Below, piece by piece: positions 1-64,000 of a DNA stretch of 64,000 bases. A program made the position numbers and the translations under genes. The notes beneath the pieces are model-generated. The model ran no database searches. It had not been told where the DNA came from and saw nothing but the letters and a program-made list of their open reading frames with translations. Origin of the DNA: an uncultured Gammaproteobacteria bacterium. Its GTDB lineage: Bacteria > Pseudomonadota > Gammaproteobacteria > CAWCPV01. The DNA lies in the NCBI GenBank assembly GCA_963797555.1, contig CAWCPV010000007.1:544001-608000 (forward strand). The letters run 5' to 3'. How positions within the stretch are numbered: position 1 is the stretch's first letter; every line of letters begins with the position of its first letter.

Positions 1-3000
1 TGCGCGTCGGCTTCCGACACCAGACCCTATTCGAATTCGTGCGCGCTCGCAGTTTTCTCGAGGAGTCGGGTCGGCTTACCAATGCCGTCGTCGCCCGGCA
101 AACCAGCCTGCGCGTTCGTCCGCAACTGTGGCATGCCCTGGGCTATCTGCGCGCAGCCGATCGCAGCACGTATCTTGGGGAGATCGAACTCCTTTGGCAC
201 GCCGATCTGCGTGCCCATTTGCGCGCGCTCGTCATCGAGTTCCTGGGGCGGATGCACGATCCCGAGCAGCGCGAAGCTCATCTGCTACTCGCGAGCTTCG
301 ATGACCCTTGGCACAGGCGTCGGATCTTGTCCGCCGTTGTCGGTAGCCCCGGCTGGTTTCGGTTGCTGATGCCCGGTCACTTGCCGATGCTGATGTCCGG
401 AACTGCTGAGGAAGCGTCGCAGGCACTCCCAGTTCTGCAAGCGGCTCTCGTCTTCGCCCGCGACGATGTACTTGAGCTGGCGGATTCCCATTGGATGGCT
501 CACATGGAACGGGACGTGGTGATATGGCGCCTGCTGGAAGAGGTACCGCAGTGGGACAATGCGGTGGTGGACCGGTTCTGCCGCGTTCTCGGCCGGACGG
601 AGATCGCCGCGTGGGCCGTGAACGCACTCGCGAGCAAGGTGAGCGCGGCACTGCCCAACGAGGCGCCTCGACTTGTCGCCGCATGGCTGCATCGCCAGCT
701 CAGATCTATTGCGACCAATGCCTCTGCCACAACATCAAACCGCGATGCCGACCCCACCGAGACCGCGGCGGGAGATATCAGCCAGATGGACCCGCACGCG
801 GGCTACCGCAAACTAGTCGGCGAGCAGCGACTGCACGACCTGCCCGCGGTCGCCGAGGCTGCCCCGTGGTCGTTCCTCAATGCTGTCTGGCCATGGTTCC
901 TCACGGTGCTGCAGCAAGCGGCCGAAGAACCGCACCCGTTCGTTATCGGGTACCGCGACGACCACGGTTTGGTTACGGACTGGGAGAACGACGCAGACCT
1001 CGAGCGCGAGCACCCACTTCTCAAAGCGCTGGAGATCGCAGTGGACGGAGTCGCGGCGCGAGAACCCCGCGCCTTCCTCGAGTTCGTCGAGACCCATCGC
1101 CGGCACGACTTGCTTATGCTTCTGGTACAGCGCCTGCTGGCCCGCGGAATGTTGCAGCTCGTCGATGCGTGGCCTAACGAGGTGCTTGAGTTTCTCACCG
1201 AGGATCCGCGGCGGTTTGCGCTGGAACCGTCGGCCAATGAGCACGCCGATTCACAGCGGTTGATAAGGGCCGTCGTTCCTCGCCTGGACGCGAGCGGCCG
1301 CCGGCGGCTGGAAGAGGCCCTTATTCGTTGGAGCCACTATACTCGTCATCCGGAGGACGAACCCGACGTTCGTTTACGCCGCCTGCGATGGAGCCGCGAG
1401 CACCGGCTCCGGCTGCTGCGCGCATTCCCGAGGGAGTACATGAGCGAGGATTGCCGCCAACTCCTCGATGCGGAAACGCGGGCTTTCCCCGACTTGAGTG
1501 ACCGAGATACGTGGTTTTCCGGCGTACGCGTGGTCGGTAGCCCAATGAGTCCAGAGCAGATGGCAAATGCAAAGGACGAGCACATTCTGAATCTCTTCGA
1601 AGAGCTTACCGATGACCATGGCTGGGACCACCCACAAAGCTGGGGCCGGGGTGGTCCGATACAGGCGGGGCGAGCTGGCATCGAAAGACCCGGAGCGAGG
1701 CGTCCGGATTGCTCGACTGCTACGACCAGTCCGAAACGAGTATCCGGTAAGCCAAGTGTTGGAAGGCTTGGTGAAGGGCGGCTACGCTCCCGAATCACTC
1801 TACACTTTGATCTTAGAACTTAGCCAGCGTGGATTCACAGGCGATGCATTCAGGCACGCCGCGGCTCGCGCCATAGCAACGGTCGTCTCCAGCGCACAAC
1901 CGTTGCCCGACGAGGTATTCCAACTGCTTGAGGGTTGGTTGGTCCCTGCGGATCGGATTTCTCGAGAGCGCTCGGAGGATCGGGATGATGTGAGAGAGAG
2001 GACAGCATTCTTTGGGGATATGCACGGATGCGGGTCCTGCCGCACGGAAACTATCCGATCCTGCAGGCGCTCTCGGAGGCTTGCCTCGTTGCCCAACCCA
2101 CTCAAGCGGTCCGTTGGCGCACTTTGTTGGAACGGCATCTGGGGCACGACGAAGATATTGAAGTGTGGGCGGCTATGGGGACCTATCTACAGTGGCTGCA
2201 TTTCGCGGACCGTAACCGAGCCGAAGATTTCATGCAGCGCCTGTGGGGCCGCTATCCTGAGCTTCTCGAACGAGTCGAGGGTATCCATCTCTTAGCCCAT
2301 GCACAGCACTGGGTGGGAGCAGAGCGGCTACGCCTGGCTAGAGACCACGCGCGGCAGGGGATCTCGCCTTGCCTGTCAGGGCTACGGTGAAGTCGCCATG
2401 CTGCGGCACGGCTTGTTCCCGCGCGAACAGTGGGCAACGGAGCGGGTCCGATCCATCGTGTACGGTGCGGCCTCCGATACATGCGTTCGAGCGGCTCGCG
2501 TCGGGGTGGCGCATAGTGCTGCCGCGCTGTGGAAGGAGGCTGAGTACCGTCCAGTGGCTCACCCGACCGTGGTCGCGCTGATCGCCGACAAGGATCCTGG
2601 CGTACTCAAAGCGCTAAGGGCCATATTTCGGGTCAAGGCCCTATTCCCAGACGACATGACTCGCGAGCTTTTGGATGCCATCTCCGCCAACCCGGCCATT
2701 CTTGGTCAGAACGACACAGAATTTCTGCTCGGACACCTCGAAGGACTAGTTGTAGGGGAGCCCGAGCGCGTCCACCGCGTGTGCCTCGCACTGCTCGACC
2801 GTTTCGGCGAACAGTTCGCCAGTCCCCATTCCCGGGCGTATCTCGATGGGGATATCTTGATTTCGATCGCCCTACGACTGCTAGAGCTGGGGCCATCGCA
2901 GCAGGAGCACGGCACCGAGCTATTCGAGCGGATGATGGAGCTCAACTTGCCGGGGATTACCGGAGTGCTGGTCGACCTCGACAAGCGGATGCCCAATACA

Positions 3001-3069
3001 CCGGCTTATGGACGCAATAGACCTCGGAGGCGCAGGAGACGGCAGGCAGACCGCGCTGACAACGGATAG
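1..3069 (+). CDS. C-terminal part of a large Avs4-like (AVAST/STAND NTPase) protein; 5' end outside window; frameshifted near 1665, 2020 and 2325
   Basis: Frame 3 starts RVGFRHQTLFEFVRARSF...QTSLRVRPQLWHALGYLR, resembling the post-NTPase F.HQT..(D/E)...AR.F...Q.LF.R...L.YLR segment of Avs4-type proteins. A long helical region continues through ORFs 39-1823, 1612-2295, 2028-2390 and 2299-3069. Confidence 0.6.
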
Positions 3070-3210
3070 CCCCTGAACCGAAAAATCCGTGCCTTCCTAT
3101 CCTGTGCTTAATACGCCGTGCAGCCACAATTGCCCCGATCGTCGGGCCACGAGTGCATACCGATGGGGGTGCCTAGCGTGACCGCGGTCATCGTGCCAGG
3201 CTGAACGCAT

Positions 3211-3624
3211 TTACCGTCGATATCCAACGCCCCAGACGCGCAACAGGGCCTGGCAGCCCGCATCAAAGGTGTCTGTGAAGTCCACGTGCTCGAAGCTCGA
3301 AAGCGTCCAAGAGAGCTGCTCGAAATCGCAGTCCTGGTGCAAGACGGGCACGATGCGCTCGTCGAAGCGCTCGTGCTGCAGCGCGTAAAGCAGCTCCCGC
3401 TTTACCCACCGGGACGCTACCGCGGCCGGGGACAACACCAGGACGAACCAATCACAACGCCGCAGGGCGGCGCCGATCTCGTCGTGCCATTGCCGGGCGC
3501 CCAGGATCGCCCGCCGACTGTACCACACCGGTAGCCCGTGCCTGACAAGCATGCCCGCCAAGCGCTCGGCGAACGCATGGTCCTGGTCGGAGTGGGACAG
3601 GAATAGTTCCTGGGGTGGTGCCAC
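3211..3624 (-). CDS. stand-alone TIR domain protein (TIR_2-like)
   Basis: LFLSHSDQD...VW...GARQWHDEIGAALRRCDWFVLVLSP...SRWVKRELLYAL...IVPVL; the putative catalytic Glu in WVKRE is present. Confidence 0.9.
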   Translation of the reverse strand: MAPPQELFLSHSDQDHAFAERLAGMLVRHGLPVWYSRRAILGARQWHDEIGAALRRCDWFVLVLSPAAVASRWVKRELLYALQHERFDERIVPVLHQDCDFEQLSWTLSSFEHVDFTDTFDAGCQALLRVWGVGYRR

Positions 3625-3645
3625 GGAAGCGCGTGAACAGGCTTA

Positions 3646-4050
3646 TCAGGCGGCTTCCGTGAGCAGGCTTGCGACGCGACGCAGACCTTCCCGGTCATCC
3701 CGGCCAAGTCTCACCGTTTGAAGACGTTTCAGGATCCAGGGTAGCTCCTCGTCCGGGACCTCTTGGGGCGTTCCTACGATGATGGGGACGAGTCGGCCCT
3801 TGAAAGTCTTCTCACCCAGGGCATACTCCAGCTCCGCCCGTACGAAACGCGAACGGACCCCCGCGGGCGTGAACAGGACCACCATGGCGTCCGAGTTCTG
3901 GAGCGCCTGCCCCGCCTCCAGCGCCAGGTTGTCTCCAGGCAGCACATCCCGCTCGGCGTCCCACACCTCGAGACCGGCTTCCTGCAGCGCGTCGCCCACA
4001 CGGCGCGCCAGATCCACGTCTTCGTGCGCGTGACTTAGGAAGACTTTCAT
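3646..4050 (-). CDS. stand-alone TIR domain protein (TIR_2-like)
   Basis: MKVFLSHAHED...GLEVWD...LPGDN...SDAMVVLFTP...SRFVRAELEYAL...LVPIIV; the putative catalytic Glu in FVRAE is present. Confidence 0.9.
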   Translation of the reverse strand: MKVFLSHAHEDVDLARRVGDALQEAGLEVWDAERDVLPGDNLALEAGQALQNSDAMVVLFTPAGVRSRFVRAELEYALGEKTFKGRLVPIIVGTPQEVPDEELPWILKRLQTVRLGRDDREGLRRVASLLTEAA

Positions 4051-4344
4051 GGAAAGAGCCTACTCGAACCCCAAATGGACTACAACCACCGTAGCAGGGC
4101 CCCACCGGCGCTGTTTTGGGTCCGTGCTGGCAGGCGCTGCTATCAAGGCTTCAGACCCCAGGCGAGAACTATCGGCAGCGTCGATCCGAATGAGCCGAAG
4201 CCCGAAGATCGCGTTGGCGGGTGCCCAACCGGGGCTGGCTGCCCTCCGGCCCAGAGCCGCATGAATACGTCTCTCCCATGGACCTGGGCCGATAAGGGCC
4301 TCGACCCCAGGAGATCTTCCTCCGGCAAGCGCTCTAGCCTCGCG

Positions 4345-4773
4345 TCACTGCCCCTCCAGAACCAGCCGGAGCGCTTCCTCCTTGATGCGTTCCTCGTTGA
4401 CCCTCTCGGCAAGCTCCAAGTCGCTGTACCGGCCGCCGAAGGCATCGAGAGAAGCCTGCCGCAGCGAAGAGGGGTAGATCTCCTCGATGCTCTGCCGCAG
4501 ATCATCGACACCGAGATAAGACCCCCCGGCCCTCCTGCGCCGGTTGACGCGCAGCACCCCGTCGACGGCGTTCTTGATGGAGACCTCCCAAGACCGTGTG
4601 GAGCGTTCCTCGGCGTGCTGTTTGACGAGGTGGACGAGGAGGATGTGCAGGAAGGCTTCGACCTTGTTTATCTTGTCGTCCCGGCTCATCTCCTCCATTT
4701 CCCCCAGAAGGGCAAGGGCCTCGGCATAACGGCCCTGTTCGATGTGCGCACGCAGCTCCAGAAGCTCTTCCAT
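4345..4773 (-). CDS. DUF29 family protein
   Basis: MEELLELRAHIEQGRY...EEMSRDDKINK...LLVHLVKQHAEERSTRSWEVSIKNA; ATG at 4773 with GAGGA upstream. Confidence 0.8.
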   Translation of the reverse strand: MEELLELRAHIEQGRYAEALALLGEMEEMSRDDKINKVEAFLHILLVHLVKQHAEERSTRSWEVSIKNAVDGVLRVNRRRRAGGSYLGVDDLRQSIEEIYPSSLRQASLDAFGGRYSDLELAERVNEERIKEEALRLVLEGQ

Positions 4774-5151
4774 TAGGCTGTCCTCGATTTCGTTCCCGGC
4801 GCGGAGAACCCTGTGGCCGCCCTCGACCGGCCATCGCTCCTCGCCCACCTCATGATACCGTGACTCTCCCGAGCCCAGGTGCGCTGGGCGCACTGCGTCT
4901 GGCCCGCGTACCTGCGCGAACCGGTGGAGCCGCGCCACCGCCTGTAGCCGCAGCTCGCGCTGGGCTTGCGCCGCTTTCACTTCGCCAGTCGAACCAAATC
5001 CTGAGGGTCCGATATTCCAGCGCCATTCTCCTCCGTGCCGGCGCCGAGCGAGGGGCGGCACGGACTTCTACGCAATGCAGGGCCAGGCCCGCGGCGCGCG
5101 CCGACTCACGGGCTCGCTTGCCCACGCGGGGCGGCTTGTGCGCCCAGGAAG

Positions 5152-7806
5152 TCAACGTCCGGGGCGGCTGGGCGCGCCACCGCGCTTGGCGAGCAGTCTC
5201 TTCAGCCGGCCCTGCGCGAGGAACAGCCGGTCGAACACGTGCAGGTGCAGGCGGGCGAGGGCGGCGCCGATCACCGCCATGCCCAGCCCGATCAGAAACT
5301 GCTGGACCGTCTTGCGGTAGTTCACGAGCTTCGAGACGATGCCGAGCCCCGCCAATGCGAGCACGGTGGTGCCTACCACCATCGCCGCGCCTCCCAGTGT
5401 CAGGCGCAAGATCTCACGGGTCCACCAACCGTAGAGGGCATAGCCCAGCAGCACCAGAAGCAGCAGGGCGAGCGCGCCGGCGGCGATCTGAAGCCGCCGG
5501 GACAGCAGCCAGATTTTGAAGAAGAGCTTATCGGCGACTTTGAGCTGGCGGACAAGCAGATTGCCGGGCGTCGGGTCTTTGAGCAAGGGCTCGCTCACAA
5601 GAAACTTCCACTCCTCGCGAGGCGGCTGCTTCACCTCGAAGCCCAGGATGGGCTCCTTGAGTGCGTGCTCGGTCATCAGATAACCGCTGGTCATGAGTGC
5701 ATACGCCTCTGCTTCCGAGAAGGAGTCGAGGTCGGTGCGGATGGCGGCCAGCCGACGCTGGACGTGCTTCTGCACTCCGTATTCGGTGAGTGGGTTGGCG
5801 CGTTGCGGCTCGGACGGGTCCTGCGAGCCGATCCAGTCCACGGGCGTGGTCTCCAGGCCCTTCTTTAGGTGCACGAACATCAGCCCCTTCAGCAGCCCGC
5901 CGCGCCGCCGCCCCTCCAAGTCCTGGAACTGGCTCACGCGGACGCGCGCCTGCAGGATGCTGTTCGAGCGGAGCGGCACCCCCAGCAGCCCGTTGCTCGG
6001 GAAGTCCTGCGCATCCATCTGCCCGCTGGCGTCGCTCACCAGCAATACCGAGCAGCCTTGCTCCAGCAGCGCCGCTACACCCTGATTGTCGTGCACTCCG
6101 CCATCGACCAGTCTCACCACCGGCTGAACCTTCCGATCCCCCTCCTCGGGCATGTACTCGTAGAGATTCGCCAGGGGCAGCGGCTCGAAGATGCCCGGCA
6201 CGCAGGACGAGGCCGCGACGGCGTAACCCAGGCGCACGCGCTGGTGGGGCTCGGGCGCCTGCTCGTAGTACATGCGCCTCAGGCGGTAGTTGGCATCGAC
6301 CTCGGAGTCGATGCCGGCGGGCGGCTCGCCCATCCAGGTCGCGGTGAACTGCCAGTTGTGGCCGGTGTTGAGCGAGGTGGCGTTGAGCATCAGGATGGGC
6401 ACCTTCGCCGAGCGGCGCCAGTTGCCATCCTTGGGTACGAAGCCCTCGGGCTCGCCTTTCGGGAAGACCTTGAGCTCGTTGAGCCACCGCTCGCGGCCGC
6501 CCTCGCCGTCCTCGACCTTGGAGAAGATCTCGGTCTCGTACAGCTCTCCGGCGCGCTTGGTGCGAGAGTAGTCGCGCACGAACATCATCTTGATGTTGGT
6601 GAGCCACTCGGCGGCGATGCGGGTGCGGATGTTGCGCTCCACGCCTGCCAAAAACCGTTCGGTGGTGCGCTGCACGATGGCGATATAGTCGTCGCGCGTG
6701 ATCGCCGAGTCGGCCTTGTCCTGCAGCAGCTTACGCACCTCCAGGTAGAAGTGGGCCCCGATGATGGAGCCGCCGGAGACGCAGGAGAGGTATTCGACGT
6801 GGCGCAGCAGATCCAGCTCGGCGAGCTTGGCGAGCACCCCGATATGGTACAGAGAGGCCCGGAAGCCGCCGCCCGAGAGCGCGAGCCCCACCTTGCCGCG
6901 AATCACCGAGGCGACGGCGGCAAAGCTGTCCCCGAGGAACTTGCGCAGCGCCTCCTGTCCCCGCGTATCGACCGGCTCGCTGCGGCGGGCCGCTCCGTCT
7001 TGCTTCAAGCGCAGCAGGGTAGCGAGCTGCCGCGCGGTGCTCTCCCGCTCCCAGTCCGCCACTCCCTCCAGCGCATTCGCCCGCGTCAGCCATTCCTCGG
7101 CCTTCTCGTAGTCATCGAGACCGAAGTACGCCTCGCCGAGCGTGACCAGGAACCACCAGGTCTCGTTGAGCCATGCCTCTTGCGCGGGCAAGTCCGGCAG
7201 GGCTGCCACGATGGCCTCGCGGATGGCGCGCGCCTGCGCCCGCCGCAGCGCGGCCGTGCTCTCGGAGGCGCCCGAAAGTTCGGCGGCGAGCTGAGCCTCC
7301 GGGCTCTCCAGGTCGGCCAGCAGGTCGAGCACGAAGGCGGCGTTGATCCCCGTGTAGCCGTAGTCGGAAACGACGCCCTGCTGGTAGCCCCGGAGGTAGT
7401 AGGCGAGCGAGGTCTCGAGCTGGCGCTCCTGCGCAGTCAGCTCCCACATCCGCTTGTGGATGGCACCCGCGAGCCCGAGTGTCTCCTGGTTCACCGTCTT
7501 GCCGAGGTCGTCCGCCTCGCGCAGGATGCGCAGCGCCCGCTCGAGCTTCTCGTCGGCTTGCAGGTCCGGGTCCTTGTAGGTCGAGAGAGCGCGTTTCTGC
7601 GCGAACACGAGACGCTGGTCGGGACTGCCGGCGACGCGGACATCCGCGCTGTAGCGGTCGAGGAGCTTGCGGGCAGGCCCGAATACGCGATCCCGGTGCA
7701 GGCACTTGACGAGGTCCAACACTTCGTCGGGCGTCGCCGACGCGCCGCTCAGGATGCCGTTGACCCTCTCTTTGCACCGCTCCAATGAGGCGGACTGATC
7801 TGCCAT
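5152..7806 (-). CDS. patatin-like phospholipase with N-terminal TPR-S/DUF4071-like domain and about 3 C-terminal TM helices
   Basis: Oxyanion motif LSGGGFRA, nucleophile CVSGGS and DGG (LVDGGVHDNQG). N-terminal ETLGLAGAIHKRMW...Y.RGY...YTGINAA is typical of TPR-S/DUF4071. Hydrophobic helices lie at the C-terminus. Confidence 0.88.
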   Translation of the reverse strand: MADQSASLERCKERVNGILSGASATPDEVLDLVKCLHRDRVFGPARKLLDRYSADVRVAGSPDQRLVFAQKRALSTYKDPDLQADEKLERALRILREADDLGKTVNQETLGLAGAIHKRMWELTAQERQLETSLAYYLRGYQQGVVSDYGYTGINAAFVLDLLADLESPEAQLAAELSGASESTAALRRAQARAIREAIVAALPDLPAQEAWLNETWWFLVTLGEAYFGLDDYEKAEEWLTRANALEGVADWERESTARQLATLLRLKQDGAARRSEPVDTRGQEALRKFLGDSFAAVASVIRGKVGLALSGGGFRASLYHIGVLAKLAELDLLRHVEYLSCVSGGSIIGAHFYLEVRKLLQDKADSAITRDDYIAIVQRTTERFLAGVERNIRTRIAAEWLTNIKMMFVRDYSRTKRAGELYETEIFSKVEDGEGGRERWLNELKVFPKGEPEGFVPKDGNWRRSAKVPILMLNATSLNTGHNWQFTATWMGEPPAGIDSEVDANYRLRRMYYEQAPEPHQRVRLGYAVAASSCVPGIFEPLPLANLYEYMPEEGDRKVQPVVRLVDGGVHDNQGVAALLEQGCSVLLVSDASGQMDAQDFPSNGLLGVPLRSNSILQARVRVSQFQDLEGRRRGGLLKGLMFVHLKKGLETTPVDWIGSQDPSEPQRANPLTEYGVQKHVQRRLAAIRTDLDSFSEAEAYALMTSGYLMTEHALKEPILGFEVKQPPREEWKFLVSEPLLKDPTPGNLLVRQLKVADKLFFKIWLLSRRLQIAAGALALLLLVLLGYALYGWWTREILRLTLGGAAMVVGTTVLALAGLGIVSKLVNYRKTVQQFLIGLGMAVIGAALARLHLHVFDRLFLAQGRLKRLLAKRGGAPSRPGR

Positions 7807-8076
7807 CGTTCTTCCTCCCTATATTTCAAGTGGTTCGTAGAGGCGCCGGCCCGAACCCTCCCGCCGCACTTCTCAGGACCCCATCTCGACATAGAGTCGT
7901 CGGGCCATCAAACCCCGGGCCGAACGGCCGGACCGCTGTGAAAGCCGGTCCAGACAGATGCTTACCCGCCCCGTGGTATCAGAACGCCAAGTACACATGA
8001 TGCACCACCGTGCGGGGGCCAACTATTTCGGCGCAACACATCGGCCAGGCCGCTTCGGCTGAAGCACTCGCCGCCT

Positions 8077-8745
8077 TCATGACCGCTCCTTGGCCTGCTG
8101 CACCGCCCAGCGGTATACCTGGTCGAATTTGGTCTCTCCATGCGCGGGCGGGGCCAGCAACGGGCGGAACTTGGGATCGTAGAGGAAGTATTGCCCCTCG
8201 GACGGAAACAGCGTTGGGGCGTGGGGCCGGGGCTTGGACGTTGAGCCCGCCCACATCGAGTTGCCACAGGAACCGCGCGGCGTCCATGAGGGCCAGCCAG
8301 ACGGGGGAGGCGTCGTTGCGCTGGAGAAGCAACGAAAGCAGGCGGATATCCCACAGCCCCACGGTTCTGTCTAAAGACCCCGAGGAGAGCGTGAGCCCAT
8401 CGGGGCTGAAGGCGACGCTGCTCACGCCAGCGCCGAGGTCCAGGGCCGGAGAGGCCCAGCGCTGGTCGAAGGCGGAGCCTGCCACCGCCGGATCAAGGAA
8501 CTTGCCCACCGTTGCCAGCTCAAGCGCGGGGCAGACCCGGTGCGATGCGCTGGTCCAGCTCTGCCGCGGCATACAACCAGGCGCGCCAGTGGGCCATGGT
8601 GTCATGGGCGATGCTCGCCTCGTTCAGTGCGTTCAGGGCCTTTTCCTCGTACGCTTTGGCAAGGTTGAAGTTGGCGGCGAACGCTCGCGGGCTGGAGTCG
8701 GTTGTCACGGGGACGGCGCTCGAGTGCCTCGGACACGCTGGATTT
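8077..8745 (-). pseudogene. remnant of a WD40-repeat protein (C-terminal part, single repeat)
   Basis: VSSVAFSPDGLTLSSGSLDRTVGLWD is one WD40 repeat. Flanking segments are in shifted frames (ANFNLAKAYEEKA...; ...FRPLLAPPAHGETKFDQVYRWA*). No start codon or N-terminus. Confidence 0.7.
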
Positions 8746-8751
8746 CGATAG

Positions 8752-8779
8752 GCGCGTCTGCCAGCTTCGCCACCCCGGC
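8752..8779 (-). pseudogene. 5' fragment of a tRNA (Leu-type), truncated after the D-arm
   Basis: Minus strand reads GCCGGGGTGGCGAAGCTGGCAGACGCGC, an acceptor 5' strand plus a Leu-type D-arm. No anticodon stem, T-arm or CCA follows. The position divergent from queA matches the tRNA-Leu locus known in Pseudomonas. Confidence 0.65.
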
Positions 8780-8841
8780 GATGGCCGACTCACCCTTGTC
8801 AGGGTATCTCAAGAACGCCGTCAGGCGGTGCGCGCCGCCTC

Positions 8842-8850
8842 TGCTATAGT
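8842..8850 (+). promoter_or_regulatory. extended -10 element of queA
   Basis: TGCTATAGT lies 8 nt upstream of the queA ATG. Confidence 0.45.
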
Positions 8851-8858
8851 ATCCGGCC

Positions 8859-11061
<2,203 letters not shown>

Positions 11062-11442
11062 TCGCGAGGGGGGTTTTGCCAAGAGTGCTTTCGCTCAGAG
11101 TTCGTGAAGAAATCGTCGCGAGCGGCCCCACGCGAGGCGCATGGAGCGCGGCGACGAGGCATATCGAGTCGCCCATCAAGTCATGGTCGAGGAGCGACCG
11201 GTCCTCCATCGTTTGGCCCTCCGCCTCGGCCCCTCATCCTCGCCCGACCGCCAAGTCCACCCCTTGAACCCGGTAGTCATCGACAGACTTTAGGCACCGT
11301 GGAGAGTTCCACGACATGCGCGCGCAATCCGCGCCGCCTGTGGCATAATACGCGGCCATCAGTGGCCGCGCCCTGGTTCGGTGCCGCTGCCACCGAGCGC
11401 GTCAGGCAAACCCGTCAACGACCCGACTAGAAAGGGCACTCC

Positions 11443-11775
11443 ATGAGCTTCTCGATATCCCAGGCGTGGGCGCAAGGCGGCGCCACGACGGCTGCACCCA
11501 ACTATCTGAGCTTCGCGCCGCTCGTCATCATCTTCGTGGTCTTCTACCTGCTCCTGATTCGCCCGCAGATGAAGCGAACCAAAGACCACAAGAAGATGGT
11601 GGAGACCCTCGCGAAGGGCGACGAGGTCGTGACCCAGGGCGGGCTGCTGGGACGCATCGTCGAGGTGGGGGAGAACTTCCTCGTCGTGGAGGTGGCCGAA
11701 GGCGTCCGGGTGAAGGTGCAGAAGCATGCCGTCGCGACCCTGATGCCGAAGGGGACTGTGAAGTCCCCGGACTGA
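11443..11775 (+). CDS. yajC: preprotein translocase subunit YajC
   Basis: FYLLLIRPQ...GDEVVTQGGLLG; synteny with tgt and secD. Confidence 0.96.
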   Translation: MSFSISQAWAQGGATTAAPNYLSFAPLVIIFVVFYLLLIRPQMKRTKDHKKMVETLAKGDEVVTQGGLLGRIVEVGENFLVVEVAEGVRVKVQKHAVATLMPKGTVKSPD

Positions 11776-11799
11776 CGCCCGCCCCGGTCGCAGCTTCCC

Positions 11800-13653
11800 A
11801 TGAACCGTTATCCCTGGTGGAAGTACGTGCTCATCGCGGTGGTCGTCGTGGTGGGCGTCATCTACGCGCTGCCCAATCTCTACGGCGACCAGCCCGCGCT
11901 GCAGATTTCCGCGACCCGCGGGGCGCCCGTCGACGCAGCGCTCGTGACGAGGGTCGAGGGTCTCCTGAAGGGCGCAAATGTGCCCTATACGTCGGTGCGC
12001 GTAACCGGCGCCCAGATCCTGGTCAGGTTCAGCTCCACCGAGCCCCAGCTCAAAGCCCTCGACTTGGTGCGTCAGGGATTGGGGGACGACTACGTGGTGG
12101 CGCTGCATCTCGCCTCCACGACGCCCGGCTGGATGCGTGCCCTCAATGCGCAGCCGATGTATTTAGGGCTCGACCTGCGAGGCGGCGTCTATTTCCTGCT
12201 GGAAGTCGACATGCAGGCCGCCGTGCATCAGGCCGAGGAGCGGTATCTGGGCGACATACGGTCCCTGCTGCGGGAGAAGCGTATCCGCTACCAGCGCGCC
12301 GAGCTGGTTCCGGGTGGCGTAGAGGTCACGTTCGGCAATCGGGAGCAGCTCGATGCGGCACGGGAGGCGATTCATGGGGAGTACCGTGACTTGCTGCTGC
12401 GCGAGCCTTCCACGGAGGGCGGGCTCACGTTCGTGGCGGCTATAAGCGAGCGTGAGAAGACGGCCATCAAAGGGCTGGCCCTGCAGCAGAACATCACCAC
12501 GCTGCGCAACCGCGTCAACGAGCTTGGAGTCGCCGAGCCGCTCATCCAGCAGCAGGGCCAGGAGCGCATCGTGGTGCAGCTCCCGGGGGTGCAGGACACG
12601 GCACGGGCGAAGGAAATCCTGGGCGCCACCGCGACCCTGGAGTTCCGCATGGTCGACATGGAGCACGACGCGCAGCAAGCGGTCGCGGGACACGTCCCGC
12701 CAGGCTCGCGTCTCTACTACGAGCGCAATGGCCGGCCGGTGCTGCTGAAGAACCAGGTGATGTTGACGGGCGACTACATCACCGATGCGAATTCGGGGGT
12801 CGACCAGCAGACCGGCAGCCCGGCGGTGTTCATCACCCTGGACGGCCGGGGCGCTCGCATCTTCAGCGACACCACCAAGCAGAATGTGGGCAAGCTGATG
12901 GCGGTGGTCTTCATCGAGACCAAGAGCGAGACCCGAACCGTCGACGGCAAGCCGGTGAAGACGCATAAGAAGACCGAAGAGGTCATCAGCGTGGCCCGCA
13001 TCCTGCAGCCGCTCGGAAGACGCTTCCAGATCACCGGACTGGAGAGCATGAACGAGGCCCACAATCTCGCGCTGCTGCTGCGCGCCGGAGCCTTGGCCGC
13101 GCCCATGGACATCGTCGAGGAGCGCACGGTCGGTCCGAGCCTGGGCCAGGACAATATCAACCAGGGGTTTCGGTCCACCATCATCGGCTTTGTGCTGGTG
13201 CTTATTTTCATGGCCGTCCGCTATCGGGTGTTCGGGCTGGTGGCAAACTTGGCGCTTACTCTGAATCTAGTGCTGATCGTGGCCATCATGTCCATGCTCC
13301 AGGCGACCCTCACCCTGCCGGGCATCGCCGGCATCGTGCTGACTCTCGGTATGGCGGTGGATGCCAACGTGCTGATCAACGAGCGCATCCGCGAGGAGCT
13401 TGCGGCCGGCAACAGTCCCCAAGCGAGCATTCACGCCGGCTATGAGCGTGCGATGGCCACCATCGCGGACGCCAACCTCACCACCCTGATCGCCGCCGTC
13501 GTGCTATTCGGATTCGGGACGGGGCCTATCAAGGGCTTCGCCGTCACCCTGACGATCGGCATCCTGACCTCCATGTTCACCGCCATCATGGGGACCCGGG
13601 CGGTAATCAATCTGGCGTTCGGCGGCCGGCGCCTGCGCGCCCTGCCGGTCTGA
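11800..13653 (+). CDS. secD: protein translocase subunit SecD
   Basis: LGLDLRGG, RVNELGVAEP, LTLPGIAGIVLTLGMAVDANVLINERIREE. Confidence 0.98.
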   Translation: MNRYPWWKYVLIAVVVVVGVIYALPNLYGDQPALQISATRGAPVDAALVTRVEGLLKGANVPYTSVRVTGAQILVRFSSTEPQLKALDLVRQGLGDDYVVALHLASTTPGWMRALNAQPMYLGLDLRGGVYFLLEVDMQAAVHQAEERYLGDIRSLLREKRIRYQRAELVPGGVEVTFGNREQLDAAREAIHGEYRDLLLREPSTEGGLTFVAAISEREKTAIKGLALQQNITTLRNRVNELGVAEPLIQQQGQERIVVQLPGVQDTARAKEILGATATLEFRMVDMEHDAQQAVAGHVPPGSRLYYERNGRPVLLKNQVMLTGDYITDANSGVDQQTGSPAVFITLDGRGARIFSDTTKQNVGKLMAVVFIETKSETRTVDGKPVKTHKKTEEVISVARILQPLGRRFQITGLESMNEAHNLALLLRAGALAAPMDIVEERTVGPSLGQDNINQGFRSTIIGFVLVLIFMAVRYRVFGLVANLALTLNLVLIVAIMSMLQATLTLPGIAGIVLTLGMAVDANVLINERIREELAAGNSPQASIHAGYERAMATIADANLTTLIAAVVLFGFGTGPIKGFAVTLTIGILTSMFTAIMGTRAVINLAFGGRRLRALPV

Positions 13654-13662
13654 GAAGCCATC

Positions 13663-14586
13663 ATGGCCAGGGAGTACACACAGTTTCACTTCGACTTCAT
13701 GGCGCAGCGCAAGCTCTGGCTGATGGTGTCGGCGCTGATGTTGGTCGTGTCCGTGCTGTCCGTCGCGATTCGCGGACTGAACTTGGGTATCGACTTCACG
13801 GGAGGCACGGTGATCGAGCTCGGCTACCGCGAGCCCGTCGAGCTTCACGGAGTGCGCTCGGCCCTGGAAACGGGCGGGTTGAGCGGTGCCGTTGCGCAGC
13901 ACTTCGGGACCGCCCGCGACGTGCTGGTGCGGCTGCCTCCGCGGGAGGCGACCAGCGCCAAGCTGAGCACCCAGGCCATGGACCTTCTGACGCGCGCCTC
14001 GCCCCAGAATCCACCCGAGCTTCGGCGCGTGGAGTACGTGGGTCCGCAGGTGGGCGGCGAGCTGGTGGAGGCCGGGGGGTTGTCCCTCATTTTGGTGCTG
14101 CTGGGGATCCTGATCTATATCGCTCTGCGTTTCGAATATCGCTTCGCGGTCGGGGCCGTGATCGCCACCGTGCACGACCCGGTGCTCATCGTCGGCGTGT
14201 TCTCGCTATTCCAGATTGAGTTCGACCTCACGGTGCTGGCGGCCGTCCTGGCGGTCATCGGTTACTCGGTGAACGACACCATCGTGGTCTACGACCGCAT
14301 CCGGGAGAACTTCCGCAAGATGCGCAAGGGGACCACTCTCGAGATCGTCAACGCCTCCGTCAACCAGACGCTCACGCGCAGTATCATGACCTCCGTCACC
14401 ACGATGCTGGTCGTCGTGGCCCTGTTCTTCTTCGGCGGTGAGATCATCCACGGATTCTCCCTCGCGCTCATCCTGGGCATCGTGGTCGGCACGTACTCTT
14501 CCATCTACGTGGCGAGTGCGGCCGCGGTCATGCTAGGGGTGAGCCGGGCCGATCTGATGCCGGTGAAGAAGGAGGGGGCCGGCTGA
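13663..14586 (+). CDS. secF: protein translocase subunit SecF
   Basis: GIDFTGG, GYSVNDTIVVYDRIREN, GTYSSIY. Confidence 0.98.
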   Translation: MAREYTQFHFDFMAQRKLWLMVSALMLVVSVLSVAIRGLNLGIDFTGGTVIELGYREPVELHGVRSALETGGLSGAVAQHFGTARDVLVRLPPREATSAKLSTQAMDLLTRASPQNPPELRRVEYVGPQVGGELVEAGGLSLILVLLGILIYIALRFEYRFAVGAVIATVHDPVLIVGVFSLFQIEFDLTVLAAVLAVIGYSVNDTIVVYDRIRENFRKMRKGTTLEIVNASVNQTLTRSIMTSVTTMLVVVALFFFGGEIIHGFSLALILGIVVGTYSSIYVASAAAVMLGVSRADLMPVKKEGAG

Positions 14587-14665
14587 CCCGAAGGGGCTTA
14601 CCAGAGGGTGAGCTGTGCGCCGTGAAGGCGCGGGCTTTGGTCTTTGCCTTGCAAAGGCTGGCGGC

Positions 14666-15466
14666 CTAGCGCCGCAGAGCGGGCGGCAGGCAAGGCCCGA
14701 GCACCTCGAGCATCGCCTCGGCGACGGGCGGGGTGCCCGCAATGATGTTGCCCGTGGCGAGGAAATCGCCACCCCCGGCAAAGTCACTGACGAAGCCCCC
14801 GGCCTCCTGTACCAGAAGGGCGCCGGCGGCCATGTCCCACGGGCTCAGCCCGATCTCCCAGAAGCCGTCCAGGCGCCCGGCCGCCACATAGGCCAAGTCC
14901 AGGGCCGCGGAGCCTGTCCGGCGTATCCCGGAGGTCTGCGGAAACAGTGCTCGGAACGTGCACAGGTAGTCGTCGAGGTATTCCTGGCGCCGGAACGGAA
15001 ATCCCGTCCCCAGAAGGGCCGCGTCCAGGTGTTTGACCTTGCTGACGCGGAGGCGACGGTCGTTGAGGGCTGCGCCGCCCCCGCGGGAGGCGGTGAACAG
15101 CTCGTTGCGAAGGGGGTCGAAGATCACCCCGTGCTGCAGGTTTCCGCGATGGCGCAGGGCGATGGCGACGGCGAACTGGGGAAAGCCGTGCAGGAAGTTC
15201 GTGGTGCCGTCCAGAGGGTCGATGACCCACTGATACTCGTCACCGCTCTGGCTGCCGCTCTCCTCGGCCAGAATCGAATGGTCGGGATAGGCTTTGTGGA
15301 GCACGGCGATGATGGTTCGCTCGGCCAGGCGATCCACCTCGCTCACGAAGTCATGGTGGTCCTTCTCGGCTACGGCGACGCTGTCCACGCGATCGACGTA
15401 TCGCAGGATCATGTTGCCGGCGCTGCGTGCGGCGCGGACAGCCATATTCAGCATGGGGTGTTGCAT
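14666..15466 (-). CDS. suhB: inositol-1-monophosphatase / Nus factor SuhB
   Basis: WVIDPLDGTTNF, GSAALDLAYVAAGR, PWDMAAG. Confidence 0.96.
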   Translation of the reverse strand: MQHPMLNMAVRAARSAGNMILRYVDRVDSVAVAEKDHHDFVSEVDRLAERTIIAVLHKAYPDHSILAEESGSQSGDEYQWVIDPLDGTTNFLHGFPQFAVAIALRHRGNLQHGVIFDPLRNELFTASRGGGAALNDRRLRVSKVKHLDAALLGTGFPFRRQEYLDDYLCTFRALFPQTSGIRRTGSAALDLAYVAAGRLDGFWEIGLSPWDMAAGALLVQEAGGFVSDFAGGGDFLATGNIIAGTPPVAEAMLEVLGPCLPPALRR

Positions 15467-15741
15467 GGGGGCGATTCCGGGGATGGCCGAGCCGGCTGTG
15501 ACGTTGCGAGCGATGCCCGGCCGGTCGCGCGGGCGTTACGCTATGGGGCACGAAGGGCGAGCACTGCCGGGCTCAAACCGTGCCGCCGTTCCGGCTGGGC
15601 GGCCCGCCTGCGGCAGTCCAGGGCGAGGCGTGTCTATTATCTCCGAACGCGCTTGCCAAGTCATCGGCTGAATATGGTACCCGAGCGTGCAAGGCGGGCC
15701 TGAGCCCCATCTCGGGCTCGGTGCGTCGGTTGCTAACAGGC

Positions 15742-16531
15742 ATGTCGAGATCCAACCTCGGGCAAGGGCCCAGCGACCCCCGTCCACGTATCCGATTCGT
15801 GCTGGTGAATACGTCGCATCCGGGGAACATCGGCGCGGCGGCCCGCGCCATGAAGACCATGGGCTTGCACCAGCTCTATCTGGTCAATCCGAAGACCCCC
15901 CTGAACGCCGAGGCGACGGCCCGTGCCTCGGGTGCGGACGACGTTCCTGGCCGCCGCAACGGTTTGCGGTGAGCTGGACGAGGCGCTCGGCGACTGTGTC
16001 TTGATATGCGGCACCAGCGCACGGTCTAGGCACCTCCCGTGGCCGCAACTGGAGCCCCGTGAGGCTGCGAGGGAGGTCGCTCGGCAGGCGGGGTGTGGGG
16101 CGGTGGCGGTGGTGTTTGGCGGCGAGCACTCGGGCTTGAGCAACGCGGAGCTGGAACGGTGTCACTTCCTGGTATCCATCCCTACGGGCGAAGAGTACCG
16201 TTCTCTGAACCTCGCGGCGGCTGTCCAGGTTGTCGCCTACGAGATCCTGCTCGCGGCCAGAGCGCCCATGACGGGGGAGGGGCCGCGTGCGGACTATGCG
16301 ACAGCGGAGGACATGGAGCGGCTCTACGCCCACCTGCAGCAGACACTCGTCTCGATCGGCTTCCTGGACCCCACCAATCCGCGCCACTTGATGCGGCGCC
16401 TCAAGCGCCTGTTGGTCCGTGCGCGACCGGACAAGGTGGAGGTGAGCATCTTGCGGGGCATATTGACGGCCGCGCAACGGCTCGCGCGGCCGGCAAGAGC
16501 GCTCGGTGACAGGGGCAATGATGTTGAGTAA
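15742..16531 (+). CDS. trmJ: tRNA C32/U32 2'-O-methyltransferase TrmJ (one frameshift near 15945)
   Basis: [22 protein letters not shown] in one frame; [24 protein letters not shown] and LRGIL in the next frame. Confidence 0.9.
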
Positions 16532-16544
16532 CATAGTCAGGTAT
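16520..16544 (+). promoter_or_regulatory. IscR type-1 binding site upstream of cysE
   Basis: GATGTTGAGTAACATAGTCAGGTAT matches the consensus ATASYYGACTRwwwYAGTCRRSTAT. Confidence 0.7.
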
Positions 16545-16560
16545 GAAGTCGGAGTGAACG

Positions 16561-17367
16561 ATGTTTGACCGTCTGCGCGAAGATGTGCGCTGCGTATTCG
16601 AGCGGGATCCTTCCGCACGAACGACCTGGGAGGTACTGACCACTTATCCGGGGTTCCACGCGATACGGCTGCATCGGCTCAGCCACGCCCTGTGGAGTGC
16701 GAACTGGAAATGGCTGGCACGGTGGTTATCGGCCGTGGGCCGTTGGCTGACGGGCATCGAGATTCACCCGGCGGCGCAGATCGGACGTCGTTTCTTCGTC
16801 GATCACGGCATGGGTGTGGTGATCGGCGAAACGGCGGAGATCGGCGACGACTGCACCCTCTACCATGGGGTCACTCTGGGGGGCACGAGCTGGCAGAAGG
16901 GGAAGCGACATCCGACCCTGGGTGACAACGTGGTGGTCGGGGCGGGGGCTACGGTTCTCGGCCCCATCACGGTAGGTGACGGGGCTCGCATCGGCTCCAA
17001 CGCGGTGGTCGTCAAGGAGGTACCCGCGGGTGCGACAGTAGTCGGTGTGCCCGGCCACGTGGTGAGCGGCTTCGGCGGAGAGTTGGAGGAACGCCGCCGC
17101 GCCGTGGCCAAGAGGATGGGATTTGACGCATACGGGATGAAGCGTGACATGCCCGACCCCCTGGCGCACGCCATCAACTGCATGCTGGACCATATCCATG
17201 CCATGGACCAACGCATGGACGCGATGGCGCAGACGTTACACAGACTGGGCATCGAGGTAGATGGCGGGGACCTCCCCAGCCTGGACGCGTGCGAGATCGA
17301 CGAGGCCCACGTACCGTCGGGAACCCCTTCGGAAGAGGCCGTAAGAGCGAGGGCCTCGGGTAAATAG
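16561..17367 (+). CDS. cysE: serine O-acetyltransferase
   Basis: [42 protein letters not shown] hexapeptide repeats. Confidence 0.96.
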
Positions 17368-17397
17368 TTGAATAAAATGCTAAGGTTAAGGTATGAT
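17364..17397 (+). promoter_or_regulatory. iscR promoter overlapped by an IscR type-1 site
   Basis: ATAGTTGAATAAAATGCTAAGGTTA box; -35 TTGAAT (17368) and -10 TATGAT (17392), 18-nt spacer. Confidence 0.7.
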
Positions 17398-17425
17398 GTC
17401 TTGCCACCAAATGAGGTGATCGATC

Positions 17426-17923
17426 ATGAAGTTGACGACGAAGGGCCGCTATGCGGTGACGGCGATGCTGGATCTTGCGCTGCACCAGGCCGAAGGCCCC
17501 ATCACGCTGGCGGACATTTCTGAGCGCCAGGGTATTTCGGTCTCCTACTTGGAACAGCTATTCGCTCGACTGCGGAAGAAGGGCTTGGTAGAGAGCACCC
17601 GCGGGCCGGGGGGAGGTTATCGGCTGAGCCGTGACGGGGGCCAGATCGCCGTCGCCAACGTCATCTCGGCCGTGGACGAAAAGGTGGATGCCACCCGCTG
17701 CGGCGGAAAGGTCAACTGCCAGGACGAGCAGCAGTGTCTGACCCATGACCTGTGGATGGATCTGAGCCATCAGATCCAGAGCTTCCTCTCCTCCATCACC
17801 CTGAGCGACCTCGTCGCGCGCCGTGGCGTCAAGGAGGTCTCTCGGCGCCAGGATCACCTGTTTCGGGGCCGTTATTCCGCGCATGGGCCGAGCCTGAAAG
17901 GGGCGCGCGTGGGGCCTGCCTGA
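17426..17923 (+). CDS. iscR: Fe-S cluster assembly regulator IscR
   Basis: [33 protein letters not shown]-x5-C-x5-C-x2-H. Confidence 0.95.
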
Positions 17924-17935
17924 CCGCGTCAGGTC

Positions 17936-19093
17936 GTGGGAGTCTCTACTTATCTGGATCACAACGCCAGCACTCCTCTGGACCCGCGGGTGCTGGATGC
18001 CATGACGCCCTATCTGAGCGGGTGCTGGGCCAATCCTTCAAGCATACACGCCCCCGGCCGTCAAGCCCGACAGGCCATAGACCAGGCGCGGGAGCAGGTG
18101 GCGGCCCTGGTGGGCGCGCACCCTACCCGAGTCGTGTTCACCTCGGGCGGCACCGAGGCTAACAATCTAGCTCTCAAGGGATATGCTCAGGTCGTCGGCC
18201 GCGGATGCTTCGCGGTAAGCGCGGTGGAGCATGCCTCCGTGCTCGGACCTGCCCTGGCGCTGGAACATCGGGGCTGGCAGGTGGACATCCTTCCGGTGGA
18301 CGGCGAGGGACGCCTGATCCTGACGGCTCTCGTCGAGAGTCTGGATCATTGCACTGGGCTGGTGTCGGTCATGATGGCGAACAACGAGACCGGCGTTCTG
18401 CAAGAACTCCCCGCCATCAGCGATGCGGTGCGGGCCGCGGGAGGTCTGTTGCATACGGACGCCGTACAGGCCGCCGGCAAGGTGCCCGTTGATTTCCAGC
18501 GCTGCGGCGCCCATATGTTGAGCTTGTCCGCCCATAAGCTCGGAGGCCCCAAAGGGGCCGGTGCGCTCATCGTAAACAACGCGGTGGAGCTGGAGCCCAT
18601 ACTCGTCGGCGGCGGACAGGAGCGCGGCTTGCGCGGCGGCACGGAAAACGTTCCGGCGATCGTCGGATTCGGCGTGGCGGCAGAGCTGGCCGCCTCCGAG
18701 ATCGGGCAGCGTCGCGAGCAAATGCTGGCGCTGCGCCGCAAGCTGGAAGCGGAGCTTGCCGCCATGCCGGAGGTGCGGGTATTCGGGCAAGAGGCGGAGC
18801 GACTTCCCAACACGGTCATGTTCAGCCTGCCGGGTATCGCGGGTGAGACCTTGCTGATGGGTCTCGACCGTGCGGGCTTTGCGCTCGCCAGCGGCTCTGC
18901 CTGCTCCAGCCAAGGGGCAAACCCGAGCCACGTGCTTCTTGCCATGGGTGTCGATGCGGCCCTCGCCCACGGCGCGGTGCGGGTGAGCTTTGGCCCGACC
19001 AATGAGCTGCAGGACGTGGAGCGCCTTTGCCGGGAGCTGGGCGCGGCGCAGCGACCGCAGGTGGGGTCCGCCGTGGCGGCTTGGGAAGGATGA
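17936..19093 (+). CDS. iscS: cysteine desulfurase (IscS/NifS family)
   Basis: YLDHNAST, FTSGGTEANN, HTDAVQ, SAHK (PLP Lys), SGSACSS. Confidence 0.88.
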   Translation: MGVSTYLDHNASTPLDPRVLDAMTPYLSGCWANPSSIHAPGRQARQAIDQAREQVAALVGAHPTRVVFTSGGTEANNLALKGYAQVVGRGCFAVSAVEHASVLGPALALEHRGWQVDILPVDGEGRLILTALVESLDHCTGLVSVMMANNETGVLQELPAISDAVRAAGGLLHTDAVQAAGKVPVDFQRCGAHMLSLSAHKLGGPKGAGALIVNNAVELEPILVGGGQERGLRGGTENVPAIVGFGVAAELAASEIGQRREQMLALRRKLEAELAAMPEVRVFGQEAERLPNTVMFSLPGIAGETLLMGLDRAGFALASGSACSSQGANPSHVLLAMGVDAALAHGAVRVSFGPTNELQDVERLCRELGAAQRPQVGSAVAAWEG

Positions 19094-19185
19094 GAACCTT
19101 GTGCTGCGGGTGTTCCGACGCTGGCGCGTGGGGTACTCGCGGCGCGTTGCCGTAGATATCGAGGCAGTACTCAGGAGGTTCAGCT

Positions 19186-19509
19186 ATGTCTATCACACTG
19201 ACCGAGGCGGCTGCACAGCACGTGCAGAAGTCGCTGACCAAGCGCGGAAAGGGCCAAGGACTGCGCGTCGGGGTGCGTAAGTCAGGTTGCTCGGGCCTCG
19301 CTTACGTCGTGGAGCTGGCGGACGTAGCCGCCCCGGAGGATGAGGTCTTCGAGAACCACGGCGTCCGGTTGTTCGTCGACCGCAGGAGTCTGGTCTACCT
19401 AGACGGCACGGAGCTGGACTACCGCAAGGAGGGCCTGAACGAGGGGTTTCGTTTCAACAACCCCAACGTCCGCAGTCAGTGCGGCTGCGGCGAGAGCTTC
19501 AACACCTAG
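19186..19509 (+). CDS. iscA: iron-sulfur cluster assembly accessory protein IscA
   Basis: [20 protein letters not shown]. Confidence 0.94.
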
Positions 19510-19787
19510 CACGCATCCTGTTTTCGGGATGCGCGCGGTGCATCGCCGTGCGCTACTGGCCCACCGCCCGCCCTCGCATCCCAGGCATCAGCGCTGCGCG
19601 CGTTGCTAAGCCCAGCCTCCCGGCAGCCCAGCCGTTTGCCTCCTCCGTTCATCTGGCGCTAGACTAAGTGCCGCGCGGGTCTCAGGCCAGCCTTTTGGGC
19701 CAGCCTAGCGCCCGCCGAGCCTCGTCGGGGCAAGGTGAAGGGCGACGGCGCATGCGACGGCCTACGCGGTCGCGTAGGCGAGGGTCA

Positions 19788-19955
19788 GTGGTGCCAAGAA
19801 GGGAGTTGGTGGTCATCAAGCCTGAGTCGGTGGCTAAGAAACTCGGCGCACGAGCGTTCACGGGCGTAGACTGCGGTGGCACTCGCGATGCCGCCGCCCC
19901 AGGGTGCACCCTCGACGGCGGCAGGTGGAGGTGGTTTCACGATGTCCGCCGGCTT
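19788..19955 (+). pseudogene. ndk: degraded nucleoside-diphosphate kinase remnant
   Basis: VPRRELVVIKPESVAKKLG resembles Ndk MAxERTxxIIKPDAVAKxxIG. Later broken-frame QVE/WFHDVRR resembles QAEGFYxVH. It sits directly upstream of rlmN, the canonical ndk position. Confidence 0.6.
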
Positions 19956-20013
19956 GGCCCGTCCTGTCGGTGCGCATGATCCCGCCAGACATGGCATCGG
20001 TTCTCCAAGTCTG

Positions 20014-21129
20014 ATGCATTCTTCTCCTGCTGACATCCATTCTCGGCCCGCCAGGGTCAATCTCCTGGGATTGGACCGAGCGGCCCTAGCGGGCTTTTTC
20101 GCGCAGAACGGCGAGAAGCCGTTCCGCACCGACCAGGTCATGAAATGGGTCCACCAGTTGGGCGTCGCGGACTTCGCTGCGATGACGAATCTCAGCAAGG
20201 ACCTGCGCGTCCGCCTGCATGAGGTGGCCGAGGTGCGAGCGCCCGAACTGGTGACAGAAGATGCGGGGCAGGACGGCACGCTGAAGTGGCTGCTTCGCCT
20301 CGACGGCGGCAACTGCATCGAGACGGTGTTCATTCCGGAAGCCGGGCGCAACACCCTTTGCGTCTCATCCCAAGTGGGATGTGCCCTGGAATGCGCGTTC
20401 TGCGCCACGGGAAGCCAGGGCTTCAACCGCAACTTGACTAGCGCCGAGATCATCGGCCAGCTTTGGCTCGCACGCCGGATGCTGCGCGCGCGTGACCCGC
20501 GTCTGGGCATCAGTAACCTGGTGCTGATGGGCATGGGCGAGCCGCTGTTGAACTTCCACAACGTGGTGGCAGCATTGCGTTTGATGCTGGAAGACCTGGC
20601 CTACGGCCTGTCCTGGCGCCGCGTTACGCTGAGTACGGCTGGCGTCGTGCCGGCCATCGACCGCTTGGCGGAAGCCTGCCCGGTGAACCTCGCGGTCTCG
20701 CTTCACGCGCCCGACGACGCGCTGCGCAGCGAGCTGGTCCCATTGAACAGGAAGTATCCTTTGGGCGCGTTGCTGGATGCATGCCGCCGCTACGCAAGAC
20801 AGGATCGGCGGTGCAGGATAACGTTCGAATACGTGTTACTCGACGGAGTCAACGATTCACCCACCCAAGCGCGCTCGCTGGTCCGCCTGCTCCAGGACAT
20901 CCCCGCGAAGGTCAATTTGATTCCGTTCAACTCTTTCCCTGGAACGCGATTCCAATGCTCGGGGGCGGAGGCCATCGAGCGCTTTCGGGGGGTTCTCATG
21001 GCTGCGGGCCTGGTCACGGTCACGCGCAGGACGCGAGGTTCGGATATCGCTGCGGCATGCGGGCAACTGGCGGGCCAAGTGGCCGACCGTACCAAGCGCC
21101 GCCTCGGGCGCGGGGATCTGGTGCATTGA
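20014..21129 (+). CDS. rlmN: dual-specificity RNA methyltransferase RlmN
   Basis: [41 protein letters not shown]. Confidence 0.96.
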
Positions 21130-21890
21130 CGAGGCGGCGGTTGCTCTGCGGGCTCGCGCTGGCGGCCGCACTGGCAGGCTGCACCAACCAGCCGACACGG
21201 CCAACGTCCGGTGAGAGCCCGGGCGCGCCCTTGATCAAGCTCGGTGTGGCGTACATGGAGCGGGGGGATCAGGCGGTGGCGCTGCAGAAGCTGCAGCGCG
21301 GTCTGGAGCTGGACCCGAACCTGCCCACCGGGCACTATGCGATTGCGTTGCTCTACGAGCAGTTGGGGGAGCTGGACAAGGCGGAGAAGCATTTTCGCCG
21401 CGCCATCTCTCTGCAGCCGGATTATGCCGAGGCACACAATGCCTACGGCGCGTTCCTGTGCCGCAAGGGGCAGTTCGATGCGGCGGACAAGCAGTTCATG
21501 ATCGCTGCCCAGAACCCCCTGTACAGCACGCGAGGCCTGGCTTACGCGAACGCAGGACTGTGCGCTCTCAGGCGGCCCGACGCGGCCTCGGCGGAGAAGT
21601 ATTTCCGGGAGGCATTGCGCATCAACCCGACGCAGTCCACTGCCCTGTTTCAGATGGCCGCGCTGAGCTATGAAGCCGGTCGCTACCTCAATGCACGGGC
21701 GTACCTGCAGCGCTACCAGGAGGTCGGGCCGCAGACCCCTGAGACGCTGTGGCTCGGTGTGCGCACGGAGCGTCAGTTGGGCGACGGGAAGGCAGCGGCG
21801 GGTTACGCGCTCCTCCTGCGGGAGCGATACCCGGACTCCGAGCAGGCGCAGCAGCTCCAAGCGATCGACAAGGGAGGAGCGGAGCAGTGA
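21126..21890 (+). CDS. pilW: type IV pilus biogenesis/stability lipoprotein PilW (PilF)
   Basis: Lipobox LAGC, TPR repeats, [12 protein letters not shown]; synteny rlmN-pilW-rodZ. Confidence 0.9.
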
Positions 21891-22876
21891 GCGAGGGCGA
21901 GATTCTCGAGCAAATCCTTGATCCGGCCATGGCCGAAGTGGGTAGCCCTGGACGGCGGCTGAGGGAGGCGCGCGAGGCCTACCGCTGGACCCGGGAGGAC
22001 GTGGCTTCTCAGCTACGCTTACCGGCCGCCGTCATCGGGGCGCTGGAGCGTGACGATTACAAGAGTCTGCCGCCGCCAGCCTACGTGCGCGGTTATCTGC
22101 GCAGCTATGCCCGTCTCCTGGACCTGCCGGAGGCGATGGTGAGCGAAGCTTACCAGAGCCTTCAGATCGTGGTTCCAGGTCGGGAGCCGGCGAGTCTGAG
22201 GACTGGCCGCCAAGCCACTAGCCGGGATCGGCGGGTGCGCTGGTTCACTTACCTGCTCACGGTCGTCCTCATCGCGCTACCGGTCATCTGGTGGCAGACG
22301 CAGGGCTCGTTCCGGTTCTGGGAGACCTCGCCGGCTGACGCCGGTCCGGCCCTGCCGAACCCGCTGGTACCGACGGAAGAGCCTCGGGCGGCGACAACTT
22401 CGCAGACTCCCCAACCCGATACGGCCTCCAGCACTGCAGTCCCCGAAGACACTGCCCCAACCGTGGACGAGAACGAGCTGGCGGCGGTGGAGACCGCGGA
22501 GCTTGCGACGGACCACGAAGTGAGTGGCGAGGCTGCCTCCGCGGCGCAGCCGGGGCCCGCTCACCCCGCACCCGCCAAGCCGCGAGCGGCCGCCGTGACG
22601 AGCTCGGCAACTGCGCCAACGGTGCAGCTCGACGTGTTGACGCTGCGTGCTCGATCCGGGTCCTGGGTGTCTGTCCGCGACGCCGACGGAAAGAGGCTTA
22701 TGTACCGAGTGATCTCCCGCGGCGGCGTCAAGACTTTGAAGGGAAGAGCGCCATTCCAGGTGGTGCTGGGTAACCCGCATGACGTGTCGGTCGATTACAA
22801 CGGCAAGCCGGTGGATTTACAGCGCTATGCCCGCGAGGGGGTGACGCGCTTCGAGGTCGGGTCCGGCCACGAGTAG
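21887..22876 (+). CDS. rodZ: cytoskeleton protein RodZ
   Basis: HTH with YVRGYLRSYARLL, single TM helix, C-terminal SWVSVRDADG domain. Confidence 0.9.
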   Translation: MSEGEILEQILDPAMAEVGSPGRRLREAREAYRWTREDVASQLRLPAAVIGALERDDYKSLPPPAYVRGYLRSYARLLDLPEAMVSEAYQSLQIVVPGREPASLRTGRQATSRDRRVRWFTYLLTVVLIALPVIWWQTQGSFRFWETSPADAGPALPNPLVPTEEPRAATTSQTPQPDTASSTAVPEDTAPTVDENELAAVETAELATDHEVSGEAASAAQPGPAHPAPAKPRAAAVTSSATAPTVQLDVLTLRARSGSWVSVRDADGKRLMYRVISRGGVKTLKGRAPFQVVLGNPHDVSVDYNGKPVDLQRYAREGVTRFEVGSGHE

Positions 22877-23074
22877 CTGCGCTCACTGGCGCTGGCAAGG
22901 CCGTCGAGTGTGACCACGGATTGGCGCCCGCGGTGAGGGCTTGTGAATGAAGCTTGCTGAGGACCTCTCTGGCGGCGTGGTGCGACGCTGGCTCTACCGG
23001 CGAGGTGGCTGCTCACAATACCTCGTGAGGCTCCCTCGCTCGCGGGGGGCAATACAGACGGGGTAGGCAAGGCG

Positions 23075-23737
23075 GTGCGTTGTTTTGACGCAGACTTCGA
23101 CCAAGGGCGGGCTGAGGGCTCGCCTTTCCCGAGGAACCCCGATATTACAGGCGTCGTTCTGGCGGGCGGACGTGCGCGCCGCATGGGCGGTGCGGACAAG
23201 GGGCTCATCGAGCTTAATAGCCGGCCGATGATCCAATACATTCTGGAGGCACTGCAGCCCCAGGTGGCTGCAGTGCTGGTGAATGCCAACCGTAATCGGG
23301 ACGCCTACGCGCGGCTCTGCGGCTGCCGCGTGGTCCCCGACACGCATGGGGACTATGCCGGACCGCTGGCGGGGATGGTGAGCGCCATGCAGGCGGCGGC
23401 GACCCGCTACGTGCTCACGGTCCCCTGCGACTGCCCTTTCGTGCCACCGGATCTCGCCGACCGTCTGCTGACGGGACTCCTGACGGAGGGGGCGGAGCTT
23501 GGCGTGGCCCACGACGGGCAACGCCTCCAGCCGGTCTTCGCTCTGCTGCGGCGCGACCTCTCCCCCAGTCTGCTGGCGTATCTGGAGACCGGCCAGCGGA
23601 AGATCGACCTGTGGTATGCGCGCCATCGCATGGCCCGAGTGGACCTGTCCGACGTGCCGGACGCCTTCATCAACGTCAATACCCCGGAGGAGCGTTCGTC
23701 CCTGGAGCAGCGCCTGATGCAGGCCAACGCATGCTGA
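23075..23737 (+). CDS. mobA: molybdenum cofactor guanylyltransferase
   Basis: VLAGGRARRMGGADKG, GPLAG, PCDCPF, FINVNTPEE; start codon uncertain. Confidence 0.93.
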   Translation: MRCFDADFDQGRAEGSPFPRNPDITGVVLAGGRARRMGGADKGLIELNSRPMIQYILEALQPQVAAVLVNANRNRDAYARLCGCRVVPDTHGDYAGPLAGMVSAMQAAATRYVLTVPCDCPFVPPDLADRLLTGLLTEGAELGVAHDGQRLQPVFALLRRDLSPSLLAYLETGQRKIDLWYARHRMARVDLSDVPDAFINVNTPEERSSLEQRLMQANAC

Positions 23738-24279
23738 AGCACGCTGCGGTTCCGGTCATCGGCTTCGCGGCCTTCAGCGGCACCGGCAAGACCACCTTGC
23801 TGTGCCGTCTGCTGCCGCTGCTGAAGGCGCAGGGCCTGCGGATCGGGATGGTGAAGCACGCCCACCACAGCTTCGACATCGACCAGCCGGGCAAGGACAG
23901 CTACGATCTGCGCAAGGCAGGCGCCACCCGGATGCTGGTGGCATCACGGCGGCGCTGGGCATTGATCGTGGAAACCGACTCCCCGCAGGAGGCGAGGCTC
24001 GACGACCTGCTCGCCGAGCTTGACCAGACAGGGCTCGACTTGGTTCTCGTCGAGGGCTTCAAGTACGAGGATTTCCCCAAGATCGAGCTGCACCGTACAG
24101 CCCTCGGGCACCGGTTGCTGTTTCCGGACGATCGATCGGTCATCGCCGTGGCGACCGACGGGCCCCTGGCGGTGGACACTGCCCTGCCAATCCTCGACAT
24201 CACCCTCCCGGAGCAGCTCGCCGGCTTCATCGTGGAGCGTCTAGGCGTCAGAGCCCCGAAGAGCGAAGGCGCCGGATAG
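23731..24279 (+). CDS. mobB: molybdopterin-guanine dinucleotide biosynthesis protein MobB
   Basis: FSGTGKTT, KHAHHSFDID.PGKDS, LVEGFK. Confidence 0.94.
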   Translation: MLKHAAVPVIGFAAFSGTGKTTLLCRLLPLLKAQGLRIGMVKHAHHSFDIDQPGKDSYDLRKAGATRMLVASRRRWALIVETDSPQEARLDDLLAELDQTGLDLVLVEGFKYEDFPKIELHRTALGHRLLFPDDRSVIAVATDGPLAVDTALPILDITLPEQLAGFIVERLGVRAPKSEGAG

Positions 24280-24483
24280 CCCGGCGGGCGCGGAGCCCAG
24301 CTGTGCCACGGATGGTTTGACACGGCACGACCGAGGCCGCGTGGGCAGATCTGCTCTATGGCAAGCGTTCCGGCTTTGCGGCGTGGAGCAGATCTATAAT
24401 GGAGTATAAACATCGTTTCGTTGACCGGATGGCCCGTCCGGGCCTGACCGCTGCGAGTTTCATCCCACTGCAGCCGACCCAAA

Positions 24484-26414
24484 ATGGACGCAAAGCGCGA
24501 GGATCCCGCTGGGCTCGATACCACGCTCCTGCGGGCGATGGTCGAGAACGCGGTGGATGGTATCATCGCCATCGACCAGCGCGGTCTGATGAAGATGGTC
24601 AACCCGGGGGCTGAGCATCTGTTTCGCTACACCGCGCAGGAGATGCTCGGGTGCAACGTGTCCATGTTGATGCCCGAGCCTTATCATTCGGAGCACGACC
24701 AGTACCTGCGCAGGTACCTGGAGACCGGCCAGCGCCGGATCATCGGCATCGGCCGCGAGGTCGAGGGTAGACGCAAGGACGGAACGACCTTTCCAATGTA
24801 CCTGTCTGTGGCCGAAGCGCGGCACGGCGACGAGATACTGTTCACCGGCATCGTCCACGACCTCACGGAGATCAAGCGCGCCGAGCAGCAGATCCGGTGG
24901 CTGCAGCGCCAGCAGCAACTGATCCTCGACGCCGTCGGTGACGGCATCTTGGGCGTGGATGCGGATGGGCGCATCATCTTCGCCAATCCGGCGGCCCAAG
25001 TCCTGCTGGGCTCCGAGCAAGGGGATCTCGTGGGACAGTCGCTGGAGTCGATTTGGCGATCCAGTGATGCGACGGAGCCTTTCCCGCGACATGCCATCGC
25101 CGCCGGCGAGCCCTATCGCGCCGACGAGGCATGGTTTGCCCGCCGCGGCGGAGGACCCATCCCCGTAGCGCTGGTCAGCACACCCATGCGCGACGGCGAC
25201 AGACCGGTCGGTGCCGTGCTCAGCTTTCGGGACATCACCGAGCGCAAACAGGCATCCCAAGAGATGCAGCGCATCCGCTCGTACCTCAAGAACATCATCG
25301 ACTCCATGCCCTCCATCCTCGTGGGCGTGGACGATCAGGGCAGCATCACCGAATGGAATACGGAGGCGGAGCATGCGACCGGCGTCCTTGCGGATCGGGC
25401 CTTGGGGCGGGGGTTCGTGGAACTGCTGCCGCAGCTCGTCTCGCGCCTGGACAAGGTGCACGAGGCGCTGCGCCTGCGTCAGTTTGCACGCATCGAGCGC
25501 TTGGCGTCGGAAGACGGCGGCGAGGTCCGTTACTTCGACGTGATGGTCTATCTCCTCATCGGGGAAGGTGTGGCGGGGGCGGTCATCCGTGTCGACAACG
25601 TCACCAACCGGGTGCGTATCGAGCAGATGATGGTGCAAACGGAGAAGATGATGTCGGTGGGCGGCCTTGCCGCCGGAATGGCCCATGAGATCAACAATCC
25701 CCTGAGCGGCATTCTGCAGAGCTGCCAGAACATCCAGCGTCGGCTGTCGCTCGATCTGCCCGCCAATCGGGCCGCGGCCGAGGACTTGGGTCTGGACCTG
25801 GAGAAACCCAGGATTTCCCTGCGCTCCAGATAGCGTCGCAAGGAATGCAGGCGGCGGCCATCCGAGCCACCGGAATCGTATCGGACATGCTGGCCTTCAG
25901 TCGCCGCAGCGCCGCGGACTTCGAGCCCGCGCGCATGCACGAACTACTCGAAGCGGTGCTCCGACTCGCCGACAGCGACTACGACCTTAACAAGCGCTAC
26001 GACTTCCGTCAGATCGAGGTCATCCGTGACTACGACGCGGAGCTCGGCGAGGTCTACTGCAACCGCATGGAGATGGAACAGGTATTCATGAACGTCATCA
26101 AGAACGCCGCCGAGGCCATGGCGGGCAACGGCGCGCGCCCCGCGCGCATCGCGCTGCGCACGCGGCGCGAGGGCGACTATGTGCGCGTGGAGATCGAGGA
26201 CACCGGGCCGGGCATAGACCAGAAGGTTCGCAGCCGCCTGTTCGAGCCCTTCTTCACCACCAAGCCGGTGGGGGTGGGCACCGGCCTAGGTCTGTCGGTG
26301 TCTTATTTCATAGTGACAGAGCGGCACCACGGCAGCATTGCGGTATCCGGCGCAGCGGGGGAGGGTGCTTGCTTCGTGATTCGACTACCGCTCCATGGTA
26401 GGGGCGGGTCATGA
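24484..26414 (+). CDS. multi-PAS sensor histidine kinase with FixL-like heme PAS; interrupted near 25805-25845
   Basis: LMPEPYHSEHDQY...RIIGIGREV (FixL-type PAS), two more PAS domains, H-box AHEINNPL, and HATPase NAAEA/DTGPG/FFTTK/GTGLGL in ORF 25845-26414. Confidence 0.85.
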
Positions 26415-26788
26415 GCCTCCGCGTGCTAGTGGTGGACGACGAGCCGCTGGTCGCGCAAACGCTGCAGGCGTTCCTGGAAGACGAAGGCATGCGCGTACAC
26501 ATCGAGCACTCGGCCGAGCAGGCTCTGGACACCGTCCGGGGCGGTGCGGCGTTCGACGTGTGCATCATGGACCTGCGCCTGCCCGGGATGGACGGTGACG
26601 CGGCCGCGCGCGCCCTCCACCAGCTTTGCCCCGGCCTGCGCTTCGTCATCCACACGGGGTCCGCGGATTACGCCGTGCCGGCTCAGCTGCAGGCCATCGG
26701 TGTCGGCGAAGCCCATCTCTTCAGGAAGCCCCTCGTGGACATGACGGCTCTGGCCGATGCCCTGCGATCGATGGCCAGGGCCGGCTGA
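26411..26788 (+). CDS. single-domain response regulator
   Basis: VLVVDDE, MDLRLPGMDG, HTG, KP. Confidence 0.9.
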   Translation: MSLRVLVVDDEPLVAQTLQAFLEDEGMRVHIEHSAEQALDTVRGGAAFDVCIMDLRLPGMDGDAAARALHQLCPGLRFVIHTGSADYAVPAQLQAIGVGEAHLFRKPLVDMTALADALRSMARAG

Positions 26789-26798
26789 GAAGGAACTG

Positions 26799-27985
26799 GT
26801 GAGCGACAACGTCACGGTAGTCACCATCGAGGACGAGCCCGCGGTACGCCGCGGGCTCGCGGCCTATCTCGAGGACAGTGGTTACCAGGTTCTGGAGGCC
26901 GGCGATGGGGCCGCCGGGATCGCGCTGGTCCGTGCGTGCCGTCCCGATGCCGTGCTGTGCGACCTGCGTCTGCCCAAGATGGACGGGCTGGAGGTCCTAT
27001 CGACGATCACCACGGAGTTCCCGGAGACACCCGTCATAGTGGTCTCCGGTGTCAGTGACCTGAGCTATGCGGTGCAGGCGCTCAAACGGGGCGCCTGGGA
27101 CTACGTCACCAAGCCCATCCTGGACATGGGCGTGCTGGAAGGTGCCTTGGGGCGGGCACTGGAGCGTTCGCGGTTGCTGGGCGAGAACCGCCGCTACCGG
27201 CTGCACCTGGAGGCCCTGAACCGGGAGCTGACCCGGACGCTGCATCAACTGCAAGCGGACGAGGAGGCCGCGCGCAGGATCCAGTTCCAACTTCTTCCGG
27301 CGGATCGCTGGAGCTTCGGGGACTATCTGTTTACCCGCCAGCTCTACCCGTCCAAGCTGCTGAGCGGCGATCGTCGACTATTTCGCCATCGACGACCGCT
27401 ACGCCGGGTTCTACATGGCCGACGTGTCCGGGCACGGCGCTGCCTCCGCTTTCGTGACGGTGATGATCAAGACGCTGGTCGGCCAGTATTCCGACGCTTG
27501 CCGCGAGGAAGGCGATGCGACGATACTCAGCCCCGAGCTCATGCTGCAGCGGCTGAATCGGGACGTGTGCCGGCAGAACCTCGATCAGTACCTGACCATC
27601 GTTCTATGGCGTCATCGATGCGGAGCGAGGCGACATGACCTGTAGCAACGGTGGGCACTTTCCCTACCCCATCCTCTGCGAAGGGCAAGCGGCCCGGATT
27701 CTGACCTGCCGCAGCCGCCCGCTCGGGCTGTTCGACAACCCTCACTACGAAACCCAGCAGTTTCAGCTCCCTCCGGCATTCGCCCTCTGGCTCATCTCGG
27801 ACGGTGCTCTGGAGCTCCTGCCACAAAGGACTATGCGCGAAAAGCGGGAAGCGCTCTGTAGCTGCCTGCGTCACTCGGGCAGCGGCGTCGAGCGGCTCGC
27901 GACTGGGCTGGGTCTGGGCGACAGCTCCAGGCTCGTGGACGATGTCACCTTTCTCGCCGTGAGCAGGCAGGTCGGCCATGGATGA
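26799..27985 (+). CDS. RssB-like response regulator with SpoIIE/PP2C-type domain (frameshifts near 27370 and 27605)
   Basis: Receiver CDLRLPKMDG...GAWDYVTKP, followed by LSGD, MADVSGHGAASAF, NGGH and ISDG across three frames. Confidence 0.8.
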
Positions 27986-28483
27986 GGGGAGGGTGCTGCA
28001 CGCGAGCCATCAAGGCGTCCAGGTGCTGCGCTACATCGGGGACGTCCGCTACACCCTCGCGCCTTCCCTGGGACGTTTCTTGGAGGATCTGTTCGCGCGG
28101 GTCAGGCCCGCTGGCTTTGTCACAGACCTTCAGCAGGCGAGCGGTATCGACAGCACCAATCTCGGACTCCTCGTCAGGATCGCCAAGCACATGCAGGAAC
28201 TGGGTGGGCCCAGGGTGACGATCATCTCAGGCCACGAGGACACCGACGAGATCCTCTTGGCGCTCGGTCTGGACGAAGTCTTCGATATCGTGAAGGGCCG
28301 GACCGCCGAGGGGAAGACGGGCAGGTGGGGCCGGTGGGGGATCCCAACCCGCAGGAGTTGGCCCGCACGGTGCTGGCGGCGCATCGTGCGCTGATGGCTC
28401 TGAACGAGCAGAACCGGGACCTGTTTCAGGACGTGGTGGCGGCCTTCGAGAGAGAAGGCATTGAAGACGCCGCACCGCAGTGA
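27978..28483 (+). CDS. RssC-like STAS anti-sigma-factor antagonist (frameshift near 28325)
   Basis: GDVRYTL, IDSTNLGLL, then in a shifted frame VLAAHRALMALNEQNRDLFQDVV*. Confidence 0.8.
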
Positions 28484-28561
28484 TCCCCCTGTCCGTGGCT
28501 CGCGACGTGGGGGCCTGTTTGCGAGACCGCCGCAGACCACATGCAGGGTGGGAGACCAGAT

Positions 28562-29131
28562 ATGTTCGATCCAGGGACTTACGGCACGATTTTCGCCGCT
28601 CTGATCGATGCCGAAAGGCTCAACCCACTGGACGCGGGATCGCCCCAGGGTGCGGCACGGACGGCGTTGGGGACTCTGAGCGCGGAGCGTGCATTCGCGC
28701 CCCGCGCCATCGTAGACGCCGACATGGCCCAGCTCTGCTTGGCGGGGCTGTGGCTGCATCAGGACTTCCTCGACGAATGCCATCGCATCAGCCAGTCCAT
28801 TGGCACTACCAGCGGCAGCCACTGGCACGCGCTGATGCATCGCCGGGAAGGGGACTTCTGGAACGCCAAGTACTGGTTCCGACAGGTGGGCCGACACTCG
28901 ATCTACCGATCGCTGGCTGCGGAGGGTGCGCGTCTCGCCGCGAGTGGCGGTCCGGAGCAGGCTCCGCAGTTCCTGCTGCACCAGACGGGGTGGGATTCGG
29001 CGGCATTCGTCGACCTGTGCGAGGCGACCGTGCAGGGGCGCGCCCCACACGACATGCTCTGTCGACGCATCCAGCAGCGGGAGTGGCAGCTTCTCTTCGA
29101 CCACTGTTACCGACATGCCGTGGGTGCATAG
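28562..29131 (+). CDS. conserved hypothetical protein
   Basis: AGLWL...H.ISQSI...WHALMHRREGDFWNAKYWFR...EWQLLFDHC; coding-like composition. Confidence 0.75.
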   Translation: MFDPGTYGTIFAALIDAERLNPLDAGSPQGAARTALGTLSAERAFAPRAIVDADMAQLCLAGLWLHQDFLDECHRISQSIGTTSGSHWHALMHRREGDFWNAKYWFRQVGRHSIYRSLAAEGARLAASGGPEQAPQFLLHQTGWDSAAFVDLCEATVQGRAPHDMLCRRIQQREWQLLFDHCYRHAVGA

Positions 29132-29189
29132 CTCAGACGCGGCGGACCGCCGACGCGCCTGTTCGCCGTGCCGTGGGTGTTTGCCCCGC

Positions 29190-30104
29190 ATGAGATTCCT
29201 CGGGAGGCCCGTTGCGGTGTTGTTCTTGCTGCTCGCTGCACCCGCGCTCGGCGCCGGGCCGGCCAGGGTCGTCGACCGCTATTTCCTGAGCGGTGATGGG
29301 AGCATCCGCCTGACCAACGACAAGAGCGCGGAATCGGCGCACATTCGCTATCGCCTGGCCGACGGCACCTACCCGGAAGCGGCGCGGCGCCGGATCGACC
29401 GCCTGTTCGGCGTACCGGCCGGCTCCGAGGACCATATCTCCTTGCGCCTCATCTCCCTTCTGGACTACATGGAGGATCGCTACCACGACCCCATCGACAT
29501 CATCTCCGGCTACCGCAGCCCGGAATACAACGAGGGACTGCGCGCTCAGGGGCGGCTAGCCGCGCGGGCAAGCCTGCACATGGAGGGCATGGCGGCCAAC
29601 GTCAAGCTGGGGAAGACTCTCGCGCCCAGAGCCTTCGAAGGGATCAAGGCCCTCGACTGCTGCGGCATCGGCTACTACCATGGCGACTCGGTGCATGTGG
29701 ATACCGGGCCGGCGCGGTTCTGGGATGAAACCTCGTCCAAGGTCCGCACCGATATCTCGACCCACGACAAGCGGGTCATGGTGCGCACCGACCGGGACAT
29801 CTACCTGGCGGGCGAGAGGGTCGAGCTGAAGCTTGCCCGCATCACCGACTATCCCCTCGGGCTGGTCTCCAGGTTCTCAGTGGTTCGCGACGGGGCCACG
29901 CTGCAGTCCTACTCGCTGGATCGCAGTAGCTCGGACTGCCTGCCCGTGACGGATCCCGAGCAGAGGACGTGGGTCTGGACCATCCCCGGTGAGGTTGTGG
30001 CCGAACGGCGCGTCCAGATCCGCCTCCGCTTCTGCACGAAGCCATTTCCCGAGATGCCGGATCAGATCGACTCGAATCCCATCCTCATCCTCAAGCCGGG
30101 TTGA
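29190..30104 (+). CDS. YcbK/DUF882 family (peptidase M15-like) secreted protein
   Basis: Signal peptide; IISGYRSPEYN, SLHMEGMAAN, GIGYY, VHVDTGPARFW. Confidence 0.85.
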   Translation: MRFLGRPVAVLFLLLAAPALGAGPARVVDRYFLSGDGSIRLTNDKSAESAHIRYRLADGTYPEAARRRIDRLFGVPAGSEDHISLRLISLLDYMEDRYHDPIDIISGYRSPEYNEGLRAQGRLAARASLHMEGMAANVKLGKTLAPRAFEGIKALDCCGIGYYHGDSVHVDTGPARFWDETSSKVRTDISTHDKRVMVRTDRDIYLAGERVELKLARITDYPLGLVSRFSVVRDGATLQSYSLDRSSSDCLPVTDPEQRTWVWTIPGEVVAERRVQIRLRFCTKPFPEMPDQIDSNPILILKPG

Positions 30105-30261
30105 CGGGAACCGCCCCCTCCGTCCCTGCGCGCAGCCGCAGCCCTGCGTTCGGACGGGCTGCCCTCCCTGCCCACCGCCGGGCGGTTCCCCTGTCTGCCT
30201 GGGTCAGCTCTCGCCCAGGCGCCGGTGCGGCCGCCGGCCTCCGCCGTGGGTACCTCGGGTG

Positions 30262-30507
30262 ATGCAGCACTTATGAGGTCGCGTGCCGCTAGTACGGGGC
30301 ATTACAAGACCAACATACCTGGCCTGGAAGGCGCGAGGCGAGAAGGCGCAGGAAGGCCCTTTTTTTGAGTTTCTTAACGCTGTCCGCGATGCAGAAGCCA
30401 AGGCCGAGGTCCGCATCGTGGGATTGTGGCGGGCTGCTGCGCTGCGGGACTGGCGTGTTGCCCGCGACTTCCTGGCCAGACGCTACCCCGAGCACTGGAG
30501 AAAATAG
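30262..30507 (+). pseudogene. remnant of a phage terminase-small-subunit-like gene
   Basis: TYLAWKARGE...FFEFLNAVRDAEAKAE...DWRVARDFLARRYPEHW; 5' part disrupted. Confidence 0.5.
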
Positions 30508-30518
30508 AGGCAAAGAAA

Positions 30519-30828
30519 GGCTCTTTCGACAATTGTGTGGGTGGTGGTAGTCAAGTAGCATCTGTTCTGACCGGTCGCTTATCACAGCATCTTGTGGTTG
30601 GGGTGGTGGGCGAGAGGCCCTCGCGTGGGGCCGCTCCGCAGGACTCGTCCACAAATCCACAGGCCGTCATCCAAGGGGGGAGCACCGTGCGGCTCACGCA
30701 TCTGTTTACCACGGCACTGGGCCTGACAGCGCCTTGGGAGGTCACCGACGTGCGGTTCGACCCCGAGGCTGGGCGCATCGACCTCGATGTGGCGTTTGCC
30801 AAGGGCAGCCGCTTTGCCTGCCCGGATG
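30519..30828 (+). mobile_element. ISL3-family left-end remnant
   Basis: Begins GGCTCTTTCGACAA (ISL3-type end). Transposase N-terminus LFTTALGLTAPWEVTDVRFD...FACP starts at 30687 and is truncated. Confidence 0.75.
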
Positions 30829-30861
30829 GTGCCGTGTGGCCTCTGTTCTTCATCGGCCATG

Positions 30862-31002
30862 AACTCACCCCAGTCTGCCATCTTTTCCATAACGAGTAGT
30901 GCTGACAATCGTGGAATTTCCGAAGACCGCGATGTAGAAGCTCGCCGCTTCTTGGTCGTCGAACCACAGGAAGGGAGTGATCTTTTGAATGCTCGCTTGC
31001 AT
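30862..31002 (-). pseudogene. truncated VOC/PhnB-like gene
   Basis: [30 protein letters not shown]...RYG followed by a stop. Confidence 0.7.
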
Positions 31003-31108
31003 CGCGCATCTCCTCGTAGCCTCTTCTAGCCTGCCCACACGTACGACCGTCTCTCACGATGACCGTGATATCGGCCTAACATTCATGCGCGCGGCAGAGC
31101 TGATTCCC

Positions 31109-31522
31109 TCACTCCGACTTCGCCGCATGCCAATTCCGCGGGATGGGCTGGAGCATACTCACACGGTTGCCCTCGGTGTCGGTGAACGAGACATATTGCC
31201 CCACACTGGGTATTTCCATGGGCTCGCCGAGCACTTTACCTCCCGCATCCGTCACCTTCCTTGATGATTCTTTGATATCGTCCACCGCGATAACGATGGA
31301 CGGATATTGCGCGGGCCAATCGGGCTGTTTCGGGAAAAAGCCGCCGTTAATCGCGCCGGGCGTTTTCGGACCGTTCTCGTCGGTCTCGGTGGTGGTTGCA
31401 AGGACATAATTACCCATCTCCTGGCCCAGCATCTGCGTCTGCCAGCCGAATGCTGACTCATAAAACGTTGCCATCCTTTTCCGATTGTCATATGGCATCT
31501 CAAAGTGAACGACGGGATGCAT
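31109..31522 (-). CDS. VOC (glyoxalase/bleomycin resistance) family protein
   Basis: MHPVVHFEMP...FY..AFGW...INGGF...VDDI...GGKVL...FTDTEGN. Confidence 0.88.
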   Translation of the reverse strand: MHPVVHFEMPYDNRKRMATFYESAFGWQTQMLGQEMGNYVLATTTETDENGPKTPGAINGGFFPKQPDWPAQYPSIVIAVDDIKESSRKVTDAGGKVLGEPMEIPSVGQYVSFTDTEGNRVSMLQPIPRNWHAAKSE

Positions 31523-31602
31523 TGCCTTTTCCTCCGTATCGGTTAAGGGGGATTTCCCTGTTTTCGGGGTAGCCGTCTGACCCTCGAACGCGTGGTTGTG
31601 TG

Positions 31603-31700
31603 TCACCAGGGATCGTAGCTGCCAAAGTTCCATATGTGCCCCTCGAGGTCACGACAAGCGAAGCCATGGCCACCGTGGTCTTCGGGGCCGCGAGCACGAG
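31603..31700 (-). pseudogene. C-terminal fragment of a VOC family gene
   Basis: DHGGHGFACRDLEGHIWNFGSYDPW*. Confidence 0.6.
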
Positions 31701-32288
31701 TTAGACGGACCGCTCGGCGCGTTCGCCGTTCCCGCGTGAGGCCGTCCGCGCGTGGGCGATTGCGCAAAAGCCGTCGGATTCGATCGCGAGCGGCAGGTTG
31801 ATGAGGTTGTAATAGTTCTCCAGCGCGTTCAGCCAAGTGATCTCGGCGATCTCCCACTCGCTGAAGTGCTTGCGGAGCACTTCGAATGTGGCGTCGGCGA
31901 CGCGCTTGTGGCGCGTGGCTTCCTCCACGTAGGCGAGCGCCGCGCGCTCCCGATCGGAGAAGAGCGGGCTCGTCCGGCACTCCGAGAGCGCGTTGAACTT
32001 CTCCATCCCGAGGTGCTCGCGGATCGCCATCGCCTGCGCGAGGTCCACGCAGAAACCACACCCGTTGACCTGCGAGGCGAGCGTTACGACCATGAGATGG
32101 AGCCCAGACTCGAGGCGTATCCCCTTCATCTGGAACTTCTGAATCTCGTAGGTAAGTCGCAGCGACGCCGGGATGCGCGCGGTCACGACCTTCATCGGAG
32201 TCATCACCTTTCCGAACTGGCGGCGCGTCATCCAGTAGGCGATGCGCATCATGAGTCCCTTGGGCTTCTCGATCGGCTCCAGTCTCAT
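31701..32288 (-). CDS. carboxymuconolactone decarboxylase/AhpD-like protein
   Basis: ASQVNGCGFCVD (CxxC), FSDRERAALAY, LRKHFSE. Confidence 0.85.
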   Translation of the reverse strand: MRLEPIEKPKGLMMRIAYWMTRRQFGKVMTPMKVVTARIPASLRLTYEIQKFQMKGIRLESGLHLMVVTLASQVNGCGFCVDLAQAMAIREHLGMEKFNALSECRTSPLFSDRERAALAYVEEATRHKRVADATFEVLRKHFSEWEIAEITWLNALENYYNLINLPLAIESDGFCAIAHARTASRGNGERAERSV

Positions 32289-32917
32289 CGTCTGGTCTCC
32301 TCTCGTCTTGGCGGTTTCCAAACCCGGCGATCAACGCACCTCCCGCAGGGGCGACCAGGCTTTCTTCCGGTCCGTCGACCGTCTCGCTCAGCCGCGCCCG
32401 CTTGCGGGCGTCGGCCGGAGCGAAGTCATACGCCACGCGGTGGGGGGTTCCAGCTCATCGCTACAAATCGCTACAACGAGGTCAGCAGCATTGCCGGGTC
32501 CCGAAAGTGGCAGCGCTAGGCTGCGAAGGAATGGCCTTCGATCTGGGCTCATATCAGCCGTCTTACAAGACGGTCGGCCAAGTGCTCGCGACAGTGTAGC
32601 CCAACGCCGCTAATGCGGTAGGTCGCCCGAAACTGGGGGGCTGCCGGTGCTCCGCGGTCGAGGCGGTGCACGAGAAGGACGTTCCCAGGGATTCGGCGAT
32701 GGAGGAGGGCGGCTGAACCGTGGTAACCTGCGAGGCCCGGCCGGTGGCCTTCTGCGCATGTGTCCGGGATAGGTGCGGGAGGTGACTTCCGGTATCGTCA
32801 AACGTCGGCGACACGTCCAGCCTATCGCCCGAACCGGACGCGAGCCGACTGCGCCTGCTCGGCGCTCGCTGGAGCGTCGTGTTCCGGTTTCAAGCTGTTC
32901 ATTGGAGGATGACCAGG

Positions 32918-33403
32918 ATGACTCATGGGAAGCTCCCGACCTGTCTGCTCACCGCGCTACTGCTTAGTGGTACCGTGTGTGCCGGCGATCTGATGATCTA
33001 CCCCGGCAGAGGGCAGAGCTCTGCCCAGCAGCGGACAGACAAGAACCAGTGTTATGCGTGGGCCAGAGGCCAGACCGGCTTCGACCCGGCCCAGCCGGCG
33101 GCCGGCACCCCGTCCCCACCGCAGCAAGCGCCTCGGTCCAATGCGCTGCGGGGTGCTGCCGGCGGTGCTGCTGTTGGCGCCATAGGGGGAGCTATCGGCG
33201 GGAACGCCGGCAAGGGGGCGGCAATCGGCGCAGGAGTCGGGGCCGTCGTCGGCGGAGTCCGCAGGCGGGAGCAACAGCGTCAGCAGGCGCAGGCTCAGCA
33301 GCAGTGGCAGCAAAACGAGCAGGCGCGGTACGCCGAAGGGCGCAACAGGTTCGACCGCGCCTTCGCTGCGTGTCTGGAAGGGCGCGGCTACACGGTGAAG
33401 TAA
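32918..33403 (+). CDS. secreted glycine-zipper (YMGG-like) protein
   Basis: Signal peptide; YP..GQS..QQ..D...CY.WA...TGFDP; GAAGGAAVGAIGG; ACLEGRGYTVK. Confidence 0.85.
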   Translation: MTHGKLPTCLLTALLLSGTVCAGDLMIYPGRGQSSAQQRTDKNQCYAWARGQTGFDPAQPAAGTPSPPQQAPRSNALRGAAGGAAVGAIGGAIGGNAGKGAAIGAGVGAVVGGVRRREQQRQQAQAQQQWQQNEQARYAEGRNRFDRAFAACLEGRGYTVK

Positions 33404-33588
33404 TCGCCGGCCTTGTCACGAAAGCGCGTTCCGCGGCTCGGTCGAGTCCCGGAACGCGCCGGTGCGGCAGCCATCCCCACAGACCGCAGCCGGACCGCGA
33501 CATTCCAAGCGACCCGGATCGAATCCCCGGCGCGCAGCCTCTGCCACCACGATGACCCGTACGTCATTCTTCGGCTCAGCGCCGCAGC

Positions 33589-35796
33589 CTACTCGGTTCG
33601 CGTGATCCCGCGAGCATCGCCCCTCAAGCGGGCCGCGAGATTCGTGATCCTTCGGCTGGAGCGCACGTTCTTGACGGCCATGGCTAGCGCCTTGATCTGA
33701 CCGATGATAACGACGAGCCGCCTGCCACGGGTGACGGCGGTGTACAGAAGGTTGCGCTCAAGGAGCGTGTAGTGTTGGGTCGCTATCGGAATCACCACCG
33801 CAGGATACTCGGACCCTTGGCTCTTATGCACCGTCGTGGCAAACGCCAGGGAGACCTCGTCCAGCTCGCCCAGCTCGTACTCGATCTCACGGCCATCGAA
33901 GTCGATGTACACGAGCCCTTCCTCGAGATCGATGCGCGAGACGCGCCCGATATCGCCGTTGAACGCCTCCTTGTCGTAGTTGTTGACGGTCTGTATCACC
34001 TTGTCCCCCGGGGCAAAGGTCGAGCCGAAACGCGTGACCGTGGGCTGCGCATCCGGGTTGAGCCGCTGGTGCAGCTCCACGTTCAATGACCGCGCGCCGA
34101 GCCCACCGCGGTTCATCGGCGTGAGGACCTGGACGTCTCGAATTGAATGGAGCCCGAAGCGCTTCGGGATGCGCACGCTCACCAGGTCGATCAGCTTGTC
34201 GTGAATCTCCTCCGCGGTGTCGGCCGCGACGAAGTAGAAGTCTCTCGGCTCTTGGTGCTTGTCGGGACGCTCGGGCAGGAGTCCCCGGTTGATGCGGTGG
34301 GCGTTGACGACGATGCTGGAACTCGCCGCTTGGCGGAAGATCTCCGACAGCCACAGGATGGGAATGCGGCCGGAGTCGATGAGATCGGCCAGCACCGCAC
34401 CCGGTCCGACCGAGGGAAGCTGGTCGGCATCCCCGACCATGAGCACCGCGGCCTCATCGGGGATGGCCCGCAGCAACTGATTCATCAAGACCACATCCAC
34501 CATGGAGACCTCGTCGATCACCACGAAGTCGGCCTCCAGGGGGGTCTCCGGACCGCGCTTGAAACGCATCGCCTTGGGGTCGAACTCGAGCAGCCGGTGG
34601 ATGGTTCGAGCCTCCTGCCCGGTGGACTCGGACAGCCGCTTGGCCGCTCGACCGGTAGGGGCGCAGAGCTCCACGTGCGCCCCCTTGGCCCGGACGATGC
34701 GCAAGACGCTGTTCACCACCGTGGTCTTGCCGACTCCGGGACCTCCGGTGATCACGGTGACCTTGCCGTTGACCGCTTTCGCGACTGCGCCGCGCTGCGA
34801 GGCGGAAAGCGAAAGCCCGGTCTTGCCTTCCACCCAGGCGATGGCCTTGTCAGGGTCGATGGTTCCCCAAGGAGGCGCACCGCCCAGCAAGGCCAAGAGC
34901 CGAGCGGCCACTCCGACCTCCGCACGATACAGGGGCGTGAGGTACAGGGAAGGTGTCCCCTCGATGTCTTCGGTCACCAGGTTGCCCTCGAGCAACTCTC
35001 GATCGACGGCGGCCTCGATCGTGCCCGCAGGAATCTGTAGGAGCTGCGTCGCGGTTTCCACCAGCGTCTCCCGCTGCGCTGCACAGTGGCCCTGCGAGGA
35101 GTGCTCTTGGAGCACATGGCGCACCCCGGCCTGGGCGCGCATCAGAGAGTCCGCCGGAATACCCAGGCGTTGGGCCAAAGCATCCGCGGTCTTGAAGCCA
35201 ACGCCGTGGATATCCAATGCCAGCCGGTAAGGGTTCTCGCGCACCCGATCGATGGCTTCATCGCCATAAGTCTTGTAGATGCGCACGGCGCGCGCGGTTC
35301 CGATACCGTAGGACTGGAGAAACACCATGATCTGCCGAATGGCCTTCTGCTCGGCCCACGCCGCGACCACGCGTCCCTTGCGCTTGGGGCCGATGCCGTC
35401 GAGCTCCATGAGCCGCTCTGGGGTGTCCTCGATGATGTCGAACACGTGCTCGCCGAAAGCCTTGACCAGCTTGGAGGCAAAGTGGGGTCCGATGCCTTTC
35501 ACCAGTCCAGAAGCGAGGTATTTCTCGATACCCTCCAGGGTGCTGGGTGGCACCACGCGCATGTCGGTCGCCTTGAACTGCAGGCCGTGCGTGCGGTCGT
35601 TGACCCAACAGCCGTCCGCCTCCACGTATTCGCCAGGGGTCACCGTGGCGGCCGTCCCTACCAGGGTGACCAGCTCGCGATGACCGCGCACCTTGACCCG
35701 CAGCACGCAGAACCCACTCTCCTCGCTGTGGAATGTCAGCCGCTCCACCGAGCCGCTGAGGTGTTCCTTGGAAGGCTCTGAGGGGTGGTTTCTCAA
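33589..35796 (-). CDS. recD2: ATP-dependent RecD-like DNA helicase (RecD2)
   Basis: [73 protein letters not shown]; start approximate. Confidence 0.92.
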
Positions 35797-36488
35797 GGAA
35801 GCTTGCGTTGGGAGGTCAAACGAACCGGGCACCGATCGATAGAGAAATCCGACACACGCGTCGAAACATGTCCGCAAGCACCCGGTGCGGTAAAACTTGC
35901 CAGTAGCCCGACGGAGGTTTGGCCGCGGAGTTCCAGGGGCGCTGTGATGGATCCGGTCAGGGTTCTCGCATCGCCCGCAGGCTGCAAGCTTTCCACAGCG
36001 CATGCGGTGCCGCAGAGCGCTCGAACTGCGTGGCTTCGCCGGAGGCTTGCCGCGAGCCGTGCCGTAAACCGATGTGCAAGCGGCCCCGAAGAGCCGCCGG
36101 TTGGCTTGCAGACGCTTATGCCAGAACACCGGACGATGGTCGAACCGGCGTCATCGGGATAGCGGCGATGCCGGTCTCGTCGAGGAGCTGCAATTTGAAT
36201 CACGGATAGCGGTCCCGGCGTCAACCGCTGCGCCCTTCCACGCAGTTCAGTCGTTGTCATGCCACCTCACCTTCCAGCGCGTGCTGCCTTTCTTGGAGGT
36301 GTCCGCAGATACAGATAACCGCACATCATACAGGGACGCCCCGACCTTTACGCCCCGAGGGGCCTGGCCAGCAGGACTCCGTGGCAGTGACTCCCCCTTG
36401 CTGATTGGGAGGACGTTGTTGCTAAGAAGCGGATTTCCGCTCGCCGCCGGGACGGGATCGGGGACCTGGCCGCGTAGTTTTCGCAATT

Positions 36489-36520
36489 CGACACAGTCGC
36501 TTCACGGTCCTGCAACGGCA
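36489..36520 (+). promoter_or_regulatory. possible Pho box upstream of the PhoX-like gene
   Basis: GACAC/TTCAC/GCAAC half-sites repeated at an 11-nt period; a degenerate match only. Confidence 0.3.
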
Positions 36521-36569
36521 AGGTGCGACCATTCCGCGTCCTATCAGCCAGTCGAGCAAGGAGTCTGGA

Positions 36570-38520
36570 ATGAAGCTCAAAGCCACGACCGTCGCCGTGT
36601 CCGCTGCCCTTTCCGTCATGCCCCTCACCGAGAACGCCGGCGCCGCGCCGGTCGTCAAGTCCGTCGAGTTCATCGGCATGCCTGCGCCGAGCAGCGTCAG
36701 CGAACGGGCCGACATCTATACCAAAGCTCGGATGAAGGTCACGTACGTCAACAGAAAGTCCCAGACGTTCGACCTCGAGTATCACCCCCTCATGAACACC
36801 ACCGAGCTGATCAACAGCAATGTCGTCGGCGGGCTGTTCGACCACAATGATGATGCCATCATGGACACAAACGGCCAGATGGCCTCCGATGCGCCGGACG
36901 GCAACTCCCTGATGGACATTCCAGGGATGCGCGCCGCCAACCCGTCGCGTAACCGTCCGCTCGCGATGGTGACCCACTTCGAATATCGGGAGCTGCCGCC
37001 GGGTTATCCCGACCACGTGGGAGGACCCTATACGAGCTATTGGTCCAAGCTTCCCGCCACCATGGGTTTGAGCAAGCTGGATCAGGACAAGAAGACAGGC
37101 GCCCTGGAAGTCGTGGACTACGGCCACATCAGCTTCGCCGACGTCTACGGCGGCTGGATCCACTGCGCCGCCTCGCTTTCGCCCTGGAACACCCACCTCG
37201 GCTCCGAGGAGTACGAACCGGATGCCAAAACGCGCGGAGAGATTGTTGCCCCCCGCTTCCGACACGAACGACACCACCGACATCGACAGCTTCAGTCTGT
37301 ATTACTTCGGCGACCCTGCCGCCGCCAACCCCTACCGCTACGGCCTGGTGCCCGAGGTGAAGGTGACGCGAAACGGCACCGCGAGCGTCGTGAAGCACTA
37401 TGCCCTCGGCCGCATCGCCCGTGAGCTGGCCGACGTGCAGCCCGACGGGCGCACCGTCTACATGGGCGACGACGGCGGCTACACGGGGCTGTTCATGTTC
37501 CTGGCCGACCGCTGGGGCGACCTGTCCAAAGGCACCCTGTACGCCGCCAAATGGCACCAGATCAGTGACGCCAACGGCGGCAGCGCAAGCCTGAGCTGGA
37601 TCCGGCTGGGCCATGCCTCCGACGAGGAGATCGAGGCCCTGGTGGACGGCGGCATCAAATTCAGCGATATCTTCGATGTCAGCAACACGGACCCGGGCGA
37701 CGTCGCTTACAAGGAGGTCAAGACCTACATGGGCACCGAGTGGCTGCGGCTCAAGCCGGGCATGGAGAAGGCCGCCGCCTTCCTGGAGACCCGCCGCTAC
37801 GCCGCCCTGCTGGGCGCCACCACCGAGTTCTCCAAAATGGAAGGCGTGACGCACAATGCCAGAGATAAGAAGACCTATGTGGTGATCTCCCGCGTCGAGG
37901 GAGGCATGACGGACATCGCGAGCGATCCGCAGAACGACATCCGCCTCGCCCGCAACGACGGCGGCGCCATCTACGAGCTTGCACTGTCCGGCGGACAGAA
38001 GGACACGGACGCTCATTCGATCCCGAGCGGCTATGTCGCCAAGAGCATCGCCAGCATCCCCGAGCTGCTGGGCGGCTGGCTGGGCCTGGATGCGAACGGC
38101 AAGGCCATCAAGGATGCTGAAGGCAACCGTTGCTTACAGGACAAGGTTTGCGGCGGCGACAACCTCAAGTACGCCGAGAACATGCGCACCCTGTTCATCG
38201 GCGAAGACACCAGCCGCCGCAACAACAACTACGTCTGGGCGTTCAACATCGACACCCGCAAGCTCTCCCGCGTTCTGTCCGTGCCCATGTACGCCGAGGC
38301 CACCGGCCTGCAGGTGGTGGAGAACCAGAACGGTTACAGCTACATCATGAGCAACTTCCAGCACCCCGGCGAGCAGGACCAGAAAGGCGAGTTTTTGGGC
38401 GCCCCTGGAATCACCGAGACCGATGTGCTGGACGCCATCGACACCCGGTGTGACAACCGCAAGAAGGCCGCCATCGGCTACATCGGTACCGAAGACGGTG
38501 CCCTGCCGGCGATCAAGTAA
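36570..38520 (+). CDS. PhoX-like (DUF839) secreted alkaline phosphatase (frameshift near 37255)
   Basis: Signal peptide; CAASLSPWNTHLGSEEYEPD, GRIARE, YMGDDG, KMEG, DNL, FIGEDT, EATG, NFQHPG. Confidence 0.8.
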
Positions 38521-38619
38521 ACGGTAGCTGCATGACAACGCGCTCCTGGCGCCAGGGAAGGCGCCGAGCGTCCCGGCGGTGGGTCATAGTCAGCGGCGGC
38601 GGGGCGGGGTTGCCCGGAT

Positions 38620-38720
38620 GACGCCGCAGGCGCCCGTCGAAGGCGAAGGATCGGGATCGCCGACGGTAATCCGGTCGAAGTCCGGGTGGAACGGTTCAGG
38701 ATTTAGTGCACTCGTCGTTC
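38620..38720 (-). pseudogene. C-terminal remnant of a RES-domain toxin
   Basis: ALNP..FHPDFDRITVGDPDP / FAFDGRL resembles the RES toxin end LNPxHPDFxxIxIGxPxPFxFDxRL. Confidence 0.5.
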
Positions 38721-38789
38721 CCGATGGCCGATGGGGCTTGCAGGACCACCGTCCGTTTCGACTGCCGTGTGCGGGGAAACCCCGTGAGT

Positions 38790-39062
38790 GTCTGCATCGC
38801 AGATACCTTCGAGCCATCGAGACCCTTGGGCTGAATTTCGAGACGAGAGACGATGAGGCTGAGGGATGAAGCCATGAGCTGTTATGAGCGTGGACTGGAG
38901 GTCGACGCAGCAGCGGAAGGACTCTGTCAGAAGCTCATGTCTTGCCCCCTACGCCTTGCAAAGCGCAGCGAGGCGATCAGTGCTCACCAGCGGTGCAAGG
39001 ACGCTCTGGCTCGAGACCTGGGAGTCGCCCCGTCCCCCAACACACAAGGCTCCGCGAACAGC
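38790..39062 (+). pseudogene. BTAD (bacterial transcriptional activator domain) C-terminal remnant
   Basis: EAMSCYERGLEVD..AEGLCQKLM...EAISAHQRCKDAL...LGVAPSPNT. Confidence 0.7.
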
Positions 39063-39167
39063 CCACTCGTACATGACTATCCTCCTGGCGACGTTCTGAT
39101 GTGCACGTACGCGGAGGACCGACGGCGGCCTTGCCGCTGACGCCGGTCCCCACATAGGCAGCTTGGT

Positions 39168-39912
39168 TTACTGAAACGGCGGAGGCACCACCGTCAGGTC
39201 ATAGGTGATGTCCTGCTTGAAAACGAAGTCGAACTCCGGAAACGGCGCGACCCCCCGGAACTTGACCGTGTGGGCGCCATCCGACAGCGGGGGCAGCAGC
39301 ACCCAGAAGCCGTCGGAAACCGAGGCGCTCGGGTTGGGCTCGGTCCCGAAGAGACCCAACTGGTCGCCGGGCGGCAGGGTGAAGCTGAACAGGTCCGACT
39401 GTACCCGTGTCCGGCCGAGGTTCCGAAGCGCGACACCGTCGACGCTCGCCTCGACCTCCGTCACGTGGTCCATTAGGTCCTTAGCGCACTGACGGAGATC
39501 CCTTTCGGTAGTTCCGTTGCCCTCGATAACCGAGCACTCGGCGTTGATGACGGGGAAAAAGATTGCGGTCCCGTGGGGAGACCACGCAGGTGCGCACGAC
39601 CGTGCCCTGGATGGGGTCTACCGGTGTGGTGGCGATGACCCCGCCGAGAAACCACACGTCGCCGTGCTGGCCCACACCGCAATAGTCGGCGGACTGCGGC
39701 CCGACGAAGGCTAGTGGGTGGACTGCCTCCGGAATCGAGAGCGCCCATTGCCACCAGTCAGCGCTAAGTGCCCTGATCTGCCCCTTGCTGATACCGTCAG
39801 AAATATTGCTCACCGGTTGCGCCGCCAACACGCCAAGCGGTGCCCAGCAGAGCATTGAAACGACCGCGATGCCTGCAACGGAGGATGGATGGATGTTCTT
39901 CGTAGTCCTCAT
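39168..39912 (-). CDS. secreted hypothetical protein (frameshifted)
   Basis: Signal peptide; LSADWWQWALSIP...VWFLGG...RTC; C-terminal VSDGFWVLLPPLSDGAHTVKF in a second frame. Confidence 0.7.
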
Positions 39913-40165
39913 TGCCGCCCTCCAAGGAGTGGGTTAATAAGGGTGATTGGTTGGGATCTCGTCCGCCGCTCGCGGGCAGGACCCTGCGCGCCCGCCCGCA
40001 GAGCCCCCCGCCGAGAGCCATCCGAGGCGGGGTTCTTGCGGGGTCCGGAGCCCCGCAAGAGCAAACCTCACCGACATTCCGGAGGTGTGTACCCCTGCTT
40101 TCCGATGCCGCGGTCCATTAGACCGAGGGCAGCACGAAGCCACCCTCGATGAGGATCAACGGAGG

Positions 40166-41132
40166 TTATTGGTTCGGGACGATGGAAACGGTATCGGTAC
40201 CACGTATCTCTTCACCATCGTAGGTGGTTGCCTCCAGCGTAGCTTGTGAGTCTCCAGGTTGTAACAACAGCTGCTCGGTCTCGACGTGACACAAAAGATC
40301 GACTAGACCGTCGCCGTTAACGTCTTCGGATTGGCAAAGGTATTTGTTGGCTTTGCCCACCAGTCGGACTTTGGCGCCGGCGAGTGTGATCGAATCGGGG
40401 TTGACTGTAGTGGCGTCGAATGTTGGCGAACTCAAAATCGCCACGGGGATCACTCCCGCCGATCCAAGGTTGATGCTGTTGGGGTAGCTTCCAGGCTTTA
40501 TGTCAATGGCTACCTCTAGCGCTGCGGAGACAACCGACACCGCTATATTCAAGGGTCCACCGATACCTAGACCATGGGTGCTGTTGTCCATGATATCTAC
40601 GCGATCCAAAAGCTCACAACCGCCTCCCACGTCCGCAAGACCGCAGGCCAGACCGGCGGTCACCAAACGTCCATCAAGGTCTTCGAAAACGATGGTCGGA
40701 ATCGCGTTACCGCCAACCATCACTGGACCGTTAAACCACGTTAAACCAGATGGCGGCTGAGGGATTAGGAGCGTATCCACCGAGTGGCCCGTCATCAACA
40801 TCATTGGCATCCCACGTCTTCGTGCCATAGTTCGCTGAAATGTCGGAAAGTGCGGTCTTCTGATAACCGTAAAGGTCGGTCGCGATGATGTCCTGCGGAA
40901 ATGGGCCGATCTGCGTTCCGCCTTGGATAATGGTTGGGGCGCTCGTATCAAGCCGAAACTTGACTGTGGCTGGGGAGTCTGCAGTTTGGCCAAAAAGTGT
41001 TTCGCCAAAAAAGGGACTGACGCTCGCTGTGATGGTAACGTCGAAGATGTCCGCTTCAGCCACCACGCTCCATAATAGAAAGGCACCGACAAGAATCGTC
41101 GAATCCGCTCGCCGAAAAGTGAGTGTAGTCAT
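40166..41132 (-). CDS. secreted hypothetical protein with C-terminal IDIKPGS..NSIN domain (frameshift near 40775)
   Basis: Signal-peptide-like N-terminus in ORF 40731-41246; C-terminal IDIKPGSYPNSINLGSAGVIPVAILS...DVNGDGLVDL in ORF 40166-41092; lower GC than flanks. Confidence 0.7.
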
Positions 41133-41188
41133 CTTCTTGCCTCCTAGATTCTTAAGAATTGACGCTTTTCTGGAGAATCGCCAGCATT

Positions 41189-41449
41189 TTAAGTTCCAGT
41201 CACCTCCTTTCTCGGCGGGGTGTGCCCATTTCGACCTTTGTGGCACCAGCCGTACACTTCCGCAACTGCGCCGAGCTTCGGATCATTCCAGGGCTCACCG
41301 TCGTCGACTGCGCCCGGTGCCGGACGCAAGCGCCGGTAAACCTCAGCAGCGACACCAAGATGGGGATCATTCCAAGGCTCCGCGAGCTTTTTTGCGCCCG
41401 GTTCGCCGTCAACGACTCCCCGCTTTTCGCTGTCAGCCGTTCTCTTCAT
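41189..41449 (-). CDS. small protein with a duplicated 15-aa motif
   Basis: EPWNDPHLGVAAEVY / EPWNDPKLGAVAEVY; the two DNA copies differ mostly at synonymous sites; GAGGG upstream of ATG. Confidence 0.55.
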   Translation of the reverse strand: MKRTADSEKRGVVDGEPGAKKLAEPWNDPHLGVAAEVYRRLRPAPGAVDDGEPWNDPKLGAVAEVYGWCHKGRNGHTPPRKEVTGT

Positions 41450-41795
41450 CGCGTTTCCCTCTCTTGCCGGCGCGCCCCCTTCGGCGCCCCTTGAGTCTTT
41501 CTGCCGTTGCTATGAATCAACCGCACTGGAGGTGCTCGGAGTGCTGCGCGGCCGCTGCGGCTTGTCCGGATATCACGTGCCTGCCCGTGTCCGATGAGGA
41601 TGCTGTGGCGCGTGCATGCGGGCAATCTGGTATCTTGTCAACATGGGCCGAACAGGTGTTTGAGGTACTGGCCACAAGCGCAAGATGAACTTGCGCACGA
41701 TAAGTTGACCACCGTACTCAATGTACTGAGGCACTGGTTACGGATAGGTAACAGGAGCTGATTGCCGACGAGGCGGAAGTTCGGCGCGTCGTTGG

Positions 41796-43675
41796 GTGGG
41801 GGGAAAGGAGGTGGCGACGGGCTCTGGAACAGTCTTGCCGGACGGACCGCGGGTGACGGCCCTGCGCGGGGAGAGAAGCTGGACGGTGGAGGAGTTGTCC
41901 GCCCGCGCACGTGTCTCCCTGCGCGCGATGCGCCGCATCGAGTCGTCCCAGCCGGTGCGTCGAACGGATCTGAGCGCGGTCGAGACCGCTTTCCGCATGG
42001 CGCCGGGCAGCCTCATGGCTCGGAGGCCGCACTCGACGGCCACCCCTGTCAGTGCCAAGTGGGGTGCTCCCGAGATCCCCCGCATCTACGCTCGGGAGCG
42101 GCTGTTCGAGCGGCTCGACCATTTCAGCCCTCGCGCCTGCACCTGGCTGGGCGCGCCGGCGGGCTACGGCAAGACCTGCCTTGCAAGAGCGTACGCGGAC
42201 AAGATAGCGGTCCCGTGTCTCTGGTACACCCTGGAGCAGGCGGACTCGGATGTGGCCACGTTCTTCTCCGATCTCAGCTCCGGTCTCGCGGTCGCAATCC
42301 CTGGCGCGCCGCTGTTGCAGTATTCCACCGACATCCATGACATCGGCGCATTCGCCCGCGCCTACTTCAAACAGGTGTTCGCGCACTTCGAGGGCGCGCA
42401 GGTCGTGGTGCTCGACGACTACCAGCAAGTCGCGCCCGATGCTCCCTTGCATACCGTCGTCGCGGCTGCCCTCGCGGTCATACCCCGGAGATCTCGGCTC
42501 ATTGTCCTCAGTCGCGAGGCGCCGCCCGCTGCGCTCGCCCGGGCGCAGATGTACGATGAGGTGGCGATAGTGGGGGCTGAAGACCTCCGATTAACCCTCA
42601 CCGAGGCATTGGCCATCGCTCGGCTGCGGCGCCCTCAAGAAGATCTCAGCGAACAAAGCCTCCAAGTCCTCCACGAGCGAGCGGGCGGGTGGGCGGCAGG
42701 GTTTGTGCTTCTGCTTCGCCACCCCGCCCGGGCCGCTCCGCCTCCGGACGCCGTGGGGCTGCTCTTCGAGTATTTCGCGCGGGAAGTCCTCGGCGGCGCC
42801 GACGAGGAGGTCCGGGACTTCCTGCTCCAGAGCGCATGGCTGCCGAGCATGACCGTGGAAATGGCCCAACGCATGACGGGGCACCCGCAGGCCGATGCCC
42901 TGCTGGCCTCGCTCGTCCATGGGAACTATTTCCTATCTCGCACTGCCTCCGCGGACCCCCTGTACCGATATCACCAGCTCTTCCGGACATTCCTGCTGCA
43001 TCATGCTGACGCCACATGGAGTCCGAGTGAGCAGGATAATTGCCGGCGGCGGGCCGCGGCAATTCTCGAGGAGGCGGGCCAACTGGATGCCGCCGTGGGG
43101 CTATGGCGCGACTTGGGGGACTGGGAGGCGCTCACGCGCTTGATCCGTCGGGCCGCTCCTTCGCTCCTGATACAAGGCCGGACGCAAAGCCTGGAGGGGT
43201 GGCTCAGCGGCATCCCCGAGGCGGCGGTGGCGCAGCGGCCGTGGCTCCTGTACTGGTCCGGACGTGCCCGGCTGCACCGCGACCCGTTCGGAGCGCGCTC
43301 CCTCTTTGAACGGGCTTACCTGAAGTTCAAGGAGGCCCAGGAAGTGGAAGGGCTGTTCCTGGGCTGGGCGGCCGTGTGCAAAACATACTGGCTTGCCCTG
43401 GATGATCCCCGCCCGCTGCAGCGTTGGCTGGGGGAGCTGGACGCCGTCCGCGCCCGATGGCCGAGCTTTCCTTCGCCTGAAATCGAGGCCCGCGTCGCCT
43501 TTGGCGCCTTTTATGGGCTGATGGCGAATGACCCGCTGCACCCGCAGTTCGGTGGGTGGGAGAGCCGGCTGTTGGAGGCGCTGCAGAGCGAACAGCCCCC
43601 CGATCTGCGGCTCATGATCGCCAACCTGCTCATGTTTCATTACGTCTGGAACGTGGGTGACCGAGGTCACGTGTC
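41796..43675 (+). pseudogene. HTH + MalT-like STAND ATPase transcriptional regulator, C-terminally truncated
   Basis: N-terminal Xre HTH (WTVEELSARARVS), Walker A GAPAGYGKT, Walker B VLDDY, GWAAG, YRYHQLFR, TPR region; homology ends near 43670. Confidence 0.78.
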
Positions 43676-43759
43676 CCGAGTGCGGCGAGGTCTTGAGCGG
43701 CCGGTACGGCTGCATAGACATTGCTTGCGGCTGCGGCGCGCGATTCTGCCTGCAGCCTG

Positions 43760-43924
43760 GTCATACCCGGCGCGTCTCTCCCGGTGGAGCTGATTCTGTG
43801 CAACCTGAGCGAGGGCGCCTCGGAGCAGGGTCTGCTTGACGCTTATCCGCATATTTGGGGCGAGGGTATACGGGCCACGACGCTTTATGCCGCCGAAGCA
43901 CTTGCGCACGAGGAGATCGCATAG
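43760..43924 (+). pseudogene. DUF433 antitoxin-like fragment
   Basis: VIPGASLPVELILCNLSEGASEQGLLDAYPHI..EGIRATTLYAA. Confidence 0.65.
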
Positions 43925-44213
43925 TTAGGGTAAGTCGGCCTCCGTCCACGGAGACGCGGAACAACGAAAGAAATCCTGATATTCTTAGCAGACGAGGCTG
44001 CCTTCAAATCGGAGGCGAAGACATGCAACCCGCGAGCGTGAAGAAGGCGGCTCACAAACTCATTGACGAGCTGCCAGACGACTGATGTGGCTCCGATTCT
44101 CTGAACAGAGGAATCGATTTTGTAGATGGTGAACCGCGGGTGCAGAGTTATCCACGGGGCCGCCGCCCGCCCTTCTCAGGCGGGAGGCGAGCGGCCCGGT
44201 GGGTAACTCGCGT

Positions 44214-44782
44214 TCAGGCTGCGAGCTTTTCGTCTTGCTGCCCATAATACACGGCGTCCGGTGTCTGGTCTCCTAGCCCTTGATGCCGGCGTCGTTGATT
44301 GTAGAAAGTGAAGTACCGGCCGAGTTGGCGCTTGGCGTCCAGGATCGACTCGTACGCCTTCAGATACACTTCTTCGTACTTCACGCTGCGCCACAGCCTC
44401 TCGACAAAAACGTTATCTATCCAGCGCCCGCGTCCGTCCATACTGATGCGGATGTCATGAGCCAGGAGCGCGCTCGTGAAATCCTTGTCGGTGAACTGGC
44501 TGCCCTGGTCGGTATTGAAGATCTCGGGGCGTCCGTGGAGCATGAGCGCCTCTTCCAGCGCCTCCATACAGAAGGAGGTGTCCATGCAGTTGGAAAGCCG
44601 CCAGGCCAGCACCCGGCGCGAGCACCAATCGATGATCGCCACCAGATAGGCAAAGCCCTTGGCCAGGGGAATGTACGTGATGTCCGTAGCCCAGACCTGG
44701 TTGGGTCGGGTGACCACTACATCACGCTAGCCAAGTAGGGCCATACCTTGTGGCCGGGGTGCGCATCCGAGAGCCGCGGCGA
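44214..44782 (-). pseudogene. IS3 OrfB integrase core (3' part)
   Basis: PNQVWATDITY, NTDQGSQF, DNVFVERLWRSVKYE. Confidence 0.9.
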
Positions 44783-44856
44783 TGTCTGACGTCAATTACT
44801 CTGTCCGGTTGACGACAACTAGAATGGCCGCTCTGTAGTGTAGGCGGTAGTTGTCG

Positions 44857-45621
44857 TCAGCTCTTGTTCGATACCTCCTGGTTGCGGGTTGCTTGGCGCT
44901 TTCGGTAGCTCTGCCCGTTGAGCTCGATGATGTGGGCATGGTGGACGAGCCGGTCGATGGCGGCGACGGCCATCATGTTGTCGGGGAAGATCGCATCCCA
45001 CTCGCTGAAGGGGTGGTTGCTGGTGATCAGGAGACTGCCGCTCTCGTAGCGGTGGGCGATGAGCTCGAAGAGCACGGAGCTTTCCATCTCGGTGCGCTTG
45101 ACGTAGCCGATGTCATCGAGGACGAGCAGCGGGTACTTGTCGAGCTTGGCGAGCGCATCGCTGAGCCTGAGGGCCTGTTTGGCGGTTTGAAGCTCCTGGA
45201 CGAGGCTGGTTGCCGAGGCGAAACGCACCCGCACCCCTTGGCTGATGAGCCCGTGCCCAATGGCTGCGGCGAGATGGGTTTTGCCGACGCCGGAGGGCCC
45301 GAAGAGCAGGAGGTTGTCGGTGCGCTCGACCCAGGTGGCATCCTCGGCGAGCTGCACGATCTGCTGGCGGTTCAGCCCGGCGCTGGCCGTGAAGTCGAAG
45401 TGCTGGAGCGTCTTGCCCGCGGGCAGGCGGGCATCGTTGAGGTGGCGCTCCAGGCGCCGCCGCTCGCGTTCGGCGAGCTCGTGCTCGCAGAGCGCGGCGA
45501 GATAGTCGGCGAGGCTCCAGTGGTGCTCGAGGGCCCGGGTTTGCAGCGGTTGATACAGCCGTGCCATGGTCGGCAGGCGCAGCTCCCTGAGCAGCAGGGG
45601 CAAGGTGGCGGCGTTAGCCAT
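44857..45621 (-). CDS. istB: IS21 helper ATPase IstB
   Basis: GPSGVGKTHLA, LVLDDIGY, ITSN, AAIDRLVHH. Confidence 0.95.
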   Translation of the reverse strand: MANAATLPLLLRELRLPTMARLYQPLQTRALEHHWSLADYLAALCEHELAERERRRLERHLNDARLPAGKTLQHFDFTASAGLNRQQIVQLAEDATWVERTDNLLLFGPSGVGKTHLAAAIGHGLISQGVRVRFASATSLVQELQTAKQALRLSDALAKLDKYPLLVLDDIGYVKRTEMESSVLFELIAHRYESGSLLITSNHPFSEWDAIFPDNMMAVAAIDRLVHHAHIIELNGQSYRKRQATRNQEVSNKS

Positions 45622-47143
45622 GGCACACCTCCTCGGCGGCACTGCGGTGGGTGGCGGGCAGGAGCGCGTCATAGTCGGCCAGCGGGTGCTGAGCAGTGGC
45701 GCCGAGAGGGAGCGTCGCGGGGGCTGGCGGTGCGAAGCGTTGTTGCAGGGCGCTGAGCGTGGGCGATAGGCCTCGCTCCAGGGCGGCCAGCCAGTGGGTC
45801 CCCAGGGCCTCCTGGCACTCGTGCTCGGCGGCGAGCTTGAGTGCGCCGACCATGCGCTTGCAGGCGTCGGCGGGCGCAAGGGTAGCGTCCAGATGCTGCC
45901 AGATACGCTGATAGGTGGCATCCGGAAGCAGGGCGTCGCGGTACTGGAGCCGATAGAAGGCGCGGGGCTTCTTCACCAGCCATCCCACGAGATGGCGATA
46001 GTCGATGCGGCTCGCCCGGCGCTTGCCCGGGGCCGGGTAGACCCGCGGGAGGATGAGCAGGGCCTCGGTGCCGAGGAACAGCTCCAGGCGGGCGTCATAG
46101 AGGTGCACCCGCAGGCGCTCGCCGATGAGCCGCGCGGGGACCGAGTAGACCACCAAGCGCACGGTGATGGTGCTGGCGGTGGTGACCTTCACCCACAGCT
46201 CGGTGTAGTCGGCCGCGAAGGTCACCGGCAGGGGCCGCAGATGGGGGCGCTCGGCCTCGATGGCGGTGGCGTTACGCCGGTTGACGGCGGCGGTGACGGT
46301 GTCGAGAAAGTCCTGGTAGGACGCCACCGAGGGGAACTCGGCACTGCCCCGGGCCAGAAGGCGCTGCACGATACGGCGCTTCAAATGCCCGTGGGGTGAC
46401 TCGATGCTGCCGTTCTCGTGGCAGGCCCCGGGGTTGTTGCGCGTCGGCCTCATCCCATAATGGGCGCAGAGCGCCGCGTAGCGCGCCGCAAGGTCGTGCT
46501 GGGCCTCAGCCGAGAGGTTCTTGAACGCCGCCGAGAGGCTGTCAGTGCGGTGCTCGGCCGGTGCACCGCCCAGGCGCAGCAGCGCCTGGCTGAGCCCCTC
46601 GGCGAGCGCCGTGAAGCTCTCCCCGCCCAGCACCACCCGCACCGTGCACCAGCCGCTGTAGGCCAGGCGGAAATGGTAGAGGCGGTGGGCGAGCGGCTCG
46701 CCGGCGATGGTGACGGTGACGTCCTTGAGCACGGTGAAATCCGACAAACCCCGCAGTCCCGGGACCTGCTGCTGTGGGAACATCACCTCCTTCTCGGGTC
46801 CATGCGCCGCCCGCCAGGCCTTCACCCGGCGCTGCAAGGTGCGCAATAGCTTGTCCGGGTACTGGCCCGGATGGCGCTCCTGGAGCCCTTCCAAGAGCGT
46901 CAGCGCGTGCAGTGCCGGGGTGTGCTCAAGCAGTGGGACCAGCTCGCTGTCCCACACGGTGTCAAAGGGGTCGCGGCGCGTTCGATACCGCCGCGCGCCC
47001 CGCGGTGCTCGACGCTCGTCCCGCTCGTCAAGACGGCGCGCCGTGCGCTCCGAGAAACCCGCCTTGGCGGCGGCGGTTACTTGGTTCTTACCTGCGGTTC
47101 TCTGTGACATATAGACCTTGACCTGTTGCGGTGTGACGGCCAT
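45614..47143 (-). CDS. istA: IS21 transposase IstA
   Basis: RTLQRR, SDFT, HRTDSLSAA, HENGSIE, YSVPARLIG. Confidence 0.95.
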   Translation of the reverse strand: MAVTPQQVKVYMSQRTAGKNQVTAAAKAGFSERTARRLDERDERRAPRGARRYRTRRDPFDTVWDSELVPLLEHTPALHALTLLEGLQERHPGQYPDKLLRTLQRRVKAWRAAHGPEKEVMFPQQQVPGLRGLSDFTVLKDVTVTIAGEPLAHRLYHFRLAYSGWCTVRVVLGGESFTALAEGLSQALLRLGGAPAEHRTDSLSAAFKNLSAEAQHDLAARYAALCAHYGMRPTRNNPGACHENGSIESPHGHLKRRIVQRLLARGSAEFPSVASYQDFLDTVTAAVNRRNATAIEAERPHLRPLPVTFAADYTELWVKVTTASTITVRLVVYSVPARLIGERLRVHLYDARLELFLGTEALLILPRVYPAPGKRRASRIDYRHLVGWLVKKPRAFYRLQYRDALLPDATYQRIWQHLDATLAPADACKRMVGALKLAAEHECQEALGTHWLAALERGLSPTLSALQQRFAPPAPATLPLGATAQHPLADYDALLPATHRSAAEEVCHG

Positions 47144-47504
47144 CCCTCCCCCCGAAGCATCGGATGTCAGAACGCCGCCAGTGTGGCCGATCAACCGGAC
47201 AAAGTAGTTGTCGCCAACCGGTCAACGTAATTGTCGCTCTATAGCTTGCGGTACAACGCCTCGATTCCCATCTTGTCCCTCAATGTCTGGACGTGGCGCC
47301 GGCCGACCTCGAAGCCCTCGTCGCGCAACGCCCCGCGCATGCGCCGGCTGCCATAGAACGGGTGCTTTAGGTGCAGCTCGTCGATTGCCCGCATCAGCGC
47401 CAGATCCCGCGCCGACACCGCCACCGCCCGGTAGTACTGGGATGAGCGCGAGAGCCCCAGGAGCTGGCACTGCCGCGTCAGCGGCAATTCGGCCACCTTG
47501 TCGA

Positions 47505-47801
47505 TCATCGCTTTGTCGCATCGCCGATGCGACCGAGCGCGACGGACAAAAAATCGTTCTCCAGCGTCAGCTGCCCGATCTTCGCCTGCATGTCCTTCAC
47601 CGACGGCCCCGATTCGGACTTGCGTTCCCGCTCGAACACCTCGTCAGCGCGGCTCTGCAACTGCTGCTTCCACGCCAGGATCTGACTCTGATGAACCTGA
47701 AACTGCGCCGATAACTCCGCCAAGGTCTTGTCGCCCTTGATCGCCGCCAGTGCCACCCTTGCCTTGAATCCCGCTCCATGATTGCGCCTCTTGCCACTCA
47801 T
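47505..47801 (-). CDS. IS3 transposase OrfA
   Basis: FKARVALAA..GDKTLAELS..FQVH..QI..WK...KIGQLTLENDFL. Confidence 0.9.
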   Translation of the reverse strand: MSGKRRNHGAGFKARVALAAIKGDKTLAELSAQFQVHQSQILAWKQQLQSRADEVFERERKSESGPSVKDMQAKIGQLTLENDFLSVALGRIGDATKR

Positions 47802-48159
47802 TTGCCGCTCCTCTCAATAGCATCGCCATGATAAAGCGGTTCATCCCCTACCACTTATCCCGCCGTACAGATTTCCGGAGCCAGCTCTGAGCGAGGAGGG
47901 CGATGTCGTCGATACCAGGACGGTACGGATGGAACTCGGCCTGCCTGAATGAAGCTGCGATGGACGCCGCACTCGCGCGCTGATCTACGGGCCATCCACT
48001 CCTACATCGCACGGGATTCCCCCGCTAATGCGACCCGTATGCTCGACCGGTTGATCCGCCGGGCCGAGCAGGTCATAGAGTTTCCCTTCTCGGGGCGAGT
48101 GGTTCTTGAGTTCCAGCAGGCAGATATCCGCGAGGTTATCGAGCCGCCATATCGCATCA

Positions 48160-49805
48160 CCTGGATCCGTGACTTCGAGTTCTGGGCATCCGGGGCACGG
48201 GATAATGGGAGGTATTCTCAGTTGAGTTGGTTAGTGTTTAGCCAACTGGCGACATCGGCTGTGCACAGCAGGCGTGGAACCTGGTCGGCGCAGGAGTGAT
48301 GGCGGGGCTTTGACCTTTTGGCGCTGAATTTCAGGCATAGGTTTACACCGGGGCCTGGTGAGGCCCGGGTCGAGTTTCTAGGGATGTCGTCCTAGCTACC
48401 CGAAGGCGAGCTGGTAATACAGCTGTTCGAAGGCGCGAAAGCCGGGACAGAGCCGCCGGCCGGTGGCCGCCAGCCGGGCGGCGAGGTACATCAGCTCCTG
48501 GAGGACGGTCTTGAGCCGCCTGCGCTTGGCTGGATGGCGAAGAGGAGCCGCCTCGCCGGTCAGCCCGATAAGTCCGATGAAGCGCAGGATGTTGTAGGCG
48601 AACACGGCAAAGGCGAGCACCAGGTCATTGGTGTCGAATTTCCCGGAGGGCAGCCGTTCGATATCGAGGTCGGTCTTGAACTCGGCTCGTGGAACTGCTC
48701 GGAGGTGCCGTGGTCCCGGTACAGGGCGACGATCTCCTCGTCCGGATAGGCCAGGGAGGTCCACCAGCCCTCGATCTCAAGCTCCGGCACCAGCAGTGCC
48801 TGGCCCCTCTTGTCGATGGTGCGCTCGGTCACCCGCATCACCCGGCGAACGTGGTAGGTGTGCTCCCGATGGAGGTGCTCCTCGATGACGCTGAACAGCG
48901 CCACGCGCTTGCCGGGGCGCGGGGTCTCCCATACCCCTTGGCGCTCGGCGCGCTCCAGCCACTCGCCAGGGTCCTCGCCCCGGGGGTTCCCCTTGATAAT
49001 GAAGTCCACCTCCTCTTCGAGGTAGCGCAGCCGGTTCTCCAAGGCGTCATGGGCGCTGTCCTGGCGTACCAGCAGCGGCAGTTTGGTCAGCCGCCGGGCC
49101 CGCGGCAAAATACGCTCCCAGACGTAGCGGAATTCCTTCTGGGAGTGCTGTTTGCCTTCACGCAGCTCACAGGCCAGCCCCCAGCCTTCGGTTCCCAGAT
49201 AGGCGGCGATCGGCGCATAACCGTCATAGCCGTGGTAGGTGCGCGAGACCCCTTCTTTCTTGGTCCCGGAGTTGTTCATGGGAAACACATCGATGTCGAG
49301 CGGCACATGGCCGGTCTTGAGCGGGCTCACCGGCACTTTGGCGTTGACCATGAACTCGATATCGGCCTCGTCGATGACCTCCCGCATGAGCGCTGCGTGC
49401 TCATCGAGGCGCTGCCTCAAGGTTTCCGCCGAAGGCACCCGCTCCAGCCCCAGCGCCTGGCGGAAAAAATCGTCCCCTCGGACGTTGGCGACCGCCTCGA
49501 AGTCGCTCTTGCCCAAACACATCAACCCCAGATAGCTCCTGGCTATGTCTTCATGGGAAATGCCGTGGCGTAGCGGGATGGCCTGCTTGAGCGCCTTGCC
49601 CAGGCCGCTGAAGCGGTTTACGCAAAGACCCACCAGAGCCAGACCGGAATGGGAGGTGTAGAACTCTTCGTCGGACTGCTCCAGGATGAACCGCTTCATC
49701 GTTCACCTGCCGGGTGAGTGGGCGTGCGGGCCGATTTTACCCGAACTGCCACGATAAATCAGCAGGTTGCAGCCATCCGCTAAGACGCGAAGTCACGGAA
49801 TCAGG
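48160..49805 (-). mobile_element. IS1380-family element
   Basis: IRs CCTGGATCCGTGACTTCG / CCTGATTCCGTGACTTCG; 6-bp target duplication GCATCA at 48154-48159 and 49806-49811. Confidence 0.93.
48396..49699 (-). CDS. IS1380 transposase (frameshift near 48690)
   Basis: TSHSGLALVG, PSAETLRQR, TKKEGVSRTY.G.DGYAP, HGTSEQFH / EFKTDLDIERLPSGKF. Confidence 0.9.
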
Positions 49806-50318
49806 GCATCATCTACCGTGTCCTTTCGGACCGCATCGATGTCCTGACCGTGATGCACGGTGCGCAGATACTGCGCGAGATTCCGGAGCTCGGTGCCCCT
49901 TAAGTCATCCGCCAGTCGCTCGCTCGTGCAGGGCGCTTTGGATCCCGAGACCTCGCCCTGTGACGCCAGCGGCTCATTTCCTATTAGTCCAGCCAGCTAC
50001 CACAGGAATCAGGTGATCCGCTGAATTCAAGTTCATCGAGATCGCCAAGGCTCATTCCACCGCCGAGGGCTATATGTCGGTTCCCTGCGGCGACGGCTGA
50101 GGGTCGGTCTCGATCGAGCCTTACCGGCAGGGTATACCTCGATCGGTCGCGATTTACGGGACCCGGCTGACTGTCCTGGTCTGTTCGCGACCGCCACGCG
50201 ACAAGCGCCGCGGGCAATGGACTCTAAAATGAGATGAAACGCTCTTTTATTCGTCGGTGAGGTGGCACTGGCCTCCTGCCTGCTCTGCTTGGACAAGCAG
50301 TCTGGTCAAGCTAACGGC

Positions 50319-50785
50319 ATGAGCGAGGCGTTCGACATCGATGAGGCGAAGACCCGGCTCTCGAGTCTGGTCGCGAGGGCGGTGGCAGGCAGGTGGATCA
50401 AACAGGGCGATGCGGCCCGCATGCTGGGGCTATCGGTTCGGCAGGTGAAGCGCCTAGTGGGTGCGTTTCGGCAGGACGGGCAGCGGGCTTAGGTAGAGCA
50501 AGCGCCGGGGCCGCCGATCCCATCGGCGCATCCCGGAGCAGGAGAGGGCCGGGGCCGCGCAGCGCGTGCTGGGGAGCCTCGACATCGCCTCCATCCAGGC
50601 CCTCTCCCCACAGGCTAACGGGCGGGTGGAGCGGCTGTTCCAGACCCTTCAGGACCGCTTGGATACAAGGCCCTACGGGTGGCGCACATCCAGGACATCG
50701 ACGCCGCCAACGTGTTCTTCGACACCTACCTCGAGCTCTCGCCTCAAAGGGACATCTCTACTTTGCAGAAGAAGCGAGCGACGTC
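50319..50785 (+). mobile_element. Phd/YefM antitoxin N-terminus fused to an internally deleted ISNCY-like transposase remnant
   Basis: MSEAFDIDEAKTRLSSLV (Phd) runs into AARMLGLSVRQVKRL; later SPQANGRVERLFQTLQDRL and an end-like AAAGGGACATCTCTACTTTGC. Confidence 0.65.
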
Positions 50786-50840
50786 CAAGAGCGCAGACAG
50801 GCGTTAAACTGCGCCCTGAAGTCCACGATGGGAGGGTGCC

Positions 50841-52236
50841 TTGACGCTCCGAAAGCCAAAGCGCTGGCGCGTCGCCCAACTCGTCGCCTGGCTCGCGCTA
50901 GCCTGGACCGCCCAGTGCGGCGGCGGCACTGCCGCGTCGCCCGCCTCCGAACGCAGCCTGCGCGGCTGGCTCGCGGTGCGCGGCACGGACGTGCTCGCGG
51001 CGGAGAACGCCCAGCGCCTCTTCGCGCCTGCCTCGGTCCTGAAGCTGTTGGTGGCCGCGGCGGCGCTCCACACTCTGGGTCCCGATCACCGTCGCACCAC
51101 GGTCGTGGCGGCCGCGGGGCCGCTCGTCGACGGCGCACTGAAGGGGGACCTGCTGCTCCGGGGCGCGGCCGATTCCGACTTGGAGCGCGAGGTTTCACCC
51201 CGCCGATCCCCACGAGCCCCTGAAGCAGCTCGCGCGCCAGGTGCGGGACGCCGGTATCCGCAGGGTCACCGGGGATCTGGTCGTGGACGCAAGCCGCTTC
51301 CTGGGGCCGTCTCAGTCCCCCGATTACACTCTCGTCGAGCGCTCCTCGTGGTACGGGGCGCCGTGCTCGGCCGCGGCGGTGGACGAGAACGTGTTCCCGC
51401 TGCGCATGGCAGCGGGCCTGCGGGTCGGGGCGCCGGGACGGCTATCTGCCGACATCCCGTTCTTCAACCTCACCAACCGCATCGTCACCGTCCCGGCCGG
51501 ACGCAAAGGCAGCGTCGAGATGTATCCGGGCGTGGACGGCAGGACGCTGGTCGCCCGAGGCGACTACCCGATGGACGAGCCCGCCTATACCGTGAAGGCC
51601 AGCGTTCCCGACCCGGATCTTTACGCCGGCGAAGTTTTCTTGCAGATCCTGAGGGAAGACGGCATCGGCGTCGCCGGCCAAGTGAGGGTGGCGCACATCG
51701 CGCCCCGAGCGGTCTCCGCAAAACCGGTCGGTCGCATCCGGTCTCCGCCGCTCTCCGAGATCCTTCCGGTGATTCTTGGAGAAAGCCATAACTGGTACGC
51801 AGAGATGCTGTCACGCGTTATGGCATTCGAGGTGCGGGGCGAGGGCCGCCCCGATCTCGGCCTGGAGGTCGAGCGAACCTTCCTGCGGCAGGAAGTCGGC
51901 ATCCCCGATGAAGCCTTCTTCTTGGATGACGCCTCCGCCCTGCTGGCGCCGGAGGCCGTCGTAGCCCTGCTGGAGTACGTGCTGCGCCAGCCGTGGCGCG
52001 AGGTTTTCGTCTCGGCGCTCGCCGCGCCCGGCCAGGGCACGCTCCGGCACTGGCCGCCGCTGCCGAAGCTGCGGGGCAAGAGCGGAACCCTGCGGCATAC
52101 CGTCGCCCTGGCTGGGTACCTGGACGCGTCGGCCCGCACTCCCATCGCGTTCGCGGCGTTCGTGAACCACTGGCTCGACCAACGATACGACGCCCGTACC
52201 GAGATTGCGGCGTTGCTTCGGTCCTGGTTGCGCTGA
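50841..52236 (+). CDS. dacB: D-alanyl-D-alanine carboxypeptidase/endopeptidase (PBP4, peptidase S13; frameshift near 51175)
   Basis: PASVLK (SxxK), ESHN (SxN), GKSGTL (KTG-like). Confidence 0.82.
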
Positions 52237-52451
52237 CAGCTTGTGAATAAGTCTATTGTGCGTCCCGACAGCAGCGCGGCGCGGTGGTCATGGCGTACTT
52301 CCCTGTACGCCACCCCTGCGGGGCGTCCCGCGGACGTGCCGAATGGCTATCCTGCCATTCGGTCGGCCCTCGCCTATCGACTGGATATGTCTCCTCGCTG
52401 CGCTCCGTGCGCCTCACTCTCGGGCCGGTCGCGACGATCTTCACCAGCTCT
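52236..52451. repeat. MITE/REP-like palindromic intergenic element
   Basis: Imperfect terminal IR ACAGCTTGTGAA / AGAGCTGGTGAA; perfect internal stems TGGCGTAC-GTACGCCA (52291-52312) and CCGAATGGC-GCCATTCGG (52339-52362). Confidence 0.5.
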
Positions 52452-52591
52452 GACCGCACGGGGCTCGCAGCGGCTGTGCGACACGGCCAAGTGACGGCTC
52501 GCCCGAGTTGCCGCAAGCCCTTTGCATGAGCCGCGACGATGCTCTACCCTGGCAGCCTCCGCGGGCATCGGACCGCTGACTTCCGGCTTCG

Positions 52592-53833
52592 ATGAGCCCA
52601 TCCGACATCATCGCATCGCTCTTGACGCTGGCTGCGACGTTCAGCTACTTGAACTACCGCTACCTGCGTCTGCCGAGCACGATCGGGCTGATGCTCATCG
52701 CGTTGGTCGCGTCGACCGCGGTCGTAGCCTTGGCCAAGCTCGGGGTGGCTCCAGGGGTCGCGGACTCTGCCCGAGCGCTCGTGCATCGCATCGATTTCAG
52801 CGAGACCCTGCTCCACGGGATGCTGGGCTTCCTGCTGTTCGCGGGCGCGCTGCTCGTTGACCTGGGGGACCTGTGGCGGGAGAAATGGGCCGTGACTGTG
52901 CTCGCCACCGTAGGCGTGTTCATCTCGACCTGCGTGGTCGGCGTGCTGTCCGCCGCGCTGTTCGCCCGGCTCGGACTGCATGTGGCGTTCATTTACTGCT
53001 TGCTGTTCGGTGCGCTGATCTCGCCCACCGACCCCATCGCGGTCCTGGGTATCCTCAGGCGGGCAGGCGTGCCGCGGGACCTCGAGACCAAGATCACCGG
53101 CGAATCCCTGTTCAACAACGGAATCGGCGTCGTGGTGTTCATCGCGTTGCTCGACGTGGTGAAGACGGGGCACGGTCCGACGCTGTGGGACCCTATCCTG
53201 CTGTTCCTCAAGGAGACCTTCGGAGGTGCTCTGTTCGGAGCGGGCGCCGGCTACCTGGCGTACCGGCTGCTCAAGCAGGTAGACCAGTACCAGGTCGAGA
53301 TCCTCATGACGCTCGCTCTGGCGACCGGCGGCTACGCCCTCGCCGATGCGCTGCATCTTTCGGCTCCCATCGCCATCGTCGTGGCCGGCCTGCTCATCGG
53401 CAATCACGGCCGGGCCTTCGCTATGTCGGATACGACGCGGGAGCATCTGGACACATTCTGGGAGCTGGTGGACGAAATGTTGAACGCGGTCCTCTTTGTG
53501 CTCATCGGCCTGGAAGTGCTGCTGGTCAGCTTCACCGGGGCCCACGTGGCCGCCGGCCTGCTTTGCATCCCACTGGTGCTCGGCGCGCGCTTCGTGAGCG
53601 TCGGACTTCCTGTCGGGCTGCTGCGCCTTCGGCGGCAGTTCAGCCCGAACGCCGTCAAGGTGATGACCTGGGGCGGGTTGCGCGGCGGCATATCGGTGGC
53701 GATGGCTCTGTCGCTGCCGGCGACGCCCGAGCGCGCTGTTCTGTTGACGGCTACCTACGCGGTAGTGGTGTTTTCTATTCTGATCCAGGGTTTGACCGTC
53801 GGGCGGCTGTTCGCCCAAACGCGGGCGGCATGA
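52592..53833 (+). CDS. CPA1-family Na+/H+ antiporter (NhaP-like)
   Basis: FLLFAGAL, FGALISPTDPIAV, GESLFNNG, WGGLRGGIS; multiple TM helices. Confidence 0.9.
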   Translation: MSPSDIIASLLTLAATFSYLNYRYLRLPSTIGLMLIALVASTAVVALAKLGVAPGVADSARALVHRIDFSETLLHGMLGFLLFAGALLVDLGDLWREKWAVTVLATVGVFISTCVVGVLSAALFARLGLHVAFIYCLLFGALISPTDPIAVLGILRRAGVPRDLETKITGESLFNNGIGVVVFIALLDVVKTGHGPTLWDPILLFLKETFGGALFGAGAGYLAYRLLKQVDQYQVEILMTLALATGGYALADALHLSAPIAIVVAGLLIGNHGRAFAMSDTTREHLDTFWELVDEMLNAVLFVLIGLEVLLVSFTGAHVAAGLLCIPLVLGARFVSVGLPVGLLRLRRQFSPNAVKVMTWGGLRGGISVAMALSLPATPERAVLLTATYAVVVFSILIQGLTVGRLFAQTRAA

Positions 53834-54612
53834 GCGGCACCTTGCACGTGTCCGTGGTGAGCCACGGTCACGGGGCGCTGCTGGGTGACCTGTTCGAGGA
53901 CCTCGATCGGCATTGCGCGGGCGAGGACTTGCGGGTCACGCTGACGCTGAATCGGCCGGAAACTCTGGGGTTCTCTTCCGGCACGTTCCGGTTCCCGCTG
54001 CGGGTGGTGCAGAACGACCGTCCCAGAGGGTTCGGCGCCAACCACAATGCGGCTTTTGAGGGTGGCCCGACGCACGATCACGCGGCGCTGTTCTGCGTCC
54101 TGAACCCGGATGTGCGGCTGCCCTGCAATCCCTTCCAGCCCCTTCGGGAGATGCTGGACAGCGACCCTCGCGTGGGGGTAGCGGCGCCATTGGTCAAGAG
54201 CCCCGACGGCCATCCGGAAGACAGCGCGCGCCGCCTTCCGACGCCTTTTTCCATCGCGGCCAAAGCCATGGGTCGAGGCTGGGGGGCGCAGTACCGCTTC
54301 CACGGCACCCCACTCCCGGTGCAATGGGTGGCCGGCATCTTCATGCTGTTCCCGAGCGGTGTGTTTCGCTCGACGGCGGGCTTCGACGACCGCTATCACC
54401 TTTACTACGAGGACGTGGACATTTGCTGCCGCTTGCGGCTGGCCGGCTACGCAGTGATGGTTCACCCGGGCGCGTCGGTGGTGCATCACGCTCGAAGAGC
54501 CAGCCACGGCGACTGGGAGCACAGACGCTGGCATCTCGCCAGCATGGCCAGGTTCTTCAGCTCCCGCGTGTTCCTGCGCTGCTGGTGGCGCTTTCGAAGG
54601 GGCGGCGCCTAG
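53830..54612 (+). CDS. glycosyltransferase family 2
   Basis: VSVVSHG, GFGANHN, VLNPD, WVAG.FML, GFDDRY.LYYEDVD. Confidence 0.9.
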   Translation: MSGTLHVSVVSHGHGALLGDLFEDLDRHCAGEDLRVTLTLNRPETLGFSSGTFRFPLRVVQNDRPRGFGANHNAAFEGGPTHDHAALFCVLNPDVRLPCNPFQPLREMLDSDPRVGVAAPLVKSPDGHPEDSARRLPTPFSIAAKAMGRGWGAQYRFHGTPLPVQWVAGIFMLFPSGVFRSTAGFDDRYHLYYEDVDICCRLRLAGYAVMVHPGASVVHHARRASHGDWEHRRWHLASMARFFSSRVFLRCWWRFRRGGA

Positions 54613-55423
54613 CTCCGGTGCATGGGACTGTCTGGTAGTCGGCTAGTGTGTCCAGCGGGAGGGCCGCCAGAGTCCCTCCCCACACGCACCCTCCATCCAT
54701 GGCGTAGATGCCCGGTCGCCGGTACAGACCCAGGGCAGCCCAGTGCCCGAAGACGATGTTGAGTCCCGCGCTGGCGCGCCCAGGCACGTCGAACCACGGC
54801 AGGTAGCCCGGCGGCTGCCCGCCTGGAGGCTCGGTGCAGGCCAGCGCCAGGCGGCCAGTCATGTCGCAGAAACGCAGCCGCGTCAGGCAATTGGTGATGA
54901 AGCGCAGGCGCTCCCAGCCGGAAAGCGACGGCGACCAGCGGTCCGGGCGATCGCCGTACATGTGGCGGAAGAACTTCGGGTAGTCTGGACCTCGCAGCAC
55001 GGTTTCCACCTCCGCGGCGCAGGTCTTGGCGAGATCGAGGTTCCACTGGGGCGGAAGACCCGCGTGCACCATCGTGAGTCCGGCGTCGGGGTCGTGGTGG
55101 AGCAGGGGTCGGTGCCGGAGCCATGCAAGGATCTCCGAGCGGTCTGGGGCCCGGAGCAGCTCGGTCAGGGTGTCGTGGGTCTTCAGCCGGTCTTCGCTCG
55201 CGGCCACCGCGAGGAGGTGCAGGTCGTGGTTGCCGAGCACCGTGCATGCCCGCTCGCCCAGCCCGATAACGAAGCGCAGGACTTCCAGCGAGTGTGGGCC
55301 CCGGTTCACCAGATCTCCGGCGAACCACAAACGATCGCTGGCCGGGTCGAACCCGATCTGTTCCAGCAGGCGGCAGAGATCGTCGTAGCAACCCTGGACG
55401 TTCCCTATGGCGTAGCTGGCCAT
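54557..55423 (-). CDS. apaH: symmetrical bis(5'-nucleosyl)-tetraphosphatase
   Basis: GDLVNRGP, LGNHDLH, VHAG, FGHWAALG, GCVWGG; lies next to apaG. Confidence 0.94.
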   Translation of the reverse strand: MASYAIGNVQGCYDDLCRLLEQIGFDPASDRLWFAGDLVNRGPHSLEVLRFVIGLGERACTVLGNHDLHLLAVAASEDRLKTHDTLTELLRAPDRSEILAWLRHRPLLHHDPDAGLTMVHAGLPPQWNLDLAKTCAAEVETVLRGPDYPKFFRHMYGDRPDRWSPSLSGWERLRFITNCLTRLRFCDMTGRLALACTEPPGGQPPGYLPWFDVPGRASAGLNIVFGHWAALGLYRRPGIYAMDGGCVWGGTLAALPLDTLADYQTVPCTGARRRPFESATSSAGTRGS

Positions 55424-55471
55424 ACCGACCGCTCAGGCGGAATCGCGAGGGGCGTCCGCGAAGCCTCGCGC

Positions 55472-55846
55472 TCAGTGGAGGGAACGCGGCATGGACAGGG
55501 TGAAGGGCGGAATCGGGGTGTCGAACAGGGTGCCGTCGTCTGCGCGCAACTGGTAGCTGCCGCGCATGCTTCCGACGGGCGTTTCGATCACAGCACCGCT
55601 GGTGTAGCGGAATGCTTCGCCGGGCTTCAGGTGGGGTTGCTCTCCGACCACACCCTCGCCGCGCACTTCCTGCACCCGTCCGTTGGCATCGGTGATGACC
55701 CAATGGCGCCGCAACAACTGCGCCGGGACCGTGCCGGCATTGTGCACGGTGATGGTATAAGCGAACACATAGCGCTTATGCGCCGGGGAAGACTGGTCCT
55801 CGATGTAGCGCGTCTCGACCTGGATGTTGATGCGGTAGGGTTCCAC
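55472..55846 (-). CDS. apaG: ApaG protein
   Basis: YVFAYTI, RHWVITD, GEGVVGEQP, YTSG, GSMRG. Confidence 0.96.
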   Translation of the reverse strand: MEPYRINIQVETRYIEDQSSPAHKRYVFAYTITVHNAGTVPAQLLRRHWVITDANGRVQEVRGEGVVGEQPHLKPGEAFRYTSGAVIETPVGSMRGSYQLRADDGTLFDTPIPPFTLSMPRSLH

Positions 55847-55983
55847 TTCGTAAGCTCGCCTCTAATGATGGTTGAGTCCTGCGGCGCGGCGGCACGGCCG
55901 CGCGACAAGGAAATCTCCGTATGGTATACGCCGAGCCGGGGTGATGGCCGCACGGCTGGGACCGCCAGGCCGCTTGCAGGACG

Positions 55984-56967
55984 TCATAGACGGCTTGCGG
56001 CGAGCGCTGCTCCCAGCAGCCCCACCTTGGCGTTGACCACGACTTGCACGGGAATGTTGACCAGTACCTCGGACATCCGCCCCTTGGCCAGGAAGTGCTG
56101 CATGAAGCTGCCCGCCTGCAGCCTGCGCAAAATCTTCGGGGCGATCCCTCCCGCGACGTAGACTCCGCCGGACGCGAGGCAGGCCAATGCCAGGTTGCCG
56201 GCCTGTGCCCCATAGATCGCCACGAACATGTCGAGAGCGCGTTCCGCCAACGCATCGCTCTGGTTCATGGCCGCTTCTGCGATCGCCGCACCTGCGTCGC
56301 CCGTTTCGGACGCCTCTACAATCTGGGCACTCCCGCGGTCCGGCTCTTGCTCGTGCAGAAACCTGTAAATGTTCGTCAGGCCGGGACCGGAGAGCACCCG
56401 CTCGTAGGAGACGTGTCCGTAGCGGCGCTTCAGATAGCGCAGGAGATCGACCTGCGCCGCGTCGGACGGTCCGAAGTCCGCGTGGCCTCCTTCGGTGGGC
56501 AAGGGCTCATAGTGGTCGCCCTGCCAGACCAGAATGCCCTGGCCGAGCCCGGTGCCAGCCCCGATGACGGCGCGCGGCGCTCCCGGATCGCCCGTCCGAC
56601 GCTGGAGGACCACGAGATCTTCGTCGCTCAGCCCGGCTATGCCGTACCCTGTCGCCTGGAAGTCGTTGATCAGACGGACTTTGTCGGTCCGCAATACGAC
56701 GCGCAGGGTGTGGGTTGAGAGGTGCCAGGGGAGGTTGGTGACGCGGACCTCGTCGCCGTGGACCGGGCCAGCGACCGCGATACAAGCGCCGGCGAGACGA
56801 CCCTTGCCCCCGTGCTCCCGGAGGAATGCCTCCAACAAGTCGGAGAAGTCGCCGAACGCGCGGCTATCGTAGCGTTGCTCCGCCAGCAGGCGCGGTCGGT
56901 CGTCCGCGAACTCCGTGAGGGCGAGCCACGTCTTCGTCCCTCCGACGTCACCGGTCAGGACCCTCAT
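55984..56967 (-). CDS. glk: glucokinase
   Basis: GDVGGT, INDF, GAGTGLG, EGGH, ERVLSGPG, GGIAPK. Confidence 0.95.
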   Translation of the reverse strand: MRVLTGDVGGTKTWLALTEFADDRPRLLAEQRYDSRAFGDFSDLLEAFLREHGGKGRLAGACIAVAGPVHGDEVRVTNLPWHLSTHTLRVVLRTDKVRLINDFQATGYGIAGLSDEDLVVLQRRTGDPGAPRAVIGAGTGLGQGILVWQGDHYEPLPTEGGHADFGPSDAAQVDLLRYLKRRYGHVSYERVLSGPGLTNIYRFLHEQEPDRGSAQIVEASETGDAGAAIAEAAMNQSDALAERALDMFVAIYGAQAGNLALACLASGGVYVAGGIAPKILRRLQAGSFMQHFLAKGRMSEVLVNIPVQVVVNAKVGLLGAALAASRL

Positions 56968-57676
56968 CCCCTGTCCCCCAGCGGCTCCAGACGTGCAGCT
57001 TGCCTCTGCGCACAGCCTTTCCAGGCACGCTCGGGCGCCCGGCCGGAATCGACTCCATGCTGGTCCGAGCCCTCGGGGACTTTGCCAGGGGCTGCGCTAG
57101 CCCGCGCATGCCTGCATCCCGAGCGGCCGGTGTGCTGCGAGCATCCACCGAGATTACGATGGCCAGTACCACGTCTTCGGCCTACCAGCATTGACTGTGG
57201 CCGCGGTGTCGGTCGTGCCATCCCGAAGCGCTCTCGATGGGATACGGGGGACGCTGCGCTCATCGCCCAGGTACCCGGACGGATGTGCGGCCGCTCGCTG
57301 CAGGCGACCCGGTCGAGTATACCGTCGGATGGTCCTCCTGTCTGCGGAGGCGGCACGCGGCGGGTGCGCTTCCAGTTTCCACGTTCTGCCGTGAACGTCA
57401 AGCGGCACAGCGGCGGAGCGGCAGTGACACTCTTTTACGATCTCCGACGCGCCTGTGATGTTGTTCGCCAGAGTTAGCGGCTACCTTAATGCCCAGGTAC
57501 CGGATGGGCCAAGCGGAAGACAATCGGTACGCAGCGCGGAGGGTTCTCCAAGAGGCTGCGCGCTGCGGACTTGGCTTGCTCCGCACGCCTCTCCGGGCCG
57601 ATGGCAAGCCGTCACGAGTCTCCGGCACGCCGTCCCGCGTCCTTAGGACTAACTCTCATTATTCGGAGATATCTCG

Positions 57677-57922
57677 ATGAAAAAGGCCGTATTGGCTGTT
57701 ACCGCGCTGAGCGTGTTCTTCGCCGCCTCTCTGCCTGCTCTGGCCAAGAAGAGCCCGGAAGACGTTTGCAAGGGGTTGGCGGAGAAGCACCACGTCACCG
57801 CCGAGAAGATGGATGCCTACATGAAGACGTGTGTCGAGAAGCACACCAAGAAGACGCACAAGGCGCCCGCGGCTGAGCCCACCGCCCCCAGCACGCCGGC
57901 TCCCTCAAAGCCGGCCGAATAA
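57677..57922 (+). CDS. small secreted two-cysteine protein
   Basis: Signal peptide MKKAVLAV...ALA; C-x18-C; Pro/Ala tail; GGAG RBS and downstream terminator. Confidence 0.8.
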   Translation: MKKAVLAVTALSVFFAASLPALAKKSPEDVCKGLAEKHHVTAEKMDAYMKTCVEKHTKKTHKAPAAEPTAPSTPAPSKPAE

Positions 57923-57946
57923 GTCTGGCCGGCAGTCTTACCTCCC

Positions 57947-57971
57947 ACCCCGCCGCTCGGCGGGGTTTTTT
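57947..57971 (+). terminator. rho-independent terminator
   Basis: ACCCCGCCG-CT-CGGCGGGGT followed by a T run. Confidence 0.8.
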
Positions 57972-58071
57972 CGGGGACCGGGGGCGGCGGCCTCCGTCTG
58001 TCCCTCGGCCCTCAATCCCAAAACCGATAGAATGCTGTCATGACGACAGCCGTGCACCGCGGGGATTCGGT

Positions 58072-59613
58072 GTGACGCTCCGGCCGGCCGGGACGCCCCG
58101 TAGCAGGCCCGCCATCGTGTTGGTGGGTGCTTTGCTGCTGGGCATCTTCGCGGTTTCCCTATTCACCCTCAAGCTGCTGGCAGGGCAGCGCACCCTGCTT
58201 GACGAGGCAGTGCGCGAATCCCAGGCTCAGGCCATGACCTTGCTGGCGGACAGTGTCGAGCAGGCGCTGCTCGGGGCCGTCCGTACGCCGTTTCTGGTCC
58301 TCAAGAACATCCCCCTCGGTGCGCAGGACATGGTCCACCGTGTGGATTGGGTATGGGCTTCGTTCCCGGAAGTCGTGCAGGTGTTGTTCCTCGGCAGCGG
58401 TATGGATCTGCGGGAGAGCTTTCCGCCAGCGGCCGACGTGCGGGAACGAAAGGTCAATCGCTGGCTCGTTCAAAGGCTCGTGGTGGGAGGAGCGGAAAAG
58501 AAGGCGAGGCCCTTTGGGCTGCACACCTTCGTTGAATCGATGGCGGACGGCCCCGCACTGTTCGCGCTGCAACCGCTCAACGATATCGATCAGAGCCAAG
58601 GCTGGTTGCTCATCCGATTCGACTTGCCGAAACTGGAGGCACGCCGTGTGGCGCCGCTGCTAGACGTGTTCAACAAGGAACATGGGGGCAGGGTGCAACT
58701 CGCCGACGCCGAGGCCGACTGGGATGAGACCGCGGTGAACTGGCCGCTCAACCGGGTGCTCCCGGGCTGGATGCTGGTTTATCGCCCGGATGTGCACGAC
58801 GCCGAGCAGCGGCTCTGGCACCAGCGTGCGCTGTTGCTGGGGGTGGCGGGTGCGGTGTTGCTCGCCATGATCATGGTGACATTCTTCGTGTGGCGTGAGC
58901 TGCGTCGCGAGCAGGCATTGCTGGACCTTCGCAACCGCTTCGTGGCCAACGTGTCGCACGAGCTGAAAACCCCTCTCGCACTGATCCGGATGTATGCCGA
59001 GACCCTGCATCTGGGGCGCGTGACGGCGGAGGGCCGCCGCCACGATTACTATCGCACGATCCTGCGGGAGGCTGAGCGGCTTACCGAGATGATCGATCGG
59101 GTCCTGGATTTTGCGCGGCTGAGCCAGGGAGCGGACCTGTACCACCTGACCGCGATGGATCTGCGCGGCACGGTCGAGCGGGTCGTGGAGGACTACCGCC
59201 CGCGCGTCGAGGAGCGCGGTCTGCGCTTCGACGTGACGCTGCAGGAGAACCTGCCGCCCGTGGCCCACGACCCCCATGGGGTTACCCAAGTCGTGCTGAA
59301 CTTGGTGGACAATGCTGCGAAGTACGGTGCGCAGGGTGGTGTCGTGGCGGTGCGGCTGAGGGCGGACGGCGAGTGGGCCGACTTGGAGGTCGCCGATTGC
59401 GGACCCGGCATACCGGTGCACGAGCGCAACGAGCTGCGCAAGGCATTCCACCGGGGTGCGAGCGCGGGGCAAACGTCGGGAAGCGGCCTCGGGCTGGCAT
59501 TGGTCGAGCAGATCGCCCAGGCCCACCACGCCCACTTGATCCTGGATTCCCCCGAGGGAGACACTGGCACCCGGGCGGTTGTCTCCTTCCCCATGTACCG
59601 AGGCGGTGCGTGA
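58072..59613 (+). CDS. membrane sensor histidine kinase
   Basis: Two TM helices; NVSHELKTPL, NLVDNAAKY, DCGPG, GSGLGL. Confidence 0.92.
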   Translation: MTLRPAGTPRSRPAIVLVGALLLGIFAVSLFTLKLLAGQRTLLDEAVRESQAQAMTLLADSVEQALLGAVRTPFLVLKNIPLGAQDMVHRVDWVWASFPEVVQVLFLGSGMDLRESFPPAADVRERKVNRWLVQRLVVGGAEKKARPFGLHTFVESMADGPALFALQPLNDIDQSQGWLLIRFDLPKLEARRVAPLLDVFNKEHGGRVQLADAEADWDETAVNWPLNRVLPGWMLVYRPDVHDAEQRLWHQRALLLGVAGAVLLAMIMVTFFVWRELRREQALLDLRNRFVANVSHELKTPLALIRMYAETLHLGRVTAEGRRHDYYRTILREAERLTEMIDRVLDFARLSQGADLYHLTAMDLRGTVERVVEDYRPRVEERGLRFDVTLQENLPPVAHDPHGVTQVVLNLVDNAAKYGAQGGVVAVRLRADGEWADLEVADCGPGIPVHERNELRKAFHRGASAGQTSGSGLGLALVEQIAQAHHAHLILDSPEGDTGTRAVVSFPMYRGGA

Positions 59614-60299
59614 CTCCTGCGACGGTCTTGGTGATCGATGATGACCCGGCCATGCGCGCCGGGCTGACCGACAACCTCGAGGTGGAGGGTTATCGCGTGC
59701 TGACCGCCGCGACCCTTCGGGAGGGAAAGGAGTCCGTACTACGGCACAAGCCGGACCTCATCCTGCTGGACCTCATGCTGCCGGATGGTGACGGGGTGAG
59801 TCTGTGCCGCCAGCTACGTACACAGGGCCTGGAGCAGCCGATCATCATGCTGACGGCGCGCGGCGAGGAGATGGACAAGGTGCTGGGGTTCGAGGTGGGG
59901 GCGGATGACTACGTGGTGAAGCCCTTCGGGCTACGGGAACTGTTGGCGCGGGTACGTGCCCAGCTCCGGCGCAAACCGGTGACCAGCCTGGCGGGGGGGC
60001 CGGTGAGTGTGGGGGTCGCGCTCGTGGATTTTCAGCGTCACGTTCTGACCCGTGAGGGCGCGGTTCTCGAAATCAGTGCCAAGGAGATGGAGTTGCTGCG
60101 CCACCTCGTTAGCCATCGCGGCGAGGTGGTTTCCCGGGAGGATCTGCTGACCGAGGTATGGGGTCATCAGCGCGAGATTGCCACGCGCACCGTGGACAAC
60201 TTCATCGTGCGCCTGCGCAAGAAGATTGAACCGGATCCTTCCGAGCCGCATTATCTCATCACGGTGCATGGCAGTGGTTACAAGCTGGTGGAGCAATAG
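59610..60299 (+). CDS. OmpR-family response regulator
   Basis: LLDLMLPDGDG, GADDYVVKPF, RTVDNFIVRLRKKIE, TVHGSGY. Confidence 0.94.
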   Translation: MTPATVLVIDDDPAMRAGLTDNLEVEGYRVLTAATLREGKESVLRHKPDLILLDLMLPDGDGVSLCRQLRTQGLEQPIIMLTARGEEMDKVLGFEVGADDYVVKPFGLRELLARVRAQLRRKPVTSLAGGPVSVGVALVDFQRHVLTREGAVLEISAKEMELLRHLVSHRGEVVSREDLLTEVWGHQREIATRTVDNFIVRLRKKIEPDPSEPHYLITVHGSGYKLVEQ

Positions 60300-60667
60300 C
60301 CTCGCGACTCCTGCCGGCCCTTCCGCAGACTGCGCCGCGCTTGCCAAGGGCCCAGTGCGGCTCTATGCTGAGGGGCCCTGAATGTCTCGGCGTAGCGACC
60401 TGTAGGTGAGGGTGTAGGAATAGCAAAATCAATCGGGTATGGATCGGCGCTACTCGCGCAGCGTAACTTTTCGCGGGCTCTGCGACTCCACTCGCGAGCG
60501 ATCTGTCCACACAGGCAGGCGGCGCATGGCTAAGTCCGCCCCGAAGCGGGGGCATCGCGCAGCCTCGGGAGAGTTCGATGCACGCTGCACCGGGGCCGGC
60601 ACCGGCGCCGTGCGCGAAGATCTGGGGATGGCTGGCACGTAAAAGGTAGTGGCTGAGGAGCCAGGAC

Positions 60668-60877
60668 ATGTACCTCAAACAGAAGGCGACCGGAGATCTC
60701 GTGGAGGTGTTGGACCTCGCCCTGCTGTTCGATCCCTTCAAGCTGGAGATCAGCGGGCGACTCCACGTCGGGGAGGAACTCCAGGACCCCGCCACGTTCA
60801 GCAAGGCCGAGTTGATCTTTCCGTCCGGCGAGCCACTGCCGCGCTGCTGGGTGGACCCGCACTACCGCGAACACTAG
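60668..60877 (+). CDS. small conserved hypothetical protein
   Basis: LVEV.....LFDPF......H.GEELQDP..F.K..L.FPSGE.LPRCW.DP.Y; RBS present. Confidence 0.75.
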   Translation: MYLKQKATGDLVEVLDLALLFDPFKLEISGRLHVGEELQDPATFSKAELIFPSGEPLPRCWVDPHYREH

Positions 60878-60910
60878 GCCGTCACGGCCTAAACGCCACT
60901 GCCGCAGGGC

Positions 60911-63900
60911 TCAGGACACATCCAGCGGCGGCCTCTCGGGCGCTGCGGGGAACGCCTTGATGTAGACGTCTCGCTGCGGATAGGGAATGACGATGCCCGC
61001 TTCCTTCAGAGCATCCCAGATTCCCAACAGGACTTGAGATTTCACCTCGAGGCGGTTGTAACGGCGCACGTCCATGAAGTACTGGACGTGGAACTGGACG
61101 GAGGAGTCGCCGAATTCACTGAGCCATACGCGCGGCTCGGGCGGGTCTAGCACGGCGGGGTTGTGCTTCAGTGCCCGCTCGATGATCTGGCGGGCTTGCC
61201 GCGGGTCGGCGTCATAGCTGACGCCTACCACGAGCTTGGTGCGTACCACGTTGTCCGTGTGCGTCCAGTTGGTGAAGGCGTGGGAGATGACCTCGGAGTT
61301 CGGAATGATTACCTCTTGATTGTCCCAGGTCTTGACGGTCAGGGAGCGCATTCCGATACGCGTCACCTCGCCCTCGCTGTCCCCGATGTCGACGATATCG
61401 CCGGTTCGCAGCGGACGCTCCATGAGCAGCAGCAGCCCGCCGATGAAGTTGTTGGCTACGGTTTGCAGCCCAAAGCCGATCCCCACGCCGAGCGCGCCGG
61501 CGAAGATCGCCAGGGTGGTCAGGTCGATGCCGATGATGCGCAGCGTGATGAGCAGACCCGCAAGTACCACCGCGTACTGCGTAAATACAGAAACGCTGTG
61601 CCGCATGCCCAGGTCGCCGATGCCGGAATAGATCCAGCGGTAGGTGGCCTCCCGGCTCCAGCGCCCGGTCCAGATCACCACCATCAAGGCGAGCACGGTG
61701 AGCAAGACGCTCTTGATGTCGATCGGGGTCGTTCCGATGGTGAACAGCGGACTTTCCAGGATGCTCATGAGGTATTTGACGGCCGCCGACTCGGCGCCCC
61801 AGCCATACAACTGGAACAACACGACCCACGCGAGCACGAACAGCGCCACCCGCCCGATGCGATGCAGCGGCTCGATGAAGCCTTGCGCCCAAAGCAGTCC
61901 GTAGTTGGAGTGCAGGTTCACGTAGTTCTTGAGGAATACCGAGAGATCCCGCAGCATGCCTGCCACGACCAGCCATGCGGCAAGCACGGCGAGGAACCAC
62001 AACAGATGCTGGCCGAGGGCCCAGGCGAGATTCACGTAACCCGCCAGTCCCAGCGCAGCGGCAGCGAGGACCGAGAGGGGCACCAGCAAGCTGAAGAGTC
62101 GGACCAGTCGCAGCCAGTACGCACCGTCGAAGTTCTCACCGAGCAGTTGGAGAACCAGTCGGCGGATCCCCAAGGTCGGCCATACGATGAGGAACACGAA
62201 CAGCATGAAGGTGCGGTCTATGAAATCCCGGAGCAGCGCGGGCAGCGCGATGAGGTGCCCCATCACTGTCAGCGTGGAAAGAATGCCGCCGACCAGCAGC
62301 ACCCAGCGGATCTGTGCGTACAGCCGCTCTTGCTTGCGCTGATGCGGTACGTTGGGCGCCTTGAGGAGTGCCCACGCGATGTCGATGAGGAGCTTGTTGC
62401 CGAGCCAGATCGCGAGCACGGACGGTACCAGAGTCAGCGCCGGCTCGGGGACGTCCAGCAGCCAAAGAGCGAGCAGCAGCACGCCGGCAATGCCTAGGCC
62501 GAACAAGCTGCGTAGCAACAGGTCGAGCGAGATCAGCACGATGTCGTTGGAGAAGCTGCGCTCCTTGGCCTCTGCTGCGCGGATCACACGCCCGACCAGC
62601 GCCCGTCCCCAATAGATCAGGCCCAGCCATGGCACGACCAGCAGTACGAGTGTCAGCCAGCTTCCGGCTTTAGCCTGGGCGGCGGCCTGTGTGGCGGCGA
62701 CGGATGCCTCCCACACCTGTTGCAGGGACATCATCGGCAGCAGCGACATCTGCTGAAGGAAAGACTTCCAACCTTCCACGTCGCGGGGTACCAGGGTGCG
62801 TCTGGCGAAGAGGCCGCGGCGGAAGCTCTCGTCGTAGGCGAGCTTCACGTCGCTGTATTTCTCCTGAGCGGTATCGACGACCGGGCCGATCTCGGTGGCA
62901 GCCTCCTCGAGGTCGGCCACCAGGGAGGCGAGAATGCGCCTTTCGTCGGCATTGTTCCTGCGCACCGCGTCGGTCGGTTTCTCGCGCTTGGCCACGACTT
63001 CCTCTTCCTGACGCAGGACGGCGGTCTTGCGTTTCAGCAGCGACTGCGTGGAAGTGAAATCGTCGATAAGGCCCCGGAGTTGGTCGAGGGCGGTCTTGAG
63101 CGTCTGGGTGGGCGTGTCCGGGCTGAGCCGCATAGCCTCCAGACTGTTCAGCGTGCTCCTTCCCTGAGCCAGGTTGATCTGCAGTTGGACCAGACGGCCC
63201 CGCGTCTCCGCGTCGTCGGCTCGGGTTTCCAGTAGGCGACGCCGGGACTCCGCGGTCGGGTCGTCGGCCTTGACAGCTTCGGCCTGGGCGCGCAGGTCGA
63301 CTGCCTTTGCTGCCCACGCTTGCTGTTCCTTCTGGAGGCGGGTGCGAAGGTCCTCCAGCGCTTCGCGGCGGCTCTGCTCCTGCCCCGTGAGGTAGACCGT
63401 CTGTAGAGTCCGGTACCGTTCGTCCGCCAGACTCAGACGGTCGCGGGCAATCTGCTGGGCGACTTGGAGGCTGGTGAGATGTTGCTGCTCCAGATCGAGG
63501 AGGGCTTTCTTCTGGGCAATGGCGTCCTGTTGCTGCGTCAAATCCTTCTCGTGTGCCGGGCCCTGTTCGGGGGGTGGCGCGACGCCTTTCAGGGACTTGA
63601 CCTGGCTCTCCAAGTCGCGGATGGAGCCCTCCAGGTCCTCCATGACGCGCTGCTCTGCCTGCACGTCTAGCTTGGCACTCTCGAGCTGCACGCGCGCCGC
63701 TTCGAAGTCGAGCCGTGCCTGCTCGAGGACCGGAGCCGTGACCTTGGAGGCGTCGAGACTACTGCGCTGTTGCTGGAACTCGTCGCGCTTCTTCTGCAGC
63801 TCTGCCTGGGCGCGGTCCAGGGCTTGCCGCTCTTCCTGCAGCGCCCGGCGCCTCTCGGCCAGACTGGCGGCCTGCGGTGTTTCGGGCGGGGCGGCCAGCA

Positions 63901-63997
63901 CAGGCCAGAGGGCGCTCGCCAGCACGCCGAGAGCGAGGGCCAGCGCCCAGCCCTTGGCGGGATGCCGCCCCCCGACGCCGGCGCGGGTTGCGGCCAC
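60911..63997 (-). CDS. mechanosensitive channel, MscS family with large periplasmic coiled-coil (MscK-like)
   Basis: Signal peptide, long coiled-coil, many TM helices, GALGVGIGFGLQ..NNFIGG, IIPNS, NWT, IPYPQRD. Confidence 0.93.
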   Translation of the reverse strand: MAATRAGVGGRHPAKGWALALALGVLASALWPVLAAPPETPQAASLAERRRALQEERQALDRAQAELQKKRDEFQQQRSSLDASKVTAPVLEQARLDFEAARVQLESAKLDVQAEQRVMEDLEGSIRDLESQVKSLKGVAPPPEQGPAHEKDLTQQQDAIAQKKALLDLEQQHLTSLQVAQQIARDRLSLADERYRTLQTVYLTGQEQSRREALEDLRTRLQKEQQAWAAKAVDLRAQAEAVKADDPTAESRRRLLETRADDAETRGRLVQLQINLAQGRSTLNSLEAMRLSPDTPTQTLKTALDQLRGLIDDFTSTQSLLKRKTAVLRQEEEVVAKREKPTDAVRRNNADERRILASLVADLEEAATEIGPVVDTAQEKYSDVKLAYDESFRRGLFARRTLVPRDVEGWKSFLQQMSLLPMMSLQQVWEASVAATQAAAQAKAGSWLTLVLLVVPWLGLIYWGRALVGRVIRAAEAKERSFSNDIVLISLDLLLRSLFGLGIAGVLLLALWLLDVPEPALTLVPSVLAIWLGNKLLIDIAWALLKAPNVPHQRKQERLYAQIRWVLLVGGILSTLTVMGHLIALPALLRDFIDRTFMLFVFLIVWPTLGIRRLVLQLLGENFDGAYWLRLVRLFSLLVPLSVLAAAALGLAGYVNLAWALGQHLLWFLAVLAAWLVVAGMLRDLSVFLKNYVNLHSNYGLLWAQGFIEPLHRIGRVALFVLAWVVLFQLYGWGAESAAVKYLMSILESPLFTIGTTPIDIKSVLLTVLALMVVIWTGRWSREATYRWIYSGIGDLGMRHSVSVFTQYAVVLAGLLITLRIIGIDLTTLAIFAGALGVGIGFGLQTVANNFIGGLLLLMERPLRTGDIVDIGDSEGEVTRIGMRSLTVKTWDNQEVIIPNSEVISHAFTNWTHTDNVVRTKLVVGVSYDADPRQARQIIERALKHNPAVLDPPEPRVWLSEFGDSSVQFHVQYFMDVRRYNRLEVKSQVLLGIWDALKEAGIVIPYPQRDVYIKAFPAAPERPPLDVS

Positions 63998-64000
63998 TCA

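Follow-up and report, generated by a model that had tools for sequence, protein, structure and literature searches.

In Thoeris systems of types I, II and III, an effector gene comes with a single divergent TIR (ThsB) gene or with several, and the TIRs are swapped freely between effectors. The effectors of these three types are SIR2-SLOG, Macro-TM or SLOG proteins. In CBASS, the patatin-like effectors CapV and CapE are membrane lipases that become active in response to a nucleotide second messenger. Patatin-like phospholipases share three motifs: the oxyanion motif G-G-G-x-R/K, the nucleophile motif G-x-S-x-G, and an Asp in D-G-A/G. The TPR-S domain belongs to a fold family that also includes the MAP3K TRAF-binding region of animal ASK kinases.

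According to a preprint, type VIII Thoeris consists of the TIR protein ThsB and the effector ThsI, uses the NAD+-derived canonical cADPR as its signal, and leads to growth arrest (Yirmiya et al., bioRxiv 10.64898/2025.12.03.692087). The same text reports that growth stops when cADPR is supplied to cells expressing type VII or type VIII Thoeris, equates the TPR of ThsI with one predicted by Aravind's group, describes Thoeris islands with multiple TIRs and multiple effectors, and names phospholipases among 29 putative, untested effector types. TIR/TPR assemblies, including ones with patatin, were catalogued in 2020 (Burroughs & Aravind, J Bacteriol), as related by a citing preprint. By that account TPR-S "core" proteins are consistently flanked by TIR genes, and among 78 cores 29 stand alone, 28 belong to Tir-Tpr and 4 to Patatin-Tpr assemblies. 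BcTpr, as described in another preprint, carries an N-terminal glycosidase-type NADase and itself makes a cADPR isomer in complex with BcTir (bioRxiv 10.1101/2023.05.26.542521).

Here we describe a locus in which two TIR genes accompany a gene encoding a TPR-S-patatin-TM protein. The window, i.e., the whole stretch of DNA that was analysed, is 64,000 nucleotides long. The TIR pair and the effector most likely make up a candidate variant within Thoeris, a group of anti-phage alarm systems. The novelty implied by the initial annotation does not stand, because TPR-S/TIR/patatin assemblies were already predicted in 2020 and phospholipases have been named as putative Thoeris effectors.

Gene Content and Genomic Context

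The four minus-strand ORFs (TIR1, TIR2, DUF29, and the 884-aa effector) are intact, with zero internal stops, and codon-position GC follows a coding pattern in all four. ORF and Pfam checks agree with the initial annotation, which had listed four uninterrupted, co-oriented genes. That annotation placed the genes about 300-380 bp apart; this holds for two junctions (294 and 378 nt), whereas TIR1 lies only 21 nt downstream of TIR2. The TIR pair is located 1.1 kb downstream of the effector gene on the same strand, with DUF29 and the two spacers in between. The coordinates are summarized in Table 1.

Table 1. Features of the locus, in window coordinates.
Feature	Position	Strand	Evidence
Effector gene, TPR-S + patatin + 3 TM, 884 aa	5152-7806	-	Pfam, AF2
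TPR-S core, aa 46-159 of effector	7330-7671	-	Pfam E 1.6e-15
Patatin catalytic domain, about aa 306-646 of effector	5869-6891	-	Motifs, fold matches
Three predicted TM helices, aa 767-855 of effector	5242-5508	-	Hydrophobicity, AF2 helices
Spacer between effector gene and DUF29, 378 nt	4774-5151	-	No Pfam-bearing ORF
DUF29 gene, 142 aa, own GAGGA ribosome-binding site	4345-4773	-	Pfam E 3.5e-6
Spacer between DUF29 and TIR2, 294 nt	4051-4344	-	No coding GC pattern
TIR2, stand-alone TIR, 134 aa	3646-4050	-	Pfam TIR_2 E 4.1e-24
TIR1, stand-alone TIR, 137 aa	3211-3624	-	Pfam TIR_2 E 1.7e-25

Codon-position GC in the spacer between DUF29 and TIR2 is 0.70/0.63/0.59. In minus-strand scans, which were uninformative overall, no terminator-like site was found in this spacer, and neither a terminator-like nor a promoter-like site in the spacer next to the effector gene. 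The latter spacer is not conserved in relatives.

The DUF29 ORF spans 4345-4776, with the real ATG at 4773. Its Pfam match is weak but passes the threshold, at 27.7 bits (cut-off 22.5); the gene is present in one copy in the genome, and 572 homologues are 60-91% identical to it. No DUF29 gene (E <= 1e-3) was found beside the effector family at any of 160 related loci. The suggestion that DUF29 is a component of the system was not borne out by this count, and we regard the gene as probably an unrelated passenger.

The genes lie within an island of ~20 kb that reaches beyond the window edge and contains six TIR genes. The genome has 18 matches to TIR_2, and a stretch of about 16 kb in this island accounts for six of them; chance adjacency to a TIR gene is therefore far likelier here than in an average genome. 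The island also carries a TIR-nSTAND1-FGE protein, a canonical pair of FxsC-like TIR and FxsT-like ParA-TPR genes located 10 kb from the effector locus, a TIR gene with a NACHT-like gene, and a second TPR-S protein with a different partner domain. The effector gene adjoins queA-tgt-secDF, and no GC anomaly was seen at its locus. The initial annotation had found no ThsA-type effector or CD-NTase in the window, and the searches confirmed this with zero SMODS or SIR2_2 matches there; the genome's only matches are on contig C2, on contig C9, and at 245 kb on contig C7.

The Effector Protein

Pfam domains in the effector were limited to TPR-S (57.9 bits, cut-off 27.6; C7:551330-551671 in the genome), Patatin (aa 308-579, E 6.7e-13), and weak TPR matches. 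The entire helical domain at the N-terminus covers about aa 1-303. Many TPR-S residues are invariant in an alignment of 69 sequences. The TPR-S domains of the effector and of the second TPR-S protein in the island are 27% identical (E 3e-6), and the motifs ET.G..G..K..WE, Y.GINA, and WE.E.TAR are common to both.

The patatin motifs are GGGFR at aa 312, CVSGG at aa 342 (Ser344), and DGG at aa 568 (Asp568). All three are invariant across the 69 aligned sequences; in CVSGG a Cys takes the place of the first Gly of the nucleophile motif. Hydrophobic segments were called by the Kyte-Doolittle method with a window of 19 and a value of at least 1.6, and are located at aa 767-796, 799-828, and 833-855. 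The AF2 model (pLDDT 85.6, pTM 0.87) has long C-terminal helices at 770-796, 804-827, and 834-865. In a Foldseek search, the top PDB matches of this model were CBASS CapV (9kej, E 1.9e-5), PlpD (5fya), and CapE (9ioq, E 2.2e-4); the patatin domain matched the folds of CapV, PlpD, and patatin. With all three motifs, the Pfam match, and these fold matches, the effector qualifies as a patatin-like phospholipase. The TPR-S N-terminus, complete patatin motifs, and about three TM helices that had been read from the sequence were all recovered, and the AlphaFold modelling proposed at the same time gave a confident model with a CapV-like fold.

More than 3,538 homologues were returned by one search, and the best 120 of these are 57-77% identical to the effector. 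The best relatives are spread over several phyla; an orthologue was not found in 30 genomes of the same class. The effector matched no NCBIfam model and, in the PADLOC search that the initial annotation had proposed, no PADLOC model, CBASS-type effector models included. This large and highly conserved family is matched by no defense-finder model tried.

The TIR Pair

TIR1 and TIR2 are 37% identical. The catalytic-type Glu is E73 within SRFVRAE in TIR2 and E77 within SRWVKRE in TIR1 (each in the protein's own count), and in both proteins it aligns with a near-invariant Glu column of 63 TIR ORFs. Both genes are therefore TIR genes with a catalytic Glu, as expected in Thoeris. The closest solved sequences are of the AbTir type for TIR2 (7uxr, 7uwg), and 3h16 and the AbTir type for TIR1. 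On the NCBIfam model for type III ThcB4, the two proteins reached only 28-30 bits, with a cut-off of 220.

The two TIRs also occur as a fusion. Protein P0241 (283 aa), for which only TIR domains are on record, joins a TIR2-like to a TIR1-like domain, and its full length can be aligned with 3217-4050 (51% identity). Protein P0243 (768 aa) has a TIR1-like domain at its end and a second TIR at its start. A model of the TIR1/TIR2 heterodimer scored 0.69 (best control 0.00). Among solved complexes 51 of 78 attain this value, and among mismatched pairs 2 of 108 do; since TIR dimers have already been solved, this pass may reflect structures memorized by the modelling program. Between runs, the contacts agreed to 97% or more, with a partner pLDDT of 87 or higher. 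The fused and split forms offer a way to ask whether a Thoeris synthase may strictly require two different TIR subunits.

TIR Genes Beside Related Effectors

The census of TIR neighbors proposed in the initial annotation was run on 160 related effector loci, 80 from genomes and 80 from metagenomes; 151 of these were used in the density analysis. Within 0-300 bp of the effector gene there were 3.42 TIR ORFs per 10 kb (27 ORFs in 27 loci, 25 co-oriented), compared to 0.73 at 1-2 kb (15 ORFs, 13 co-oriented) and 0.16 at 4-8 kb. Scaled from the 4-8 kb density, about 1.3 ORFs are expected within 300 bp. The excess over this background is ~20-fold at up to 300 bp and about 4.6-fold at 1-2 kb. Where the flanks reached at least 300 bp on each side (108 loci), 21 loci had a TIR within 300 bp; where they reached at least 2 kb on each side (70 loci), 25 had one within 2 kb. 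Of the 63 TIR ORFs detected locally, 60 matched Pfam TIR_2.

TIR is fused to the N-terminus of the effector in P0079 and L115, and two loci (L108 and L120) encode ParA-TIR-NB-ARC-effector fusions. ParA (plus TIR, plus NB-ARC/nSTAND1 or pentapeptide) precedes TPR-S-patatin in L108, L120, L131, L137, L140, and L026; an upstream TIR gene is present for L026, L120, L131, L137, and L140. In L120, L131, L137, L140, and L142, the TIR gene lies 4-12 nt upstream of the ParA/STAND-effector fusion. Among the immediate neighbors at the 80 genome loci (n=127) were 10 TPR-S, 9 MAP3K_TRAF_bd, and 6 TIR_2 matches. The co-oriented excess, together with the fusions, shows a functional link between the effector family and TIRs in general. 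From the ParA/STAND fusions it would seem that small-molecule and NTPase-switch immunity have parts in common.

The nearest relatives of the window effector have a same-strand TIR ORF after the effector stop. The ORF overlaps the stop in L084 and L085 (69% identity) and in L149 (71%), and lies 286 nt past it in L083 (73%). The window TIRs, too, are downstream and co-oriented. With identities of only about 30% to the TIRs that accompany related effectors, however, TIR1 and TIR2 are not co-inherited partners.

Proposed Function and Alternatives

We consider a Thoeris-like, TIR-signalling abortive-infection module, formed by the TIR pair and the TPR-S-patatin-TM effector, to be the best reading of the locus, with a probability of roughly 0.6. 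TIR2 and TIR1 form a paralogous pair, probably a heterodimer or hetero-oligomer, that would act as a ThsB-like sensor and synthase. Upon phage infection, the pair would use NAD+ to make an ADP-ribose-derived signal. Our best guess for this signal is canonical cADPR, because type VIII Thoeris signals with it and has the same kind of TPR in its effector. The N-terminal TPR-S domain would bind the signal and free the patatin phospholipase (Ser344/Asp568), which the three C-terminal helices would keep at the inner membrane. The freed lipase may then break down membrane lipids, so that the cell dies or arrests before the phage matures. This is in essence the scheme of the initial annotation: the TIR association, the fusions, and the type VIII TPR analogue speak for it, whereas DUF29 as a component and the implied novelty were not supported. 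The TIRs that supply this effector would be these two and not the other ones of the island.

The strongest rival, which we consider unlikely but take seriously, is that the genes are independent island cargo. The TPR-S-patatin-TM protein would then be a self-contained effector or sensor that responds to another cue or to a signal supplied in trans, and the TIR pair a separate NAD+-depleting unit or the partner of other island genes. At 45 of the 70 loci with 2-kb flanks no TIR occurs within 2 kb, and in L001 and L002, the two genome relatives that are closest, there is none even within 8 kb; given that most loci are of this kind, the effector may act without a dedicated TIR. The flanks of the relatives are not conserved. 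TIR adjacency is scattered over the family tree: with 89 rows labelled it requires 23 changes, where shuffled labels give a mean of 25, and an equally good result came from 101-110 of 500 shuffles. For this analysis the window was set TIR-positive by hand, its TIR being just over 1 kb from the effector. The spacers with the unrelated DUF29 gene, the occurrence of the TIR pair as its own unit in P0241, and the crowding of six TIR genes into the island point in the same direction. Against independent cargo stand the excess of abutting, co-oriented TIR ORFs with the fusions, the enrichment of usually co-oriented TIR ORFs at 1-2 kb, and the placement of the window TIRs, which matches that in the nearest relatives.

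It is improbable that the TIRs are adaptors and not synthases, making TIR-TIR contacts with the TIR-STAND and TIR-ParA proteins of the island in a protein network of apoptosis-like kind while the lipase is recruited or released through protein contacts of the TPR, with no small molecule. Both TIRs retain the Glu of active enzymes, and the invariant polar and aromatic TPR-S pattern, common to a differently partnered TPR-S protein, is consistent with one small ligand for both. Added cADPR, according to the preprint, elicits a response from the type VIII effector. The adaptor reading draws on the STAND, ParA, and NACHT-like company of the TIRs in the island, on effector relatives fused to ParA, TIR, NB-ARC, and nSTAND1 modules, and on the two-TIR protein P0243. 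In addition, one preprint proposes multimerising inactive TIRs in ParA systems (bioRxiv 10.64898/2026.10.19.760177), and another reports a TIR-Tpr protein complex for BcTir/BcTpr (bioRxiv 10.1101/2023.05.26.542521). Least probable of all is a housekeeping or stress membrane lipase with a generic protein-interaction TPR and incidental TIR neighbors, for although the size and conservation of the family, the lack of a GC anomaly, and the adjoining queA-tgt-secDF would suit it, the distribution is patchy, the neighbors and fusions are conflict-system domains (TIR, STAND, ParA, pYEATS, second TPR-S proteins), and the gene sits in a TIR/STAND island.

If the effector answers to TIR products, a membrane-lipase output is added to Thoeris, and the locus would be a clean system for studying how TPR-S reads NAD+-derived nucleotides. 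More tentatively, and at somewhat less than even odds, TPR-S-patatin-TM may be the effector of a distinct, widespread Thoeris type in which heterodimeric minimal TIRs signal and TPR-S directly gates the membrane-anchored lipase. It would also be the output stage of ParA/STAND "apoptosis-like" proteins, with TPR-S as a general receiver of TIR products that links diffusible-signal and NTPase-switch systems.

Comparison with Known Systems

The locus resembles type VIII Thoeris in combining a TIR gene with a TPR-sensor effector, a likeness of TPR-S that follows the wording of the preprint. ThsI, as described there, is soluble and has an enzymatic domain annotated as CMP hydrolase, whereas the effector here has a patatin lipase and three TM helices; its Pfam matches, limited to TPR-S, Patatin, and weak TPR, include no CMP-hydrolase domain of the ThsI type. 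The locus also differs in having two TIR genes, 1.1 kb away, with DUF29 in between.

CapV and CapE are the best structural matches of the effector model and share its Ser-Asp patatin chemistry. Their chains of 300-345 residues, however, have neither the ~300-aa TPR-S head nor the TM anchor. The CD-NTase gene that adjoins the effector in CBASS is missing here; the single SMODS match of the genome lies on another contig (C2:179888).

One effector gene with one or more divergent TIR genes is also the arrangement of type I, II and III Thoeris; in contrast to these, the locus has no SIR2-SLOG, Macro-TM, or SLOG effector. The apoptosis-like TIR-ParA systems of the FxsC/FxsT type are echoed by the ParA-fused effector relatives and by the FxsC-like/FxsT-like pair in the same island, whereas ParA and STAND modules are both missing from the window effector. 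The text of the TIR-ParA preprint (bioRxiv 10.64898/2026.10.19.760177) mentions patatin 0 times. Compared to BcTir/BcTpr, TPR-S is here fused straight to patatin and TM helices. With its TPR-S domain joined to an effector domain and TIR genes nearby, the locus has the makeup of a TPR-S conflict system, and the mix of solo and TIR-linked cores reported by the citing preprint matches the mix of loci found here.

Structure of the locus and its island

The initial annotation placed four co-oriented, uninterrupted genes on the minus strand. ORF reading and Pfam domain assignments agree, with four uninterrupted ORFs inside 3211-7806. The gaps of about 300-380 bp that it gave between the genes are present at two junctions (378 nt between the effector and DUF29 genes, 294 nt between DUF29 and TIR2), but not between TIR2 and TIR1, which are separated by just 21 nt. 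GC content by codon position follows the pattern of the housekeeping neighbors in all four genes, and the spacer at 4051-4344 lacks such a pattern. A scan of 2900-8900 returned one promoter-like and two terminator-like sites, a count not above that of shuffled sequences, and no site of either kind on the minus strand of the spacers. None of the four genes had an above-cut-off match in NCBIfam.

Features of the locus and the surrounding island (window positions, or positions in L081 and L168, stretches that hold further island genes)
Feature	Position	Strand	Assignment
TIR-nSTAND1-FGE-sulfatase gene	L081:6528-8921 with 8746-9285		
167-aa ORF	L081:9358-9861		no Pfam match
MAP3K_TRAF_bd/TPR-S gene	L081:9858-11192		444 aa from first start; frame open for 537 aa
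FxsC-like TIR gene	L081:11461-12111		NF040588, 40.8 bits (under cut-off)
ParA-TPR gene	L081:12048-14912		ParA (KGGVGR AAA)-TPR; NCBIfam FxSxx_TPR, 511 bits (cut-off 300)
146-aa TIR gene		-	
229-aa TIR ORF overlapping NACHT-like ORF (~860 aa)	L168:546-1235 with 935-3823		
ORFs converging on TIR1	39-1823, 1612-2295, 2299-3069	+	no significant Pfam or PADLOC match
TIR1, 137 aa	3211-3624	-	Pfam TIR_2, E 1.7e-25
TIR2, 134 aa	3646-4050	-	Pfam TIR_2, E 4.1e-24
DUF29 gene, 142 aa	~4345-4776 (ATG at 4773)	-	Pfam DUF29, E 3.5e-6, 27.7 bits (cut-off 22.5)
Effector gene, 884 aa	5152-7806	-	Pfam TPR-S aa 46-159 (E 1.6e-15), Patatin aa 308-579 (E 6.7e-13)
Overlapping ORFs between effector and queA	7979-8605; 8010-8849	-; +	probable remnant of WD40-repeat gene

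Its surroundings clearly mark the locus as a conflict island. Six of the 18 TIR_2 matches and both TPR-S matches in the source genome (5.35 Mb, 20 contigs, 84.6% complete) fall within 532.6-551.7 kb of the contig. The island is flanked by an isoamylase gene on one side and queA-tgt-secDF on the other, and extends about 12 kb past the left edge of the window (L081:6528-17235, equivalent to G000 C7:532528-543235), where it holds four further TIR genes and a second TPR-S protein. After the TIR/NACHT-like pair come two ORFs without a Pfam match, then the TIR1, TIR2, DUF29 and effector genes. A search for repeats that might mark the island borders found just short chance-level pairs, and the window contains no tRNA and no GC dip.

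Two island genes seem to be split across overlapping frames: in the TIR-nSTAND1 protein, the FGE-sulfatase domain runs on in another frame, and the NACHT-like ORF, which is NTPase from its first residues, is overlapped by the TIR ORF. The cause is either genuine frameshifts, which would make them pseudogenes, or indel errors in the assembly. The ATG of the MAP3K_TRAF_bd/TPR-S gene overlaps the TGA of the 167-aa ORF upstream (ATGA), and L081:9358-11192 could represent a ThsI-like effector that has been divided, either into two coupled genes or through a frameshift. The FxsC-like TIR gene lies directly 5' of the ParA-TPR gene; the two match the TIR-ParA 'apoptosis' pair of a 2026 preprint whose accessible text describes TIR-ParA systems and does not mention patatin (bioRxiv 10.64898/2026.10.19.760177). 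Of the two overlapping ORFs between the effector and queA, neither of which has a clear coding GC pattern, one contains a single WD40 repeat (E 4.5e-7). The first of the three ORFs that converge on TIR1 is the tail of the NACHT-like protein that comes after a TIR ORF; these three could be output genes of another TIR system.

The effector and its family

The complete patatin motifs and roughly three TM helices claimed for the effector were recovered as GGGFR (residue 312), CVSGG (342; Ser344) and DGG (568), and as three hydrophobic segments (aa 767-796, 799-828 and 833-855). All three motifs are invariant in an alignment of 69 sequences with 57-76% identity to the window protein, and so are many polar or aromatic positions in the N-terminal helical domain (T76, Y77, D79, D81, E108, G111, K118, W121, Y137, D148, N155, R196, W252, E255, R259 and Q260). 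The AlphaFold2 model built from this alignment is confident (mean pLDDT 85.6, pTM 0.87), with helices to about residue 303, then an alpha/beta domain, then three long C-terminal helices. The top Foldseek matches in the PDB were the CBASS lipases AbCapV (9kej, E 1.9e-5) and CapE (9ioq), along with PlpD (5fya) and potato patatin (1oxw); the query-normalized TM-scores are low (0.19-0.26) because the match covers the lipase domain alone. By sequence, the effector matched nothing in the PDB, no PADLOC family and no NCBIfam model.

At least 3,538 homologues were found at E <= 1e-3 among 8,000 scored candidates; the best 120 are 57-100% identical, nearly all with TPR-S and Patatin alone. Thirty genomes of the same class yielded no orthologue, just patatin-domain matches at E >= 1e-10. 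Some members carry additional domains before TPR-S-patatin. A TIR domain is fused to the N-terminus in protein P0079 and at locus L115; other fusions are ParA + TIR + NB-ARC (L108, L120), ParA + NB-ARC (L140), ParA + nSTAND1 (L131, L137), ParA + pentapeptide repeats (L026), pYEATS (L043), nSTAND1 (L051) and AAA_35 (protein P0098). Loci L120, L131, L137, L140 and L142 have a TIR gene 4-12 nt upstream. Among 127 immediate neighbors in the genome loci, the commonest domains were TPR-S (10), MAP3K_TRAF_bd (9) and TIR_2 (6); a second TPR-S gene is immediately 5' of the effector in L037, L069, L086, L090, L091 and L099.

Linkage of the family to TIR genes

We fetched 80 loci from species genomes and 80 from metagenomes; 151 of these passed the threshold for true family membership (phmmer score >= 400). 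Starting from TIR1 and TIR2, a profile iterated over the ORFs of all 160 loci retrieved 67 TIR ORFs, which lie in 49 loci. In the family loci, with the effector ORF itself excluded, 60 of 63 TIR ORFs matched Pfam TIR_2 (E <= 1e-3).

Density of TIR ORFs by distance from the effector ORF
Distance	TIR ORFs	Co-oriented	Examined (kb)	Per 10 kb
0-300 bp	27	25	79	3.42
0.3-1 kb	6	3	169	0.36
1-2 kb	15	13	205	0.73
2-4 kb	8	6	351	0.23
4-8 kb	7	4	441	0.16

The initial annotation had left open how often patatin homologues have TIR neighbors; we found an enrichment, with the 27 TIR ORFs of the nearest bin set against about 1.3 expected from the density at 4-8 kb. Counting only loci with sufficient flank on both sides, a TIR lies within 300 bp in 21 of 108, within 1 kb in 23 of 86, and within 2 kb in 25 of 70. 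In close relatives the TIR ORF is co-oriented with the effector and lies 3' of it, overlapping the effector stop in L084, L085 (69% identity) and L149 (71%) and beginning 286 nt past it in L083 (73%). TIR ORFs also abut or overlap the stop in L003, L027, L031, L068 and L116. In L104 (8376-9304; also in L105), a TIR ORF 3' of the effector relative is followed by an other-frame stretch resembling the effector TM region, with 36% identity over query aa 798-875; helices of the same kind may anchor this TIR.

In the remaining 45 of the 70 well-flanked loci no TIR lies within 2 kb, and for L001 and L002, the two nearest genome relatives, the same holds out to 8 kb. On a FastTree phylogeny of 132 family members, the TIR label takes 23 changes among 89 labelled rows, compared to a shuffled mean of 25, and 101-110 of 500 shuffles needed no more than that; we counted the window as positive by hand, though its TIR is at 1.1 kb. 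The effector gene therefore travels alone, often gaining or losing TIR partners. A tblastx comparison of the flanks to 10 close loci returned short segments only.

The main rival reading, separate tenancy, is that the effector and the TIR pair share a crowded island without belonging together. The island contains many TIR genes, and adjacency in this one genome therefore weighs little alone; across the family, the TIR-free loci speak as clearly against a link as the excess within 300 bp speaks for one. We consider separate tenancy unlikely, yet the strongest of the alternatives.

The TIR pair

Each of TIR1 and TIR2 is a minimal TIR domain; they share 37% identity with one another and only about 30% with any TIR adjoining a related effector. 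Both keep the Glu (SRWVKRE in TIR1, SRFVRAE in TIR2), which is near-invariant in the 63 TIR ORFs of related loci. Among solved sequences, those closest to the pair belong to bacterial TIRs of the PdTIR (3h16) and AbTir (7uxr, 7uwg, 8g83) kind. A search for longer TIR1 relatives found P0241, a 283-aa protein with a TIR2-like followed by a TIR1-like domain. Once stop codons are read through, 3217-4050 and P0241 align over their full length at 51% identity, so the pair also occurs elsewhere as a fused unit. In 400 genomes of the phylum, P0241 had two weak matches alone. Another protein, P0243 (768 aa), has a TIR1-like C-terminus (51% identical to TIR1), another TIR at its start, and a P-loop-like motif, GMGGLGKT, spotted by eye.

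A TIR2-TIR1 heterodimer model scored 0.69, compared to 0.00 for the best control; 51 of 78 solved complexes scored that high, as did 2 of 108 mismatched pairs. Contact agreement across runs was at least 97%, and partner pLDDT at least 87. Solved structures of TIR-TIR assemblies already exist, so this result may mirror likeness to them instead of binding between TIR2 and TIR1 themselves.

The DUF29 gene

DUF29, initially listed as a candidate gene of the system, was not supported: none of the 160 loci with an effector relative has a match to it. It is probably a passenger, and we treat it as outside the system. The source genome has one copy, the 399 other genomes of the class that were scored have no match at E <= 1e-5, and the 572 homologues of the protein (60-91% identity) come from many lineages. 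A search against PDB sequences gave only noise (E >= 0.12). The 96 in-frame codons upstream were rejected as coding; homologues are 138-175 aa long, and GAGGA precedes the ATG at 4773.

Proposed function and comparison with known systems

We favor, with a probability of about 0.6, a Thoeris-like module with DUF29 as bystander. In such a module the TIR2/TIR1 pair would produce a signal from NAD+; once this signal is bound by the TPR-S head of the effector, the patatin domain, itself anchored in the membrane, would destroy that membrane. Compared to separate tenancy, a network of protein adaptors is less likely and would be surprising, and a lipase without a role in defense, given the least credence, is improbable.

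Burroughs and Aravind reportedly defined TPR-S systems in 2020. In that dataset, 29 of 78 Tpr cores were alone, 28 were Tir-Tpr and four were Patatin-Tpr, as relayed in the accessible text of a preprint that reports anti-phage activity for B. cereus BcTir/BcTpr (bioRxiv 10.1101/2023.05.26.542521). The parts of the system and their pairing were predicted earlier. What the present analysis adds, at the level of sequence, is a large family in which TPR-S, patatin and TM segments are fused directly, a measure of how closely that family is linked to TIRs, members of it fused to ParA/STAND modules, and the occurrence of the TIR2/TIR1 pair in both split and fused form. Our search of the literature on combinations of TPR-S/DUF4071, Thoeris, TIR and patatin brought up no experimental work on a TPR-S-patatin effector.

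According to the accessible text of Yirmiya et al. (bioRxiv 10.64898/2025.12.03.692087), Thoeris types V-XI are validated, added cADPR halts the growth of type VII and VIII cells, the 29 putative effector types include phospholipases, and some islands combine many ThsB genes with more than one effector. The window system is a member of neither type VIII Thoeris nor CBASS, because its effector lacks the CMP-hydrolase domain of the former and no CD-NTase is near the locus. In the proposed mechanism, its input would nevertheless resemble that of type VIII Thoeris and its output that of CBASS CapV.
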